IMG/VR virus record: IMGVR_UViG_3300046524_000235
Reading direction: 5' to 3' (one strand)
Origin: a virus
Lineage: Duplodnaviria > Heunggongvirae > Uroviricota > Caudoviricetes
Length of the DNA stretch: 53,476 nt
This document shows positions 1 through 53,476 of this stretch, one piece after another. A program made the position numbers and the translations under genes. Numbering within the stretch: position 1 is the stretch's first letter; each line of letters opens with the position of its first letter. Below the pieces are notes generated by a model, which had not been told where the DNA came from, made no database searches, and saw only the letters and a program-made list of their open reading frames with translations.

Positions 1-283
1 GGACTTCATGGATTGAGTCTACAACATCCTTGGATTCTTTGAGCCCCAAGTTTCCTTTAACTTCACGGACGAGCTTAATCGCCTTAACCCTGTCTGCACT
101 CTTACCGATTTGATACTCCAAATCCCAAACGTACAAAATCTGTTCCACGAGCCAGTTGGGAAGATCGATAGAATCCGGGGTCCTAGTCAACTCAGGGATG
201 ATACGGTATTCAACGCGGTGATTACCTGCAACAACGTCTTTAAGCAAAACCGGTTTGAACAAGTCCGAACGATATGTGCTCAT
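1..283 (-). CDS. Protein with ribosomal bL12 (L7/L12) C-terminal-like domain, truncated at window edge
   Basis: Not in the ORF track. ATG at 283 after AAGGA; translation includes RVKAIKLVREVKGNLGLKESKDVVD, matching the bL12 CTD pattern K-x-x-IKxVR...LGLKEAKDxVE. Confidence 0.65.
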   Translation of the reverse strand, partial: MSTYRSDLFKPVLLKDVVAGNHRVEYRIIPELTRTPDSIDLPNWLVEQILYVWDLEYQIGKSADRVKAIKLVREVKGNLGLKESKDVVDSIHEV

Positions 284-324
284 GTCTTTGGTCCTTAAAA
301 AAGGTTGTAGTTATCTGTACTTTA

Positions 325-355
325 CTTATACCAGTTTCTATCTTCAAAATTCAAA
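325..355 (-). promoter_or_regulatory. Early-type promoter (TGGTATAAG)
   Basis: TTGAATTTTGAA...TGGTATAAG on the minus strand upstream of the bL12-like gene; motif recurs 9 times in the window. Confidence 0.55.
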
Positions 356-373
356 ACGGGGCACGTAGCCCCG
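353..373 (-). terminator. Intrinsic terminator
   Basis: CGGGGC-TACGT-GCCCCG-TTTT just after the 380..751 ORF. Confidence 0.55.
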
Positions 374-379
374 ACAAGA

Positions 380-751
380 TTACTCTAACCAGCCTCGTAA
401 TTTGAGTTCTGAGGTGAGCCAGTTATAAGCTTCGGTTACTACTCGTCCATAGTCTTCTATGAAGTGTGCATTTTCCGAGTGCGGGCCGAAATCATAGTCT
501 TTGCCTTCGAAAATGAAGTAGCCAAGAAACGGAAGATGACTGAACCATGTAGCTGCGTTGGAGAGGTAGAAGTGTTTATTAGTTTCCCACTCTAAGAACG
601 TAGTACCTTCCGGAGGATCTCCAAGTACATCTTGGATGAGTCCGTCAAATATGGTGACTAACGCAAAGTGGCCATCGACCCTGATTACCTGCAATTGGTC
701 TTCAAACGTATGTTTAGATTTCATGTAGTTTCCTTGGTCGTGAGAAGGCAC
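380..751 (-). CDS. Hypothetical protein (probable start ATG at 724)
   Basis: ORF with AAGGA before MKSKH, a promoter motif upstream and a terminator downstream. Confidence 0.6.
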   Translation of the reverse strand: MPSHDQGNYMKSKHTFEDQLQVIRVDGHFALVTIFDGLIQDVLGDPPEGTTFLEWETNKHFYLSNAATWFSHLPFLGYFIFEGKDYDFGPHSENAHFIEDYGRVVTEAYNWLTSELKLRGWLE

Positions 752-779
752 TACTGGGTGTTACTATCCTTCTTATACC

Positions 780-1345
780 AAAAACTGGACACATGTCCAG
801 AAATGTCCAATTTGTCAAAAACCTCGGATCCTTACTGGGTAAGGCTTTGCGGGGAGCGTGTCCAGTTTGTCCAATTTCTCTAAAAAAAACTGGACAGCTG
901 AAACCTAAGCCCAGTAAGGCTTTGCGGGAGATTGTCCAGTTTTTTGGCCTTTTTTCCAAAAACCATACCTCACTTTCTATTTGAGAAATAAATTTACCAA
1001 AAAAGAAAAACATAGGGTTTCCACTAACAGTCCAGAAAACAGGGGGTACTATATATATATTTATATTTGAACTTTTAAAAAATATATTTATATATAAGAG
1101 AGTGGGGTAACAGTTTTGCTAGTTTTTTATTTCTAATAGAAAGTGAGGTATGGTTTTTCTGAAAACCTCGAAAAAACTGGACAAAATCGCTGTGAGCCTT
1201 ATCCAGTATGGGTTTGAGCCTGTCCAGTTTTCTAAAAAGTTTCTGGACAAACTGGACACACTGGCCGCAAAGCCTTGCTGGGCTTGGGTTTCAGCGTTTC
1301 GAAGAAAATGGACATTTTTGGACAAAACTGGACACGTCCAAAAAC
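780..1345. repeat. Palindromic iteron-rich element with AT core, copy A
   Basis: About 15 TGGACA/TGTCCA motifs, a perfect 24-bp inverted arm pair (958-981 / 1135-1158) and an AT-rich core (~1050-1097). It is the reverse complement of 47053-47611. Confidence 0.9.
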
Positions 1346-1526
1346 TTCTTGTTTAACTCCTCCTCTTTACAAGGTCAGAATACTCTTGGATTGGATTACA
1401 GCCTCTAGGAGCCTCTGAGAGGGCCTAGTGAGTAGCCGAGTAGCACCTGACCTCTAGAAGCCTCTTAAATCGTCTCTAATAGAGTCAGATTCTTTTAACA
1501 CTAAAATCGTTGACATAAGATCTTGA

Positions 1527-2171
1527 GTGATAGAGAATCGGATGATAATCAAATACAAAGAAAACGCTATGAACGAAGCTTCTATTCTTTCGGGGTTCAC
1601 AATGAGCGACATCCAAGAGATGATCGATGAGAATCCTTCTCTCCGTGGATTCCTACAAGGGTATCTCGCTGAACGTGCATTGAAGACTCAGATCTTGGGT
1701 ATTCCAGGAGTAACTTCCGTAACCAAGATTCAAGACAGAGATTCAGACAAGGGTGACTTCAGAGTTGTGTACAAAGGTGTACCTCTCTCAATTGAGAGCA
1801 AGTCGATAGTGACTTCCTCAGTTAAAGAAGACGTTCTCTCACAGAATTGGCAAGGTACAGTAGCTGTCAAGAACACAGACAAGAGAGAAGTTACTGTTGA
1901 AGGTGTTGGAACTATTCAGACTACAAAGCTTTATCGTGGCCAGTTTGACATTCTTGCAATTTGCTGTTTCGCAGTTAGTGGAGAGTGGGACTTTGTATTC
2001 ATCGAGAATAGATTCATTCCAGGTGCAGAAGAAAGCAACGACTTACTCAAGACCAAGTTCACTGTCAATCCAAGCACTACTCCTTGTCTCACCCATGACC
2101 TCGTTAAACTCATGGAAAAGACTTTAGAAATCAAGGCTCAAGCCTTACAACCAGAAGCTTTAGCCGCTTAA
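1527..2171 (+). CDS. PD-(D/E)XK restriction-endonuclease-like protein
   Basis: GYLAE ... GDF ... IESKS motif order fits the PD-(D/E)xK fold. Confidence 0.55.
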   Translation: MIENRMIIKYKENAMNEASILSGFTMSDIQEMIDENPSLRGFLQGYLAERALKTQILGIPGVTSVTKIQDRDSDKGDFRVVYKGVPLSIESKSIVTSSVKEDVLSQNWQGTVAVKNTDKREVTVEGVGTIQTTKLYRGQFDILAICCFAVSGEWDFVFIENRFIPGAEESNDLLKTKFTVNPSTTPCLTHDLVKLMEKTLEIKAQALQPEALAA

Positions 2172-2200
2172 AATATCTGAGTAAAACGGATCCCTACACC

Positions 2201-2803
2201 ATGAATGACAATGAAATTGTTATGAACCTTCTAGACTTTTACAAACGTAAAGGTATCGATTTATATAAGGTTCTTGACGACCCGACTTTTAAGTCCCTAG
2301 GCCGAGACACTCAGCTTAAGGCCCTGCAGATGTATGCTAACCATATTCTCGCAGGTACACCTCAAGGTTTCTCAAAGAACGATTTCAGATCAGTTCTTAA
2401 AAACACTTTTATGCAAGCAGGCATCGGAGCGGTATCAGGTGGTGCTACAGCATTTGGCCTTTCTAAGGCATTTAGAGGCGGCTCAGTACCAGCTGAAGCA
2501 TTGTTGGCAGGTGGTATCTTCGGTGGTATGTCTGGAGCCTTCAGCGGGATCCTAGGAGCTGTTGGTAGAGCGAATGATCGTAGGTTCATGAGAAGTGAAC
2601 TAGAGACGCTTACTAATACGCCTACTCCAGGTCATGCTCTAAATGTTCTTACAGCAAATCATATTCGCGCTGGTCAACTTGAACCAACGAACAAGGTTTT
2701 AGAAGCAGTACGTGAAAAGGTTAGAACTTCAGTAGACGCTAGTCGTGACGAACAGGTTAAGTTCTTTGTAGAACAGCATAACCTCGACAATGAACGCATG
2801 TAA
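2201..2803 (+). CDS. Hypothetical, probable virion protein with Gly-rich hydrophobic segments
   Basis: ORF in a plus-strand late block; contains GxxxG-rich helices. Confidence 0.6.
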   Translation: MNDNEIVMNLLDFYKRKGIDLYKVLDDPTFKSLGRDTQLKALQMYANHILAGTPQGFSKNDFRSVLKNTFMQAGIGAVSGGATAFGLSKAFRGGSVPAEALLAGGIFGGMSGAFSGILGAVGRANDRRFMRSELETLTNTPTPGHALNVLTANHIRAGQLEPTNKVLEAVREKVRTSVDASRDEQVKFFVEQHNLDNERM

Positions 2804-2823
2804 CGAACTAAGATATAAACACT

Positions 2824-3711
2824 ATGCTAGCATACACACTTAAAGAAATTCTCGATCTTGTGCCGGAAGCCGCTTCATTTGTAAAGCAGGCTTCTGTAGA
2901 GCAAGAAATGCCCCTTGACAACAAGGACTCTTGCATCGCTACGGCCCTGCAAATGAAGTACCATGAAAAGGTCGCTTACAAGGCCGTAGACGTTTTTGCG
3001 CTAGATAAAGTTGCAAAGGCTGTCGAAGCTTATGGCGTTCAGACTGAAGTAGCTGCACTAACTGACCGTATGGTCAAGGCTGCTGCACAGCGCACAGCTA
3101 CAGCTGCTGCCATCGCTACTGACGACTACATGACCAAGCAAGCTTACTTCGAAGGCGAACTCTCAGGTCTTCGTGTAAACGGTACTCTTTCAAAGCAAGC
3201 TGCTGAGCTTTATGATGAAGCTAAAGAAAAGGGTATTGAGCCTAGCGAAGCCGTAGTACGTTATTCAGGTAACGGCTACATGGATAAGGAAGCTGCAGTT
3301 AAGGCACTTGCTAATCGTTTCTACGAAACCAAGAATCCTTCATTCGTTAAACTGGCTACTGCAATCCACAAGCTTCCACATCAAATTCGCCCAGAGACAG
3401 TTCGTGACATTTGTGATACAATTTCAGAAATGGACAAGCAAGCTGGTCTAGTCACTAAGGGCTATAACTTCTACAACGAAACAATCCATACCAAAGAAGC
3501 TTCACTACGGTCATCACTGATGGTTAAGCTGTGCGGTAAGGACGTTCCATTTGAGAAAATTGCAAAGCTTGGTAAGGGTCATTTCTCATCAATGATGGGT
3601 TCAGATATCGGTAATGAGTTCGACCACGGTCCTGCTCACTTCAAGCAAGTACTTGAAACCCTACCGATGGATCTGCAGAAAGTAGCTCTCCACCTAACTA
3701 AAAACGTATAA
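2824..3711 (+). CDS. Probable internal head/scaffold-type protein with repeated K-x-A motifs
   Basis: Ala/Lys-rich helical protein with about 11 KxA motifs (KQAS, KVAK, KAAA, KQAY, KQAA, KEAA, KLAT, KQAG, KEAS, KIAK, KVAL). Confidence 0.45.
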   Translation: MLAYTLKEILDLVPEAASFVKQASVEQEMPLDNKDSCIATALQMKYHEKVAYKAVDVFALDKVAKAVEAYGVQTEVAALTDRMVKAAAQRTATAAAIATDDYMTKQAYFEGELSGLRVNGTLSKQAAELYDEAKEKGIEPSEAVVRYSGNGYMDKEAAVKALANRFYETKNPSFVKLATAIHKLPHQIRPETVRDICDTISEMDKQAGLVTKGYNFYNETIHTKEASLRSSLMVKLCGKDVPFEKIAKLGKGHFSSMMGSDIGNEFDHGPAHFKQVLETLPMDLQKVALHLTKNV

Positions 3712-3713
3712 GC

Positions 3714-4277
3714 ATGTTTGACGAAGAAGATATCGGCATTGAATTGAAAGCTCCTGATCCTAGGTTGGCAATGGCTTCAATTTCACACATCAAAGCCTCC
3801 TTGGATCGTATCTTCGGCAAGGGTGAGTGGAGAGATTTAGAAATCGAAACTATCTCTATTACGCTCGGTATGGTACTTGACACCTTAACTCGTGATAAGA
3901 TTAGTGTTCTTCAGCTTATCGAAACTCAACCAGAACTGTACTTCGAAGACGCTGCGTTTACTCTGTATGCTACAGACGTTATTAATAACATCGAAGCAGA
4001 CTTTGAATTCGTACCTGCACCTACGACTCTTGAGCTAGCATACGCAATTACTGAAGTCCGTAAGGTTCTGACAGAGAACGGTATTTACATTCCAGTCGAG
4101 TCAACAGGTCTTGTAGCTACAGCTGCATACATGCTTAACCAAGAAGGATACTCAGTACCAGTAGCTCCATTTGACTTCATCCCCAATGAGATGCTGTCAG
4201 AAGGTCAGACTACAGAAGATACTGAGAACAAAAAGAAAGCTATTAAGCGTTACATTAAAGAAATGAGTGGTGACTAA
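3714..4277 (+). CDS. Hypothetical protein
   Basis: 187-aa ORF tightly packed in the operon. Confidence 0.7.
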   Translation: MFDEEDIGIELKAPDPRLAMASISHIKASLDRIFGKGEWRDLEIETISITLGMVLDTLTRDKISVLQLIETQPELYFEDAAFTLYATDVINNIEADFEFVPAPTTLELAYAITEVRKVLTENGIYIPVESTGLVATAAYMLNQEGYSVPVAPFDFIPNEMLSEGQTTEDTENKKKAIKRYIKEMSGD

Positions 4278-4685
4278 ATGTATTCAATCGAAATCGAAGT
4301 AAACAACCCAGTTACCATTACTGCTCAAGGGCCAAGCACAGGTCTTACAGCCCCACCTGACCAAATTCTTCTTTTCAATGGTGCAGTAAGCGTTCTTCCA
4401 GTTACGTTTGCCCCTGTCGCAGGTCCTCTATATAACTTGACATTTACACCTACTGTTACTGGCACATACTTGCTTTATGCGTTTGGTGTTATTCAAGGAG
4501 TAGTAAATGTAGTAACTCAATCGCTTTACACAATTACCAAGAATATCCAAGATGAAGCCGTTGGTAGCTGGCAGTGGGATAAAACTGCTGGTACACTGAT
4601 TATGCTTAGACAAGACGGTACGACCCTGGCTCAATTCACTGTCACAGATAATTTAACGATGTCCAGTCGTGAGCGAATCTCGTGA
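4278..4685 (+). CDS. Hypothetical beta-rich virion protein
   Basis: Thr/Val-rich ORF abutting the previous gene and followed by a terminator. Confidence 0.6.
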   Translation: MYSIEIEVNNPVTITAQGPSTGLTAPPDQILLFNGAVSVLPVTFAPVAGPLYNLTFTPTVTGTYLLYAFGVIQGVVNVVTQSLYTITKNIQDEAVGSWQWDKTAGTLIMLRQDGTTLAQFTVTDNLTMSSRERIS

Positions 4686-4702
4686 GCGCTTGCAACTAAG
4701 CT

Positions 4703-4739
4703 AAAAAAAAGCCCCTCGTAAAACAGGGGCTTTTTCTTT
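4703..4739. terminator. Bidirectional intrinsic terminator
   Basis: A8-GCCCCT...AGGGGC-T-tract between convergent genes. Confidence 0.85.
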
Positions 4740-4744
4740 GCTAC

Positions 4745-6016
4745 TTAAAACTGACCGACGTTATCCCACACTGATGGCCGTGCTTCTTCTGCAGCCGCTT
4801 CAGGAAGAGCGAAAGATACGTTGTTAGCTTCAGCTTCAAAATCTACCAACGTAGGACCACTTACCTCGCCTACCAAGGGTTCCGAAGTTCCAACAAGTCC
4901 ACTATAGACAGGAGTCATCTCAACATCCATCGGCTGAACCTGAATGATCGGACGAAGCTCCTTGACCTTGGCTTTCTTCTTGGGCTTCTCTGCTTCTTTA
5001 ACTACCGGCTCGCCAGACGTCTGAGCCTTGATCAGAGCATCCACTTCAAGAGCATTACGACGAATGAACATATTCAGTACGTCAACGGCGTTAATGCCAG
5101 TCAGTCCTCCAAGCATTCCAGCACAACCCGTACCGATTTGAGTCAAATCAGCGTCGCCATGAATCATCTTGTTGCGATATTCCACAACTGTATTCTTCGT
5201 ATACGAGGTCGATCCACTGACGATATCAATCGACACCGCATTGTAGTCGATAGCCTTGTTATAGAAGTGATTCTGCACGAACGACAGAATGTACATAGCC
5301 ATCAATGAATTGATAGCCAACGTCTGATCAAGATCTGCACAACTACCGAGACCAGGATTGTCTTCCAGATCACGATAGAAATAGTAGTCGAATGGAATGT
5401 AGCTCAGATGATCGTGTGCGTACTCAATACGTTCCGGATTCTTGAAATGCGGACGCGCAGCTTCAGCACTACCATAATCGAAGTCAACAAAGCCGACGTT
5501 GTGGAACATACGGACTTGACCAAAACTGTCTTCGTTGCCTGCATCAATGAACACCGTGGGATCACCGTTAACGGAAAAAGTTTCGATAACAATACGACGA
5601 GCTTTGGCACTGTCAACACACATGATAACCATGTCGTTGAAACGATGCTGAATATCAAGGCCGCTTACTTCCGATAGCAGACTGCGGAAGGCATACGGAT
5701 TCGTACCTTCTTCAATGAACTTCGGATAAGCAACGACGTTCATGCCATATGCCTTTGCATATCGATTGGCCAGTACTGCAGCCTTGTTCTTACCAACATC
5801 GCTCTGAACGAAGTTCTGACGAATCAGATTCTTCTGCTCAACAACGTCACCGTCAACCAAGACGATGTTCGTGGTACCGAGCCAACCAGACGGTACGTGT
5901 TCTTTCGTGATGGAACGGATGAATTGAATCAGTGCCGGTACCAGCCGTGAGCCAGTTCCACCGCAGCCAACTACAAAAATGTTCGAAGGAATAGAGGAGG
6001 GACGAAACGTAAACAT
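4745..6016 (-). CDS. ThiF/E1-like ubiquitin-activating enzyme (PRTRC ThiF type)
   Basis: VVGCGGTGS nucleotide loop, DGDVVEQKNLIRQNF, CVDSAKAR, DAGN, candidate catalytic Cys in GSCA. Confidence 0.9.
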   Translation of the reverse strand: MFTFRPSSIPSNIFVVGCGGTGSRLVPALIQFIRSITKEHVPSGWLGTTNIVLVDGDVVEQKNLIRQNFVQSDVGKNKAAVLANRYAKAYGMNVVAYPKFIEEGTNPYAFRSLLSEVSGLDIQHRFNDMVIMCVDSAKARRIVIETFSVNGDPTVFIDAGNEDSFGQVRMFHNVGFVDFDYGSAEAARPHFKNPERIEYAHDHLSYIPFDYYFYRDLEDNPGLGSCADLDQTLAINSLMAMYILSFVQNHFYNKAIDYNAVSIDIVSGSTSYTKNTVVEYRNKMIHGDADLTQIGTGCAGMLGGLTGINAVDVLNMFIRRNALEVDALIKAQTSGEPVVKEAEKPKKKAKVKELRPIIQVQPMDVEMTPVYSGLVGTSEPLVGEVSGPTLVDFEAEANNVSFALPEAAAEEARPSVWDNVGQF

Positions 6017-6092
6017 AAAAAATGACTCCGAAAGTTAGACAACATATAGGCGCAATGACCTTGTTTAAGGACGTGGTGGTCCGTTCAATACT

Positions 6093-6101
6093 CTTATACC
6101 A
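6093..6101 (-). promoter_or_regulatory. TGGTATAAG promoter element upstream of E1 gene
   Basis: Same -10-like motif as other minus-strand units. Confidence 0.5.
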
Positions 6102-6342
6102 AAGAATCGGTATTTAAAGGACGAGGTCCAGTTTCTTCCCCGATGATAGCTACGTTGTTACCAGCAGAGAGAGCTGCATCAAGTTGCATCTCAAAATTCT
6201 TTTCTGTTTCTTTTTTATTGTCAGGCTTCATAGCGCAGTCGAAACAAATCATCGCACCTTTATGGCCGTAAGGTCGAAGCTCATAGCTGTCGAAATTTAC
6301 CTTACAGTAAGCACATGCTATTTTCTTTTTTTCTTCAGTCAT
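6094..6342 (-). CDS. Small C4 zinc-finger protein
   Basis: CAYC ... CFDC pairs. Confidence 0.6.
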   Translation of the reverse strand: MTEEKKKIACAYCKVNFDSYELRPYGHKGAMICFDCAMKPDNKKETEKNFEMQLDAALSAGNNVAIIGEETGPRPLNTDSLV

Positions 6343-6444
6343 TGTGAGACTCTGCCAGCCATTCCAAAAAATGATTGTAATTTTTGAATCGACGCCGTTT
6401 ATCCGGATGGGCTTGACGCTCTAGAAAATACAAAAACCACTCAG

Positions 6445-6651
6445 TCATGTTGTAGTGCATTTCTCCCCCTTATCATTTTCGTACCTAGCAATAGCCATGC
6501 CAATTAGAAACGATAATCCATCGACACTGAAAGATGCAGAAATGAATGGGGGCGTTCCTTCTCCACCAGTCGTAATACAATGTGCTGCAGTGTGAAAATC
6601 TTTAACCAAATGGACAGTATTTTTATACGCCCAATCCATGACTTCACTCAT
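6445..6651 (-). CDS. Hypothetical protein
   Basis: 68-aa ORF with AGGTGAG upstream, co-directional with neighbours. Confidence 0.45.
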   Translation of the reverse strand: MSEVMDWAYKNTVHLVKDFHTAAHCITTGGEGTPPFISASFSVDGLSFLIGMAIARYENDKGEKCTTT

Positions 6652-6665
6652 CTTCTCACCTATCT

Positions 6666-6697
6666 AAAAAAAGAAGCGCTCGGTTAGGAGCGCCTCT
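6666..6697 (-). terminator. Intrinsic terminator after JAB gene
   Basis: AGAGGCGCTC...GAGCGCTTCT-T tract. Confidence 0.7.
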
Positions 6698-6703
6698 GAA
6701 TCC

Positions 6704-8017
6704 TTAATGGATACCGTTCATCTGGATACGTTCTTGAGCACTGTCAGGGAGTTCCTGATACAGACGCTTGAACAATTCCTCTTGACCTTCTTCTGACATC
6801 ATATGAATCATATCTGCCATCAGAGTTTCTACGAGTTCATCCTTTCCGTTCAGCACAGCCATGCCATCATCGATCAAACAATAGATGTCAGCAACGTCTT
6901 TGCCATGAACTTCCTTGACTTCTTCATAACGTTCATCACAGTCAAACGTGGTGTTAGCATCAGGATCGAAATCAGGATTGTATGGAAACAACTGCGGATG
7001 AGCGCTCAGATGAGACTCTTCATACTCAGGGTTCTCACGAAGAACAGCCAGAGCACGTTCTGCCTTATCAAGCGTAAGCATAGACGTGTCGATGATACCG
7101 TCAGCGTCTACTGCATCAGGGTTGAAGGCCCAGGACTCCCAGGGGAAGCCTGCTCCAGCTCCAGCGGCAGCTGAGTGCTCCTCCCAATAGTTCCCATAAC
7201 CATCGGGAAGTAACCCCCTATCACGAGCCTGCATATGTGGCCCTGCCCGATTTCCTACGTCCTCGCTTCCGCCCCTTGTGTACTGCCAAGGCTTTAGATG
7301 ATCCGCTTTTCCCTTTGTGTTGTTCCCTCCAGTCGAATATCCAGGACTCGTAGTTACGATCTTGGAAATCCAATCTTCAGGAATTGCTTGCTCTTCACGA
7401 GTAGGGAGGACGAAGATGTCATCGAAGTTGCAGTCGATCTTCTTGTCCTTATAGTTAAAGCGCCACACCGTTTGAGGAGTTTCATCCTTCAGACGACCGA
7501 TCACACCCGAGAAACCGATATTGCCACGGTCATCGTTATTGTCCGTGGTGCTGAAGAATGCACCCATCGTATTGTGACTATGAATGTCACACACGATAGT
7601 CTTGCCAGCAGGCAGGGAGTTCCAGTCATACGATGCCGAAGCCTTCGACACACGTTGCTCAGGAACGATCAGATGATAACCACTCTCTTGATCCCAACAA
7701 ACCCAGATCATTGCTTCAAGCTCGGACTTCTTCACTTCCATCACTTGCTTGAAAAAGGCCACGACCTGATCAAACAACTGGATAGGAATCTTGCCGTCAG
7801 GCAGGAAGTTGATTTCTTGCGAGATCTTTCCTTCCTTATAGTTTGTCGGAAGTTTTTCCACCTTGAGTCGCACGAAACGATTACGACCACGAAGCTTGTG
7901 ATGCTTGATAATACCTTCGCTGGTCATTGCGTAGATTTCGCTATAACCAGCGTCTACTGCTGCTTGAAGTTCATTGGGAAGAACAACGCAGCTAATGTGT
8001 TGGCTAATGATTTCCAT
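6704..8017 (-). CDS. JAB/JAMM metallo-isopeptidase (PRTRC protein A-like) with long acidic C-terminal extension
   Basis: ELEAM ... DIHSHNTMGAFFSTTDNNDD fits the E...HxH-x7-S-x2-D JAMM motif. Confidence 0.85.
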   Translation of the reverse strand: MEIISQHISCVVLPNELQAAVDAGYSEIYAMTSEGIIKHHKLRGRNRFVRLKVEKLPTNYKEGKISQEINFLPDGKIPIQLFDQVVAFFKQVMEVKKSELEAMIWVCWDQESGYHLIVPEQRVSKASASYDWNSLPAGKTIVCDIHSHNTMGAFFSTTDNNDDRGNIGFSGVIGRLKDETPQTVWRFNYKDKKIDCNFDDIFVLPTREEQAIPEDWISKIVTTSPGYSTGGNNTKGKADHLKPWQYTRGGSEDVGNRAGPHMQARDRGLLPDGYGNYWEEHSAAAGAGAGFPWESWAFNPDAVDADGIIDTSMLTLDKAERALAVLRENPEYEESHLSAHPQLFPYNPDFDPDANTTFDCDERYEEVKEVHGKDVADIYCLIDDGMAVLNGKDELVETLMADMIHMMSEEGQEELFKRLYQELPDSAQERIQMNGIH

Positions 8018-8031
8018 TTGTATATCCTTGA

Positions 8032-8784
8032 TTAACGCGAATAACCACGAAGTTTGTTGTACGGGAATGCAAGATTGTCTTTAGCAGTTTGTGCAAGAAG
8101 TTCGAACCACTGATTAATAGTCATATCATCACCTCGAACAGAACGCAGACCCAGGTCATTGTTGAACGGGGATTCGAACAAGAACTGATAATACCAGTTC
8201 AGACCTTGAAGGTTGTTGTCCTGAAAGATCGAAGGCATTGAATTGCCACCATAACACATACGACCTTCAGGATACGTGTTCGGGAACGGAGAAATGAACA
8301 CATGATTGCTGTGGTCTGGATCCCAGATTAAACCCTTCGGTAATGCACCAACCTTGGAATCTGTACAGAAGAACCTAGACTCAGTTACACGCCACTGCTT
8401 TCCGTTATGCTTATCAAGCTTGTGACTGATAATGAAGTTCGGCGTCTTAAGCGTGTACTTCGTATCCAAGTGAGCCATCTCAGCAATCCGCTCAGCATAG
8501 TAACAGCTGAGCTGAATCGAGTTACCAGACTTCGCAAAGAAGAAACAGTTTGCAGGAAGCTGGAATCCTTCAAGAGACTCTTCATTACGACGATTCAGAA
8601 TCGAGTTAATGATGCTCCCGAAATCTTCGTACGTAATACGCTTTTGAATCTGACTCGTGTCATCACCAATCAAAGCTGCTACACAATCTTCAAAGAGAAT
8701 AATGTGTTGGCCTTGTGCGTTGACAAGCTCCACTTGTTCTTCCACATTAACTTCTTTAACTTCATCAACAATAAAGTCGCTCAT
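8032..8784 (-). CDS. Prokaryotic E2-like conjugating enzyme (PRTRC protein B / E2 family D-like)
   Basis: SPFPNTYPEGRMCYGGN resembles the E2 active-site PN...G.(I/M)C motif; FFxSxFN-like tail (LFESPFNNDL); context with E1, JAB and Ubl. Confidence 0.75.
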   Translation of the reverse strand: MSDFIVDEVKEVNVEEQVELVNAQGQHIILFEDCVAALIGDDTSQIQKRITYEDFGSIINSILNRRNEESLEGFQLPANCFFFAKSGNSIQLSCYYAERIAEMAHLDTKYTLKTPNFIISHKLDKHNGKQWRVTESRFFCTDSKVGALPKGLIWDPDHSNHVFISPFPNTYPEGRMCYGGNSMPSIFQDNNLQGLNWYYQFLFESPFNNDLGLRSVRGDDMTINQWFELLAQTAKDNLAFPYNKLRGYSR

Positions 8785-9038
8785 ACGAAATCCTCTTCAT
8801 CCTCTTCAACAGATGCATGTTTGGCTTTAACAATTCCCATTTCAATGGTCTTAACGCTAACCTTACGCCTGGAGGTAGTCTCACAAGCATAGGTTTTAAT
8901 CGTTACCTTAGCCATTGTTTCAAGGTCTTTAGCACTGAGATCGCTTCCGATAGAATTGAACTCTCTCTGTGCTTCCTTAACTTCCGATGACAGATCAGGT
9001 AGAGCTGTCGCTTCCGATATTAAACGCTGCAGTATCAT
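8781..9038 (-). CDS. Hypothetical protein in Ubl cassette
   Basis: Overlaps both neighbours, with an ATGA overlap at the E2 start. Confidence 0.55.
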   Translation of the reverse strand: MILQRLISEATALPDLSSEVKEAQREFNSIGSDLSAKDLETMAKVTIKTYACETTSRRKVSVKTIEMGIVKAKHASVEEDEEDFV

Positions 9039-9912
9039 AGTTCGATTTTCTAGAAAGTGTCTTGATTACTTGTTGCATCTCTTCCAGAACGAGGAAGATT
9101 TTCTCTACTGCCATAAACCTTTCTGAATCCGGGTAGACTGAAAGCCCACGACGAGAAGTGATATCGTATGTGTCCCATAGCTGAACGTCTCTATATGCAC
9201 GAAGATTATCCAGTTGATTATTTTCAAGAAAATGTTGGGCAAGCTTTTCGTGAGTATCAACGCCTGGAATTGGCTCAACACCGAGAGGATTATAACGTAG
9301 ATACGCATCATGTGAGTATCCACGAATGGATACTTTTGCAGTCAGTGTAATTTTGAATCTGCCAGTGAAGTCAGACTTCGGACCTCTGTTATTGGTCCAC
9401 TGTCTATACGTATCATGTTCATCTGCATGGCCTTCTACGTTTGTACGAATCCGGTCAATGTTGAGAGAGATACCATTTCTCATACACTTGTAGTTCAGAA
9501 ATCGAAAGTAACGACGCATTACTTTAACCCACTTAGCGCTTTCTAAGAGGAGTGAGACTTCATTACCATCAGGAATAGTGAGCATCATGTACGGAGAAAC
9601 AAGCTTTATGTTTACGCTGTTAGCCCCGTTGTTATTAAACAGAAGATCCCCCCCAGACATATACTCAAGATACGGAACCTGTTTCTTAACCGCCTTAAGC
9701 AGAATGTCTTTCAATTTCTGTACTGACTTACGTTGACCACCAGACCTCGAACCACACATATCAAACTGGTAATTGAACGTCTTCGTTGACAGTTTGCTAT
9801 CAATGATCATCTTGGTGCAGAAATGTTTGAATTTCTCTTCTACATCTACTCTAAGCTTATTCACCTCTCTAGGTAAATTAGAGCTTGAGCGAGGTACTTT
9901 AAAAGTCTGCAT
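8995..9912 (-). CDS. Hypothetical protein in Ubl cassette
   Basis: 305-aa ORF with AAAGGA RBS between Ubl and E2. Confidence 0.7.
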   Translation of the reverse strand: MQTFKVPRSSSNLPREVNKLRVDVEEKFKHFCTKMIIDSKLSTKTFNYQFDMCGSRSGGQRKSVQKLKDILLKAVKKQVPYLEYMSGGDLLFNNNGANSVNIKLVSPYMMLTIPDGNEVSLLLESAKWVKVMRRYFRFLNYKCMRNGISLNIDRIRTNVEGHADEHDTYRQWTNNRGPKSDFTGRFKITLTAKVSIRGYSHDAYLRYNPLGVEPIPGVDTHEKLAQHFLENNQLDNLRAYRDVQLWDTYDITSRRGLSVYPDSERFMAVEKIFLVLEEMQQVIKTLSRKSNYDTAAFNIGSDSST

Positions 9913-9961
9913 AGTAAATGTCCTTTATTATTCCTGTTTTTCTTAAGCTCCTAGCTCGACT

Positions 9962-10013
9962 AAAAAAAACAGGAAAGACGAGCAGCTTGGCTAGGAGGAA
10001 CCCTGCTGCTCGT
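9962..10013 (-). terminator. Probable terminator after Ubl gene
   Basis: ACGAGCAGC...GCTGCTCGT hairpin followed by a T8 tract. Confidence 0.55.
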
Positions 10014-10050
10014 ACCATTACTCAGATGCTAAAAGCAACTGAAGTAATAC

Positions 10051-10473
10051 TTAACCCTTCGTACCCGTGCGCGGCTTGAAGGTGATCTCACGGACGGTCT
10101 CGCCGTCTTGCGTCACAACACGCTCTTCGAACTGCATCGAACCGATGTTCGGGATGTCGTTCGCATAATTGCGTTGAATCGATGCCGGGGTGTAGTCACC
10201 CGGAATCTGGTACTCCGTGTCCGTCGAAGCGATGGTCACGATGGTCTTCGTTACACCAGCGCCCTTCGTACCCGTACGGGGCTTGAAGGTGATTTCACGA
10301 ACCGTTTCACCGTCTTGCGTAACGACACGCTCTTCGAATTGCATGCTGCCGATATTAGGAATATCGTTAGCGTAGTTGCGTTGGATCGAAGCCGGTGTGT
10401 AATCACCCGGAATTTGGTACTCGGTGTCGGTCGAAGCGATGGTAACGATAGTCTTGGTTACGGTTGCAGCCAT
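10051..10473 (-). CDS. Tandem di-ubiquitin-like precursor (PRTRC protein C-like), each unit ending GTKG
   Basis: Two identical 67-aa units ending KPRTGTKG; heads the E1/E2/JAB cassette. Confidence 0.85.
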   Translation of the reverse strand: MAATVTKTIVTIASTDTEYQIPGDYTPASIQRNYANDIPNIGSMQFEERVVTQDGETVREITFKPRTGTKGAGVTKTIVTIASTDTEYQIPGDYTPASIQRNYANDIPNIGSMQFEERVVTQDGETVREITFKPRTGTKG

Positions 10474-10545
10474 TTGGGTAAATCCTTTGTTTTAGCTAAA
10501 TAAAAAGATGGACTTTGGAAATGTATTTTCTACCTGTCCAGTATA

Positions 10546-10646
10546 GTTATACCAAACATCTCTAAATTATTGAAATATCTGATACCTATAAAAGCTATGC
10601 ACAGCCTTTACAATACTGTTATACCCAAATTAGCTAAAAAATTGAA
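10546..10646 (-). promoter_or_regulatory. Two tandem bipartite promoters upstream of Ubl gene
   Basis: TTCAATAATTTA-N8-TGGTATAAC (10546-10574) and TTCAATTTTTTA-N8-GGGTATAAC (10618-10646). Confidence 0.7.
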
Positions 10647-10705
10647 AAATAGCCTCGGGACTAGAAGAGGCTGCAACTAATCCCGAGACTTAAGACACCC
10701 GATGG

Positions 10706-11197
10706 CTACTTGATCAGAGCAACCGAACGGGTGTATCCCCCGTCCATTGCCTTTTTCAAGATCTCAGCTATTTCCACGAAGGTAGCACCCATGTCGTTTA
10801 TCCCTGATAATGAAAGAGAATGTAATTCCAGAGTATTCCCTTCCTCATCCGGAAATCTACCTCCTACGTACAGTCCTAGTGGACCTAGTTCAGACCCGTA
10901 ATGACCTCGAACAAAAGGAGTTAAATGGTCCTTGACAGCATTCTCTGTAGAACAAGCTTCATTCGGGAGAAAACTGTACGCATGTGCTCCAGTATCAAAA
11001 GTCCAACCTTCTGGATCAACGAGGTTACAAGCAACCCCGAGACAGCAGAAGCCAGTCTCATCTCTTAGAGCGAACGTAGTCTGCTTGAACTCGCCAGACT
11101 CAAGGGCATTGATCCACCTCTCCCATTGCTGCTTCTGATCGTCAGTCAGAACTACGCTGGGAATACGTTCAATTACTGCGCCGCACATTAGTCTCAT
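10706..11197 (-). CDS. Phage hypothetical protein
   Basis: WINALESGEFKQ...CCLGVAC...NDxGxTFxEIA pattern, recalled from phage hypotheticals; TGGTATAAG at 11284-11292 upstream. Confidence 0.65.
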   Translation of the reverse strand: MRLMCGAVIERIPSVVLTDDQKQQWERWINALESGEFKQTTFALRDETGFCCLGVACNLVDPEGWTFDTGAHAYSFLPNEACSTENAVKDHLTPFVRGHYGSELGPLGLYVGGRFPDEEGNTLELHSLSLSGINDMGATFVEIAEILKKAMDGGYTRSVALIK

Positions 11198-11315
11198 TTT
11201 AAAAACCCTTTCTCGTAGAATATTTATAACTACACCAGTCCTAAAGATATAATCATGGATTGACGTATGTTTACTACATAGTTCTTATACCAAAATAGAG
11301 TACTAAGATAGGAAC

Positions 11316-12926
11316 ATGGATACAGCAAGCCTTTTAAAACTAAGACCCTCCGAGATTTCCAAGGCACTTTTAACCCTAAAAGGTAAACCTCTAAATCTCG
11401 AAGACTACAAACCGTTCGAAATCATCTATGACGTTTCTCCAAATGAAATGACGCTGATGGCTGGACGACAGATTGGTAAGTCAGTCTCACTTGGCGCAGC
11501 TATTGTTGCCAACAGCCTCGTTCGTCCACACTTTTCAACTCTATTCAGCAGCCCGTTATCTCAACAGACTTCAAGATTCTCAACAGCATACCTAGACCCG
11601 TTCTTAAGCTCACCTCTGATTCGTAAACACTTCGTTGATGCAGGTTCACGTAAAAACGTATTCTCTAAATCATTCACTAATGGCAGTGCTGTAACTCTTG
11701 GTTATGCAGAAACTGAACAAGATGCCGACCGTATTCGAGGAGTGTTCGCTGATGCGCTATATCTGGATGAGTTCCAGGACACCAGCCTTGAATGTGCACC
11801 GATTCTTGCAGAGACATTAGGTGCTTCAGACTTTGCCTTCAGACGATATACAGGCACGGCTAAGACAGAAACAAACTCACTCACACAAAAGTTCAAGCAA
11901 TCGAACATGATGGAGTGGGCGGTTAAGTGTACACATTGCGGTAAGTTCACGCTTCCTATCGATTTCGATATTTGTCATAAAATGCTGCATGCAAACAAAG
12001 ATGGTCCAGGCTGTGTGTATTGTGGTGGCTTGCTTGATATGATGACTGGCAAGTGGGTAGCGGCAAAGCCTTTAGAGAAGGATCATTATGGATTCCATTT
12101 GCCACAGCTAATCTTCCCTGCACGTACAAAGCCTAAGAAGTGGAAAGATCTTCTTCATAAATCGAAGACATATTCAGTACCTAAACTTGCTAACGAAGTG
12201 TTTGGATGCCCTAGCGGTCTAGCTGGTCGTCCACTATCACTTAAAGAAGTAATGGCATGTTGTAACAACAACAAGACTGAGTGGGATAAGGGTTTTCCTA
12301 TGGATGACCGGGGTATTCTACATACAGTGCTTGGAGTAGACTGGTCAGTGAGCGGTGGCTCAAACTCGTATACGGTTATTACTATTCTTGGCTATGACTG
12401 GAATGGCAAAGCTTATCTAATCTACGCTCAACGCTTAAACGGTATTGACATCTTGGATCAGGTAAAGCGTGTAGAAGAACTGTACGCTCAATATAAATGT
12501 ACCATGCTTGCTTCAGACCGTGGTGTTGGTCAGCTTCAAGTAGAATTGATGAGAAAAAGTATTGGCGAAGATAGAGTTAATTCTGTACAATATGTAGCAG
12601 CAAAGTCTACGCTTCGTTGGGACAAAGAGGGGAAGTTCTTTTCTGCAGATAGAACTACTAATATGGACACGATGGTACTTAAGGCTAAGCTTGGTCGTGA
12701 CCGTATTGAAACACCATGCTGGAATCTGATGTCAGAGTTCTGGCAAGATGCGCTAAACATTTTCGAAGAGGAATCCATTACTGGACGTCGCCTTTATAAG
12801 AAAGATGAAGACTTGTGTGATGATTGGTTCCACAGCATAGTTTTCGCTAACATAGCGTATATGGTTCTTAAAGGTGAGTTCACAACAGTGGACGAAGTTA
12901 AGGACAATAACATATTTGATTTTTAA
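11316..12926 (+). CDS. terL: Terminase large subunit (GpA-like, with Zn ribbon)
   Basis: Walker A AGRQIGKS, Walker B LYLDEFQD, motif III YTGT, CxxC pairs, RNase H-like GVDW and C-terminal DDWFH. Confidence 0.9.
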   Translation: MDTASLLKLRPSEISKALLTLKGKPLNLEDYKPFEIIYDVSPNEMTLMAGRQIGKSVSLGAAIVANSLVRPHFSTLFSSPLSQQTSRFSTAYLDPFLSSPLIRKHFVDAGSRKNVFSKSFTNGSAVTLGYAETEQDADRIRGVFADALYLDEFQDTSLECAPILAETLGASDFAFRRYTGTAKTETNSLTQKFKQSNMMEWAVKCTHCGKFTLPIDFDICHKMLHANKDGPGCVYCGGLLDMMTGKWVAAKPLEKDHYGFHLPQLIFPARTKPKKWKDLLHKSKTYSVPKLANEVFGCPSGLAGRPLSLKEVMACCNNNKTEWDKGFPMDDRGILHTVLGVDWSVSGGSNSYTVITILGYDWNGKAYLIYAQRLNGIDILDQVKRVEELYAQYKCTMLASDRGVGQLQVELMRKSIGEDRVNSVQYVAAKSTLRWDKEGKFFSADRTTNMDTMVLKAKLGRDRIETPCWNLMSEFWQDALNIFEEESITGRRLYKKDEDLCDDWFHSIVFANIAYMVLKGEFTTVDEVKDNNIFDF

Positions 12927-12934
12927 GGAAAGAA

Positions 12935-13450
12935 ATGAGCGAGTTTGAATTTACAGAGCACAAGCCAAAGCGTGGCCGTGCTACAAAACAAGAAGAAGTT
13001 GCGATTGAGAAAGAGCCAATTACTGAACTTCCTACAGAAGAAAAAAAGGACGAGACTCCTGAAAAGCCTCAATACGATAAAGACGAGCTACTGCGTATCT
13101 TTGATGAGATTATCTTCCAAGGAGAATACGTTGAAGATGTTACAATTCGTGGCAAATTAAAGGTTCAATTCAGGACAAGAACGGCAGAAGACATTGAACA
13201 GATTAGCAAAGTCATCGATTCAACGTCGTTTAATCTTATCGCAACACTGAATGAATCAAAGATGGTTCTGAATCTTCAGTATGCGCTTACCTTCTATCAA
13301 GGCCGGGATCTGTCAGCTCTTAAGAATGAAGATAAAGCGAAGTTCATCAAACGTCTTCCTGGCCCTGTTATTGCAATGCTGCTAGATGCCTTGTATAAGT
13401 TTGATGCCAAGGTAAACGAAGCCTGTAAAGATCTAGAAGAAAATTTTTAA
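12935..13450 (+). CDS. Tail assembly chaperone (gpG-like)
   Basis: Upstream of tape measure; ends in slippery heptamer A AAT TTT just before TAA. Confidence 0.7.
   Translation: MSEFEFTEHKPKRGRATKQEEVAIEKEPITELPTEEKKDETPEKPQYDKDELLRIFDEIIFQGEYVEDVTIRGKLKVQFRTRTAEDIEQISKVIDSTSFNLIATLNESKMVLNLQYALTFYQGRDLSALKNEDKAKFIKRLPGPVIAMLLDALYKFDAKVNEACKDLEENF
13441..13447 (+). other. -1 ribosomal frameshift heptamer AAATTTT
   Basis: X XXY YYZ pattern; the -1 frame is open into ORF 13465..13836. Confidence 0.75.
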
Positions 13451-13464
13451 AACACTCCTGGGCG

Positions 13465-13836
13465 ATGCAGAGAATGAAGTTGCATCTCTCAGGAATGAAA
13501 GTCCCTCCGCTTGGTTCTCTGCATGATCGGATATATAGGGAGTACATGACCAAAGAAAGTCAACTCGAAGTCGAGAAGATGAAAATGACCATGCTTACTG
13601 CCTTGACTAACCCTAGTATCTCCGATCCTAATAAAGCGCGGGATTGGTCAAGTAGCATAAAGAAACATTGGGCTAAGTACTTATCCCTAGCATTCAATAC
13701 AGAAATGCCAGAACAAACAGAGAAGGAAGTACAAATGCTAGAATACTACGAAAACGTAGTTAAGCATCTTAAACCTACTCTTGAGAAATCAGGCTCAGGT
13801 TATAACGTCAAGGGTCTTGACCATCTATTTAAGTAA
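13465..13836 (+). CDS. Tail chaperone gpT-like extension (likely made as a G-T frameshift fusion)
   Basis: Lies in the -1 frame relative to 12935..13450 and lacks a clear RBS. Confidence 0.7.
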   Translation: MQRMKLHLSGMKVPPLGSLHDRIYREYMTKESQLEVEKMKMTMLTALTNPSISDPNKARDWSSSIKKHWAKYLSLAFNTEMPEQTEKEVQMLEYYENVVKHLKPTLEKSGSGYNVKGLDHLFK

Positions 13837-13841
13837 TTCCG

Positions 13842-13872
13842 AAGCCGCCCTAAAAAGCGGCTTTTTCTTTTT
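13842..13872 (+). terminator. Intrinsic terminator
   Basis: AAGCCGC...GCGGCTT followed by a T-rich tract. Confidence 0.7.
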
Positions 13873-13883
13873 AAAATAAAGGC

Positions 13884-16800
13884 ATGATCCCACCTTCAGC
13901 TTATAACATGCTCGGCAACATTTATCAGTCTCAGGCTGATACGTATACCAATTCGTTTGCCAATCCGATGAATCCTGCGAATATGAATCCAGGTTTCGGA
14001 ATGGATCCGAATTTGCTTACGCCTAGCTACACAGCAGGATACAGACCTCAATATGATGGTCCTCAGCCATACAATCAATATGGTCGAGTAGGTTTCTTTG
14101 CTGGTGTTAACAATATTCTTAACCCTACTTCGTCAGAGCCTAGATACGGTAATCCTATCGATAACAACACTCAGACTATGGAGGGTGTATCATCACGTCC
14201 GTTTGATTCAGTAGTTTGGGCTGGTCAACGTATTGCTGCTCCAGCATTAGCTTTCGGAGCTGCATTCAAGTACACGTCAGGAATAGGTGCTTGGGCAGGA
14301 GGAACTACAGGCCGTGCGCTTGGAGCGGGTATTGCTTCAGGCATGGGCGGATATATGCCTGGCTTTGTTGGACGTGGACTTACAGGAGGTCTTGGCGCTG
14401 TAGGTGGACTAGCTGGTAGATTGTTCTTACCCGTAGCTGTTGGTCAAGCTGCAATGGCAGTAGGTCAAAGAGCCATCTTCAACCCATACATGAATACTCG
14501 CCGTGAAGCACGTGACTTACGTGATAACTTCCAGGGAGTAACATTTGATGGCGCGCAAGGTAATGCTGTAACAGGTCAAGGACTTGGTTTCAGAGAGTCT
14601 ACTCAGATCGCCCAGCAGATCACTAAGCAAGGTATTAACGACTTTTCGTTCTCGACAGGCGAGTATGCAAACATTGCTGACTACACTGCCCGTTCAGGCA
14701 TGCTGGATGACACCAAGGTTAAGCAAATTAGTCAACGTGTCAAGGACGTAGCTGAACAAGTCAAGCTAGTAATGGCTATTGCCGGTGACCCTTCGATTAA
14801 GAACGCTATTGAAGAAATTTCTAAGCTTCACAGTGCTGGCGCATCAGTATCAGGCCCTAACAGCCAAGCTTCAAGAGCATTTATGTCTCTTGGACTAAGC
14901 GCAGCCGTGTCTGGCCGTAGCGTACAGAACATCATGAACACTGTTGGTGCTCAAGGTCAGTATCTATACCAAGCAAACGGCATGACACCTTATCTAGGTC
15001 AAATGGCTGCTGCTAACATCATTGGTTCGTTCGATACAGCAAGGCGTAACGGTATTCTCAATACCTCGCAAATCGCTCGTATGGGTGGAGTTGAAGGTGC
15101 AACACAAGCATCGCTAACAGCACAGGTTAACGGTTCACAAACGTTGCTTAACAAAATGGCAATGTACAACCAATATATCAATGGCCGTACAGGATCTAGT
15201 AATTCTGGTCCTGGAATGAGCATTACCAATGTTACTTCACAGTTTGGATCAGACTTCAGTCGTGACCCTATGAAGGCGTATGGTGGAATGCATCTATATA
15301 GCCGTGTACTTGGCGGTAAGCAGATGGATGAGCGTGGATCATTAGCTCTGGAAGATCAGATTACTTCTATTCTTGATTCGACGGCTACCCAGAGGGATAA
15401 GAACGGTAAATACAGTGCTGAACAGATGGCTGGCGTAATGTCAGGCGTTATGGGTATGAGCGATGATGAAATTCAGGCTTATATCGCCCAACGTACTGCT
15501 GAGTCAGATCCAGGCACATATCGTCAAGGCCTTAAAGCACGTAATGCTCAGACACAGAAACAACTGCGTCAATACGTGTCCCAAAACTATCTTTATGGCG
15601 GTGCTATCGGCGGAACTGTACGTAGTCTAATGAAAGGCGGCAGAAACGTCACATCGTTGATGGGTGAGGCTGCTGGTTGGTTTGCAGAAGGCTCAGCTGC
15701 AGTTGGTGATGCTACTCAGAGCGGAGCTGATTGGTTACAGTTCGGTGCTTCATTCGGTGACAATTACACTACTTCAGACATGGATAAAGTGATTGACTCC
15801 ATGACTACTGGCAGAAAGACAAACAATCAAGCTCCTGCTGAGACTAGTATGAACCTCCTTAATGAGGGCCATGACTTCTTCTCGGGACGTACTCTTACTG
15901 ATCTTGGTCGTGTAGGAAGCCGTATTGCTAATGGCGACACATTGATGGGTAGTGATTCAATCAAGATCACTCAACAAATCAACGCATTGGCTAAGCAAGG
16001 CAATAAAAACGCTCAAGCGTTTATTAATGCTACGGATAAACAAGGTCGTAGCAAGGCTCTTGGAACTCTGCTTAAAGAGAACAAGGCAGATATGGCTAAC
16101 GTAGCAGGTCTTCTGTCTGGCGGTGGTTCAAGAGAGTCAAGCGGTAACTTTGACTCATTCCTTGATGATGTAGGTTCGTTCGGTAATCACGAAGAATTAG
16201 TTAAAAATCAACAAGGCCAGGTTAAGGGTTTGATGGGTGACGTTGTTAAAACTCTTGGCGAAGAGAAAATACCAGAAGGTCACCGTAAAAACTTCCTTGA
16301 CTCAGTAAATGCAATCGGTCAGGTTTCAGATCTTGCTAACAAGATTGCTGGTGGTGCAAGCCAAGCTGAGATTCGTGACATGCTTAACAGCGGTCAATAT
16401 GACCAAGTCAAGGGTCTTGTTGGTGGCCGTGGTGATAGAGAAGCTGTTGATTACATTACTGATACATACAAGCGTTCAGTTGAAACTGGCTTAGGTCAAT
16501 TAGGTAACCTGGCTTATACCGGTGGTTTTAACGTCGATGAGTTCAAGAAGAATCCTAATCGCATTCAAGATAAGAAACAACGTGATGCATTTATTGCCGC
16601 CATGAAGTCAGGCGATACGGCTACGATGGAAAACATTGTTTCTAAGCAACTCGGTTATGCAGCAGGTGGGAAGCTAAAAACAGAAGGTCTGAAAGGTGCT
16701 ACGAGTCAGAGTCTTAACGATGTAGTAGGATTCCAGCAACACCTTGACTTAGAAGGTCAAGAGAATGCCAAGGCATATGAAAAAGTTGCTTCAGGTCGAT

Positions 16801-17042
16801 ATGACTTCGCAACTACTCAGAATATCCTTAATAACATTGACTCCAAAAAGAACAATGAAGTATTCAAGGCTGCAGTAGACAAGTTAGACGGTGCTGCTGA
16901 TAAGTTAGGAAAGGCTGCTGATGGAATGGGAGGTAGTAGTTCATCAGGTTCAGGCTCTAGCTGGAGTTTTCTGAACCCGTTTAATGGAACTAGTGACCTA
17001 AAGGTTCCTAATAATCAACGCAACAATGGTTCACCAAAATAA
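13884..17042 (+). CDS. Tape measure protein
   Basis: 1052 aa, Ala/Gly/Gln-rich helical, directly after the G/GT chaperone pair. Confidence 0.75.
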   Translation: MIPPSAYNMLGNIYQSQADTYTNSFANPMNPANMNPGFGMDPNLLTPSYTAGYRPQYDGPQPYNQYGRVGFFAGVNNILNPTSSEPRYGNPIDNNTQTMEGVSSRPFDSVVWAGQRIAAPALAFGAAFKYTSGIGAWAGGTTGRALGAGIASGMGGYMPGFVGRGLTGGLGAVGGLAGRLFLPVAVGQAAMAVGQRAIFNPYMNTRREARDLRDNFQGVTFDGAQGNAVTGQGLGFRESTQIAQQITKQGINDFSFSTGEYANIADYTARSGMLDDTKVKQISQRVKDVAEQVKLVMAIAGDPSIKNAIEEISKLHSAGASVSGPNSQASRAFMSLGLSAAVSGRSVQNIMNTVGAQGQYLYQANGMTPYLGQMAAANIIGSFDTARRNGILNTSQIARMGGVEGATQASLTAQVNGSQTLLNKMAMYNQYINGRTGSSNSGPGMSITNVTSQFGSDFSRDPMKAYGGMHLYSRVLGGKQMDERGSLALEDQITSILDSTATQRDKNGKYSAEQMAGVMSGVMGMSDDEIQAYIAQRTAESDPGTYRQGLKARNAQTQKQLRQYVSQNYLYGGAIGGTVRSLMKGGRNVTSLMGEAAGWFAEGSAAVGDATQSGADWLQFGASFGDNYTTSDMDKVIDSMTTGRKTNNQAPAETSMNLLNEGHDFFSGRTLTDLGRVGSRIANGDTLMGSDSIKITQQINALAKQGNKNAQAFINATDKQGRSKALGTLLKENKADMANVAGLLSGGGSRESSGNFDSFLDDVGSFGNHEELVKNQQGQVKGLMGDVVKTLGEEKIPEGHRKNFLDSVNAIGQVSDLANKIAGGASQAEIRDMLNSGQYDQVKGLVGGRGDREAVDYITDTYKRSVETGLGQLGNLAYTGGFNVDEFKKNPNRIQDKKQRDAFIAAMKSGDTATMENIVSKQLGYAAGGKLKTEGLKGATSQSLNDVVGFQQHLDLEGQENAKAYEKVASGRYDFATTQNILNNIDSKKNNEVFKAAVDKLDGAADKLGKAADGMGGSSSSGSGSSWSFLNPFNGTSDLKVPNNQRNNGSPK

Positions 17043-17059
17043 AGGGATAAAATACGATC

Positions 17060-17287
17060 ATGCCTATAGTTACTAAATCTACAAGTTCATACATTACACC
17101 ACGATTTCTTGTGATGTCACCGTATGAAATCTACTTAAGCCAAGTAAGAGGCGCGATTGATAACATCCGTTATACATCGCAAGGCTTATCGTATGTCCCT
17201 CCTCAACTTGGTGGGTTAGATGGGCAATTAGATACCCTCAATCAAGCAGTTGTATTACAAGTTACAGACTTTAAGGTCACAGACTAA
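17060..17287 (+). CDS. Hypothetical tail protein
   Basis: Small ORF with a TAATG overlap to the next gene. Confidence 0.55.
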   Translation: MPIVTKSTSSYITPRFLVMSPYEIYLSQVRGAIDNIRYTSQGLSYVPPQLGGLDGQLDTLNQAVVLQVTDFKVTD

Positions 17288-18771
17288 TGGCTACACAATT
17301 AACATTTGGCGATTCAGTTATTTCTAGCACTAATAGTGTTCAGAACAGTAACGGGACCGTAACTCAAACAGAACGGCTATTCACATTGCGTCCTCGTGGC
17401 ACTAACACTGCTAACGTAGGAGGTGGAGATCGTGGAAGCCGTGCTTATATTCGTCTATTGACTACTGATGGATCTGCTTCACTGAATCGCCAAACTGGCC
17501 ATAATGAAGGGTTAGGCGGTACTTCATTATCAGCTTCAGGTGGCCCTCTTGACCAAGCTATTAATGGCGGTGGCGGGTTTGGCGGATATGCTGATTTCTT
17601 TGTAACTGATATCCGCTGTAGCCTTGATGAAAAACTGCAGATCACTGAGACATTCGGAGATGGGGAAGTAGCTTATTACTTCGGTCGTCAGCCTATTATG
17701 ATGAACGTTTCTGGCTACATTTTTGATAGCCAAGATAACTCATGGTTCACTGAATTTCTAAGCATGTATGGTCAAGTTCTTCGAGGCACAGAACTAGCTC
17801 GTAACTACGAGTTGGTTAAGCTCGTCCTGCCTAACATGTACGTGATTGGGTCATTTACTCACGTTGATTGGGGTCAGAATTCAAGCCGTGATACTGACAT
17901 TCAGTTTTCATTCCAGTTTCTTGTCAAACAACTTGTACCTATTGCTATTCGTGTACCCGGCGTACCCACATCTAGTGACAGTGGTCTAATCAACTTTGAT
18001 GCTATTCCTAACTTCGTTAGTCAGGCAGGTATTAACACGGTTAAGAACAGCATGTCTAGTCTACAGAGTTTGATTCAAGATCCTACGTCTACCTCAGGTC
18101 AAATTGCAGCAGGCATTACTGGCATTGGATCTGGATTAAGCGCCGGTATCTCTGATCTTGGAAATACATTCGGCGTTGGGTCTAACACATTTGGCTTTAC
18201 AACTGATGGATCTGGATCAAGCGCAAGCTCATCTATAGGATCTGCTTTAAGCAGCGCTGGTGACACTATTTCAGGCATCTTCTCAAGCGTAAGCGCTAAC
18301 TTGACTGGACTACGTGCAAGTCTGTTTTCACCTATATATGGTGTGCTTTCATCACTGACTAAGCTTGTTAAAAATGCAGCGGGCTCTATAAACTCGATAT
18401 TCAATGCCCTTACAAGTCCTGTACGTGATATAATCCGTGCTGTTTCAGATATCAGTAACCAAGCTGTAGGCATTGTTAATCTCGTTAATCACACGATTCA
18501 AGGCCTGACCGGCCAAGTTACATCGATTGATAATCAAGTACGTATTGCACTTGGAGGTCTTAAGAACGCAGCGGGAGTTATTACCAATGCTCCTAAGACA
18601 ATATCTCAGTCAATCGGTGAGCTAGTCAACTCTGGAAGACTACCTATTACTACTGGATATCTACAGAACAAACCGATGGCAAGCTTATCTTCATCGGGGA
18701 CTACTCCATCGAAACTAGCATTGCTAAATTCCGGTAAGAAATACACAGCACAATCAGGCGCATCACTATGA
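17287..18771 (+). CDS. Tail/baseplate protein (tube-initiator-like N-terminal domain, Ser-rich tail)
   Basis: Position after tape measure; EKLQITETFG...FGRQP beta-rich domain. Confidence 0.55.
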   Translation: MATQLTFGDSVISSTNSVQNSNGTVTQTERLFTLRPRGTNTANVGGGDRGSRAYIRLLTTDGSASLNRQTGHNEGLGGTSLSASGGPLDQAINGGGGFGGYADFFVTDIRCSLDEKLQITETFGDGEVAYYFGRQPIMMNVSGYIFDSQDNSWFTEFLSMYGQVLRGTELARNYELVKLVLPNMYVIGSFTHVDWGQNSSRDTDIQFSFQFLVKQLVPIAIRVPGVPTSSDSGLINFDAIPNFVSQAGINTVKNSMSSLQSLIQDPTSTSGQIAAGITGIGSGLSAGISDLGNTFGVGSNTFGFTTDGSGSSASSSIGSALSSAGDTISGIFSSVSANLTGLRASLFSPIYGVLSSLTKLVKNAAGSINSIFNALTSPVRDIIRAVSDISNQAVGIVNLVNHTIQGLTGQVTSIDNQVRIALGGLKNAAGVITNAPKTISQSIGELVNSGRLPITTGYLQNKPMASLSSSGTTPSKLALLNSGKKYTAQSGASL

Positions 18772-19619
18772 GAAGCTATTCAAGCCTTTTAGTTTTTGAA
18801 GACATTTACGACTTCGTACCCAATCAGAATAAAGATGTAACTAGCCTGGCTAGTATGATCTTTACTCCGAATGTTCCTATTGTAGAAACGAATTGCAATA
18901 CTACGCTTGGACTTTTTCAAACCGTCAACTACGAACTAGAAGGTGCTGTAGAGCTAGCTACAGGACAGATTATTAGTCGAGATAGAATCGACAATCTTCT
19001 GTTTCAAGGTATTTACTTAATAGCTACACGTACCCTCTCTACCTGTATTTCAAAAGGTGGAGTGTGCCAAGCATGCTATCATGCAAGCAATCAACGTTTA
19101 GATGTTCCTGCAATTGGAACACGAGTAATCATTCAGCCAGAGTACATTTCTTCTACCGACGTTATTAAGGCATCGGCTGGTGAAAACACATGGCCACTCA
19201 GCGCTCCTGATAACACTTATCAGTTCACATCTATTTATGTAGATGGTGTAGCTCAGGATGCCAGTACCTATACTGTTGCCAATCAGGTTCTTACGTTTAA
19301 TACTCCGCTTGCTACTGATGATAACGTAGTTGTGCACTTCTCAAGCTACAATAGAGCACCTTATCTTGTTTACTTAGCAAAGACATATTCCGGTTCTCTA
19401 CTGGGAATGAAACCGCTTCCTTCACAGTTACTTCCTATCCGATCACTTCTGTTGGGTAGCTTAATTCCTCAGAATAAGCTAGAATTAATTGTAGAGTATA
19501 CAAAGGAAGTAGACATAATCCCACAAGAGTACAGGGATTATATAGATACAGTTAACGATACGCTTGAAAGAGCGCTTTACGTTCTTGCTATCAATTGTAT
19601 CTATGCTAACGTGAACTAA
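18768..19619 (+). CDS. Protein with RNA polymerase beta-prime Zn-binding-like module plus a beta-rich virion domain
   Basis: IVETNC(43)NTTLG ... RTLSTC(93)ISKGGVC(100)QAC(103)Y parallels RpoC EDDCGT...RSVVSCDTDFGVCAHCY. Confidence 0.6.
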   Translation: MRSYSSLLVFEDIYDFVPNQNKDVTSLASMIFTPNVPIVETNCNTTLGLFQTVNYELEGAVELATGQIISRDRIDNLLFQGIYLIATRTLSTCISKGGVCQACYHASNQRLDVPAIGTRVIIQPEYISSTDVIKASAGENTWPLSAPDNTYQFTSIYVDGVAQDASTYTVANQVLTFNTPLATDDNVVVHFSSYNRAPYLVYLAKTYSGSLLGMKPLPSQLLPIRSLLLGSLIPQNKLELIVEYTKEVDIIPQEYRDYIDTVNDTLERALYVLAINCIYANVN

Positions 19620-19621
19620 TA

Positions 19622-22600
19622 ATGTCTTTATTCGACGCAATCAAAAATGTAACCATTAACACAGTGATGTCCCAGAACAAGGGATTATCAAAAATTACGA
19701 GCACGACGTTCTCACAGGCTGGGACGTCGATTAATTCAATTCGTAATCAAACACTGGGTTCGGTTAACGCCTCTCTTGGTAACACAGACTATAGCAGTCA
19801 GCTATACAATCCTGTTACCCAGATGAGCAACTTCGCCCTATCTCAAGCCACGGGGCCAGGACAGCAAGATGCAATCGCAACAGCTACCAACAATGCGTAT
19901 GCTGCGGTTGACTCTAGTTTTAACGCTGCTTTCCCTTCCGGCACTAGCGTAACTCTTTTTGATATTCAAACAGCCTCGACTCAGGCAATTTCTAGTGGTG
20001 TTAGCAATTTAGCTAACTCCTTTTCAGCTATTGACGGAAGTTTCGTATCACCTGCTCTAAGTATTGGTAATGCTGCTCTTGTAGGTGCAGGTAACACTGC
20101 TGATGCATTAGTCACGTCTGTATTTAACACAGCTACAAACACAGTCAATTCAGCGGTCTCTGCTGTGAACAGTACAGTAGCAAGTGTAGTTGCAGCTAAG
20201 AATGCTATTTCCTCTGCTGCGAACTCAGCTATTGATCTAGTCTCTGGAGCCACTAGTGCAGATTCAGCCGCAGCTAGTGTATTTGGCGGTGCAGGTGTTT
20301 CAGCAGTTGATGAGGGCAAGGTTGACGGCACAGTTAATAACACCGATATTATCTATCAAGACGTCAAGCTTTACATCGAAGGCGTACAAGTTCCCTTCGA
20401 GGCTATTTCTATTTCACAAGGCATTGGTTCACTGCCTACGGCAAGTATTCAGATTCCGCCACAGCCAGGTCTGCTTGACATCGCTCGTTACTACCAACCC
20501 AAAGTACATATCTTTTACTCAGATAAGAACTACGGGGGAGATCGTCTCCTATTCTGGGGACACATCCTAGTCGGTAACTACTCTAAGTCAAGACAGAATA
20601 GTAGCTCAAGCATTACGTTCCATTGTGAACACAAGAACTCCTTGCTCTCTACTGTGACTCTGGAGTTTTCAGGCTATGCTTCAAACGCTACTACTATCCT
20701 GAATGACCAGAATCCAGACCAAGCTACAGCTAAGGTAAACAACCTGAATTCAACCTTGGCAATTATTAAGGCTTTGCAGGGCATTACAGGCCTCCAGAGC
20801 GATTCCAAAGACTTGCTTGACCCAAGTAACACAACTGTCTCTCAAGCCGATGTATCGAAGCTTAGCAAGCGTTTCCAGAACTTTGAAAAAAGACTGATAG
20901 GCATGCCTTCAGCTATAATGAACTTCTGGAATCAACTGAAGAAGGAATGCTACGCGGATATTACGCTTAATACTATTATGGCTGACATGTACATCCCTCT
21001 CGTTGAGGATGGGCTTGGTTTCTTTGACCGCATGGCAGGACACACAATAATCGAAAATCTTATCGATACTAGCAAGCAGGACTATTGTCCAGGCGGAGTC
21101 ACGCCTTCATCTACTGCTAAGCCAGTGATGGTCCCTCCTGCGTACAGACTTAATAGCATTTCAGCAATCAAGTCTTCACTCGCAGTTAGCACCATCGGTA
21201 ACATGCTTGGCTTCTCAGGGGAGTTGACAACGTTTCTACAGATGTTCTCTGATTTCTACTCAGCAGTAGAGTATGAGATTCTGACTCTGGCGAGCCCTGC
21301 AGAAGTTCCAGTAGATCCAGATGCTAACGTAGGTAACATGGATATTCCATCGACATATGCGTCGGTTGACAAAATGGCTATTGAGACAATCATTAAGCCA
21401 CAGATTCCGTTTTACTACAGCCCTATTTGTAACGTACTGTTTCCTAAGATGTATGGAACTATCAACGTTACTCAAGATGAGTCGCAGATTCCTAGCCGTC
21501 TGTCAGCTTTCTCAGACATTATTCCAGGAAGTCAAGGCCAGATTGGTAGTCAGTATCGTGCTCCGAATTCTATCCGTGAAGCCGTAGCATACGGTGCAGC
21601 TATGTCAAATGCTGCGAAAGGCACAAACCTGCAAGTAAACCTTCAAGGTACTACTGGTCAGTCCTTTAATGTGCCTGGTAAATATGAAGTAGGCCGTGGT
21701 GTTCGTCATAAACGTATAACCCTGCCTAACTGGCTGGCACAGTTGCTAAAGGGTAAGATTCAGGACATTGGTTCACCCAATAACGAAACGTGGCCTGACA
21801 AAACTGATCCGGACTATAAAGCTCTTTGCGATCTTCATGCAGCTTGGATTGATCGATATGGTTTCGACGTTACAGTCTTTGATGACGGCACGTCAGAAGA
21901 TACACGTAACACAGATAAGGATTCACTAGACCCATACTCACAGAAGTCTGATATCCATCCGTTTCAACGTCTACTCTTTGCTACGGCAGATTATGAGTAT
22001 ACGAAAGCTGTTGTGGCTTCACGTATGGGTAACGTTGATGGCATTTTCAATCCGTATATTGTCCCAGGTTACCCAATGGAGATTTTGGATGATTCACCTA
22101 ATGCGCCAAGCTTCCATGCAATGTGCTCATCAGTGACTCACTCATTTACTTCACGTGGTATTTCGACAAGCATTGGCTTCGTTGCAGCGTGTACATATAC
22201 TGAGATGGTTAACTATTACATGCAGCCACTTCATCCTTGGCTTCAGACGGCTCTTGCCATTGTTAATACTGAACCTGGTCAATCAGGCAAGTCTTCAACA
22301 GATGGTGATGGCTATGGTAATCCTCCGGATGATCTGCAAGTAAACAGCACGATTCTATTTAATGAAGCAGCTAAGTTTGCAGCCGATGAATTCTACAAGA
22401 GTGTACTTGGTGTAAGCGCAGTTGCTATCGATGATCTATACGATTTTGAAATGGGTCGAGTTATCCCTGTTAAACGCTCATCTGGATTGTTAGTTGAAAG
22501 CACGGAAACATCAAAGCCTACTGCTAATGGCGGTGAGGCTAATGACTTCTTGACAGCAGTGGGTAATCTACGTCTTGTTATGAGACCGATTGAAGGTAAG

Positions 22601-22837
22601 AAAAGTATTCAAACCAAGTTTGGTATTACATTTATTGATTTGACACCTACTAACTACAATCCAACATCAATCAGTTATCAGAACCCTGCATTGGATTCTG
22701 CAACATTGCTTGAACCAGGTGCTAGCCTGTTCTTGGATTATCAGGAAGTTGCTGACTTCATTAATAACTCTGTTGCAACAGCTAAAACAGAAGATACGAC
22801 ATCCAGCTCATCTGAAGTTGGTGGTCACGTAGCTTAA
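19622..22837 (+). CDS. Baseplate hub/tail protein
   Basis: 1071 aa; KLYIEGVQVPF N-terminal hub pattern and FNPYIVPGYP...SVTHSF late-control/hub-like C-terminal pattern. Confidence 0.6.
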   Translation: MSLFDAIKNVTINTVMSQNKGLSKITSTTFSQAGTSINSIRNQTLGSVNASLGNTDYSSQLYNPVTQMSNFALSQATGPGQQDAIATATNNAYAAVDSSFNAAFPSGTSVTLFDIQTASTQAISSGVSNLANSFSAIDGSFVSPALSIGNAALVGAGNTADALVTSVFNTATNTVNSAVSAVNSTVASVVAAKNAISSAANSAIDLVSGATSADSAAASVFGGAGVSAVDEGKVDGTVNNTDIIYQDVKLYIEGVQVPFEAISISQGIGSLPTASIQIPPQPGLLDIARYYQPKVHIFYSDKNYGGDRLLFWGHILVGNYSKSRQNSSSSITFHCEHKNSLLSTVTLEFSGYASNATTILNDQNPDQATAKVNNLNSTLAIIKALQGITGLQSDSKDLLDPSNTTVSQADVSKLSKRFQNFEKRLIGMPSAIMNFWNQLKKECYADITLNTIMADMYIPLVEDGLGFFDRMAGHTIIENLIDTSKQDYCPGGVTPSSTAKPVMVPPAYRLNSISAIKSSLAVSTIGNMLGFSGELTTFLQMFSDFYSAVEYEILTLASPAEVPVDPDANVGNMDIPSTYASVDKMAIETIIKPQIPFYYSPICNVLFPKMYGTINVTQDESQIPSRLSAFSDIIPGSQGQIGSQYRAPNSIREAVAYGAAMSNAAKGTNLQVNLQGTTGQSFNVPGKYEVGRGVRHKRITLPNWLAQLLKGKIQDIGSPNNETWPDKTDPDYKALCDLHAAWIDRYGFDVTVFDDGTSEDTRNTDKDSLDPYSQKSDIHPFQRLLFATADYEYTKAVVASRMGNVDGIFNPYIVPGYPMEILDDSPNAPSFHAMCSSVTHSFTSRGISTSIGFVAACTYTEMVNYYMQPLHPWLQTALAIVNTEPGQSGKSSTDGDGYGNPPDDLQVNSTILFNEAAKFAADEFYKSVLGVSAVAIDDLYDFEMGRVIPVKRSSGLLVESTETSKPTANGGEANDFLTAVGNLRLVMRPIEGKKSIQTKFGITFIDLTPTNYNPTSISYQNPALDSATLLEPGASLFLDYQEVADFINNSVATAKTEDTTSSSSEVGGHVA

Positions 22838-22853
22838 GGAGTAAAATAACACT

Positions 22854-23081
22854 ATGTCAATCGCATCAACTATCACAGACGGATTCGCAGCCCTTGGAGA
22901 AGTTAAAGGCGGGCTGCCTAGAAGCGTTAATATCCCGACTAACATTTACCAATCAGGTATGTTGTCTGACACCTCATGGGCAGACGACTGCTTTGTCTAT
23001 CAGAAGTTTTCTGCTAGGCTTCAGGCCTATATGATTGGTTACGTTAACAGCGTTTACTCTAACTACAGCGTTTATCTATAA
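22854..23081 (+). CDS. Hypothetical protein
   Basis: Operon-packed ORF. Confidence 0.55.
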   Translation: MSIASTITDGFAALGEVKGGLPRSVNIPTNIYQSGMLSDTSWADDCFVYQKFSARLQAYMIGYVNSVYSNYSVYL

Positions 23082-23794
23082 TGGAAGAAACAGAAAAGCC
23101 CGCATGGATCGATTATCGATCAAAAGACCAAGAGCTATACGACCAGTGGAAAAAGACTGGGAGTAAAACTCATCTTGGCGCTCTAGTTAATCAGCTTAGC
23201 GGCGTTATTTACCAAGAAGTGAATCGTCAATCAGGTAGCTTGCCTAGTGCTGCTTTAAGTGCGGAAGCTAAGAAGTGGGCTATTAAAGCTATTCACAGCT
23301 ACGACCCTGCAAAGGGTACACAGCTCTCTACTCACGTTACGAATTATCTTCAGCGCGTACGCCGTCTTAATTACAAGTATCAAAATGCAGTGCGTCTTCC
23401 CGAGAATATGCAACTCTTGTACAGAGATTGGAACTCTGCAAATCAGGAGCTAGCAGATCAGCTTAATCGTGATCCTACTGAGGAAGAACTTGCTAAAGCG
23501 TTGGGTTGGTCAAAGCCTCAAGTTATCAAGTACAAGAACTCTCTTTACTCGGACTTGGTTGAATCAGCATCCGACAAACCAGCAGAATTCACTCAGTACA
23601 ACGAGAATGCTGAGCTTATGGCATATCTTATGAGTCAGCTATCTTCTGATGAAAAATTTATTTTCGACAACGTTAAAGAAATGCCTGCACCGAAGATCGC
23701 AGAAAAGCTAGGTGTGAACATCAATCGCTATAATTACATCAAGAAACAGTTGATTAACAAAATCGAAAAAACCAAACGAGAAATCGGACTATAA
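23081..23794 (+). CDS. Phage sigma-70-family RNA polymerase sigma factor
   Basis: AIHSYDPAKGTQLSTH (region 2), AVRLPEN and LADQLNRDPTEEELAKALG (region 3), C-terminal HTH. Confidence 0.85.
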   Translation: MEETEKPAWIDYRSKDQELYDQWKKTGSKTHLGALVNQLSGVIYQEVNRQSGSLPSAALSAEAKKWAIKAIHSYDPAKGTQLSTHVTNYLQRVRRLNYKYQNAVRLPENMQLLYRDWNSANQELADQLNRDPTEEELAKALGWSKPQVIKYKNSLYSDLVESASDKPAEFTQYNENAELMAYLMSQLSSDEKFIFDNVKEMPAPKIAEKLGVNINRYNYIKKQLINKIEKTKREIGL

Positions 23795-24186
23795 TGGCAA
23801 TCGACGCTAATTCGGCAGTAGGCCAAGCACAAAATATCTACAATAGCTTGGCTAAATACTTTTCTGACATGACTACATATCTTGGCAGTGGAGGCGCTTG
23901 TCCGGATTTCAACGATTATGTTGGTACGATTGATTTTTCAGAGCTTCACCGAGTAACAGCTATGGCTCAATCAGGCAGCTCCAATTATCCAAACGGTGCT
24001 GCTATTGAGAGTATTCATCACATCACTTCTGTTCTGCGCGAGTTTGCACTTCGTACAAAGAACAAGGCTCAATACTATGGTGATGGTCAAGGTGAAGCTA
24101 CTGACGAATCTAATTACTACGCTACGCTTAAGACTTCTACCGTAAGTACGTTAAGCGGGATCGTAACACCTGGAGGTACAATGTAA
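23794..24186 (+). CDS. Hypothetical virion protein
   Basis: TAATG overlaps on both sides. Confidence 0.6.
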   Translation: MAIDANSAVGQAQNIYNSLAKYFSDMTTYLGSGGACPDFNDYVGTIDFSELHRVTAMAQSGSSNYPNGAAIESIHHITSVLREFALRTKNKAQYYGDGQGEATDESNYYATLKTSTVSTLSGIVTPGGTM

Positions 24187-24719
24187 TGGCTGGTTTAAAC
24201 TTTAACTTTAACCAACGTATCGGTACGACCTCCAACCTGCCACAAGGCGGGACTTATGACTTGCTATTTATTTCGTTTCCAGGTGGCTTCCCACAGAGCC
24301 AACTTATATTCGAAATTGCTGATACTCCGCGTAAAGTAACAGGTCTCCAGAAAGTAGCTCAGATGTTCCTGAAACTTCTCTTTACTCGTAAAGGTAGCAA
24401 TGTTATCATCCCGGCTCAGGGTACGTTCTTCTCAGACTTCGTAATTAATGCAAATCGTGTTGAAGATACTGACACTACTTTGATCGCTGATCTAACTGAG
24501 CAGATTACCGATGCGCAAGGTCAGTGTCAGTACATTATGAATACCACCGATTCTGACGTTGCAAGTCAATTAAAGACTGTGCAAATGCTCGGTATTGACG
24601 TAACCAAAGAATCAATTGTTATCTATCTGCGTATTCTGACCAATGCCGGAGCTATGGCTTCTATCGCCGTACCGTTCCCACAATTGGATCTTCCTCTTTC
24701 AGATCAAATGTCTAAGTAA
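24186..24719 (+). CDS. Baseplate wedge protein, gp25-like
   Basis: VTGLQKVAQMFLKLLFTRKGS...GT pattern; directly upstream of the baseplate J-like gene. Confidence 0.65.
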   Translation: MAGLNFNFNQRIGTTSNLPQGGTYDLLFISFPGGFPQSQLIFEIADTPRKVTGLQKVAQMFLKLLFTRKGSNVIIPAQGTFFSDFVINANRVEDTDTTLIADLTEQITDAQGQCQYIMNTTDSDVASQLKTVQMLGIDVTKESIVIYLRILTNAGAMASIAVPFPQLDLPLSDQMSK

Positions 24720-24782
24720 TAGGGCTGGTGCGTTGCATGTAGAAGGATTAAACTACTACAAGTAACGTACTGACCTATAACT

Positions 24783-27179
24783 ATGGCAAATTTCTACTCT
24801 GTTCTACCTGGCCTTCAACCCTCAGCGCAAGATATTCTTGAAGCCGAGCTTCTAGCCAAGCAAATTCTTGAAGCACAATATCCAGACCTAGACCTCCGAG
24901 AAGGTACAGGGCTTCGTGATATGGTTCTGCGACCATCTGCTATGCTACTGGCACTGGTTCGTCTTGGTATCGATTACTACTTTGCTCAGAACACTATTGC
25001 TGGAGTAAATGATACTACTCCTACTAGCATCGTTGATAACATTCTTTCAAACTGGTTTATTAACCGTAACCTTGGTACTCGTGCTGTTATTAGCGCACGT
25101 CTATTCTTTGCCAAGCAAAAGAACGTATCTCTAACGACTGATATCTTTTTCTCAACCGATAACATCTCTAAGTTCTTCCCTCAGGCTGCAGTTACATTCA
25201 GCTCAGGCACGCTTACATATGATGCTTTCCAAAACGAATACTATGTTGACGTTGACCTAGTTGCAGAAGCAGAAGGAACACAGTACAACATCGGTTCAGG
25301 CTCACTTCTTTACTTCTCTAACTTTGATCCGTACTTCCTTCACGCAGAAATTAACTTCCTGAAGGATACTTCAGTATCATCAGAGACTAACGAAGAGTTT
25401 ATTACACGTGCTCAGAACGCTATTTCTACACGTAATCTGATTAACGATCCATCAATCAGTTCAAACCTGCAGAATACCTTTAACTTTCTGGATAAGATCG
25501 TTTCAATCGGTATGGGAGATCCTGAAATGATTCGAGATCAGATTCAGGCTGTATTCACAGGTCAGCTAGCACAGCTCATTACTCAGCTTACCAGCTCAGG
25601 TACTACTGCGACTGCTACCTTGGCTAATCACGGCTACAACTCAGGCCAAACTGTAACCATTGCAGGTGGTGCTCCGACGACATACAACGGTTCATATACG
25701 ATTACCGTAGTTGATACTTCGCACTTCACGTATCAGATGGCTACGGCTGCAACTAACGTAACAGTTCTTCCTACTGTTCAGGCTGTGAACTCACCATTGC
25801 TTATCCATAACGGCGGCATGGTTGACGTGTACTGTGGCAACACCATTGCTACGTCAATCGTACAGGTTACAACAGACGATTTTGGTGATGCTGACTTGAC
25901 TGGCGCAATCTACAACTTCACACGTAGCTCTGTAAGCGGTGGAAGCTCAGACGATACTATTCCTTTTCTAGCCACGATCTCTGCTTCAAGCACGACGGTT
26001 GCAGCTAATCTAGGTCTTGTTCACGTTGCTTCAACTAGCCACGGACTATCAACTGGCCAAATGGTTACAGTGTCAGGTCTTGTTGAAACGTTGCCTATTA
26101 CTTCGATTTCATGCTCGGCAATTACTGTAACTGTAGTTTCTGCTAACCACGGTCTGACAAGTGGTACGTCTGTAACCATTCAAGGCGTAACACCGATTCA
26201 GTACAATGGTACGTTCCCGATTAACGTAGTTGATGCTAATACTTTCAACTACATCGTATCATTTAACATTGCAACGCCCGGTTCTGGCTCATCAATGCTT
26301 ATTGCCAACCCATCGCTTACAGGACAGTTTTCTGTAAACGTGCTAAGTGCAAATGCGTTTGACATTGTAATGCCTGGCCTTTGGACAAATGCTACCGTCA
26401 CTAACAACATCGTTATTAACTATGCTGTACCATTTACCTTTAAAAACAAAAATACGCAAAGCCAAGCTATTACTGCGCTTACTTGCACAGGTACTACTGT
26501 TACCGTAACAATTCCTAACCACGGAATTACTGAGAACCGCTATGTGACAATTCGTGGTGCAACTCCATCCGATTACAACGGTACATGGCTAGTAACTAAC
26601 GCTCTTAATAAAGATCAGTTCCAATTCACAGTTCCAGTAACTATCGGAAGTCCTGGTTCAAATGCAGTATGTGATTCTGTTATTCCTTGGTTCGATTATG
26701 GTTTTAGCTCCCGTCAAGACTTGGTTGTAAGCTTTGGTTCACTCTATGCTAATCAAACAGCAAGTTTCCAAATCAGCTTCTTTGATAACGTTGATAGCGT
26801 ACAGTCATATCTAGAGAACTCAACAAACCGTGTACTGTGTGGAGATTTGCTTGCTCGTGGATTTAACTTCTACTTGATCGATCTGTCAGTAACTGGCTAT
26901 AATGGCGTGTCCCCAGATGCGACCGTAATTACTGAAACTACAAAGAATTTCTTCAGTAATATGAATCCAGGTGATACCTTGATTCTTTCAGATCTTATGG
27001 CTCAGCTTTCACTAGCCGGTATTACGAATATCAAGACTCCGCTTGGCGTAGCTTACACTCATTACACTCGTGACTTGATTCCTGCAACCACAGGTATGAT
27101 CACTGACTATCTAGATCCAGCAGATAGAACTAACATCTTTATACTGAACACTGTAACAACGAATAACCAAACAGTTTAA
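24783..27179 (+). CDS. Baseplate J/gp6-like wedge protein with four inserted HG-x-x-G-x-V-T-I beta repeats
   Basis: DLREGTGLRD N-terminus, ETNEEFITRA motif, repeats such as NHGYNSGQTVTIAG. Confidence 0.75.
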   Translation: MANFYSVLPGLQPSAQDILEAELLAKQILEAQYPDLDLREGTGLRDMVLRPSAMLLALVRLGIDYYFAQNTIAGVNDTTPTSIVDNILSNWFINRNLGTRAVISARLFFAKQKNVSLTTDIFFSTDNISKFFPQAAVTFSSGTLTYDAFQNEYYVDVDLVAEAEGTQYNIGSGSLLYFSNFDPYFLHAEINFLKDTSVSSETNEEFITRAQNAISTRNLINDPSISSNLQNTFNFLDKIVSIGMGDPEMIRDQIQAVFTGQLAQLITQLTSSGTTATATLANHGYNSGQTVTIAGGAPTTYNGSYTITVVDTSHFTYQMATAATNVTVLPTVQAVNSPLLIHNGGMVDVYCGNTIATSIVQVTTDDFGDADLTGAIYNFTRSSVSGGSSDDTIPFLATISASSTTVAANLGLVHVASTSHGLSTGQMVTVSGLVETLPITSISCSAITVTVVSANHGLTSGTSVTIQGVTPIQYNGTFPINVVDANTFNYIVSFNIATPGSGSSMLIANPSLTGQFSVNVLSANAFDIVMPGLWTNATVTNNIVINYAVPFTFKNKNTQSQAITALTCTGTTVTVTIPNHGITENRYVTIRGATPSDYNGTWLVTNALNKDQFQFTVPVTIGSPGSNAVCDSVIPWFDYGFSSRQDLVVSFGSLYANQTASFQISFFDNVDSVQSYLENSTNRVLCGDLLARGFNFYLIDLSVTGYNGVSPDATVITETTKNFFSNMNPGDTLILSDLMAQLSLAGITNIKTPLGVAYTHYTRDLIPATTGMITDYLDPADRTNIFILNTVTTNNQTV

Positions 27180-27181
27180 CT

Positions 27182-29383
27182 ATGACTCGTGCTAACTTCA
27201 CTGAAAACGGCCTGAACATCGGGCAGAACCTAACGAATATGACGTACCTATATGGTATTTCAGATTTCTTCACGGTTCTGTTCGAGGATACAGACCGTAT
27301 GAACCTTATCCTTGAAGCTGGCACAGAAGGGGCTGCAGAAACTTACAGCAAGTTCTTGCAGCTTACCTCGTCAATTAGTCTTGCAACGATTCAGGAAACT
27401 ATTGGCTCATCTATTGAGCTTGTTATTCTTCCTGCATCCAACGCAGTGCAAGGCCAAGTAAACACGTACAAGGTCGGCAAGGCAATTACCTCAAGTCGAT
27501 ACATTGCTAACCGTCCATTTCTTCCCACGGTAATTCTTGAGGAAGACGTTGACTATCATCTAGAAACAGCACTTGACGGAACTATGAATGTTCGCTTTGC
27601 TGCTGACATTTCAGATAAGGGCTTTTCATCTAACACAGATGTCAATGGCGTTCGTCAGTATGCAATGTGGTTCGTAGATGCAACAATCGATGAAAACCTT
27701 ATCTCAACGATGTTCGGTGATTTGATTGGCGTTGATCCTGAGAGTTCAACTGATGCATTCTACAACTTCGTTTACGGCCTATACTACGTATACGTTAATG
27801 GCCCTACTCTTGATTTAGTTCGCAAGGGATTAAACCTTGTTCTTGGCATGCCTTTGGCTCGTGCAAATGAGACTGTTCTTGATGTTCGTAACTATCTTGA
27901 GACTGACCAGTACATCGTTATTACTGACCAGAACCAATATCTAATTCCTTTCGGGGTTGTTCCTAACGTTGTACCGGGAGATAGCATCGTCACAGGTCAA
28001 GAGTTAGCTCAATGGGTTGAGATTCAGGATTACCTGAGTGATGGAGAGTGGTGGCTTAATTTACAGATTCCAGCTTCAATCATTCCTGAACTACCGGCTG
28101 GTCAGAAGGATAGATTTGCAACTGAAGGTAGTCACTTCGACTATCTAATGCGCAACTACCTAAAGAAACACACGTTTCTAGTAAACGTGAAGGTAGACTC
28201 GTTTAAAAATATTCAAACGTTCCAGCAGCTATCGGACATTATTAACAAAGTAAAACCTACGTACACTCAGCCGATTTACGTTTGGTCTATTACTGCGATG
28301 ACAGAAGAGCTTACTCTAAGCGATGATCTGTCTACGTACCGTGTTGATCCTAGCCGTTGTGAAAAGATTCAATATCCTATCGCTCGTATGCGCAGGGATA
28401 ATACTGATGACCCTATTAAGCGTGGTTGCCCTACGTTCATTCGCTCTAACGTACCAATGTGGGTCACAAAGATTCTAGGTACTGACGAGCTTATCAACGG
28501 AAATCAGACTACTGTTAATGGCGGTTCACTATCAGGGTTTATCAACCCTCAGGCTCAATTCCGTGCAAATACAACACAGGAAACATCTTGGCTTACTGCT
28601 ATGTTCCAACGTGGACATGACCAGACTCAGATTCGCCGTGACAAAGTAGCGTTCAACCGTAGTCGTGGTGACTTGACAGTTGCTAATGGCAAAGCCGTAA
28701 CTTGGTACGACATCCCTGCCGGTATGAAGGTTGTTCCGCTTTACATTACCAAGCAATACGACATTGCTGCTAAATGCTTATCTGTAGGCACAGACGTTCC
28801 GCCTACTGGTCAGTGGGTGTTTTCCATTTTCAACCCTTCTAATTCTGGCCTTGCAATTAACGTGGCGGCGATTAATGATAGCGGATCGTCTTTTACAATA
28901 AACCCGCTTGTAACGTTTTTTAACACTTTGTTTTTCCGTGGCACTAACGTAGGTTATCTGGGAGCATTGATTCCTGATCTTGGAATGCAAGCAACGTATG
29001 CGCCTACTCCAGCAGACATTGGATTAGCAGACTATTTGATGGGCGTTCGTATTCTAGAAGATACAGTTGGAATTTACTGGGTCACAGAGAATGCTTCTAT
29101 TGAATCTCCTCAGTACTTCCCAGTAGAAGAAATGGATAGAGCTGTTATTAGTTATGATATGCCGTTGACTCGTGGACACCAAGCAATTGGAACTCCGCAT
29201 TATACTTTGCGCGGCTCAGATCTTAACTATACTGGTGATTCGAGCATTGACGGCACTGCGATTAATGAAGAATCCGGCTATAATAACTCTATAACTCCGA
29301 ACACTTATTCGGACAAATATAACTCGTCAGTTACAATTACCAGAGGTGGTGCAGTTATCACCCATGCCCAAGAACTTAGTTAA
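27182..29383 (+). CDS. Baseplate wedge protein (gp7/gpI-like)
   Basis: Follows J-like gene; GPTLDLVRKGLN and INKVKPTYT motifs. Confidence 0.6.
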   Translation: MTRANFTENGLNIGQNLTNMTYLYGISDFFTVLFEDTDRMNLILEAGTEGAAETYSKFLQLTSSISLATIQETIGSSIELVILPASNAVQGQVNTYKVGKAITSSRYIANRPFLPTVILEEDVDYHLETALDGTMNVRFAADISDKGFSSNTDVNGVRQYAMWFVDATIDENLISTMFGDLIGVDPESSTDAFYNFVYGLYYVYVNGPTLDLVRKGLNLVLGMPLARANETVLDVRNYLETDQYIVITDQNQYLIPFGVVPNVVPGDSIVTGQELAQWVEIQDYLSDGEWWLNLQIPASIIPELPAGQKDRFATEGSHFDYLMRNYLKKHTFLVNVKVDSFKNIQTFQQLSDIINKVKPTYTQPIYVWSITAMTEELTLSDDLSTYRVDPSRCEKIQYPIARMRRDNTDDPIKRGCPTFIRSNVPMWVTKILGTDELINGNQTTVNGGSLSGFINPQAQFRANTTQETSWLTAMFQRGHDQTQIRRDKVAFNRSRGDLTVANGKAVTWYDIPAGMKVVPLYITKQYDIAAKCLSVGTDVPPTGQWVFSIFNPSNSGLAINVAAINDSGSSFTINPLVTFFNTLFFRGTNVGYLGALIPDLGMQATYAPTPADIGLADYLMGVRILEDTVGIYWVTENASIESPQYFPVEEMDRAVISYDMPLTRGHQAIGTPHYTLRGSDLNYTGDSSIDGTAINEESGYNNSITPNTYSDKYNSSVTITRGGAVITHAQELS

Positions 29384-29384
29384 C

Positions 29385-29897
29385 ATGAAAGAACTTATTA
29401 ATCGCTTCGTTAAACGCTTTCTCAAGATGGTCAATCTTATTCCGCTTGAAGGCGTTTTAAGAGTAGAGAAGTGGTATCCTGATGGCCGTAAAGAACTGGC
29501 TTTTGAAAAGAAAAACCTTATCGTACTTACGGCTAAGCAAGTTCTTCTGAGTAGCCTGTACGTAGCCAACCAGGTGTCTGATCCAATCATTAATCTGAAG
29601 ATCGGCACCGGTGGCTGTATCGACCCACAAGGCCTGTTCCCTAAGCCTATCAGCCAAGCTATGTCTTCGCTATTCACGCCTCTCCTTGACGTTGCTACAT
29701 CGTTTACTATTAACAATGCGGCGCCTTCGGTTACGTTCATTGCTGACGTTGACCAAGGTACGGCTAACGGTCAATTGATCACAGAAGCAGGTCTGTATAA
29801 GGCCAGTGCAACGATGTTTAATATCAAGACATTTCCTGGTATCCCGAAGACTAGCGAGTTCTCAATCCACTTCGAGTGGACCATCCAGATGTCTTAA
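29385..29897 (+). CDS. Baseplate/tail-fibre attachment protein
   Basis: KNLIV...IGTGG...ITEAGLY...KT.EF.I.W pattern; start moved to ATG 29385. Confidence 0.55.
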   Translation: MKELINRFVKRFLKMVNLIPLEGVLRVEKWYPDGRKELAFEKKNLIVLTAKQVLLSSLYVANQVSDPIINLKIGTGGCIDPQGLFPKPISQAMSSLFTPLLDVATSFTINNAAPSVTFIADVDQGTANGQLITEAGLYKASATMFNIKTFPGIPKTSEFSIHFEWTIQMS

Positions 29898-29900
29898 GCT

Positions 29901-30272
29901 ATGCCAACGACTACTTCACAGCTTCAAGTAACCACTCAACTAGAAGGTGACAAGATTACTGTCACCGCTCTTATTCTTCCAAACGGTTTCTTGCCACAAA
30001 ATATTTTCCTGTATAAAAACACTGGGACAAATGCGCTTGGAGATTACTACGGCGTAGCTAATGTCGAAGAAATGACACGTTTCCAGATTTTCACTGGAAC
30101 TGCTATTCCTAAGTTCGGAAATGCATTCGTCAGGTTCAATCAGGCTAAAATTACACTGAGCGTCAACGATGATTCAGCCTCTGTTATTGCAGCGATTACG
30201 CAAGGCGTAACAAACCTAAGCGCAGCGATGAAGCTAGCAGCTAGCACCACTAAAGTTATTACAATTTCATGA
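29901..30272 (+). CDS. Hypothetical virion protein
   Basis: Operon-packed ORF. Confidence 0.6.
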   Translation: MPTTTSQLQVTTQLEGDKITVTALILPNGFLPQNIFLYKNTGTNALGDYYGVANVEEMTRFQIFTGTAIPKFGNAFVRFNQAKITLSVNDDSASVIAAITQGVTNLSAAMKLAASTTKVITIS

Positions 30273-31045
30273 CAACTTCAACGCGACTTTACGCAAATAA
30301 TGCGAAAACAACTCTTGCGTCTTCAGTTCAGCCTGGCGACACAACAATTCAAGTAGCGAATGCTTCGCTGTTTCCACAGCCTACTGCTGGTCAACACTTC
30401 TTAGCAACCATCGATACCGGATCAACTCAAGAAGTTATTCAGGTAAATGGCGTAAGCGGAAATAGCTTTATTAACTGCGTTCGTGGTTTTGAAGGGGTAG
30501 CAGGCACATACCAGGCCGGTACTCGTATTGAAAACCGTGCAACTGCCGGTACTTACGAGTCGTTTGCACGTCTCCAAGACCGTGTTGCACCTATCACTAA
30601 CCTTGACTCCTTGTCAGCTCCCGGAGCTTCTGACTCGAACAGCTACATCACTCAGAGTACTGATGACGGTGGTAACTACATACTAGCATATTCAGGAAGT
30701 GCAAGCGGTGTATGGAGTTTTACGAATTACCCTACCGTTCTTACTTCAGGTACTCTAGCAGGCGTTGGAACTACTATTTCAATTTCAGTTACGAACGCCG
30801 CAACTATTATACCTCTACCGTTTGCAGGAAAGTACATTATTCAGTTCATGACTGGTCAGAATAAAGGCTTGGTCAGGGCTATTACTTCGATTTCAGGCAA
30901 CACTATAAACTGGGCTACGGCTCTCCCATTTGCACCGGCTGCATCTGATAGCTACCAAGTCTATCAAAGTGAAGTTTCTAATTTGAACGCACTGAATATA
31001 GCTGCAAATAATGGTCTTATCTATGCAATCCTTCTTGGTTCTTAA
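30269..31045 (+). CDS. Tail-fibre-associated structural protein
   Basis: ANNAKTTLA...EVI...RGFEG...GTRIENRATAG N-terminal pattern of phage tail proteins. Confidence 0.6.
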   Translation: MTTSTRLYANNAKTTLASSVQPGDTTIQVANASLFPQPTAGQHFLATIDTGSTQEVIQVNGVSGNSFINCVRGFEGVAGTYQAGTRIENRATAGTYESFARLQDRVAPITNLDSLSAPGASDSNSYITQSTDDGGNYILAYSGSASGVWSFTNYPTVLTSGTLAGVGTTISISVTNAATIIPLPFAGKYIIQFMTGQNKGLVRAITSISGNTINWATALPFAPAASDSYQVYQSEVSNLNALNIAANNGLIYAILLGS

Positions 31046-31049
31046 TTAA

Positions 31050-31379
31050 ATGGCACAGAATTTTAAACACTCTACAAACGGTCTTACACTAGGCACTTCA
31101 AACACGCTTATTTACGGACCAGTTCCAGCTGGCACTACAGCTATTGTATTCAGCGGTACATTTCCCAATCTGGATGCAACCAATAAGCTAATGCACTATT
31201 TGACACTGTTCAAATATGATGGCGTTACGTTCAACTATGAACTAAATAGTGTTCCTATTCCGTACGGTAGTGCTTCCAAGTCACCTAAAATTGTAATGAA
31301 CGCTGGCGAGTCACTATATGCTACTGCTGATACAGCAGCAATGATTGGTGTAAGTCTTAGCGTACTAGAACTTTCATAA
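31050..31379 (+). CDS. Small virion structural protein
   Basis: KIVMNAGESL...S.LELS pattern; beta-rich. Confidence 0.55.
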   Translation: MAQNFKHSTNGLTLGTSNTLIYGPVPAGTTAIVFSGTFPNLDATNKLMHYLTLFKYDGVTFNYELNSVPIPYGSASKSPKIVMNAGESLYATADTAAMIGVSLSVLELS

Positions 31380-31387
31380 GGTAAACA

Positions 31388-32641
31388 ATGGCAGTCGATT
31401 TAGAATATTTCGGTGTACCACCGGCAGACTACAGAGAGCAAGAGCTTCGCACTCGGCTTACTGCAACTGTTGGTCAAACTACATTTTCAGCCCCGTATTC
31501 TCCAGGCAACGTTGACGTTTTCTACAACGGGGCTAAACTCGACCCTTTTTCTGAGTTTACCGGCACTGATGGAGCAAACATTGTACTTGCTAGTGGCGCA
31601 TTCGCTACTGGTGATATCGTTGAAGTTATCTCACGTTCACAAGTACAAGTATCAAACATTTACACGAAGCAGCAAGTAGATAACCTTGCTGGTAACTTCT
31701 ATGGTATCGCAACCGGTACAGGTAACGCTCAAGTCGTAACTACAGTTCCTACTTTTGCAGCGTATCTGGATGGCATGGAAATCAAGGTTCGTGCAGTTGC
31801 AGCTAACTCTTCTGCTACGCCTACTATTGCTATTAATGGTATTACTGCTAAGACTATTGTTTCTAACAATGCTGCAGCGGCTCTGTTCACTAACGACTGG
31901 GTAGCTGGTTCAGAGATTACGCTTCGCTACAATCAGACTCTGGATAAACTGGTACTTCTTGAGGGAGCTACTACGATAGCTACCCCTGCTCAGTTTGCTA
32001 ACAATAATCAGGTTCCGAGTACTTTGTTTGTTCAAAGAGCTTTGGGAAATAGAAGTACATCAGTTAACGCTAATACAACAAGAACTTTAACTACTTCACA
32101 GGTTGGAAGTTTAATTTCTACATTTGGAGCTACTGGGCCAATCACATTGACACTTCCTGACGTTAGTGCTTTTACTGCTGGTACCGGTCAATCGTATCTG
32201 ATTACTAACCCATCATTATTTCCAATTACTCTGACGTCTACGTCATTTTTCTCTCAACCTTGGGGGCCATCCGGAGGACAAAATAATTTTGTGCTACAAT
32301 CGGGAGTATCAGTAGAATGTATTTCAGATGGAGGTAGTTGGAATCTTGTAGGTGGTGGCGGTTCATCTTCTCTACTCACCAATGGCCTTCAAAGACTTCC
32401 AAGTGGAATGATAATGCAGTGGGGTACAACAACTTCCATAACAACAGGAACAAGTATAACTGTAACCCTTCCTGTAGCCATGCCTGCAAACATTCTACAA
32501 GTAATGATTACATCTCAGTCTTCTGCAAACGGTACAGTTCCGTTTAGTGGAGGTTGGCAAGCAATTAACAACGCTACATTTACACTAAGAAATAACTCCA
32601 CGCTAACTGGACAGTATTCTTGGATGGCAATCGGTTATTAA
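31388..32641 (+). CDS. Tail fibre protein 1 (gp53-like C-terminal tip)
   Basis: ATVGQTTF..DVFYNG N-terminus, PAQF..FVQRALGN, QRLPSGMIMQWG...WMAIGY. Confidence 0.8.
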   Translation: MAVDLEYFGVPPADYREQELRTRLTATVGQTTFSAPYSPGNVDVFYNGAKLDPFSEFTGTDGANIVLASGAFATGDIVEVISRSQVQVSNIYTKQQVDNLAGNFYGIATGTGNAQVVTTVPTFAAYLDGMEIKVRAVAANSSATPTIAINGITAKTIVSNNAAAALFTNDWVAGSEITLRYNQTLDKLVLLEGATTIATPAQFANNNQVPSTLFVQRALGNRSTSVNANTTRTLTTSQVGSLISTFGATGPITLTLPDVSAFTAGTGQSYLITNPSLFPITLTSTSFFSQPWGPSGGQNNFVLQSGVSVECISDGGSWNLVGGGGSSSLLTNGLQRLPSGMIMQWGTTTSITTGTSITVTLPVAMPANILQVMITSQSSANGTVPFSGGWQAINNATFTLRNNSTLTGQYSWMAIGY

Positions 32642-32677
32642 GAATTAAAATCACATAGTAATTAACAAGGCAAACAA

Positions 32678-33274
32678 ATGGCACTTTTTTATTCAAAGTC
32701 AACTGGTGGATTCTACGATGATTCAATCCACACGGCTGCACAAATTCCTTCAGACGCAGTAGCGATTACTGAAGTACAACATCAAGCGCTGCTTACAGGT
32801 CAATCTGCAGGCAAGCTAATTACGGCTGATGCTAATGGCAACCCTATTCTTACAGATCCTCCTGCACCTCCACTTGCTGATGTTCAAGCACGCTCACTAG
32901 CAGCTCTTGACGACGCTGCAGAAGTGCTTCGTGGAAAGTTCATCACGGCTAACTCAGGTCAAGTAGCTACGTATCTGCTCAAGCAAAACCAAGCTGCAGC
33001 ATTCAAGGCTGCTAACTACACCGGTACAGTTCCAGGCCTAGTACAAGCTGAAGCAGATGCTACTGGTGATACTGCTAAAGTTTCATGTGACACGATTCTT
33101 GCTCAGTATGATCTGTGGTGCACTCTTGCAGCATCAATTGAGACCGCACGTCGTACAGCTAAGGTTGCAGTGAGCGCAGCAACTACGGTAGATGCTGTCA
33201 ACTCAGCTGTAAGCTCGGCCCAAGCTGCATTTGCACAAATTGAAACACAAGCAGGTTCAGGTTCGGTCGAATAA
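32678..33274 (+). CDS. Tail fibre assembly chaperone
   Basis: FYSKSTGGFY...IPSDAVAIT...GQSAGK.I..D.NG.P.L.DPP pattern directly after the fibre gene. Confidence 0.8.
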   Translation: MALFYSKSTGGFYDDSIHTAAQIPSDAVAITEVQHQALLTGQSAGKLITADANGNPILTDPPAPPLADVQARSLAALDDAAEVLRGKFITANSGQVATYLLKQNQAAAFKAANYTGTVPGLVQAEADATGDTAKVSCDTILAQYDLWCTLAASIETARRTAKVAVSAATTVDAVNSAVSSAQAAFAQIETQAGSGSVE

Positions 33275-33286
33275 CCGGAGTTTTAA

Positions 33287-33802
33287 ATGAAGTACGATGA
33301 TGTACGCAATTCTATCAAGACTGGCGATCTTATCGCTGTAAGAAATAAGAAATTCCAGTTCTTGCCCATTGCGACCCGAATTGTAACGAATAGCCCGTAC
33401 ACACATACGGGCATTGCAATTTGGGCAGGTGGTCGTTTGCTGTTAGCTCAGACAAACGCTGGAGGCTGCAACGTCGTTCCCCTTTCACAAGAAGCGGAAT
33501 ACGACTTTGATGTTTTTGAGTGTCCAGTTGACCGTGACAAGTGCGAGGCTGTAATTTGGTCCGAGCTTGGTTCAAGAATCCCTTATGGTTTTATTGATTT
33601 AGCTCGTATCTTTGGTTACAAAGTGTTCGGCATCCCTCTCCCACAATCTGATGGAGCCGACCTAGTCTGCAGCGCACTATCAGCGACCATATATAAACTA
33701 TGTGGTTGGAACCCAGTAGGGTTACCATCTATTCCTTGGCCAGGCGCTGTTACAGACCAGTTACAAAATGCAAAGAAATTCGAAGTAGAAGCTTCGACAT
33801 AA
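33287..33802 (+). CDS. Permuted papain-like NlpC/P60 protein (YaeF/YiiX-like)
   Basis: GDLI, YTHTGI (His before Cys), G..Y, LVCSAL. Confidence 0.75.
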   Translation: MKYDDVRNSIKTGDLIAVRNKKFQFLPIATRIVTNSPYTHTGIAIWAGGRLLLAQTNAGGCNVVPLSQEAEYDFDVFECPVDRDKCEAVIWSELGSRIPYGFIDLARIFGYKVFGIPLPQSDGADLVCSALSATIYKLCGWNPVGLPSIPWPGAVTDQLQNAKKFEVEAST

Positions 33803-33827
33803 TACTAAATTAATAGGGGAATATTCT

Positions 33828-34277
33828 ATGGCTGAGCCAGTCACTACATCTGCCGGGGCAATCTTTACTATTGCTAAAGCATGGTCCATCCTTGCGGGGG
33901 TATCTGGCTCTGTCGTTCCTATTCTTGCATTAAGTGATCAAAACAAGACTAGTTTCAAGAACGCTTTATTCATGGCGATAGTAGGTTCATCCTTTGCTAT
34001 TTTCATGGGTCCTTGGATTGCAGATAACGCTAACGTTCATTCAACAGAGGGTGTAGTTGCTCTCTCTTGGGCTTTGGGCGCTGTTGGTGTTTATGTAATC
34101 AGAGCAGTTCTAAGATGGATCGACAAACGAGGCGAAGACGCAGTAGATCAAATCGTAAACAGAGTAATCGGCGGTGATTCACGCGACGATGAAAAGCAAG
34201 TTATCCGTGAGACTATAGTCATTGAAGATCGCCGGTCTCTTCCTTCTCAAGGTGGGCCATTTGAGGAAAACAAATGA
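33828..34277 (+). CDS. Holin-like membrane protein
   Basis: Three hydrophobic segments and a charged C-terminus. Confidence 0.55.
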   Translation: MAEPVTTSAGAIFTIAKAWSILAGVSGSVVPILALSDQNKTSFKNALFMAIVGSSFAIFMGPWIADNANVHSTEGVVALSWALGAVGVYVIRAVLRWIDKRGEDAVDQIVNRVIGGDSRDDEKQVIRETIVIEDRRSLPSQGGPFEENK

Positions 34278-34660
34278 TCTCGACTTTTTTAAACCTGCTT
34301 GCTGATGTAAATATACCGCTTGTTCTTAATTTCCTTATTTCAATAGGGATGGGTTTCTGTGGTTTCTTTTTTGCGTTTGTAATTAAGAACAAGAATATCA
34401 AGAACAAGTGGTTCACGTCTCTTCGATACATTCTAATACTTCTCTCCATCTCAGCTTTCAGCAATGCTTACTGTTTAGGTATTCTGGGCTACAAAGTGGT
34501 TCAGCCGAGCGAGTTACTTCTCCATCTATCAGTTTTAGTATTCATGCTTTGGGGAACAGCTTACTATCTATTCAATATAGTTGGCTCAGGCACAAGTCTA
34601 ACTCAAGAGAAAGTATTAAAATTCATTGAGAAAGAACATTCAACTACGAGTACACAATGA
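34274..34660 (+). CDS. Membrane protein (holin/antiholin candidate)
   Basis: Three hydrophobic segments; ATGA overlap. Confidence 0.5.
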   Translation: MISTFLNLLADVNIPLVLNFLISIGMGFCGFFFAFVIKNKNIKNKWFTSLRYILILLSISAFSNAYCLGILGYKVVQPSELLLHLSVLVFMLWGTAYYLFNIVGSGTSLTQEKVLKFIEKEHSTTSTQ

Positions 34661-34689
34661 TTGCTCGTAGTTTTTAGAAACTATAAACT

Positions 34690-35730
34690 ATGAGCTATTT
34701 TGGTCTACCTCTTTACCCAGTATCTCCTCCTAATCAGCAAGCAGTAGTCACAATCGTCGGGAACACTACCCTTGGCGTTGGTGCAGCTACGTATGACAAA
34801 CAGTTCATGATTACTGGTGCTGGCGGTTATACAATCACGCTTCCTTCACTTGATGGTGTGAATTTCCCATCCAAGTCATACAGCATTTTCAATAGTAGCT
34901 CTGCTCTTTGCACAGTAAACTGCGCTGGTTCAGACACTGCACTTCTGCTTGGTTCAAGCTTTACTTCATTTTCTATTCTTCCCGGTGAACGTATTCTTGT
35001 TCAAAACATGGTTACGTCATGGATTGTAGCATTGGAGAGCGCTTCTAGAACTACGACTGCACCTCAATTTGATAGTACTATTCGTAATGCAAGTACAGCT
35101 TGGGTTAGACAGTTTGGATTACAATACTCCGCAAATTTTGGAGTTTCTTCTAACGCTACTCTAACTGCAGCCCAAGTTGCTGGAGCGATTTGCAACATTC
35201 AAGGCAATAACATAACCGTAACTCTGCCCTTAACTTCTACAGCAGTTATTGGTACTAGAGTAGAATTTGTTAGTGGCGGAGGTACTAACACTATTCAACG
35301 GCAGGGCTCAGACGTTATTTCTACGAACTTTTCAAATAACGTTAACTCTATCGTTTTAAACGCTGGAGATTCAGCAACTTTGGTGTACATGGGTACTGGG
35401 CAATGGTACGTTGTAGGTGGATCAGTTCAGATTGGTTTATCTGGTTCGTTTCTGCCAAATTTTTCAAACAACGGTTTCCAAAAACTTCCTAGTGGATTGA
35501 TAATGCAGTGGGGTTATAGCGCAGCAGTAGCGTTTAATACTACCACAATAGTAACCTTTCCTATTTCTTTTCCAACGCAATGTATCGGAGTAACTGCTAC
35601 TGCGTTTGGCGCGGCTGGAAATTATGCATCTCCTGAAGTTTTTAATAAGTCAACTACCAACTGTACCGTAGGTAACCCTACTACTGGAAGTACCGCTACT
35701 GCTTACTTCGTTGTTGCAATTGGTAATTAA
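34690..35730 (+). CDS. Tail fibre protein 2 (gp53-like tip)
   Basis: TAPQFDS..STAWVRQ; FQKLPSGLIMQWG...VAIGN. Confidence 0.75.
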   Translation: MSYFGLPLYPVSPPNQQAVVTIVGNTTLGVGAATYDKQFMITGAGGYTITLPSLDGVNFPSKSYSIFNSSSALCTVNCAGSDTALLLGSSFTSFSILPGERILVQNMVTSWIVALESASRTTTAPQFDSTIRNASTAWVRQFGLQYSANFGVSSNATLTAAQVAGAICNIQGNNITVTLPLTSTAVIGTRVEFVSGGGTNTIQRQGSDVISTNFSNNVNSIVLNAGDSATLVYMGTGQWYVVGGSVQIGLSGSFLPNFSNNGFQKLPSGLIMQWGYSAAVAFNTTTIVTFPISFPTQCIGVTATAFGAAGNYASPEVFNKSTTNCTVGNPTTGSTATAYFVVAIGN

Positions 35731-35743
35731 GGAATAAATAAAA

Positions 35744-36502
35744 ATGGCACGTACAAGAAATTTAGGTAATTTGACTGATCTGCTTACTGCAGGGTCAACT
35801 TACGTCACAACAACTACTCCTCCGCAGTTTGACAATGGTACAAATTTGTCAACAACGGGTTTTGTGCAACGAGCACTTGGAAATTTTTCAGGGTATTTGA
35901 GCTTAGGGGTAAATACAGCGCTTACTGCGGCCCATGCCGGTTTTTTCATTACATGCGCTGGAACTACATTAACAATTACTTTGCCACAAGTTAGTACAAT
36001 GGTAATTGGCTCTCAGATCACTATTTCTGCTGCAGGTGGTGCTACTGCATTGACTGTAGCAACGTTTGCTGGCGATACCTTAGTAGGAGCTAATAATCCT
36101 AATACAAGTATCTTGATGGGCGTGGACGAGTATTTAACTGCTATCGTTGTAGGTCCAACTTCATGGGTTGTAATTGGAAATACTCCTCGTATTTTGAGTC
36201 AAAATGCTATGTTTAGTACCTCACTTTTGTCAACAGCTGGCTTTCAAAAATTACCAAGTGGAGTTATTTTACAATGGGGAAATGGAAACTATACCGCCCA
36301 GACAACTACAACTAGCAATTTTGCGATGACGTTTCCAAATAGCTGTTTGGCTACTTATGCAAGCTTGGGTTTTAACCTTTCACTTACAACGAATAGCGTT
36401 GGTATAGGTATCCAGGCTATCAGCACTTCCCAATTTAAATTAACGGTACCTTCTGCAGGTGCCGGTACGACAGGGTGCTCCTGGCTTGCAATTGGTGTAT
36501 AA
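35744..36502 (+). CDS. Tail fibre protein 3 (short, gp53-like tip)
   Basis: TPPQFDN..TTGFVQRALGN; FQKLPSGVILQWG...WLAIGV. Confidence 0.75.
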   Translation: MARTRNLGNLTDLLTAGSTYVTTTTPPQFDNGTNLSTTGFVQRALGNFSGYLSLGVNTALTAAHAGFFITCAGTTLTITLPQVSTMVIGSQITISAAGGATALTVATFAGDTLVGANNPNTSILMGVDEYLTAIVVGPTSWVVIGNTPRILSQNAMFSTSLLSTAGFQKLPSGVILQWGNGNYTAQTTTTSNFAMTFPNSCLATYASLGFNLSLTTNSVGIGIQAISTSQFKLTVPSAGAGTTGCSWLAIGV

Positions 36503-36573
36503 CACTTTGTAACATTTCTCCTATTGACGTTTCATCTAAAATCACCGTATAGGCAACTAGCGGTGATTTTTTT

Positions 36574-37113
36574 ATGATACTTACACAAGCACAACTCAAA
36601 ACAATCGCTCCGACGATGAATCAAACTCGTCTGGACACGTTCACAGATCCAATCAATGAAACGTTGATTAAATACGGCATTACTGAAATGCCAATCGTTG
36701 CTATGTTCATCGCTCAAGTCATGCATGAGAGCTGTGGATGTATCTATACGACAGAACTCGCTTCAGGACAAGCCTATGAAGGGCGTAAGGATCTAGGAAA
36801 TACTCAGAAGGGTGACGGTGTGCTGTATAAGGGTCGAGGTCTAATCCAGGTTACAGGCAGATCTAATTACGCTGCAATGACAATGGCTCTTGACCACGAT
36901 TTTCTGTCTCACCCCACTGACTTAGCTTTGCCTGAATGGGCCGCACTATCAGCAGGACAATTCTGGAAGGATAAAAATCTTTCAGACTTGGCTCAGCCTA
37001 ATACTGATGACGCCTTTTTAAAAGTAACCAAGCGAATTAATGGCGGCACTAATGGTCTGGCCGACAGACAAGCCTACTGGGCCCGTGCCAAGAAAGTCCT
37101 AGGAGTTAACTAA
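36574..37113 (+). CDS. Endolysin, glycoside hydrolase family 19
   Basis: FIAQVMHES, YKGRGLIQVTGRSNY, TKRINGGTNGLADR. Confidence 0.92.
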   Translation: MILTQAQLKTIAPTMNQTRLDTFTDPINETLIKYGITEMPIVAMFIAQVMHESCGCIYTTELASGQAYEGRKDLGNTQKGDGVLYKGRGLIQVTGRSNYAAMTMALDHDFLSHPTDLALPEWAALSAGQFWKDKNLSDLAQPNTDDAFLKVTKRINGGTNGLADRQAYWARAKKVLGVN

Positions 37114-37116
37114 ACC

Positions 37117-37380
37117 ATGTTCTCAATCAAACAATTTCTTAAAGATCTAATCACAGAAAACGACGGCGTAAGCTTCTGTCCAGTCCGTATTCTATCAATG
37201 GGCCTCAGCGTTCCCACAGTAGTAATGTTCATTGCTGGCTACGCTGCAAGTATTTTCCAGGGTCATTTCGATGGCCAAAACATGGCACTTGCTTTCACTA
37301 CCCTTTGTGGAGGCTTTGCAGCTATCGGTGCTGGTGTTGCTGCCAAGGCACTTACCGACACCGATATCACTAAGAAGTAA
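37117..37380 (+). CDS. Holin candidate (2 TM)
   Basis: Small two-TM protein between endolysin and spanins. Confidence 0.55.
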   Translation: MFSIKQFLKDLITENDGVSFCPVRILSMGLSVPTVVMFIAGYAASIFQGHFDGQNMALAFTTLCGGFAAIGAGVAAKALTDTDITKK

Positions 37381-37432
37381 TTGACAGCCGGGCCAGTGTG
37401 GAATAGACTTCTCTTAATCAAGGGACAAACAT

Positions 37433-37849
37433 ATGTTTACATCATTTGCACTTATTAAGGCTTTCTTTTCGCACTGGCTTGGTATCACCATCGGCGTACT
37501 AGTACTAGTCTTGGCACTATTCTGCACCGTAGAGTATTTCCACATCAAGACGCTCAACACAACCATTGCTTCTCTAAATCAGAAGATTGGTTCCTCACAG
37601 GCTACTGCTGCTCAATTCGAATCTGCAGCCAGTGATTGTAGCGCCAACACAGACGCTCTAGCACAAGCTGAAGCTACTGCCACTGCATCCGCTGCCGTTG
37701 CAGTAAGCGAAGCTACTGTCAAGGCTAAGACATTCACAAGCCACGCCAAAACGATTCTTGCTCAAAAGCCTACTGGTACAGACGATTATGCCAATAGTAA
37801 AGCATTGATGGATCAATTAATCGATAATCGTCAAGCTAATCAACCGTAA
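37433..37849 (+). CDS. Inner-membrane spanin (Rz-like)
   Basis: N-terminal TM helix plus Ala-rich coiled coil. Confidence 0.7.
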   Translation: MFTSFALIKAFFSHWLGITIGVLVLVLALFCTVEYFHIKTLNTTIASLNQKIGSSQATAAQFESAASDCSANTDALAQAEATATASAAVAVSEATVKAKTFTSHAKTILAQKPTGTDDYANSKALMDQLIDNRQANQP

Positions 37850-37857
37850 GAGTCATC

Positions 37858-38136
37858 ATGAAAAAGTTAATCCTCATCGCAGCCATGCTCTTGTCTGGCT
37901 GTACCGTGTTTGGCGCTGCTCAACCCGAAGTCCAGTACGTTACCAAAGAAGTGAAAGTTCCTGTGACCATTAAGTGTGAGAAGCAAAATATCACTAAGCC
38001 TAAATATGTGTTTACACAGGCTAAAAAAGGCGACTTGCTTTATACCAACTTGGCCCTACTCGCTGCTGAGAACGACTACTTGATCGCATATACGGCTAAA
38101 CTAGAAGCAGCGCTTAATGCTTGCACTAAACCATGA
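37858..38136 (+). CDS. Outer-membrane spanin lipoprotein (Rz1-like)
   Basis: Signal peptide with lipobox LSGC; follows the i-spanin. Confidence 0.75.
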   Translation: MKKLILIAAMLLSGCTVFGAAQPEVQYVTKEVKVPVTIKCEKQNITKPKYVFTQAKKGDLLYTNLALLAAENDYLIAYTAKLEAALNACTKP

Positions 38137-38507
38137 CAAGAAACGTTACTCACTTTGAAATAACTGAAGGGACTGATTTTACTCAGTCCTTTTTATATGT
38201 TGATCTCTCAACAGGCTTACCCATCGATCTGACTGACTACACAGCAGATATGAAGCTTAAGGAAAACATGAATGGCACTTATGATGGCTATGCTAATGGT
38301 GCGTTCGTACTTGAGCTTTCAACTACGCTTGGCGGTATTACTCTTGGTGGAGATACTGGCCTAGTCACAGTTACGTTCACTGCTGAACAGACGACTAACG
38401 TTCTTTGGAACCGCGCTGTATATAACCTTGTTTTGACTTCTCCTCAGGGCAAACGTACTCCTTTCATGAACGGATTTGTAACAATTCTTTCTGATACGGT
38501 GGCGTAA
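38133..38507 (+). CDS. Virion structural protein (Ig/BppU-like)
   Basis: ITEGTDF..PIDLTDYTA.M...YNLVL pattern. Confidence 0.5.
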   Translation: MTRNVTHFEITEGTDFTQSFLYVDLSTGLPIDLTDYTADMKLKENMNGTYDGYANGAFVLELSTTLGGITLGGDTGLVTVTFTAEQTTNVLWNRAVYNLVLTSPQGKRTPFMNGFVTILSDTVA

Positions 38508-38827
38508 TGGCCCAAAAGCCAGTCTGCCGTATTGGAGATCAAGGCCAAGGAATCTGTCACCTCCATGCTTCTCCTACTCCCTACACTACTACTTTCATTA
38601 GTAATCCAGGCACTACTGTTACTGCTGATGGATTAGTCGTTTGCACAATCGGCGCTATTGGCAACGCTACGTGCGGACACCAAACAATTGCTACGACTGG
38701 CTCTGGGCTTAGTCAAGACATTAACGGCAATGCTTTCCACCGTGTCGGAGACCAAGGACATATTATTGGTGATGCCGCTGGAATTTACACTGCAACTACT
38801 GGCTCGGGCATAGTTAGTTCCGAGTAA
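38507..38827 (+). CDS. PAAR-like spike tip protein
   Basis: CRIGD, CHLH, TCGH, HRVGD and TGS repeats. Confidence 0.7.
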   Translation: MAQKPVCRIGDQGQGICHLHASPTPYTTTFISNPGTTVTADGLVVCTIGAIGNATCGHQTIATTGSGLSQDINGNAFHRVGDQGHIIGDAAGIYTATTGSGIVSSE

Positions 38828-38857
38828 AATAGAGGTATCTTTCCAGGATACCTCATC

Positions 38858-39079
38858 ATGGCTTTTACATCAGCTTCTACCGACGCAACCATTGAGTTAG
38901 TATTTGACTCAACTGGTTCTCAACTAATCAGTCCGTCTTCTCTAGCTCATACATACGGCTACGACGGCTCAAACAATCTTATCACAGACACCATTACAGA
39001 CGGTGTCAACACTTGGGTCAAGACCTATACTTATACCGGCAGTAACTTGACTGGCGAAAGCGCTTGGGTGAAGCAATGA
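38858..39079 (+). CDS. Small virion protein
   Basis: YGYD...TYTYTG YD-like hairpins. Confidence 0.5.
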   Translation: MAFTSASTDATIELVFDSTGSQLISPSSLAHTYGYDGSNNLITDTITDGVNTWVKTYTYTGSNLTGESAWVKQ

Positions 39080-40359
39080 GTCTAGGTCTAGGCGAATTTA
39101 AAAAGCTTCTTAAGCTTGCTGGAGTTGGTAGTTCTTCAGGTGGTGGCTCTACTACACCTCCGGGGCAAACAGTTCGTAACATTGCAACTCGTTGCCGTCA
39201 GAACTATCAAACCGTAGCTTCTGTTCAAGCTATGAAGTCAAAATCACAGCATACTAATATGGGCGACCATATTCTTGCAGCCGATGGCGTTCAAATCGTA
39301 GTTGGTAACTGGTACGCTAATAACACTGGTGAGTTTTCTGGCCCGGCTACATCAACTGAGATGATCTCTATTGAGTACCCTCAAGGCGTATACAAACTAG
39401 CAACATTTGGCGGAAATCAATCAACAACATGTGCTGCTGGATCTAATGTAACAACCGACGCTATTAAACTAGCTATTCCAAAGGGTGCTACATTCTGGGT
39501 TCACCGTTGGCAGACATTTCCATCAGCAGTGAGTATTCCTGTTTCAGCAAACGCTGTTACTATTTCTACCTTTGATGTTGCAACTCAATACAGCGCTGCG
39601 CAATTAGCTGCACTTACTGTTGATCCTCGTTCATTCCTAACTGGTATGACTGCAAGTGGTGGCACAGCGGGCGGTGCATGGACTATGTATCCTCTGGCCG
39701 TCCTTGGTAAGTCTTCAGTGCCTAGCGTAATCGGATATGGGGATAGCCGTATGTCTGGTCGTTCAGATGCTCAAAGTACTCTGACTACAGCTGCAGACTT
39801 TGGCTATTTCGGTATGGGGGAAGTGTTCCGCTCTATTGGCCACTTATTGCCGTATACTAACTGTGGCTGTGAAACAGATACGATTCAACAGTTCAATGCA
39901 TTTCCTACATTCCGTAGTAATTTGGCTCAATACCACACCCACGTTCATTTCGAATATGGTGTTAACGATCTTACAGCAGGCCGTACAGCCGCAGTTATTC
40001 AAGCAGCGCTTCAGGCTGGGTACGCATTGTTTCCGACTAAGAAGATTTCTCAGTCAACGATTCCTCCTGTAACTGCCAGTACAGATACTTGGCTTACCCT
40101 AGCTAACCAGACTACAGCAGGTACTAATCCACAACGTGTTATTCTAAATAACTGGATTCGTACTAAACCAAGTCCACTCTGGGCTTACTTTGAAGTAGCA
40201 GATGCTGTAGAATCAGCTCGTGATAGTGGGTTGTGGAAAGCCCCTACTGGATCAACAGGTATCTATAGCCCTGTTACTGGCGACGGTACACACGAAACTC
40301 CATACGGATATAGCCTTATTCAGCTTTCGAACGCCATCGATCCAACACTCTTCGTCTAA
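39076..40359 (+). CDS. SGNH/GDSL hydrolase-domain virion protein
   Basis: GDS (block I), GVND (block III), DGTH (block V); start moved to ATG 39076. Confidence 0.75.
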   Translation: MSLGLGEFKKLLKLAGVGSSSGGGSTTPPGQTVRNIATRCRQNYQTVASVQAMKSKSQHTNMGDHILAADGVQIVVGNWYANNTGEFSGPATSTEMISIEYPQGVYKLATFGGNQSTTCAAGSNVTTDAIKLAIPKGATFWVHRWQTFPSAVSIPVSANAVTISTFDVATQYSAAQLAALTVDPRSFLTGMTASGGTAGGAWTMYPLAVLGKSSVPSVIGYGDSRMSGRSDAQSTLTTAADFGYFGMGEVFRSIGHLLPYTNCGCETDTIQQFNAFPTFRSNLAQYHTHVHFEYGVNDLTAGRTAAVIQAALQAGYALFPTKKISQSTIPPVTASTDTWLTLANQTTAGTNPQRVILNNWIRTKPSPLWAYFEVADAVESARDSGLWKAPTGSTGIYSPVTGDGTHETPYGYSLIQLSNAIDPTLFV

Positions 40360-40368
40360 AGGACAAAC

Positions 40369-40872
40369 ATGTTTCTCATTCTGTACCCGTTCTACGCAAT
40401 TGCATCGCTTCTGTTTGTAGTTGTTACGATGATCTTTGCACCGCTTATCGCTAAGTTCGTAGATGCTGAAGGCAATCTTCCTAAATGGCTCTCATGGTTT
40501 CAAACCTTTGATGCAACGTTATTTGAAGGTCGTCAGCCTCAGTATGGATTTACGGGTACTGATGAGGAAGTAGCTACGAAATGGCTACGTCGTAATCCTG
40601 GCTACACGTTTGATTACGAGCCTCTTGGCGTAGCCTGGGATAAGACTCAGTGGACTGCAACGTTTGTAAAGACTCAAGACGGGACTACGCGTTTTTTCGC
40701 TAAAGGCCCTAACGGTCAATTCAACTATGAATACGGCGGTAAGCATCTTCAAGTTAAGCTAGGCTGGAAAGCGTTTAATCTGTACAATGCTGATACTGGC
40801 ACTTACAGAGATGGCAATTGGGGCCCTCTACCTAGAATCCCAGTTTGCTTCACGATCAAGCCAGTGCTGTAA
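40369..40872 (+). CDS. Hypothetical membrane-anchored protein
   Basis: N-terminal TM; LPKWLSWFQT.D, WLRRNPGY, LGWK motifs. Confidence 0.6.
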   Translation: MFLILYPFYAIASLLFVVVTMIFAPLIAKFVDAEGNLPKWLSWFQTFDATLFEGRQPQYGFTGTDEEVATKWLRRNPGYTFDYEPLGVAWDKTQWTATFVKTQDGTTRFFAKGPNGQFNYEYGGKHLQVKLGWKAFNLYNADTGTYRDGNWGPLPRIPVCFTIKPVL

Positions 40873-40898
40873 AATAAAAACACAACTTTAGAAGAATT

Positions 40899-41348
40899 AT
40901 GAGCTTAGTAACCTTTAACACTGTTAGATTCTACACCCAGGACGATGTGTACCACTACACGGCAGATAATCGTCCCCTCCAAGACTTAGCGTCTAATGAT
41001 ACTTTGCTCCAAGAGGCTATTGATACTGTAAATGATTCCGTTTCTAACTTGGCTACAGTAGTAGTTTCTCCTGGCGATGTCAATGTCGTAGTAGTAGAAG
41101 CGCCTAACACTTTGGTCTATTACACTACTGCTATAACGGCAACTCGTACGGTCACTATGCCGAACATCACAGATAGCAATGTTTGTACTGTTAGGGTTAC
41201 GAGGGCTTCAACGTCTACTGGCTCATTTTCTATCAGTATCAAACAGCCTGGCGGTGCCAACATTAAAAGCCTTTCCTCAGCAGGGACTTGGGCTGATTTC
41301 ATGTATACAGGTTCAGCGTGGATTCAAACAGCAGCAGGAAGTCTATAA
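40899..41348 (+). CDS. Virion structural protein
   Basis: VRFYT..D.YHYTADNRPL.DL..ND N-terminal anchor-like motif. Confidence 0.55.
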   Translation: MSLVTFNTVRFYTQDDVYHYTADNRPLQDLASNDTLLQEAIDTVNDSVSNLATVVVSPGDVNVVVVEAPNTLVYYTTAITATRTVTMPNITDSNVCTVRVTRASTSTGSFSISIKQPGGANIKSLSSAGTWADFMYTGSAWIQTAAGSL

Positions 41349-41363
41349 CAGCTTTGATAAGCT

Positions 41364-41398
41364 AAAAAAAGCCACGCTAGAAACGTGGCTTTTTCTTT
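41364..41398. terminator. Bidirectional intrinsic terminator
   Basis: A7-GCCACG...CGTGGC-T tract between convergent blocks. Confidence 0.85.
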
Positions 41399-41399
41399 G

Positions 41400-41972
41400 T
41401 TACTTACCTGTCTTTTTTCTCATCGCTTTGAACTTCGGCACTAGCTTGTGCCAGATATCTGTCAACTCAGCTACATCATTCATGATGGATACGACTGGAT
41501 GATCTTCAATAGAGATGTTCTTCTTAGGCTCGACCGTGACTCTGACGTCTACCTCTTGAGGCTTACTCTGAGTAATAGGCCCGTCAGGTTCGAACTTCAA
41601 TACAGGCTTTGGCTTGTTTTCTTCTGGTACAGGGAATGGCTTGTAAAAGTTCTGATATGTATTCTGGACAAGCTTAGGCGGATCTTCTCTAACCGGCTCT
41701 GGTTCTGGCTCAATCTCAGGTTCTTCATCACTAATACAATCCATCTCGTATTCGTCTAATGCATCTTCAGCCTGTTCAAGGTTATCTACATCAAACGTCA
41801 ACTGCCCGTCCATATCCGGATGGCATAAAACGATTTGATGAGTGTTATGTTTTGATACATCAGCCATGACTTCTAATTCGATCATGACCTTGACACGTTT
41901 AAGGTGCAGAGGAAAGAGTTCTTTCTCTTCCTCCTTATCTTCATAATATCGTTGATGCCAATCGTCGTGCAT
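41400..41972 (-). CDS. Hypothetical protein
   Basis: 190-aa ORF abutting dUTPase. Confidence 0.6.
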   Translation of the reverse strand: MHDDWHQRYYEDKEEEKELFPLHLKRVKVMIELEVMADVSKHNTHQIVLCHPDMDGQLTFDVDNLEQAEDALDEYEMDCISDEEPEIEPEPEPVREDPPKLVQNTYQNFYKPFPVPEENKPKPVLKFEPDGPITQSKPQEVDVRVTVEPKKNISIEDHPVVSIMNDVAELTDIWHKLVPKFKAMRKKTGK

Positions 41973-42740
41973 TTACTTGCCTTTTAGTACTGGATCCCAA
42001 ACTGCGTCATAGACTTGCTTGTACTTCTCATCTAAGAGACTCTCAAGCTCTGCTTTAAAAGTGTCGCTTGCAGGATTAAGCTTTGCAGCAGTCTCTGAAA
42101 GCCACACGTTATCTTCTACACCATTCCAAGTCTTAATGTAATACTCTCTATTTGAGTAAGCATCTGGACTGTAGATACCTTTCTTATACCCGTTTTTCCA
42201 ACGAAGTTGATTCAGACAAACCTTGCCTACGAATAGAGCGTAAAAGTCTGAGATAGTCAACTTCAATGCAGAAACTACGTCGAAGAAGGAGTATAAAAGT
42301 TGACTGAAGAACGTCCCTTTTACAGCATGAACATCATAGTCTTCATCTCCTCGATTAGTATTCTTCTCGTTATCGTAATCGAGAATATCTGAGATGAGAC
42401 ACTTGATACGACGCTTAAGATACGCTACATCAATTTCACCACTGAAGTTTTTATAATCAGAATGGATCTTGACATGTTTCTCAAAGATATTTTCATAACC
42501 TTCCGCCATTACTTCACTAAACAAGAAGTGACCTACATCAACGATTTCAAGCTTGACTTGATCCCAGTCGATCTTACGGTCAATAGCACGCCACCATTCC
42601 CAGTTCAAATGGTTATATGCTTCGGTAGCCTCAGTGAACATTGCGTCCGGATAGGGCCAACCCTTTTCTTTCCACTCAAGGCTGAGTTTCTGATTGAGAG
42701 TTTCTTGGATGGAGAGAAAGTTTTGAGCGATGCTTGTCAT
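41973..42740 (-). CDS. dut: Dimeric (all-alpha) dUTPase
   Basis: E..EA..H..WEWW, KLEIVDVGHF, K..LN.LR..NGYKKG.Y, K.WNGVEDN motifs. Confidence 0.85.
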   Translation of the reverse strand: MTSIAQNFLSIQETLNQKLSLEWKEKGWPYPDAMFTEATEAYNHLNWEWWRAIDRKIDWDQVKLEIVDVGHFLFSEVMAEGYENIFEKHVKIHSDYKNFSGEIDVAYLKRRIKCLISDILDYDNEKNTNRGDEDYDVHAVKGTFFSQLLYSFFDVVSALKLTISDFYALFVGKVCLNQLRWKNGYKKGIYSPDAYSNREYYIKTWNGVEDNVWLSETAAKLNPASDTFKAELESLLDEKYKQVYDAVWDPVLKGK

Positions 42741-42743
42741 TGA

Positions 42744-43436
42744 TTATTTACCGTCTTCTGAATTGCTGAGAAACGTAGTTCTAACGCCAGTGATGTTATC
42801 ACCGAACGTTGTTGTTTCTTGTGGCATTCCGGGAAAGTCACCGGCACGATAGGGTTGACCAGGCAAGCCAACTGTTGGAGCTGGTTGATATGGAATATAA
42901 GGCTGCGTTATAGGAACTACAGGTGCAGGCTGTACAACCGGATTTTTGTTGAGTTCAGCCTGAATTTCGATAAGTTCTCTTTCTATGTTCAGGAAGAGTT
43001 GAGTAACGAAATTCTTTACAGTAGCGTCAGTTACGATGCTAAGCAAGTATTTATACTCTGTAATCTTTTTCTTTAGCTCGATTAGGCGTTGTTGAGCTGA
43101 TAATGGAGCAACTGTTGGAGCCATGTTAATTGTTAGTTGATCTAGAGGCGATGGAGTCTTTGGACCGATTGTAGGATACACCGGTGTTTGGATGATCCCT
43201 GTTACGGCTTGGTTAGGGCTGAGCTTATTGAAGTCTTCTACTAACTCTTTCAAAGACTTTGTTTTATTACCATTAGCATCAATGCTTATGCGACGCTGTT
43301 TTCTTTCTTCTTCTGAGAGTTCTACCATTTGCTTTCTCACTTCCGTCATGTCTACATGGCCAAGAGACCATTCTTCATAATTGGAAAGAGGGCTTTCGCC
43401 CTCAATCTTATCCGAACTTCTTTTTAAGATCTTCAT
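42744..43436 (-). CDS. Hypothetical protein
   Basis: 230-aa ORF in a packed operon. Confidence 0.6.
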   Translation of the reverse strand: MKILKRSSDKIEGESPLSNYEEWSLGHVDMTEVRKQMVELSEEERKQRRISIDANGNKTKSLKELVEDFNKLSPNQAVTGIIQTPVYPTIGPKTPSPLDQLTINMAPTVAPLSAQQRLIELKKKITEYKYLLSIVTDATVKNFVTQLFLNIERELIEIQAELNKNPVVQPAPVVPITQPYIPYQPAPTVGLPGQPYRAGDFPGMPQETTTFGDNITGVRTTFLSNSEDGK

Positions 43437-43701
43437 ACTGCTTACGTTCTATTTCTTCTCGATTCTTAGCATAAAAAGCTTCTTGTTCAAGCCTACTCTT
43501 ATACTCGTCATCGGTTTCGTCACGATGTACGTCTACGTAGAAATATACTTCCTCATTGTAGTCAGTGGTCCATTCAATAGTAGACTCAGGGCCATACTTC
43601 GCTTCTAGACTCTGAAAGAATTTAACTGCTTCACTAGTCTTGCCAATAAAATCGTACTTACTGAAATCTTCTACGTTTTCAGAAATTTTTCTTTTCGTCA
43701 T
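43408..43701 (-). CDS. Hypothetical protein
   Basis: RDETDDEY..RL...ERKQYE.LKKKF phage-type small protein. Confidence 0.65.
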   Translation of the reverse strand: MTKRKISENVEDFSKYDFIGKTSEAVKFFQSLEAKYGPESTIEWTTDYNEEVYFYVDVHRDETDDEYKSRLEQEAFYAKNREEIERKQYEDLKKKFG

Positions 43702-43862
43702 TGCTCTGAAGCTTTAAGAACTTCTTTAATCAAATTAAAAACAGCGTCATCATTAACAACAGTCTCAGTCCATGAATCTTCATACCAAGACCGTTCACGA
43801 CGCATTGTAAGATTGTTTCTGTGAGTATTTATAAACTCTTTTATGTCTTTGTCGCTAATCAT
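43698..43862 (-). CDS. Small hypothetical protein (54 aa, not in ORF track)
   Basis: MISDKDIKEFINTH...LKASEQ; ATGA overlaps with both neighbours fill the gap exactly. Confidence 0.65.
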   Translation of the reverse strand: MISDKDIKEFINTHRNNLTMRRERSWYEDSWTETVVNDDAVFNLIKEVLKASEQ

Positions 43863-44416
43863 CGATTCTGACTTTCACATTCACCGAGCAGGCCTGCATA
43901 TGCTGCGAGATCAACATAATCATCACGGTTATACTTACCATTACGACTACGTACAATCTTCAACACAACAAGGAACATCCAAGCATCAGCCTCGTTAATG
44001 TTGTGACCGGTAATTGCATTAAACACTTCTGCAATCTTGGCCGCTGTGCGTTCCCCACCTTCTGCATCACGCAATGCTGCACGTTGCTTCATTGTGTTTG
44101 AAGCTTCGTCAAGAAAGCTGTGTGCGCTTTGCTTGTCAGGCTGAGGTTCTTTCTTTAGTTCCTTGATAAATGCTTGAGTTGCTAAATCAGGAACTTCTGT
44201 TGCTGGGAAGGATGGAAGTGGAGCAGCCTTGATCTTATTCTCAATAGGATTAGTCTCAACACCAATCTTACTGAGACGTCTCTCCATTGCTTCCATATCT
44301 TTTCGTACTTGTGCTTCTTGTGATTCTGAAAGCTTTACAACGTGCTCTACATCTTCAGGGTTTGAGTATAGAGCACGTGCCCAATCTACTGCGGTTGTCT
44401 TAAGTGGTTCTGTCAT
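43859..44416 (-). CDS. DUF6378-like domain protein
   Basis: IA..FNAITG...AWMFLVVLKIVR...DDYVDLAAYAGL C-terminal domain. Confidence 0.65.
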   Translation of the reverse strand: MTEPLKTTAVDWARALYSNPEDVEHVVKLSESQEAQVRKDMEAMERRLSKIGVETNPIENKIKAAPLPSFPATEVPDLATQAFIKELKKEPQPDKQSAHSFLDEASNTMKQRAALRDAEGGERTAAKIAEVFNAITGHNINEADAWMFLVVLKIVRSRNGKYNRDDYVDLAAYAGLLGECESQNR

Positions 44417-44922
44417 GCTAGTTGTGGTTCGTTTGGTTCACTCGGAGTTTCCTCCGGTTCGTTAAGTTTTTCAATTTCAGTATCATACCAAATCGCTGCG
44501 ATCAGAGGAAGTGCGGAACCGTAATTTTCGTCTTCCATCAAGTCCATAGCGTCTTTGATACAATTCATATCAGCCCATTTGAGAATCTCAGGATCTGAAT
44601 CCATGAGAAGTTTCTCAACTTCACGGCTGAAAGCGTTACCAATGATCTCTTGCTTACGACTACTAGGAATCGTCTTCATAAACGAGTTAGTGATCTCGTC
44701 TTGAATACTCGTTTCTTCGCTAGCAATTTGATTGCCAATCGTAACATACGCATCCCGGCGATGCACGTAACCCATCACCTTGACCTTCTCTTCCATATCT
44801 TCGAAATGCTGAGTGTAGAGATCAAATGCGTTTTTACATTGATACTTATCGAGATACGGCTGAATCTGCGTGGTAAGGAATTTGATGTTACCAGCGATCA
44901 TTTGTTGAATTTTGCTATACAT
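44413..44922 (-). CDS. Hypothetical protein
   Basis: Packed ORF with overlaps. Confidence 0.6.
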   Translation of the reverse strand: MYSKIQQMIAGNIKFLTTQIQPYLDKYQCKNAFDLYTQHFEDMEEKVKVMGYVHRRDAYVTIGNQIASEETSIQDEITNSFMKTIPSSRKQEIIGNAFSREVEKLLMDSDPEILKWADMNCIKDAMDLMEDENYGSALPLIAAIWYDTEIEKLNEPEETPSEPNEPQLA

Positions 44923-45779
44923 TATTCACTCCACCATTCGTCGTTAAGGATATGTTCAAGAATCTTGAAACCAACTCTACAACCAGCAGCGTTGGGATGC
45001 CCGCCACCGCCTAGTGCTTTACATAGATCAGCTACGTTAACGCCACTATCTTTATGTGAGCGCATTGACAACACTACATCATTGTCTTTGGTAATGAACC
45101 ACATAATCGCAAGATCAACGTTAAGCGTTTTGTCTTCACAGATTGCTGCACCCTTCTCAGAGATGAACTCACCTGTGTTTAGAATCCCTGCTTGATACTT
45201 ATCAAAGTTCACTACCCTGACTGTCTTTGGCACTGCTGCTTCAACGATTTGTTTCTGTTGTTGGAGCAAAGTGTTACCGATGTCGATAAGCTTTGGCAGT
45301 TCTTCTTCCTGCTCAGCATAGTTGTTCCATGCATCCATACGGCCTTTGAGAAGCCCAAGCCCTGAATGCACTGCTGCACTTAGAGGAAACTTGAACTTCC
45401 ACAAGTCACGGTCCTGAACGTACTGAAGCAACATCGGAACAGGGTCGTCGGGATGGAAATATTCCCAGGCTAGCACTGCCCCAGACTTGGTCATATCGAA
45501 GACCACGTCAGAAAGGCCTAGGAGGGCCTCCTGAGCAGTGGCGTGATGGTCGATGACTACTACCCTCTTGCAGCGGCTCCTGAGTGCCTCTAAAGCCGTC
45601 CTGGGCATACTGAAGTCTAACATGAATACCTCAGTGTAACTCGTCTGAGGAAAATCGGGTAGATTTTGACCATACTGACAAGCATGGTATTCAGCATTGT
45701 CACCAAACTTCTTCCAAGCTGCGTAACGTGCACCCGTGCCATCCATGCATGAAGCATGGTAAAGAATTACTGTATTCAT
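44922..45779 (-). CDS. DHH/DHHA1 phosphoesterase (NrnB-like nanoRNase)
   Basis: YH..C.DG, LDFS, IDHH, SGA.LAW, QDRDLW, GGGHPNAAG. Confidence 0.88.
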   Translation of the reverse strand: MNTVILYHASCMDGTGARYAAWKKFGDNAEYHACQYGQNLPDFPQTSYTEVFMLDFSMPRTALEALRSRCKRVVVIDHHATAQEALLGLSDVVFDMTKSGAVLAWEYFHPDDPVPMLLQYVQDRDLWKFKFPLSAAVHSGLGLLKGRMDAWNNYAEQEEELPKLIDIGNTLLQQQKQIVEAAVPKTVRVVNFDKYQAGILNTGEFISEKGAAICEDKTLNVDLAIMWFITKDNDVVLSMRSHKDSGVNVADLCKALGGGGHPNAAGCRVGFKILEHILNDEWWSE

Positions 45780-46639
45780 AGCTGAATCATGTCTGAGTCT
45801 GAGGTGATCAACTCACCATCAAAATATACCTCTGCTTCTACCGTGATTTCGCCATCTGATTCCTGAACGCTAAGACGCAGATCAAGACTCTCCTTAATGA
45901 GATCTCTGAGCATAGTCTTCAACTGTGATTCAGTAACAGTGAGCGGGGCTTCACTAACCGGTTCTCCAAAGATAGCATTAGTGCCATTGGTAGAATTGCC
46001 GTTAGTGTAGTAGAAACTTCTATTCGTCGTGGTAGCAGGGGCAGCTGCCCACATACCTCCTCCAGTTGTAGCTGCTGATGCAGCTGCTACTGTTGCGTAC
46101 TCAATAGCTCCATTGGCATCATTCCCAAAAAGTCTACGAGTGGGACCTTCTTGGTTTAACCAGTCCTGTATAGCTATGCCAGCAGTTGCGCGGGCAGCAT
46201 CAAAACCAACATGAACTGCAGCTAAAGATGGATGAACTCCATCCATAGTAGGCTCTGTAGTAGGCTGACCACGAGCCTGACGTCTTTGATTCTCTTGTTG
46301 CCTCAGACGTTGATCTGGGCGTTGATTCCACTGTGCCATGTCATCATTTCCTAAGTGTTGATCTACTTCGTATCGTATATCTCTAACAATTAACTCTGCG
46401 AAATCGGGCGATTCTCTACGTTGTAGAAAGAGAGGAACATGAGTTTGAACATAAAAGTACTCGATCGTACCTACCAGCCTAAATTGACATCTAATTGTAT
46501 TAGAAGGCTCTGCTACATTGCCTGACCCTGCTAAATTAGGCAGTATTTGAATTTGTACAAAATTTACTCCCCTTGGATACCCGCGATAAGCCTCAGCGAG
46601 TAGATTTGATAAATCACTAACTACTTCTCGTATGTCCAC
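45776..46639 (-). CDS. Hypothetical protein
   Basis: 287-aa ORF in the operon. Confidence 0.55.
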   Translation of the reverse strand: MDIREVVSDLSNLLAEAYRGYPRGVNFVQIQILPNLAGSGNVAEPSNTIRCQFRLVGTIEYFYVQTHVPLFLQRRESPDFAELIVRDIRYEVDQHLGNDDMAQWNQRPDQRLRQQENQRRQARGQPTTEPTMDGVHPSLAAVHVGFDAARATAGIAIQDWLNQEGPTRRLFGNDANGAIEYATVAAASAATTGGGMWAAAPATTTNRSFYYTNGNSTNGTNAIFGEPVSEAPLTVTESQLKTMLRDLIKESLDLRLSVQESDGEITVEAEVYFDGELITSDSDMIQL

Positions 46640-46643
46640 ATTT

Positions 46644-47009
46644 CTATACCGTGTATTCTATTGATTCAATTCCTGCCTGTTTGATAGCCATCATGCATAC
46701 GGGACAGGGCTTAGCCAGTCTAAGTTCACCAGCGTTACCTACCCTTACGACTACTATCTTGGCAGGGATTCCATTCTTTACTTTTACTAAAGCAGCTACC
46801 TCAGCATGTAGCCAGTGACGATGACTGTTCCCAGTCTTCTTAGCTAACTCAGCCTGTCGAGGATGAGTCTTCACATATGAGTTAGTTCCAGTGGCTAAAA
46901 TTTTGCCCTTGCGATCAAGCACCGCTGCTGCTATTCGATACCTACCTGTTTCTGGTTGAGCTGAGTCAAGAGCCAACCTTTTAAGTTTTTCTATAAGTCT
47001 ACTACTCAT
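46644..47009 (-). CDS. Zn-dependent cytidine/dCMP deaminase-like protein
   Basis: HAE and PCPVC motifs; TGGTATAAG promoter at 47033-47041. Confidence 0.85.
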   Translation of the reverse strand: MSSRLIEKLKRLALDSAQPETGRYRIAAAVLDRKGKILATGTNSYVKTHPRQAELAKKTGNSHRHWLHAEVAALVKVKNGIPAKIVVVRVGNAGELRLAKPCPVCMMAIKQAGIESIEYTV

Positions 47010-47052
47010 GGTTTACCCTACTGTGCGTCTCCCTTATACCAAGGATTCGCAA

Positions 47053-47611
47053 GAAACTGGACACATGTCCAGAAATGTCCGTTTTCATTGAAACGAGAAA
47101 ACGTATATAGAACAATGAGTTATAGCACTGCTGTCCAATTTGTCCAGAAACTTTTTAGAAAACTGGACAGGCTCTAAGCCTTTGTATATAAGGCTCACAG
47201 CGATTTTGTCCAGTTTTTTTCACTTTTTTCTAAAAACCATACCTCACTTTCTATTAGAAATAAAAAACTAGCAAAAAGGTTACCTCACCCTCTTATATAT
47301 AAATATATTTTTTAAAAGTTCAAATATAAATATATATATAGTACCCCCATATTCCTGGACTGTTAGGGTGAACCCTATGTTGTTACTTTTTTGTTTTTTT
47401 ATTTATCAAATAGAAAGTGAGGTATGGTTTTTGGAAAAAAGGCCAAAAAACTGGACAATCGGGCTCTCAGCCTTATGCAGCAAGGGTTTCAGCTGTCCAG
47501 TTTTTTTTAGAGAAATTGGACAAACTGGACACGCTCCCCGCAAACCCTTTGTTTATAAGGCTCTAAGGTTTTTGGACAAAATGAGATTTCTGGACATGTG
47601 TCCAGTTTTTT
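47053..47611. repeat. Palindromic iteron-rich element with AT core, copy B (inverted relative to 780-1345)
   Basis: Core CTCTTATATATAAATATATTTTTTAAAAGTTCAAATATAAATATATATATAGTACCCCC is the reverse complement of the copy A core; same arms and TGGACA motifs. Confidence 0.9.
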
Positions 47612-47622
47612 CTCAGAAGGCT

Positions 47623-47651
47623 AAAAAAAGCCGAGTCGAAACCCGGCTTTT
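47623..47651 (-). terminator. Intrinsic terminator after Ro60 gene
   Basis: AAGCCGGG...CTCGGCTT-T tract. Confidence 0.7.
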
Positions 47652-47671
47652 ACTTACTACAACCTTTCAAC

Positions 47672-49303
47672 TTACAGGTTGCCAGCAATGAATTCCGAAA
47701 TGAACCTCGGAGTTGCAGTATCGAAACCAACCACGTCAAGCATATTGCGGTCAGTCGGATCAGCAATGCTGAAGTTGTTCACAGCCATACCAACCGTGAT
47801 CAGCTTAGCTTCAGGCTTGTTCATACCCTGACGATACTTGCGTACCGCTTGGAACACGTGTTGGCCGCCAGACCACGTTTCGTTATCCGTGTAAACACAG
47901 ACAGCGTCAACGTCCCACTTATGTTGAAGCGCATACTCGAACGGCAATGCACAATTCGTACCACCGAAGTTGTGCGCACGAACCTTACCACACGCCGTAG
48001 CCAAAGTATCTTTGGATGTGATCCCGAGATCCTTAAAGCCATTAGCGCCGCTCGTGAAACCACGGATCTCAGTCCACGGCTCTGTGCGAGCGGTGACCAT
48101 AGCCATGATTGCCGTACCTTCAGCACAGCTCAACAGAGGCGTATTGCTGATCGGAGCACTCATTGAACCCGATACATCCAGGCCCAACAGAATGTTCTTA
48201 CCGGACGGCTCTATCGCTTCAAACGAAACATAGAACGCATCTTCCAGATCAGCCACAATGGTACGGGCCGGAGTCCATACGAGTGAACCCTTATCGCCAC
48301 GGCCTTGCGCGTAGATCTTCTGCGCAACTACGATTGACATCGGATGCAGACGTTCCTTGCGGATGGCTTCAACATCGTGGAGCTTGGCAGATACAATCTT
48401 GCTCGTTTCCGAGAAAGGCTTGATCAAACCAACTGCCGTGAGCTTGTTCAGGTTACGAACCAGCGCACCCAGACCCATGTGAGGCACAAGAGCTTCCCAA
48501 ACCTTCGGGTCATTCTTCTGCTCATTCGGAATCATTTCGTGCGTGAGCTTGAAATCCTGGATCAGCTTAATCAATGTCTTCGTATCTGCAGTCTTGGCTT
48601 GCTCTGCAGCAATCAGAAGTTGAGGCACGAGATCGCCTTGCGACAGCGACTCTGCACCCTTGTTGATAAACTTGTACAGGTTCTGACGAACCGGATCGGT
48701 GCCAGGCTTGACGTGAGCCAGACGCATGATGTCCTTGTGGGACCAGCCGTCACGTTGCTTGTACTTTACGATCTGGAACGCAAGCTTATCGGTATCCTTT
48801 GAGGAATACCAGTTCTGAACTACATTCTTGAGCGAACGGCCCCAACCACGCATACCGTTTGCGAATGCAACGAAGTGCATGAAGTGCGTGCCAGTACGAG
48901 CCACGAGATTCAGCTTATCCTTCGCATACAGCTTGGTTGCCACGTCGCCGTGGGTGAAGACCAGAGCCATGACCAGAAGCGCATAGTCATTGTTCTTTGC
49001 ACGGCCAGCTTGGCTGATCTCTACCACACGATCAACCACAACCTTGCCATTTGCCTTGATGAGCTTCACGATCTCATCAGTGTTCTGCTTCGTGATATCC
49101 TTTTCGCTAGCGTAGAACGTACCGCCGCTCGTGCCGATGATAAGGAATCGATCCAGCTTTTGAAGGCCAGAGATCTCAAATACAAAGCCGCCAGCGTTGT
49201 TCTTGACCTGAGCTACCGGAGCGTTGCCAGCCGGGCGATTCTGCGGCGTGGTACGTGCAACAGTACGGGTATTGGTATTCTTTGCGAGGGTATTGAATGA
49301 CAT
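47672..49303 (-). CDS. rsr: Ro60/Rsr TROVE-domain RNA-binding protein with C-terminal vWA domain
   Basis: NNAGGFVF, RFLIIG..GGTFYA, RTGTHF..F, RGWGR, KYKQRDGWSHKD..RL.H, LDVSGSM (MIDAS), YTDNETW, DVVGFD; start ATG 49303 after AAGGAG. Confidence 0.95.
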   Translation of the reverse strand: MSFNTLAKNTNTRTVARTTPQNRPAGNAPVAQVKNNAGGFVFEISGLQKLDRFLIIGTSGGTFYASEKDITKQNTDEIVKLIKANGKVVVDRVVEISQAGRAKNNDYALLVMALVFTHGDVATKLYAKDKLNLVARTGTHFMHFVAFANGMRGWGRSLKNVVQNWYSSKDTDKLAFQIVKYKQRDGWSHKDIMRLAHVKPGTDPVRQNLYKFINKGAESLSQGDLVPQLLIAAEQAKTADTKTLIKLIQDFKLTHEMIPNEQKNDPKVWEALVPHMGLGALVRNLNKLTAVGLIKPFSETSKIVSAKLHDVEAIRKERLHPMSIVVAQKIYAQGRGDKGSLVWTPARTIVADLEDAFYVSFEAIEPSGKNILLGLDVSGSMSAPISNTPLLSCAEGTAIMAMVTARTEPWTEIRGFTSGANGFKDLGITSKDTLATACGKVRAHNFGGTNCALPFEYALQHKWDVDAVCVYTDNETWSGGQHVFQAVRKYRQGMNKPEAKLITVGMAVNNFSIADPTDRNMLDVVGFDTATPRFISEFIAGNL

Positions 49304-49344
49304 TTGAGGCTCCTTAAGTTTAGGGAACAAAGTTTAAATCGACT

Positions 49345-49384
49345 AAAAAAAGAAGGTCTGAATCCAAGATGGAAACAGACCTTC
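49345..49384 (-). terminator. Terminator-like hairpin between ncRNA region and Ro60
   Basis: GAAGGTCTG...CAGACCTTC-T7. Confidence 0.6.
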
Positions 49385-49770
49385 GGGTACTTCTAACTTA
49401 CCACATGTGGTGCTGAACTGGGGACATCTAGGGATCCTGGTTACCAGGGCCCTGGAGATGCTCCTCGTGCTCATCATCTCCGCTCCAGTAGAGGCGTAGC
49501 CGACACTGGGCGGAAAGCTATAACTTAGAGTTACTCTAAGCCAGCAATCTAACAACTGCTTGAGATACGTAAGTCTAGTGGTACTGCGGTCATGACCTGA
49601 CCTCATGCTGGGCTGTAAAGCGACCCAGCGGATCTCCGGCTGTAGTGGAGTAGCGCAAGACGTAGCGCAGCGGAGTCTTGTGGTACGCAACGGAAGCGGG
49701 AAGTTGATACCTACAGAGTTACTCTATAGTCACTTTCCAAACTGCAAAGTTAAATACGAAAGGTCATGAT
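49385..49770. ncRNA. Candidate structured ncRNA of unknown class
   Basis: Dense hairpins in a region with no credible ORF. Confidence 0.35.
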
Positions 49771-49775
49771 GGGGA

Positions 49776-49906
49776 TACGGGCAAAAGGCGTGCTAGAAGA
49801 TTTTACGTGCTCTATCCGCTAAGCTATACAACCCTCAAGGCTGCAGTTGGATTCGAACCAACGCCACGACTTCCGAATAGTGATAATCTAACACTAACGG
49901 CCCGTA
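49776..49906 (-). ncRNA. YrlA-like Y RNA 1; permuted tRNA-Arg(UCG)-like
   Basis: Terminal stem ACGGGCCG/TTTGCCCGT; T arm GTTGGTTCGAATCCAAC, closed acceptor stem, D arm TAGCTTAGCGGATAGAGC; loop ATTCGGA. Confidence 0.8.
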
Positions 49907-49914
49907 AAGAGGAA

Positions 49915-49977
49915 GTGAGCAAATGAAAGTGATCTGGAGGAAATCTTAAAAGGATAATCCAAATCGAAACGGCTCAC
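49915..49977 (-). ncRNA. Minimal Y-RNA-like unit 2 with Lys(UUU) anticodon loop
   Basis: GTGAGCCG/TTTGCTCAC stem; ATC-CTTTTAA-GAT. Confidence 0.7.
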
Positions 49978-49986
49978 AAAATTGAA

Positions 49987-50121
49987 GCTGAACAAAAGGC
50001 GTACTGGAATTTTTAGCGCTCTACCAACTGAGCTATGCGGCAACCCGTAAGGCAACCACAGAAGGACTCGAACCTTCGACCTCTCTATTAACAGTAGATA
50101 AACCAATACAAGCGGTTCAGC
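49987..50121 (-). ncRNA. YrlA-like Y RNA 3; permuted tRNA-Asn(GUU)-like
   Basis: GCTGAACCG/TTTGTTCAGC stem; TCTA-CTGTTAA-TAGA; T arm GAAGGTTCGAGTCCTTC; D arm TAGCTCAGTTGGTAGAGC. Confidence 0.8.
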
Positions 50122-50131
50122 GAAACTGAGA

Positions 50132-50303
50132 AAACGAACAAATGTTTGCCAAGGGAGATACTGGATTCACCAGCTTAGCTTTAGCTCAAGCAGAGTACAA
50201 CAATGTTAACCCTCTTGAAGTATCTCTCGTTTCCGAGTACTGCTGATACGACTGTCGTTTAACTTTCCGATAGTAGATAACCCTTAATGCGTTCGGTTCG
50301 TTT
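50132..50303 (-). ncRNA. Y-RNA-like unit 4 with non-tRNA multibranch insert
   Basis: AAACGAACCG/TTTGTTCGTTT stem, GGGTTATC motif, ACT-ATCGGAA-AGT, GAGATACT/AGTATCTC stem. Confidence 0.65.
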
Positions 50304-50313
50304 GAAAATTGAT

Positions 50314-50376
50314 ACGGGCAAAGAAATGAAACTAGGGGAATCAGTAAGAGGGATAACCTAGCATCGAACGGCCCGT
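50314..50376 (-). ncRNA. Minimal Y-RNA-like unit 5
   Basis: ACGGGCCG/TTTGCCCGT stem; GGTTATC; loop containing CTCTTAC. Confidence 0.65.
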
Positions 50377-50385
50377 GAAATGGGA

Positions 50386-50517
50386 ATGGACAAGTAATCG
50401 AATGGATCTGGAATCGCTGTGTTTACCAATTTCACCAACCCCGCAACTGCAGCGGAGTACAGGACTCGAACCTGTAATTTGCGATTTGGGTTTAGATAAA
50501 CCATTCTATCGGTCCAT
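50386..50517 (-). ncRNA. YrlA-like Y RNA 6 (Leu-type D arm)
   Basis: ATGGACCG/CTTGTCCAT stem; T arm ACAGGTTCGAGTCCTGT; closed acceptor ACTCCGC/GCGGGGT; D arm TGGTGAAATTGGTAAACAC. Confidence 0.78.
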
Positions 50518-50571
50518 GAACTTTAATTCAGGCACTGACTCTTTAGAATCAATGCGAGGATTAAAGCGAGG

Positions 50572-50636
50572 GTGAGCAAAAAGAATAATGCTGGGGAGTA
50601 ATCACCAATTGATAACCCAACATAAGAACGGCTCAC
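50572..50636 (-). ncRNA. Minimal Y-RNA-like unit 7
   Basis: GTGAGCCG/TTTGCTCAC stem, GGGTTATC; begins ~8 nt after a -10 box. Confidence 0.65.
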
Positions 50637-50644
50637 TAAGGTTA

Positions 50645-50672
50645 TTATACCATTACTTCTTAAATTATTGAA
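50645..50672 (-). promoter_or_regulatory. Bipartite promoter driving the Y-RNA array
   Basis: TTCAATAATTTA-N8-TGGTATAAT. Confidence 0.75.
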
Positions 50673-50725
50673 AGCGAATTTTGAACTGGAAGATTTTTTG
50701 GCAGATAATCCAATTCGACGGCTCT
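50671..50725 (-). ncRNA. Minimal Y-RNA-like unit 8 with Gly(GCC)-like loop
   Basis: AGAGCCG...GCTTT stem, GAATTGGA/TCCAGTTC stem, GGATTATC, loop CTGCCAA. Confidence 0.55.
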
Positions 50726-50734
50726 CGAAACTTT

Positions 50735-51480
50735 TACAACTATAAGCTTGAACACATTCTGTGCAGAACCTACGACGGTCTCTTCCAACCAGGGGTGCCT
50801 GGCCAAGAGGACGACGTCGTACCACAGCTCCAGAATTAGCTTTACCTAGCTACAAGCTAGGTAGAGTCTTTGCTTTGCCTTTCGGAAAAGCAACGTAGAG
50901 CACTGTTGCAGATACTCTCTGGCTTCCAACTTAACCCTTTCCCTAAAGAACGGATATCGCTATTGAACCAGTTTGATACTTCAAACTCTGTGCGACCCGA
51001 AGGTCGTTGTTCATGATGAACTCATGCGGTGCTTGATGTCCATCACCTGCAGCTCATAACTTATAGTTAACTATATTAGATGAGCTGTTCTCGAACCCAG
51101 AGCATCTCGGTCCCTGGGTTTCGCTGCAGGCGAAGACAACTTTCGAAGAATGTTACATACTTCTAGTAACGTTGTCGTTACTTCTATACTTCATCATGCC
51201 CCCAAAAGGGGTTCAAAAAGCAATTCTGTAGGATAACCCCAGGTTGCTCAATCAAGGGAAGGAGAAAATGTCCTACTCACCATGCACAGCTATTACGTCA
51301 ACATCGAGAGTCTATCACGAGTATTGTCAGTAAGCCAACAACGTGGAAACTCTAGTGATGTGATTTCGGGATTGTCCTTAGTCGCCAGGTATTTACCCTG
51401 AGTATCTTCGATCAGAGCAAAGCCTTCTTCGTACTCTACAACGCTAATGATTTCATTAAACATTTTGAATCGCCCTCTGT
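50735..51480 (-). ncRNA. Candidate large structured ncRNA (~750 nt)
   Basis: No credible ORF; many hairpins, including a minus-strand cUUCGg stem (ACGACC-TTCG-GGTCGC). Confidence 0.4.
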
Positions 51481-51492
51481 TGTTCCCGAGAT

Positions 51493-51528
51493 AAAAAACA
51501 GAAAGGAGCGTAGCTATATATACGCTCC
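51493..51528 (-). terminator. Intrinsic terminator after HTH gene
   Basis: GGAGCGTA...TACGCTCC followed by a T-rich tract. Confidence 0.6.
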
Positions 51529-51562
51529 GTCGAATACTACTATAAGCGATTTATTCTTTTTC

Positions 51563-51826
51563 TTACACTACGGTAAGTTCTTGCGTAATGAAGTCTTGCG
51601 GCGTAACATCTGCTGCGTTAGCCAGCTTGACCAGCGTCGAGAGTTGCGGACGATAGTTACCAGCCAGAGCACCAAGGCGGCTGAACTTTTCAATGCGACG
51701 GATAGTGCTTTCTGAGAGCTTGGTTGCAGCTGCCATATCACTGATCGTCACTTCGCTTTCAAGACGGAGATTGACAGTGTTGCGAACTACGTTACGTGCT
51801 GCTGTTTGAATATTGAGTGCTGACAT
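51563..51826 (-). CDS. XRE-family helix-turn-helix protein
   Basis: TISDMAAATKLSESTIRRIE...PQLSTLVKLANA; start likely ATG 51826. Confidence 0.8.
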   Translation of the reverse strand: MSALNIQTAARNVVRNTVNLRLESEVTISDMAAATKLSESTIRRIEKFSRLGALAGNYRPQLSTLVKLANAADVTPQDFITQELTVV

Positions 51827-51902
51827 CTTGAACCTAAAACAAAGCCACATAAAAAGGAAATGAAGAACACTCGATGTGGCTATGAATGTCCTTCACAATA
51901 TG

Positions 51903-51931
51903 CTTATACCAACAAGTACTAAATTATTGAA
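51903..51931 (-). promoter_or_regulatory. Bipartite promoter
   Basis: TTCAATAATTTA-N8-TGGTATAAG. Confidence 0.75.
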
Positions 51932-52144
51932 TTAAGAGAAGGGTAAACCTCTGTTCTCTCGCCTCTCATAATACTCTTTCAATCGCTGCTGTTCCTGTCT
52001 ATTATACTCAGCGATTTCACTAGTGACTTGAGAACGTCCTTCCTTAATTCCTCGTAAGTACTCTGACCTTCCGTACTCAGCGATTTCTTCTTCACTCATA
52101 CTTCTCTTTTTCAGTCCAGAGAATACGTCCTTGATATTCCTCAC
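51932..52144 (-). CDS. Small hypothetical protein (start probably ATG 52099)
   Basis: Charged helical ORF overlapping the HAD gene end. Confidence 0.5.
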   Translation of the reverse strand: MRNIKDVFSGLKKRSMSEEEIAEYGRSEYLRGIKEGRSQVTSEIAEYNRQEQQRLKEYYERRENRGLPFS

Positions 52145-52820
52145 CGTGAATCAAATGATTCAATTCAAAGTCTTTGCCAGTGAGTGCTGCCCCGCAGAGC
52201 AGAGTGTCATCAAGACTCAAGCCTTCACGCCCATCAGTCAATACAACGTCTTTCATTTGCTGTGGGAGAAAGTCATTGATGTCATCTAGAATTACGTATG
52301 ACTCGACTGTAACAGGTACTTTAGATAGACTCTGAATAAGTCTTCCATTCTGTACGAAAAAGTCTGGACCTGTGTAGTAACGTTTTTCTTTAATGCCTTG
52401 AAGGAAATCAAATATCTGTTCTCCACGATTCCCACGAAACTCAGGGGTCTTGCCTATAACACGAGTAGGATCAATACCCATAGCGCCAAGCACCAACCTA
52501 AGACTGTAGATGTCAACGCCTTCTCTCCACGTAGATGAGACAACGATATGAGCATTGGTAGCAACGAGGAGCTTGTTAAGCAGTCCAACTGCGTACTTAT
52601 CAATGCCTTCCGGATACTTCACATACGGAGCTTTAACAACTTTAGCCCTTGGACCTCCGAAGTAGCCCATATCAGCTTCATGGTCCACCTCAAGGTTAGG
52701 CCATGCCCCTGCAAGAATGAAAGTCTTGTCAGAGTTCAAAACTCCGTCGATATCCAAAAACACAAGACGTGTTTTGGATGTGTCAAGCGTAGGTGCTTCG
52801 TCTTTAAGGGCAACGTCCAT
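52092..52820 (-). CDS. HAD phosphatase of the Swiss-Army-Knife RNA-repair type
   Basis: FLDIDGVLN, IVVSSTWR, RGEQI, YVILDD. Confidence 0.8.
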   Translation of the reverse strand: MDVALKDEAPTLDTSKTRLVFLDIDGVLNSDKTFILAGAWPNLEVDHEADMGYFGGPRAKVVKAPYVKYPEGIDKYAVGLLNKLLVATNAHIVVSSTWREGVDIYSLRLVLGAMGIDPTRVIGKTPEFRGNRGEQIFDFLQGIKEKRYYTGPDFFVQNGRLIQSLSKVPVTVESYVILDDINDFLPQQMKDVVLTDGREGLSLDDTLLCGAALTGKDFELNHLIHGEEYQGRILWTEKEKYE

Positions 52821-52821
52821 T

Positions 52822-53190
52822 TTATATCCTCAGAAGTTTAACAAAGATATCAACCTTATTAGACAACGCCATTTCAAAAGCCATAACGTCTTCTTCATAA
52901 GAGCTATCTGGATCGTAATAATCAAGTCTAGATCCTAACTCGTAGCACAAGTCAAATACCTTACGTGAAATGCTAGGACTAAAGATTAAGCCGTAAGCTT
53001 CTTCCCAAAGATTCTCATTTCGAGCATTGCACGTTATTTTGGTTACCGTTTCGTACATGCTCGCAAGTTCGTTAAGCTTTTGAGCTAAGGAACTCTCCAG
53101 CGAGTTTTGAGACGAGCTTTCCATCGTATTTCCCCGCGTAGTTGTTTTTGAAGATAGCCATGATTTTGCCGATGTTATCCAGTGCAGCAT
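52822..53190 (-). CDS. Hypothetical protein (start probably ATG 53124)
   Basis: LDYYDPDSSYEEDV motif; packed in the operon. Confidence 0.55.
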   Translation of the reverse strand: MLHWITSAKSWLSSKTTTRGNTMESSSQNSLESSLAQKLNELASMYETVTKITCNARNENLWEEAYGLIFSPSISRKVFDLCYELGSRLDYYDPDSSYEEDVMAFEMALSNKVDIFVKLLRI

Positions 53191-53476
53191 TCTCGATGAT
53201 TACCTTGATTTCAGTTTCTGACAACTGAGTCGGCATGAAGCCTTGAAGAAGCTGGCGTTCAGCAATGAGAGCGCCTCGCTTAAGGTCATCCTTCTCATGT
53301 GCAAGCATTTCCGCAATGCCTTCAAGACCTTTCTTGACGATGCTAACTACTTCTTCATCAGTAGGGTCACGATTCTCTTTCTTCGTAGCTACTTGCTTGG
53401 CTTCACCAAGGACAGTACCAAGCTTAGTAAACGAAAAAGAATCACCGAGTTTCAGGGCTTCAACCCGCAGTTGTTG
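53072..53476 (-). CDS. GatB/YqeY-domain protein, 5-prime truncated by window
   Basis: Frame open to the window end: TDEEVVSIVKK...E..LLQGFMPTQLSETEI...IGKIM...AGKYDGKLVS. Confidence 0.8.
   Translation of the reverse strand, partial: QQLRVEALKLGDSFSFTKLGTVLGEAKQVATKKENRDPTDEEVVSIVKKGLEGIAEMLAHEKDDLKRGALIAERQLLQGFMPTQLSETEIKVIIENAALDNIGKIMAIFKNNYAGKYDGKLVSKLAGEFLSSKA

Follow-up and report, generated by a model that had tools for sequence, protein, structure and literature searches.

Predicted tandem Y RNA genes beside a phage Ro60 gene, with anticodon-bearing members as possible bait for tRNA-attacking enzymes

YrlA RNAs (RF02553) are the closest described relatives of the array analysed here. 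Chen 2014 (PMC4201824) defines YrlA, labels one of its hairpins V, leaves that hairpin unpaired in the seed structure, and reports up to three YrlA per phage. Wang 2018 (bioRxiv 10.1101/312249) says that YrlA lacks an anticodon loop, likens its long loops to class II variable arms, and points out the likeness of YrlA to permuted tRNAs. With YrlA the array shares its location, on the Ro60 strand and no more than 2 kb away from that gene, an RCCG closing stem and the YUAY motif, together with a T arm before the D arm and a closed acceptor. It differs in having eight units rather than one to three, in keeping both strands of the Ro60 helix, and in the hairpin after YUAY, which both papers name the variable arm and which we read here as an anticodon arm.

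Shorter hairpin Y RNAs adjoining Ro60, some of them phage-encoded, have been described as YrlB/Yrn2 and as Yrl1/Yrl2 of Thermus phage phiLo (PMC4201824; PMC12135203). As we do below for the array, others have proposed that such RNAs act on the host's defence machinery and on its degradation of RNA. The loops described there are pyrimidine-rich or plain, whereas the minimal units here have anticodon-like or D-loop-like heads, and the word 'anticodon' does not occur in the phiLo paper (PMC12135203). Replacement phage tRNAs, such as those of T5 against PARIS (PMC12409363; PMC10264068), would share with the array both the conflict and the top anticodons, Lys-UUU, Thr-UGU and Asn-GUU. Those tRNAs decode and are mutated to escape cleavage, whereas the array units, as predicted, cannot decode and tend to keep U36-A37-A38-U39. 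The permuted tRNA genes of red algae and archaea, cited by Wang 2018, also place the 3' part first and have an acceptor initially closed by a loop; they are matured by splicing enzymes, whereas in the array the ends are closed by a Ro60 handle and the identity elements do not match the anticodon.

One sentence of Hughes 2020 suggests YrlA as a competitive inhibitor of an anticodon nuclease, for a loop-less YrlA, and a report on a Listeria phage describes abundant RNAs beside an Rsr-like gene. Neither 'decoy' nor 'Y RNA' occurs in the text of van den Berg 2023 (PMC10264068), and a 2026 preprint on tRNA mimics covers other families in the part available. We found no description of anticodon arms in Y RNAs or of multi-anticodon arrays in the literature searched, which was covered for the most part at the level of search listings.

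Eight units on a shared handle

The window is a stretch of 53,476 nucleotides from a virus record that is complete at 181,435 bases, with direct terminal repeats. The complete record carries terminase and tail genes (a PHROGs search gave generic structural matches only) and about two dozen ordinary tRNA genes, all outside the window. Most of the stretch was found in 19 DNA runs, 18 labelled rhizosphere and one soil, and five of these runs may be where it came from. The features of the locus are as follows.

47672..49303, minus strand: ro60/Rsr, 543 aa, with Pfam TROVE (E 4e-35) and vWA_Ro60 (E 5e-54) domains
49339..49775, minus strand: leader, conserved and non-coding, between the array and ro60
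49776..49906, minus strand: U8, predicted circularly permuted tRNA-Arg(UCG) on a Ro60-type handle, without CCA; the loop is at 49872-49878, the T arm at 49846-49862, the closed acceptor (7 bp) at 49827-49845 and the D arm at 49809-49826
49915..49977, minus strand: U7, 63-nt minimal unit with a bare Lys-UUU loop at 49946-49952
49987..50121, minus strand: U6, a Ro60-type handle carrying a predicted tRNA-Asn(GUU) in circularly permuted order; the anticodon arm is at 50083-50097, the T arm at 50061-50077, the closed acceptor at 50036-50060, the D arm at 50018-50035 and positions 26-28 at 50015-50017
50134..50301, minus strand: U5, 168 nt, whose head of several covarying hairpins does not have the shape of a tRNA; weak Pro-CGG loop at 50265-50271
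50314..50376, minus strand: U4, 63-nt minimal unit; Lys-CUU-like loop at 50344-50350, moderate
50386..50517, minus strand: U3, 132-nt unit laid out as a classical YrlA; the T arm is at 50459-50475 and the D arm at 50419-50437, with a closed acceptor between them
50572..50636, minus strand: U2, minimal unit of 65 nt whose head, AAUUGGU, is D-loop-like; no anticodon loop
50645..50672, minus strand: promoter-like site with an extended -10, between U1 and U2
50670..50726, minus strand: U1, 57-nt minimal Y-RNA-like unit; possible Gly-GCC loop at 50698-50704, moderate to weak

The Ro60 product matched D. radiodurans Rsr at E 6e-111 and, among PDB structures, Rsr (2nvo) and vertebrate Ro60, which bears out the earlier identification of the gene. 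No Ro60 more than 45% identical to it was found among cultured phages. Upstream of this gene, at 49776-50726 on the minus strand, lie the eight RCCG..TTATC units that a preliminary description of this DNA had reported; 1000 dinucleotide shuffles gave a mean of 0.07 and a maximum of 2. Each unit is closed by a 6-bp stem; when every 5' strand is matched with the 3' end of its own unit, 47 of 48 pairs are Watson-Crick (3.4 of 6 when paired across units), and a bulged C directly follows the stem in each unit. Of the GNCG(AA) motif by which YrlA contacts Ro60, RCCG is present in all eight units and the subsequent AA in U5 only. About 470 nt separate the array from ro60 on the same strand, inside the 4 kb from a Ro60/TROVE gene expected of YrlA. 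We interpret the units as eight predicted YrlA/YrlB-type Y RNA genes in a tandem array, in which the conserved closing stem is likely to be a Ro60-binding handle carrying interchangeable tRNA parts.

The permuted order of T arm, closed acceptor and D arm was present in U3, U6 and U8 and absent from U1, U2, U4, U5 and U7. The short hairpin, Ro60 helix and small apical loop of the YrlB/Yrn2 type were found in U1, U2, U4 and U7 (57-65 nt). Unit lengths from U1 to U8 are 57, 65, 132, 63, 168, 135, 63 and 131 nt, so that the alternation of long and short units previously noted is only a loose one. A search with the YrlA model, which the preliminary description had proposed, matched U6 at 39.8 bits (E 9e-7) and U8 partially at 22.3 bits (E 0.11), both under the 69-bit cut-off of RF02553. 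The published YrlA of phage Ava3 itself scores 36.1 bits against this model; that is, the cut-off misses accepted members. Rfam at its gathering threshold and ARAGORN gave no match in the window as it stands. Single-unit MFE z-scores were modest, from -0.4 to -3.4 with the ends of U5-U7 slightly misplaced, and we gave them no weight as support.

Relatives L001-L004 and L009, whose Ro60 proteins are 73-93% identical to that of the window, keep the array with gains and losses, and L019 does so more loosely. Four further DNA runs held no loop variants. One 217-nt contig from an RNA run (X20), possibly derived from DNA, falls at 49558-49774, in the leader and outside the units.

U6 and U8 run in the order handle, positions 29-43, variable loop, T arm, loop-closed acceptor, D arm, positions 26-28, handle. 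When they were reordered in silico, ARAGORN called tRNA-Asn(gtt) and tRNA-Arg(tcg), each a complete cloverleaf. By these predicted folds, each of the two units is a whole tRNA whose chain has been opened between positions 28 and 29, which the preliminary description had missed, as it had the identity of their loop with the V arm of the published papers and the spread of this design through bacteria and phages. The statement of Wang 2018 that YrlA has no anticodon loop does not hold for U6 and U8, and U3 has the loop-less form. U8 carries UCG in the window and UGG on a near-identical body in L001; Arg-UCG is missing from the phage's ordinary tRNA list. In L003 (4139-4567) and L009 (3139-3567) a 143-aa ORF, possibly a mobile endonuclease, is inserted in the U8 equivalent and destroys it.

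U7 has the firmest loop among the minimal units: closed by three pairs, it is invariant in the window, L001, L003, L004 and L009, and is Arg-UCU in L019. The closing pair of the U4 loop is a C-U mismatch, and the loop reads CAA in one strain contig (run X17, depth 4), where the unit also differs at several further sites. U33 of the U1 loop is retained in two of the four phages compared, being lost in L001 and L009, and the MFE fold has no hairpin at the Gly loop. In U5, double-sided changes occur in 14 of 38 predicted pairs (5 sequences), but the Pro loop itself is not conserved: orthologous loops have 5-7 nt and the region is unpaired in the consensus. Its 120-nt head, for which no tRNA or Rfam match was found, appears to be a separate RNA module on the common handle; no conserved ribozyme or sarcin-ricin motif was seen there by eye against the consensus sequences of such motifs. 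The U2 head, which by our reading resembles a D loop, is identical in L001, L004, L009 and L019. In U3 the anticodon stem is retained but leads into the handle where the loop would be. All five phages compared conserve a CCAA remnant on the 3' strand at this point and UCC on the D-side strand, and the unit might resemble a tRNA that has been nicked in its anticodon loop.

All six loops named in the preliminary description are where it placed them, and its claim of anticodon loops in most units stands firmly for U6, U7 and U8 and moderately for U1 and U4; the loop is weak in U5 and absent from U2 and U3. With a D-loop-like U2 and a U3 lacking the loop, display is limited to at most five or six of the eight units, and the proposed multi-anticodon library is narrowed accordingly, three of the eight not fitting it.

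Anticodon rules across the family

We scanned viral contigs (120 of about 240 stretches) and GTDB genomes (123 of about 790) with a pattern that fixed GGTTAYC, the T loop and the start of the D arm and left every loop letter free. This gave at least 253 distinct long units. The same type of RNA is present in bacterial chromosomes, with at least 85 units. Of 174 loci whose flanks were long enough, 146 contained Ro60, which lay on the strand of the units in every match listed.

Loop statistics were taken from the 184 units with canonical spacing, the other 69 being dropped. Counted back from the T arm, these listed units had C32 in 70%, U33 in 80%, a purine at 37 in 88% and A38 in 84%. U33 and R37 occurred together in 142 of 184, against 6-70 in shifted frames. 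At least 39 distinct anticodons were seen among the matches listed, and A34 was rare (10 of 142 listed units), as in real tRNAs. Pairs spanning the break were formed at 27-43 in 151 and at 28-42 in 157 of 179 listed units (shuffle means 88 and 70). The signal persisted after clustering of the listed matches into 96-142 groups; at 70% identity, U33 was kept in 72 and R37 in 85 of 96 clusters.

A second parse of all loci, in which 204 of 277 listed units had at least four of five stem pairs, coupled position 37 to position 36: among the listed cases, G36 was followed by G37 in 39 of 53, and U36 by A37 in 101 of 106. This is the pattern of m1G37 and t6A37 tRNAs. The context at 32, 37 and 38 also matched that of tRNAs with the same anticodon (0.419, against 0.345 and a maximum of 0.387 in 2000 shuffles; 132 of 142 listed units).

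Among the matches listed, 368 handle units lay on the Ro60 strand of 333 loci, 113 of these 368 being short, and nine lay on the other strand. A closed Y-U-NNN-R-M loop was found in 29 of the 113 listed short units, against 2.5 on average and at most 9 in shuffles. Of the window's short units this parse recovered only U2, with a doubtful loop, so it supports the family and not the individual loops of the window. The loop itself appears to be selected, since it is kept in minimal units that have no T or D arm.

From these sequences it is well supported that the 'variable arm' hairpin of YrlA is an anticodon arm, its stem completed by positions 27-28 after the D arm, and equally that the V arm is a retargetable anticodon arm. 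The preliminary description had proposed, as a test, to see if homologous loops keep U33 and R37 and let the triplet vary among real anticodons; the family behaves in this way, and its minimal units show the same loops.

The published record contains such loops. By eye, four of the 11 rows of the Chen 2014 seed have them (M. smegmatis Arg-UCU, Gordonia Met-CAU, Streptosporangium Arg-UCU and ET08 Ser-UGA), and the Salmonella and Pseudomonas rows do not. The published YrlA of M. smegmatis and of mycobacteriophages carry anticodon loops that went unrecognised. Cultured actinophages have short-long-short arrays with anticodon loops before ro60, in unannotated or mis-annotated DNA, and offer convenient models for experiments. 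Bxz1 and ET08, both cluster C1 phages, have a three-unit array of the same design. One of the actinophage arrays is listed here.

1568-1930 of Mycobacterium phage Ava3 (L447): short-long-short array; also present in L450 and L462

Rapid anticodon change and possible functions

The anticodon changes quickly on an otherwise stable body. We compared 20 close pairs, independent of one another and picked by their identity in the sequence other than loop and acceptor. Positions 34 and 35 differed 10 and 9 times (19/40), and positions 33 and 37 zero times and once (1/40). Acceptor-loop sites, which are not neutral sites, differed in 22/96 cases (p 0.007). Among ten cluster C1 mycobacteriophages, Ava3 and nine picked since published E-values or identity suggested variants, 14 columns varied in 389 nt; the only one with three alleles was anticodon position 36 (UGC, UGA and UGU), and the third unit also varies at 34. 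The arm with its changeable anticodon is present also in the YrlA of M. smegmatis, which has been verified by experiment, and in cultured mycobacteriophages. The change is not universal: U7 is invariant across relatives, and of 209 mycobacteriophage records, 179 have an identity of 99% or more in the unit. No two anticodons within a locus were equal in 27 pairs, which is not beyond chance (1.1 expected).

The commonest anticodons were GUU, UGU and UUU, in 41 of 179 listed units compared with 58 of 764 real tRNAs in the loci, a baseline that is phage-heavy and may include a few miscalls, the samples sharing ancestry. By source, they made up 26 of 83 viral and 11 of 85 genomic units among the matches listed. 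These three are the AriB targets given in PMC12409363. The site U36-A37-A38-U39 occurred in 55 of 179 listed units and 41 of 764 tRNAs, the samples not being independent.

We propose that the locus is a Y RNA array with a Ro60 handle whose anticodon-bearing members serve as bait for tRNA-attacking enzymes, a reading to which we give a probability of about 0.5. The array would be transcribed and processed into single RNAs, which the phage Ro60 would bind and stabilise, and the displayed loops would become modified. The anticodon-bearing units would then be stable, non-decoding bait that occupies host enzymes cutting tRNA anticodon arms and competes with tRNAs for anticodon nucleases, the long units offering elbow and anticodon arm and the short units the loop alone. 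Loops that obey anticodon rules while the anticodon changes quickly make such bait likely; a loop that is kept alone, resembles that of its cognate tRNA, bears no relation to charging and changes rapidly at 34-35 accords with bait for enzymes recognising the anticodon arm. The same-strand Ro60 linkage, the covariation of the handle and the lead of AriB-target anticodons point the same way, and the Ro60-like protein of phage Bas63 is reported to counter the ppl defence. Against bait, the authors of the Bas63 study propose a DNA-degrading target for ppl, not tRNA, and AriB, according to PMC12409363, needs D-loop contacts and U39; the contacts are missing in the minimal units and U39 in U7. Three of the eight units have no convincing loop, and in bacterial chromosomes counter-defence is not an obvious use. 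If the bait reading is true, the phage would counter host defence by means of RNA, in a way that differs from both repair ligases and the supply of replacement tRNAs.

The perfect cloverleafs of reordered U6 and U8 raise the prospect that the long units are permuted tRNA genes, processed as in red algae into decoding tRNAs by an RNase P cut, CCA addition, excision of the handle and ligation at 28/29. M. smegmatis YrlA is cut by RNase P and gains CCA (Chen 2014, PMC4201824), CCA is enriched at 74-76 (22 of 120 listed units), and the UCG of U8 has no ordinary counterpart in this phage. Yet CCA is missing in 158 of 179 listed units and the acceptor is too short in 28, A20 is present in only 1 of 17 listed Arg-anticodon units, one U8 body bears UCG here and UGG in L001, and minimal units are unable to decode. 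The units thus lack both the acceptor identity that follows the anticodon in a functional tRNA and CCA or a route to it. Uncoupled from acceptor identity, the anticodons are unlikely to be decoded, and searches of the complete genome for RtcB, Rnl2 and a CCA-adding enzyme found none of them (for Rnl1 the search was run without a positive control); we regard this route as scarcely credible. The same searches weaken the idea of guides for tRNA repair put forward in the preliminary description, for which we found no support. That the loops are leftovers of ancestral tRNAs, on RNAs acting only as generic tethers or gates while the anticodon drifts neutrally, seems very improbable. A tRNA origin of Y RNAs is proposed in Wang 2018 (bioRxiv 10.1101/312249), Salmonella and Pseudomonas YrlA have no loop, several window loops are degenerate, and a U-turn could persist for stability alone; but bare loops survive in minimal units that have lost all other tRNA parts, and position 37 tracks 36, loop context matches cognate tRNAs and A34 is rare (10 of 142 listed units).

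Two further readings are an adaptor and a tripwire. As an adaptor, the anticodon arm would dock tRNA-reading proteins (synthetases, modification enzymes, ligases, ribosome-associated factors or PNPase) onto Ro60 and so build varied RNA-processing machines. Y RNAs are established tethers (Chen 2014, PMC4201824), the phiLo Ro60-Yrl complex binds and damps host PNPase (PMC12135203), and the modular heads include the non-anticodon types U2, U3 and U5. The coupling of 36 and 37 would also suit substrates of modification enzymes. A fixed partner would favour a fixed anticodon, yet 34 and 35 change quickly on a constant body, and we consider the adaptor unlikely. As a tripwire, cleavage of the loop would open the Y RNA gate on Ro60, or give cyclic-phosphate ends that switch on repair, so that the array would sense which tRNA is attacked. 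This would account for the bacterial copies and the varied loop set; Wang 2018 (bioRxiv 10.1101/312249) and Hughes 2020 report, respectively, that Y RNA gates Rsr activity and that tRNA halves with a 2',3'-cyclic phosphate activate RtcR and the rsr-yrl-rtc operon. The phage genome, however, yielded neither RtcB nor an RNA ligase in the searches described above, and the loop-less Salmonella YrlA was not cut in Hughes 2020. We judge the tripwire decidedly improbable.

The bait reading can be widened, tentatively and at somewhat short of even odds. Ro60 and its Y RNA array may be a widespread retargetable anti-tRNase device, used by phages against host immunity and by bacteria against toxins. Every RNA would display a single anticodon arm that, protected by Ro60, works as decoy or tripwire, and replacing one or two of the anticodon bases would be enough to turn it against a different nuclease. 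If so, the long-sought effector of YrlA would be tRNA-attacking enzymes.

Promoter, leader and neighbouring sequences

The phage promoter placed at 50645-50672 by the preliminary description is in part upheld: the extended -10 is perfect and is conserved in L001, L003, L004, L009 and L019, but the site scores below the threshold of a sigma-70 scan and does not stand ahead of the whole array. A 79% copy lies at 51904-51931. The leader contains two palindromic AGAGTNACTCT boxes (49527-49537 and 49715-49725) that the rest of the genome does not have. It also holds another two conserved 11-12-mers and, immediately before the ribosome-binding site, a hairpin with a tail of U. It could, from these elements, be an operator, an attenuator or a source of further small RNAs.

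The locus is flanked by a HAD_SAK_2 protein (52095-52820, minus strand) and a deaminase-fold protein (46647-47009, minus strand). HAD_SAK_2 is the HAD domain of RNA-repair proteins, and the two are possible partners in RNA end-healing or editing. Upstream of U1, at 50780-51300 on the minus strand, there is further hairpin-rich non-coding DNA, partly conserved in L001 and L002 and without an Rfam match. Directly downstream of ro60, 47051-47611 holds long imperfect inverted repeats and AT-rich runs, which we read as an origin-like or terminus-like region.

Elsewhere in the complete record, a tRNA at 147295-147370 (minus strand) has a CUA (amber) anticodon and may be a suppressor tRNA; TAG ends only 4 of 92 long ORFs. 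Within 134516-155520, several ordinary tRNAs (Lys, Ile, Val, Phe and Thr) have altered T loops, as might be expected of nuclease-evading tRNAs.
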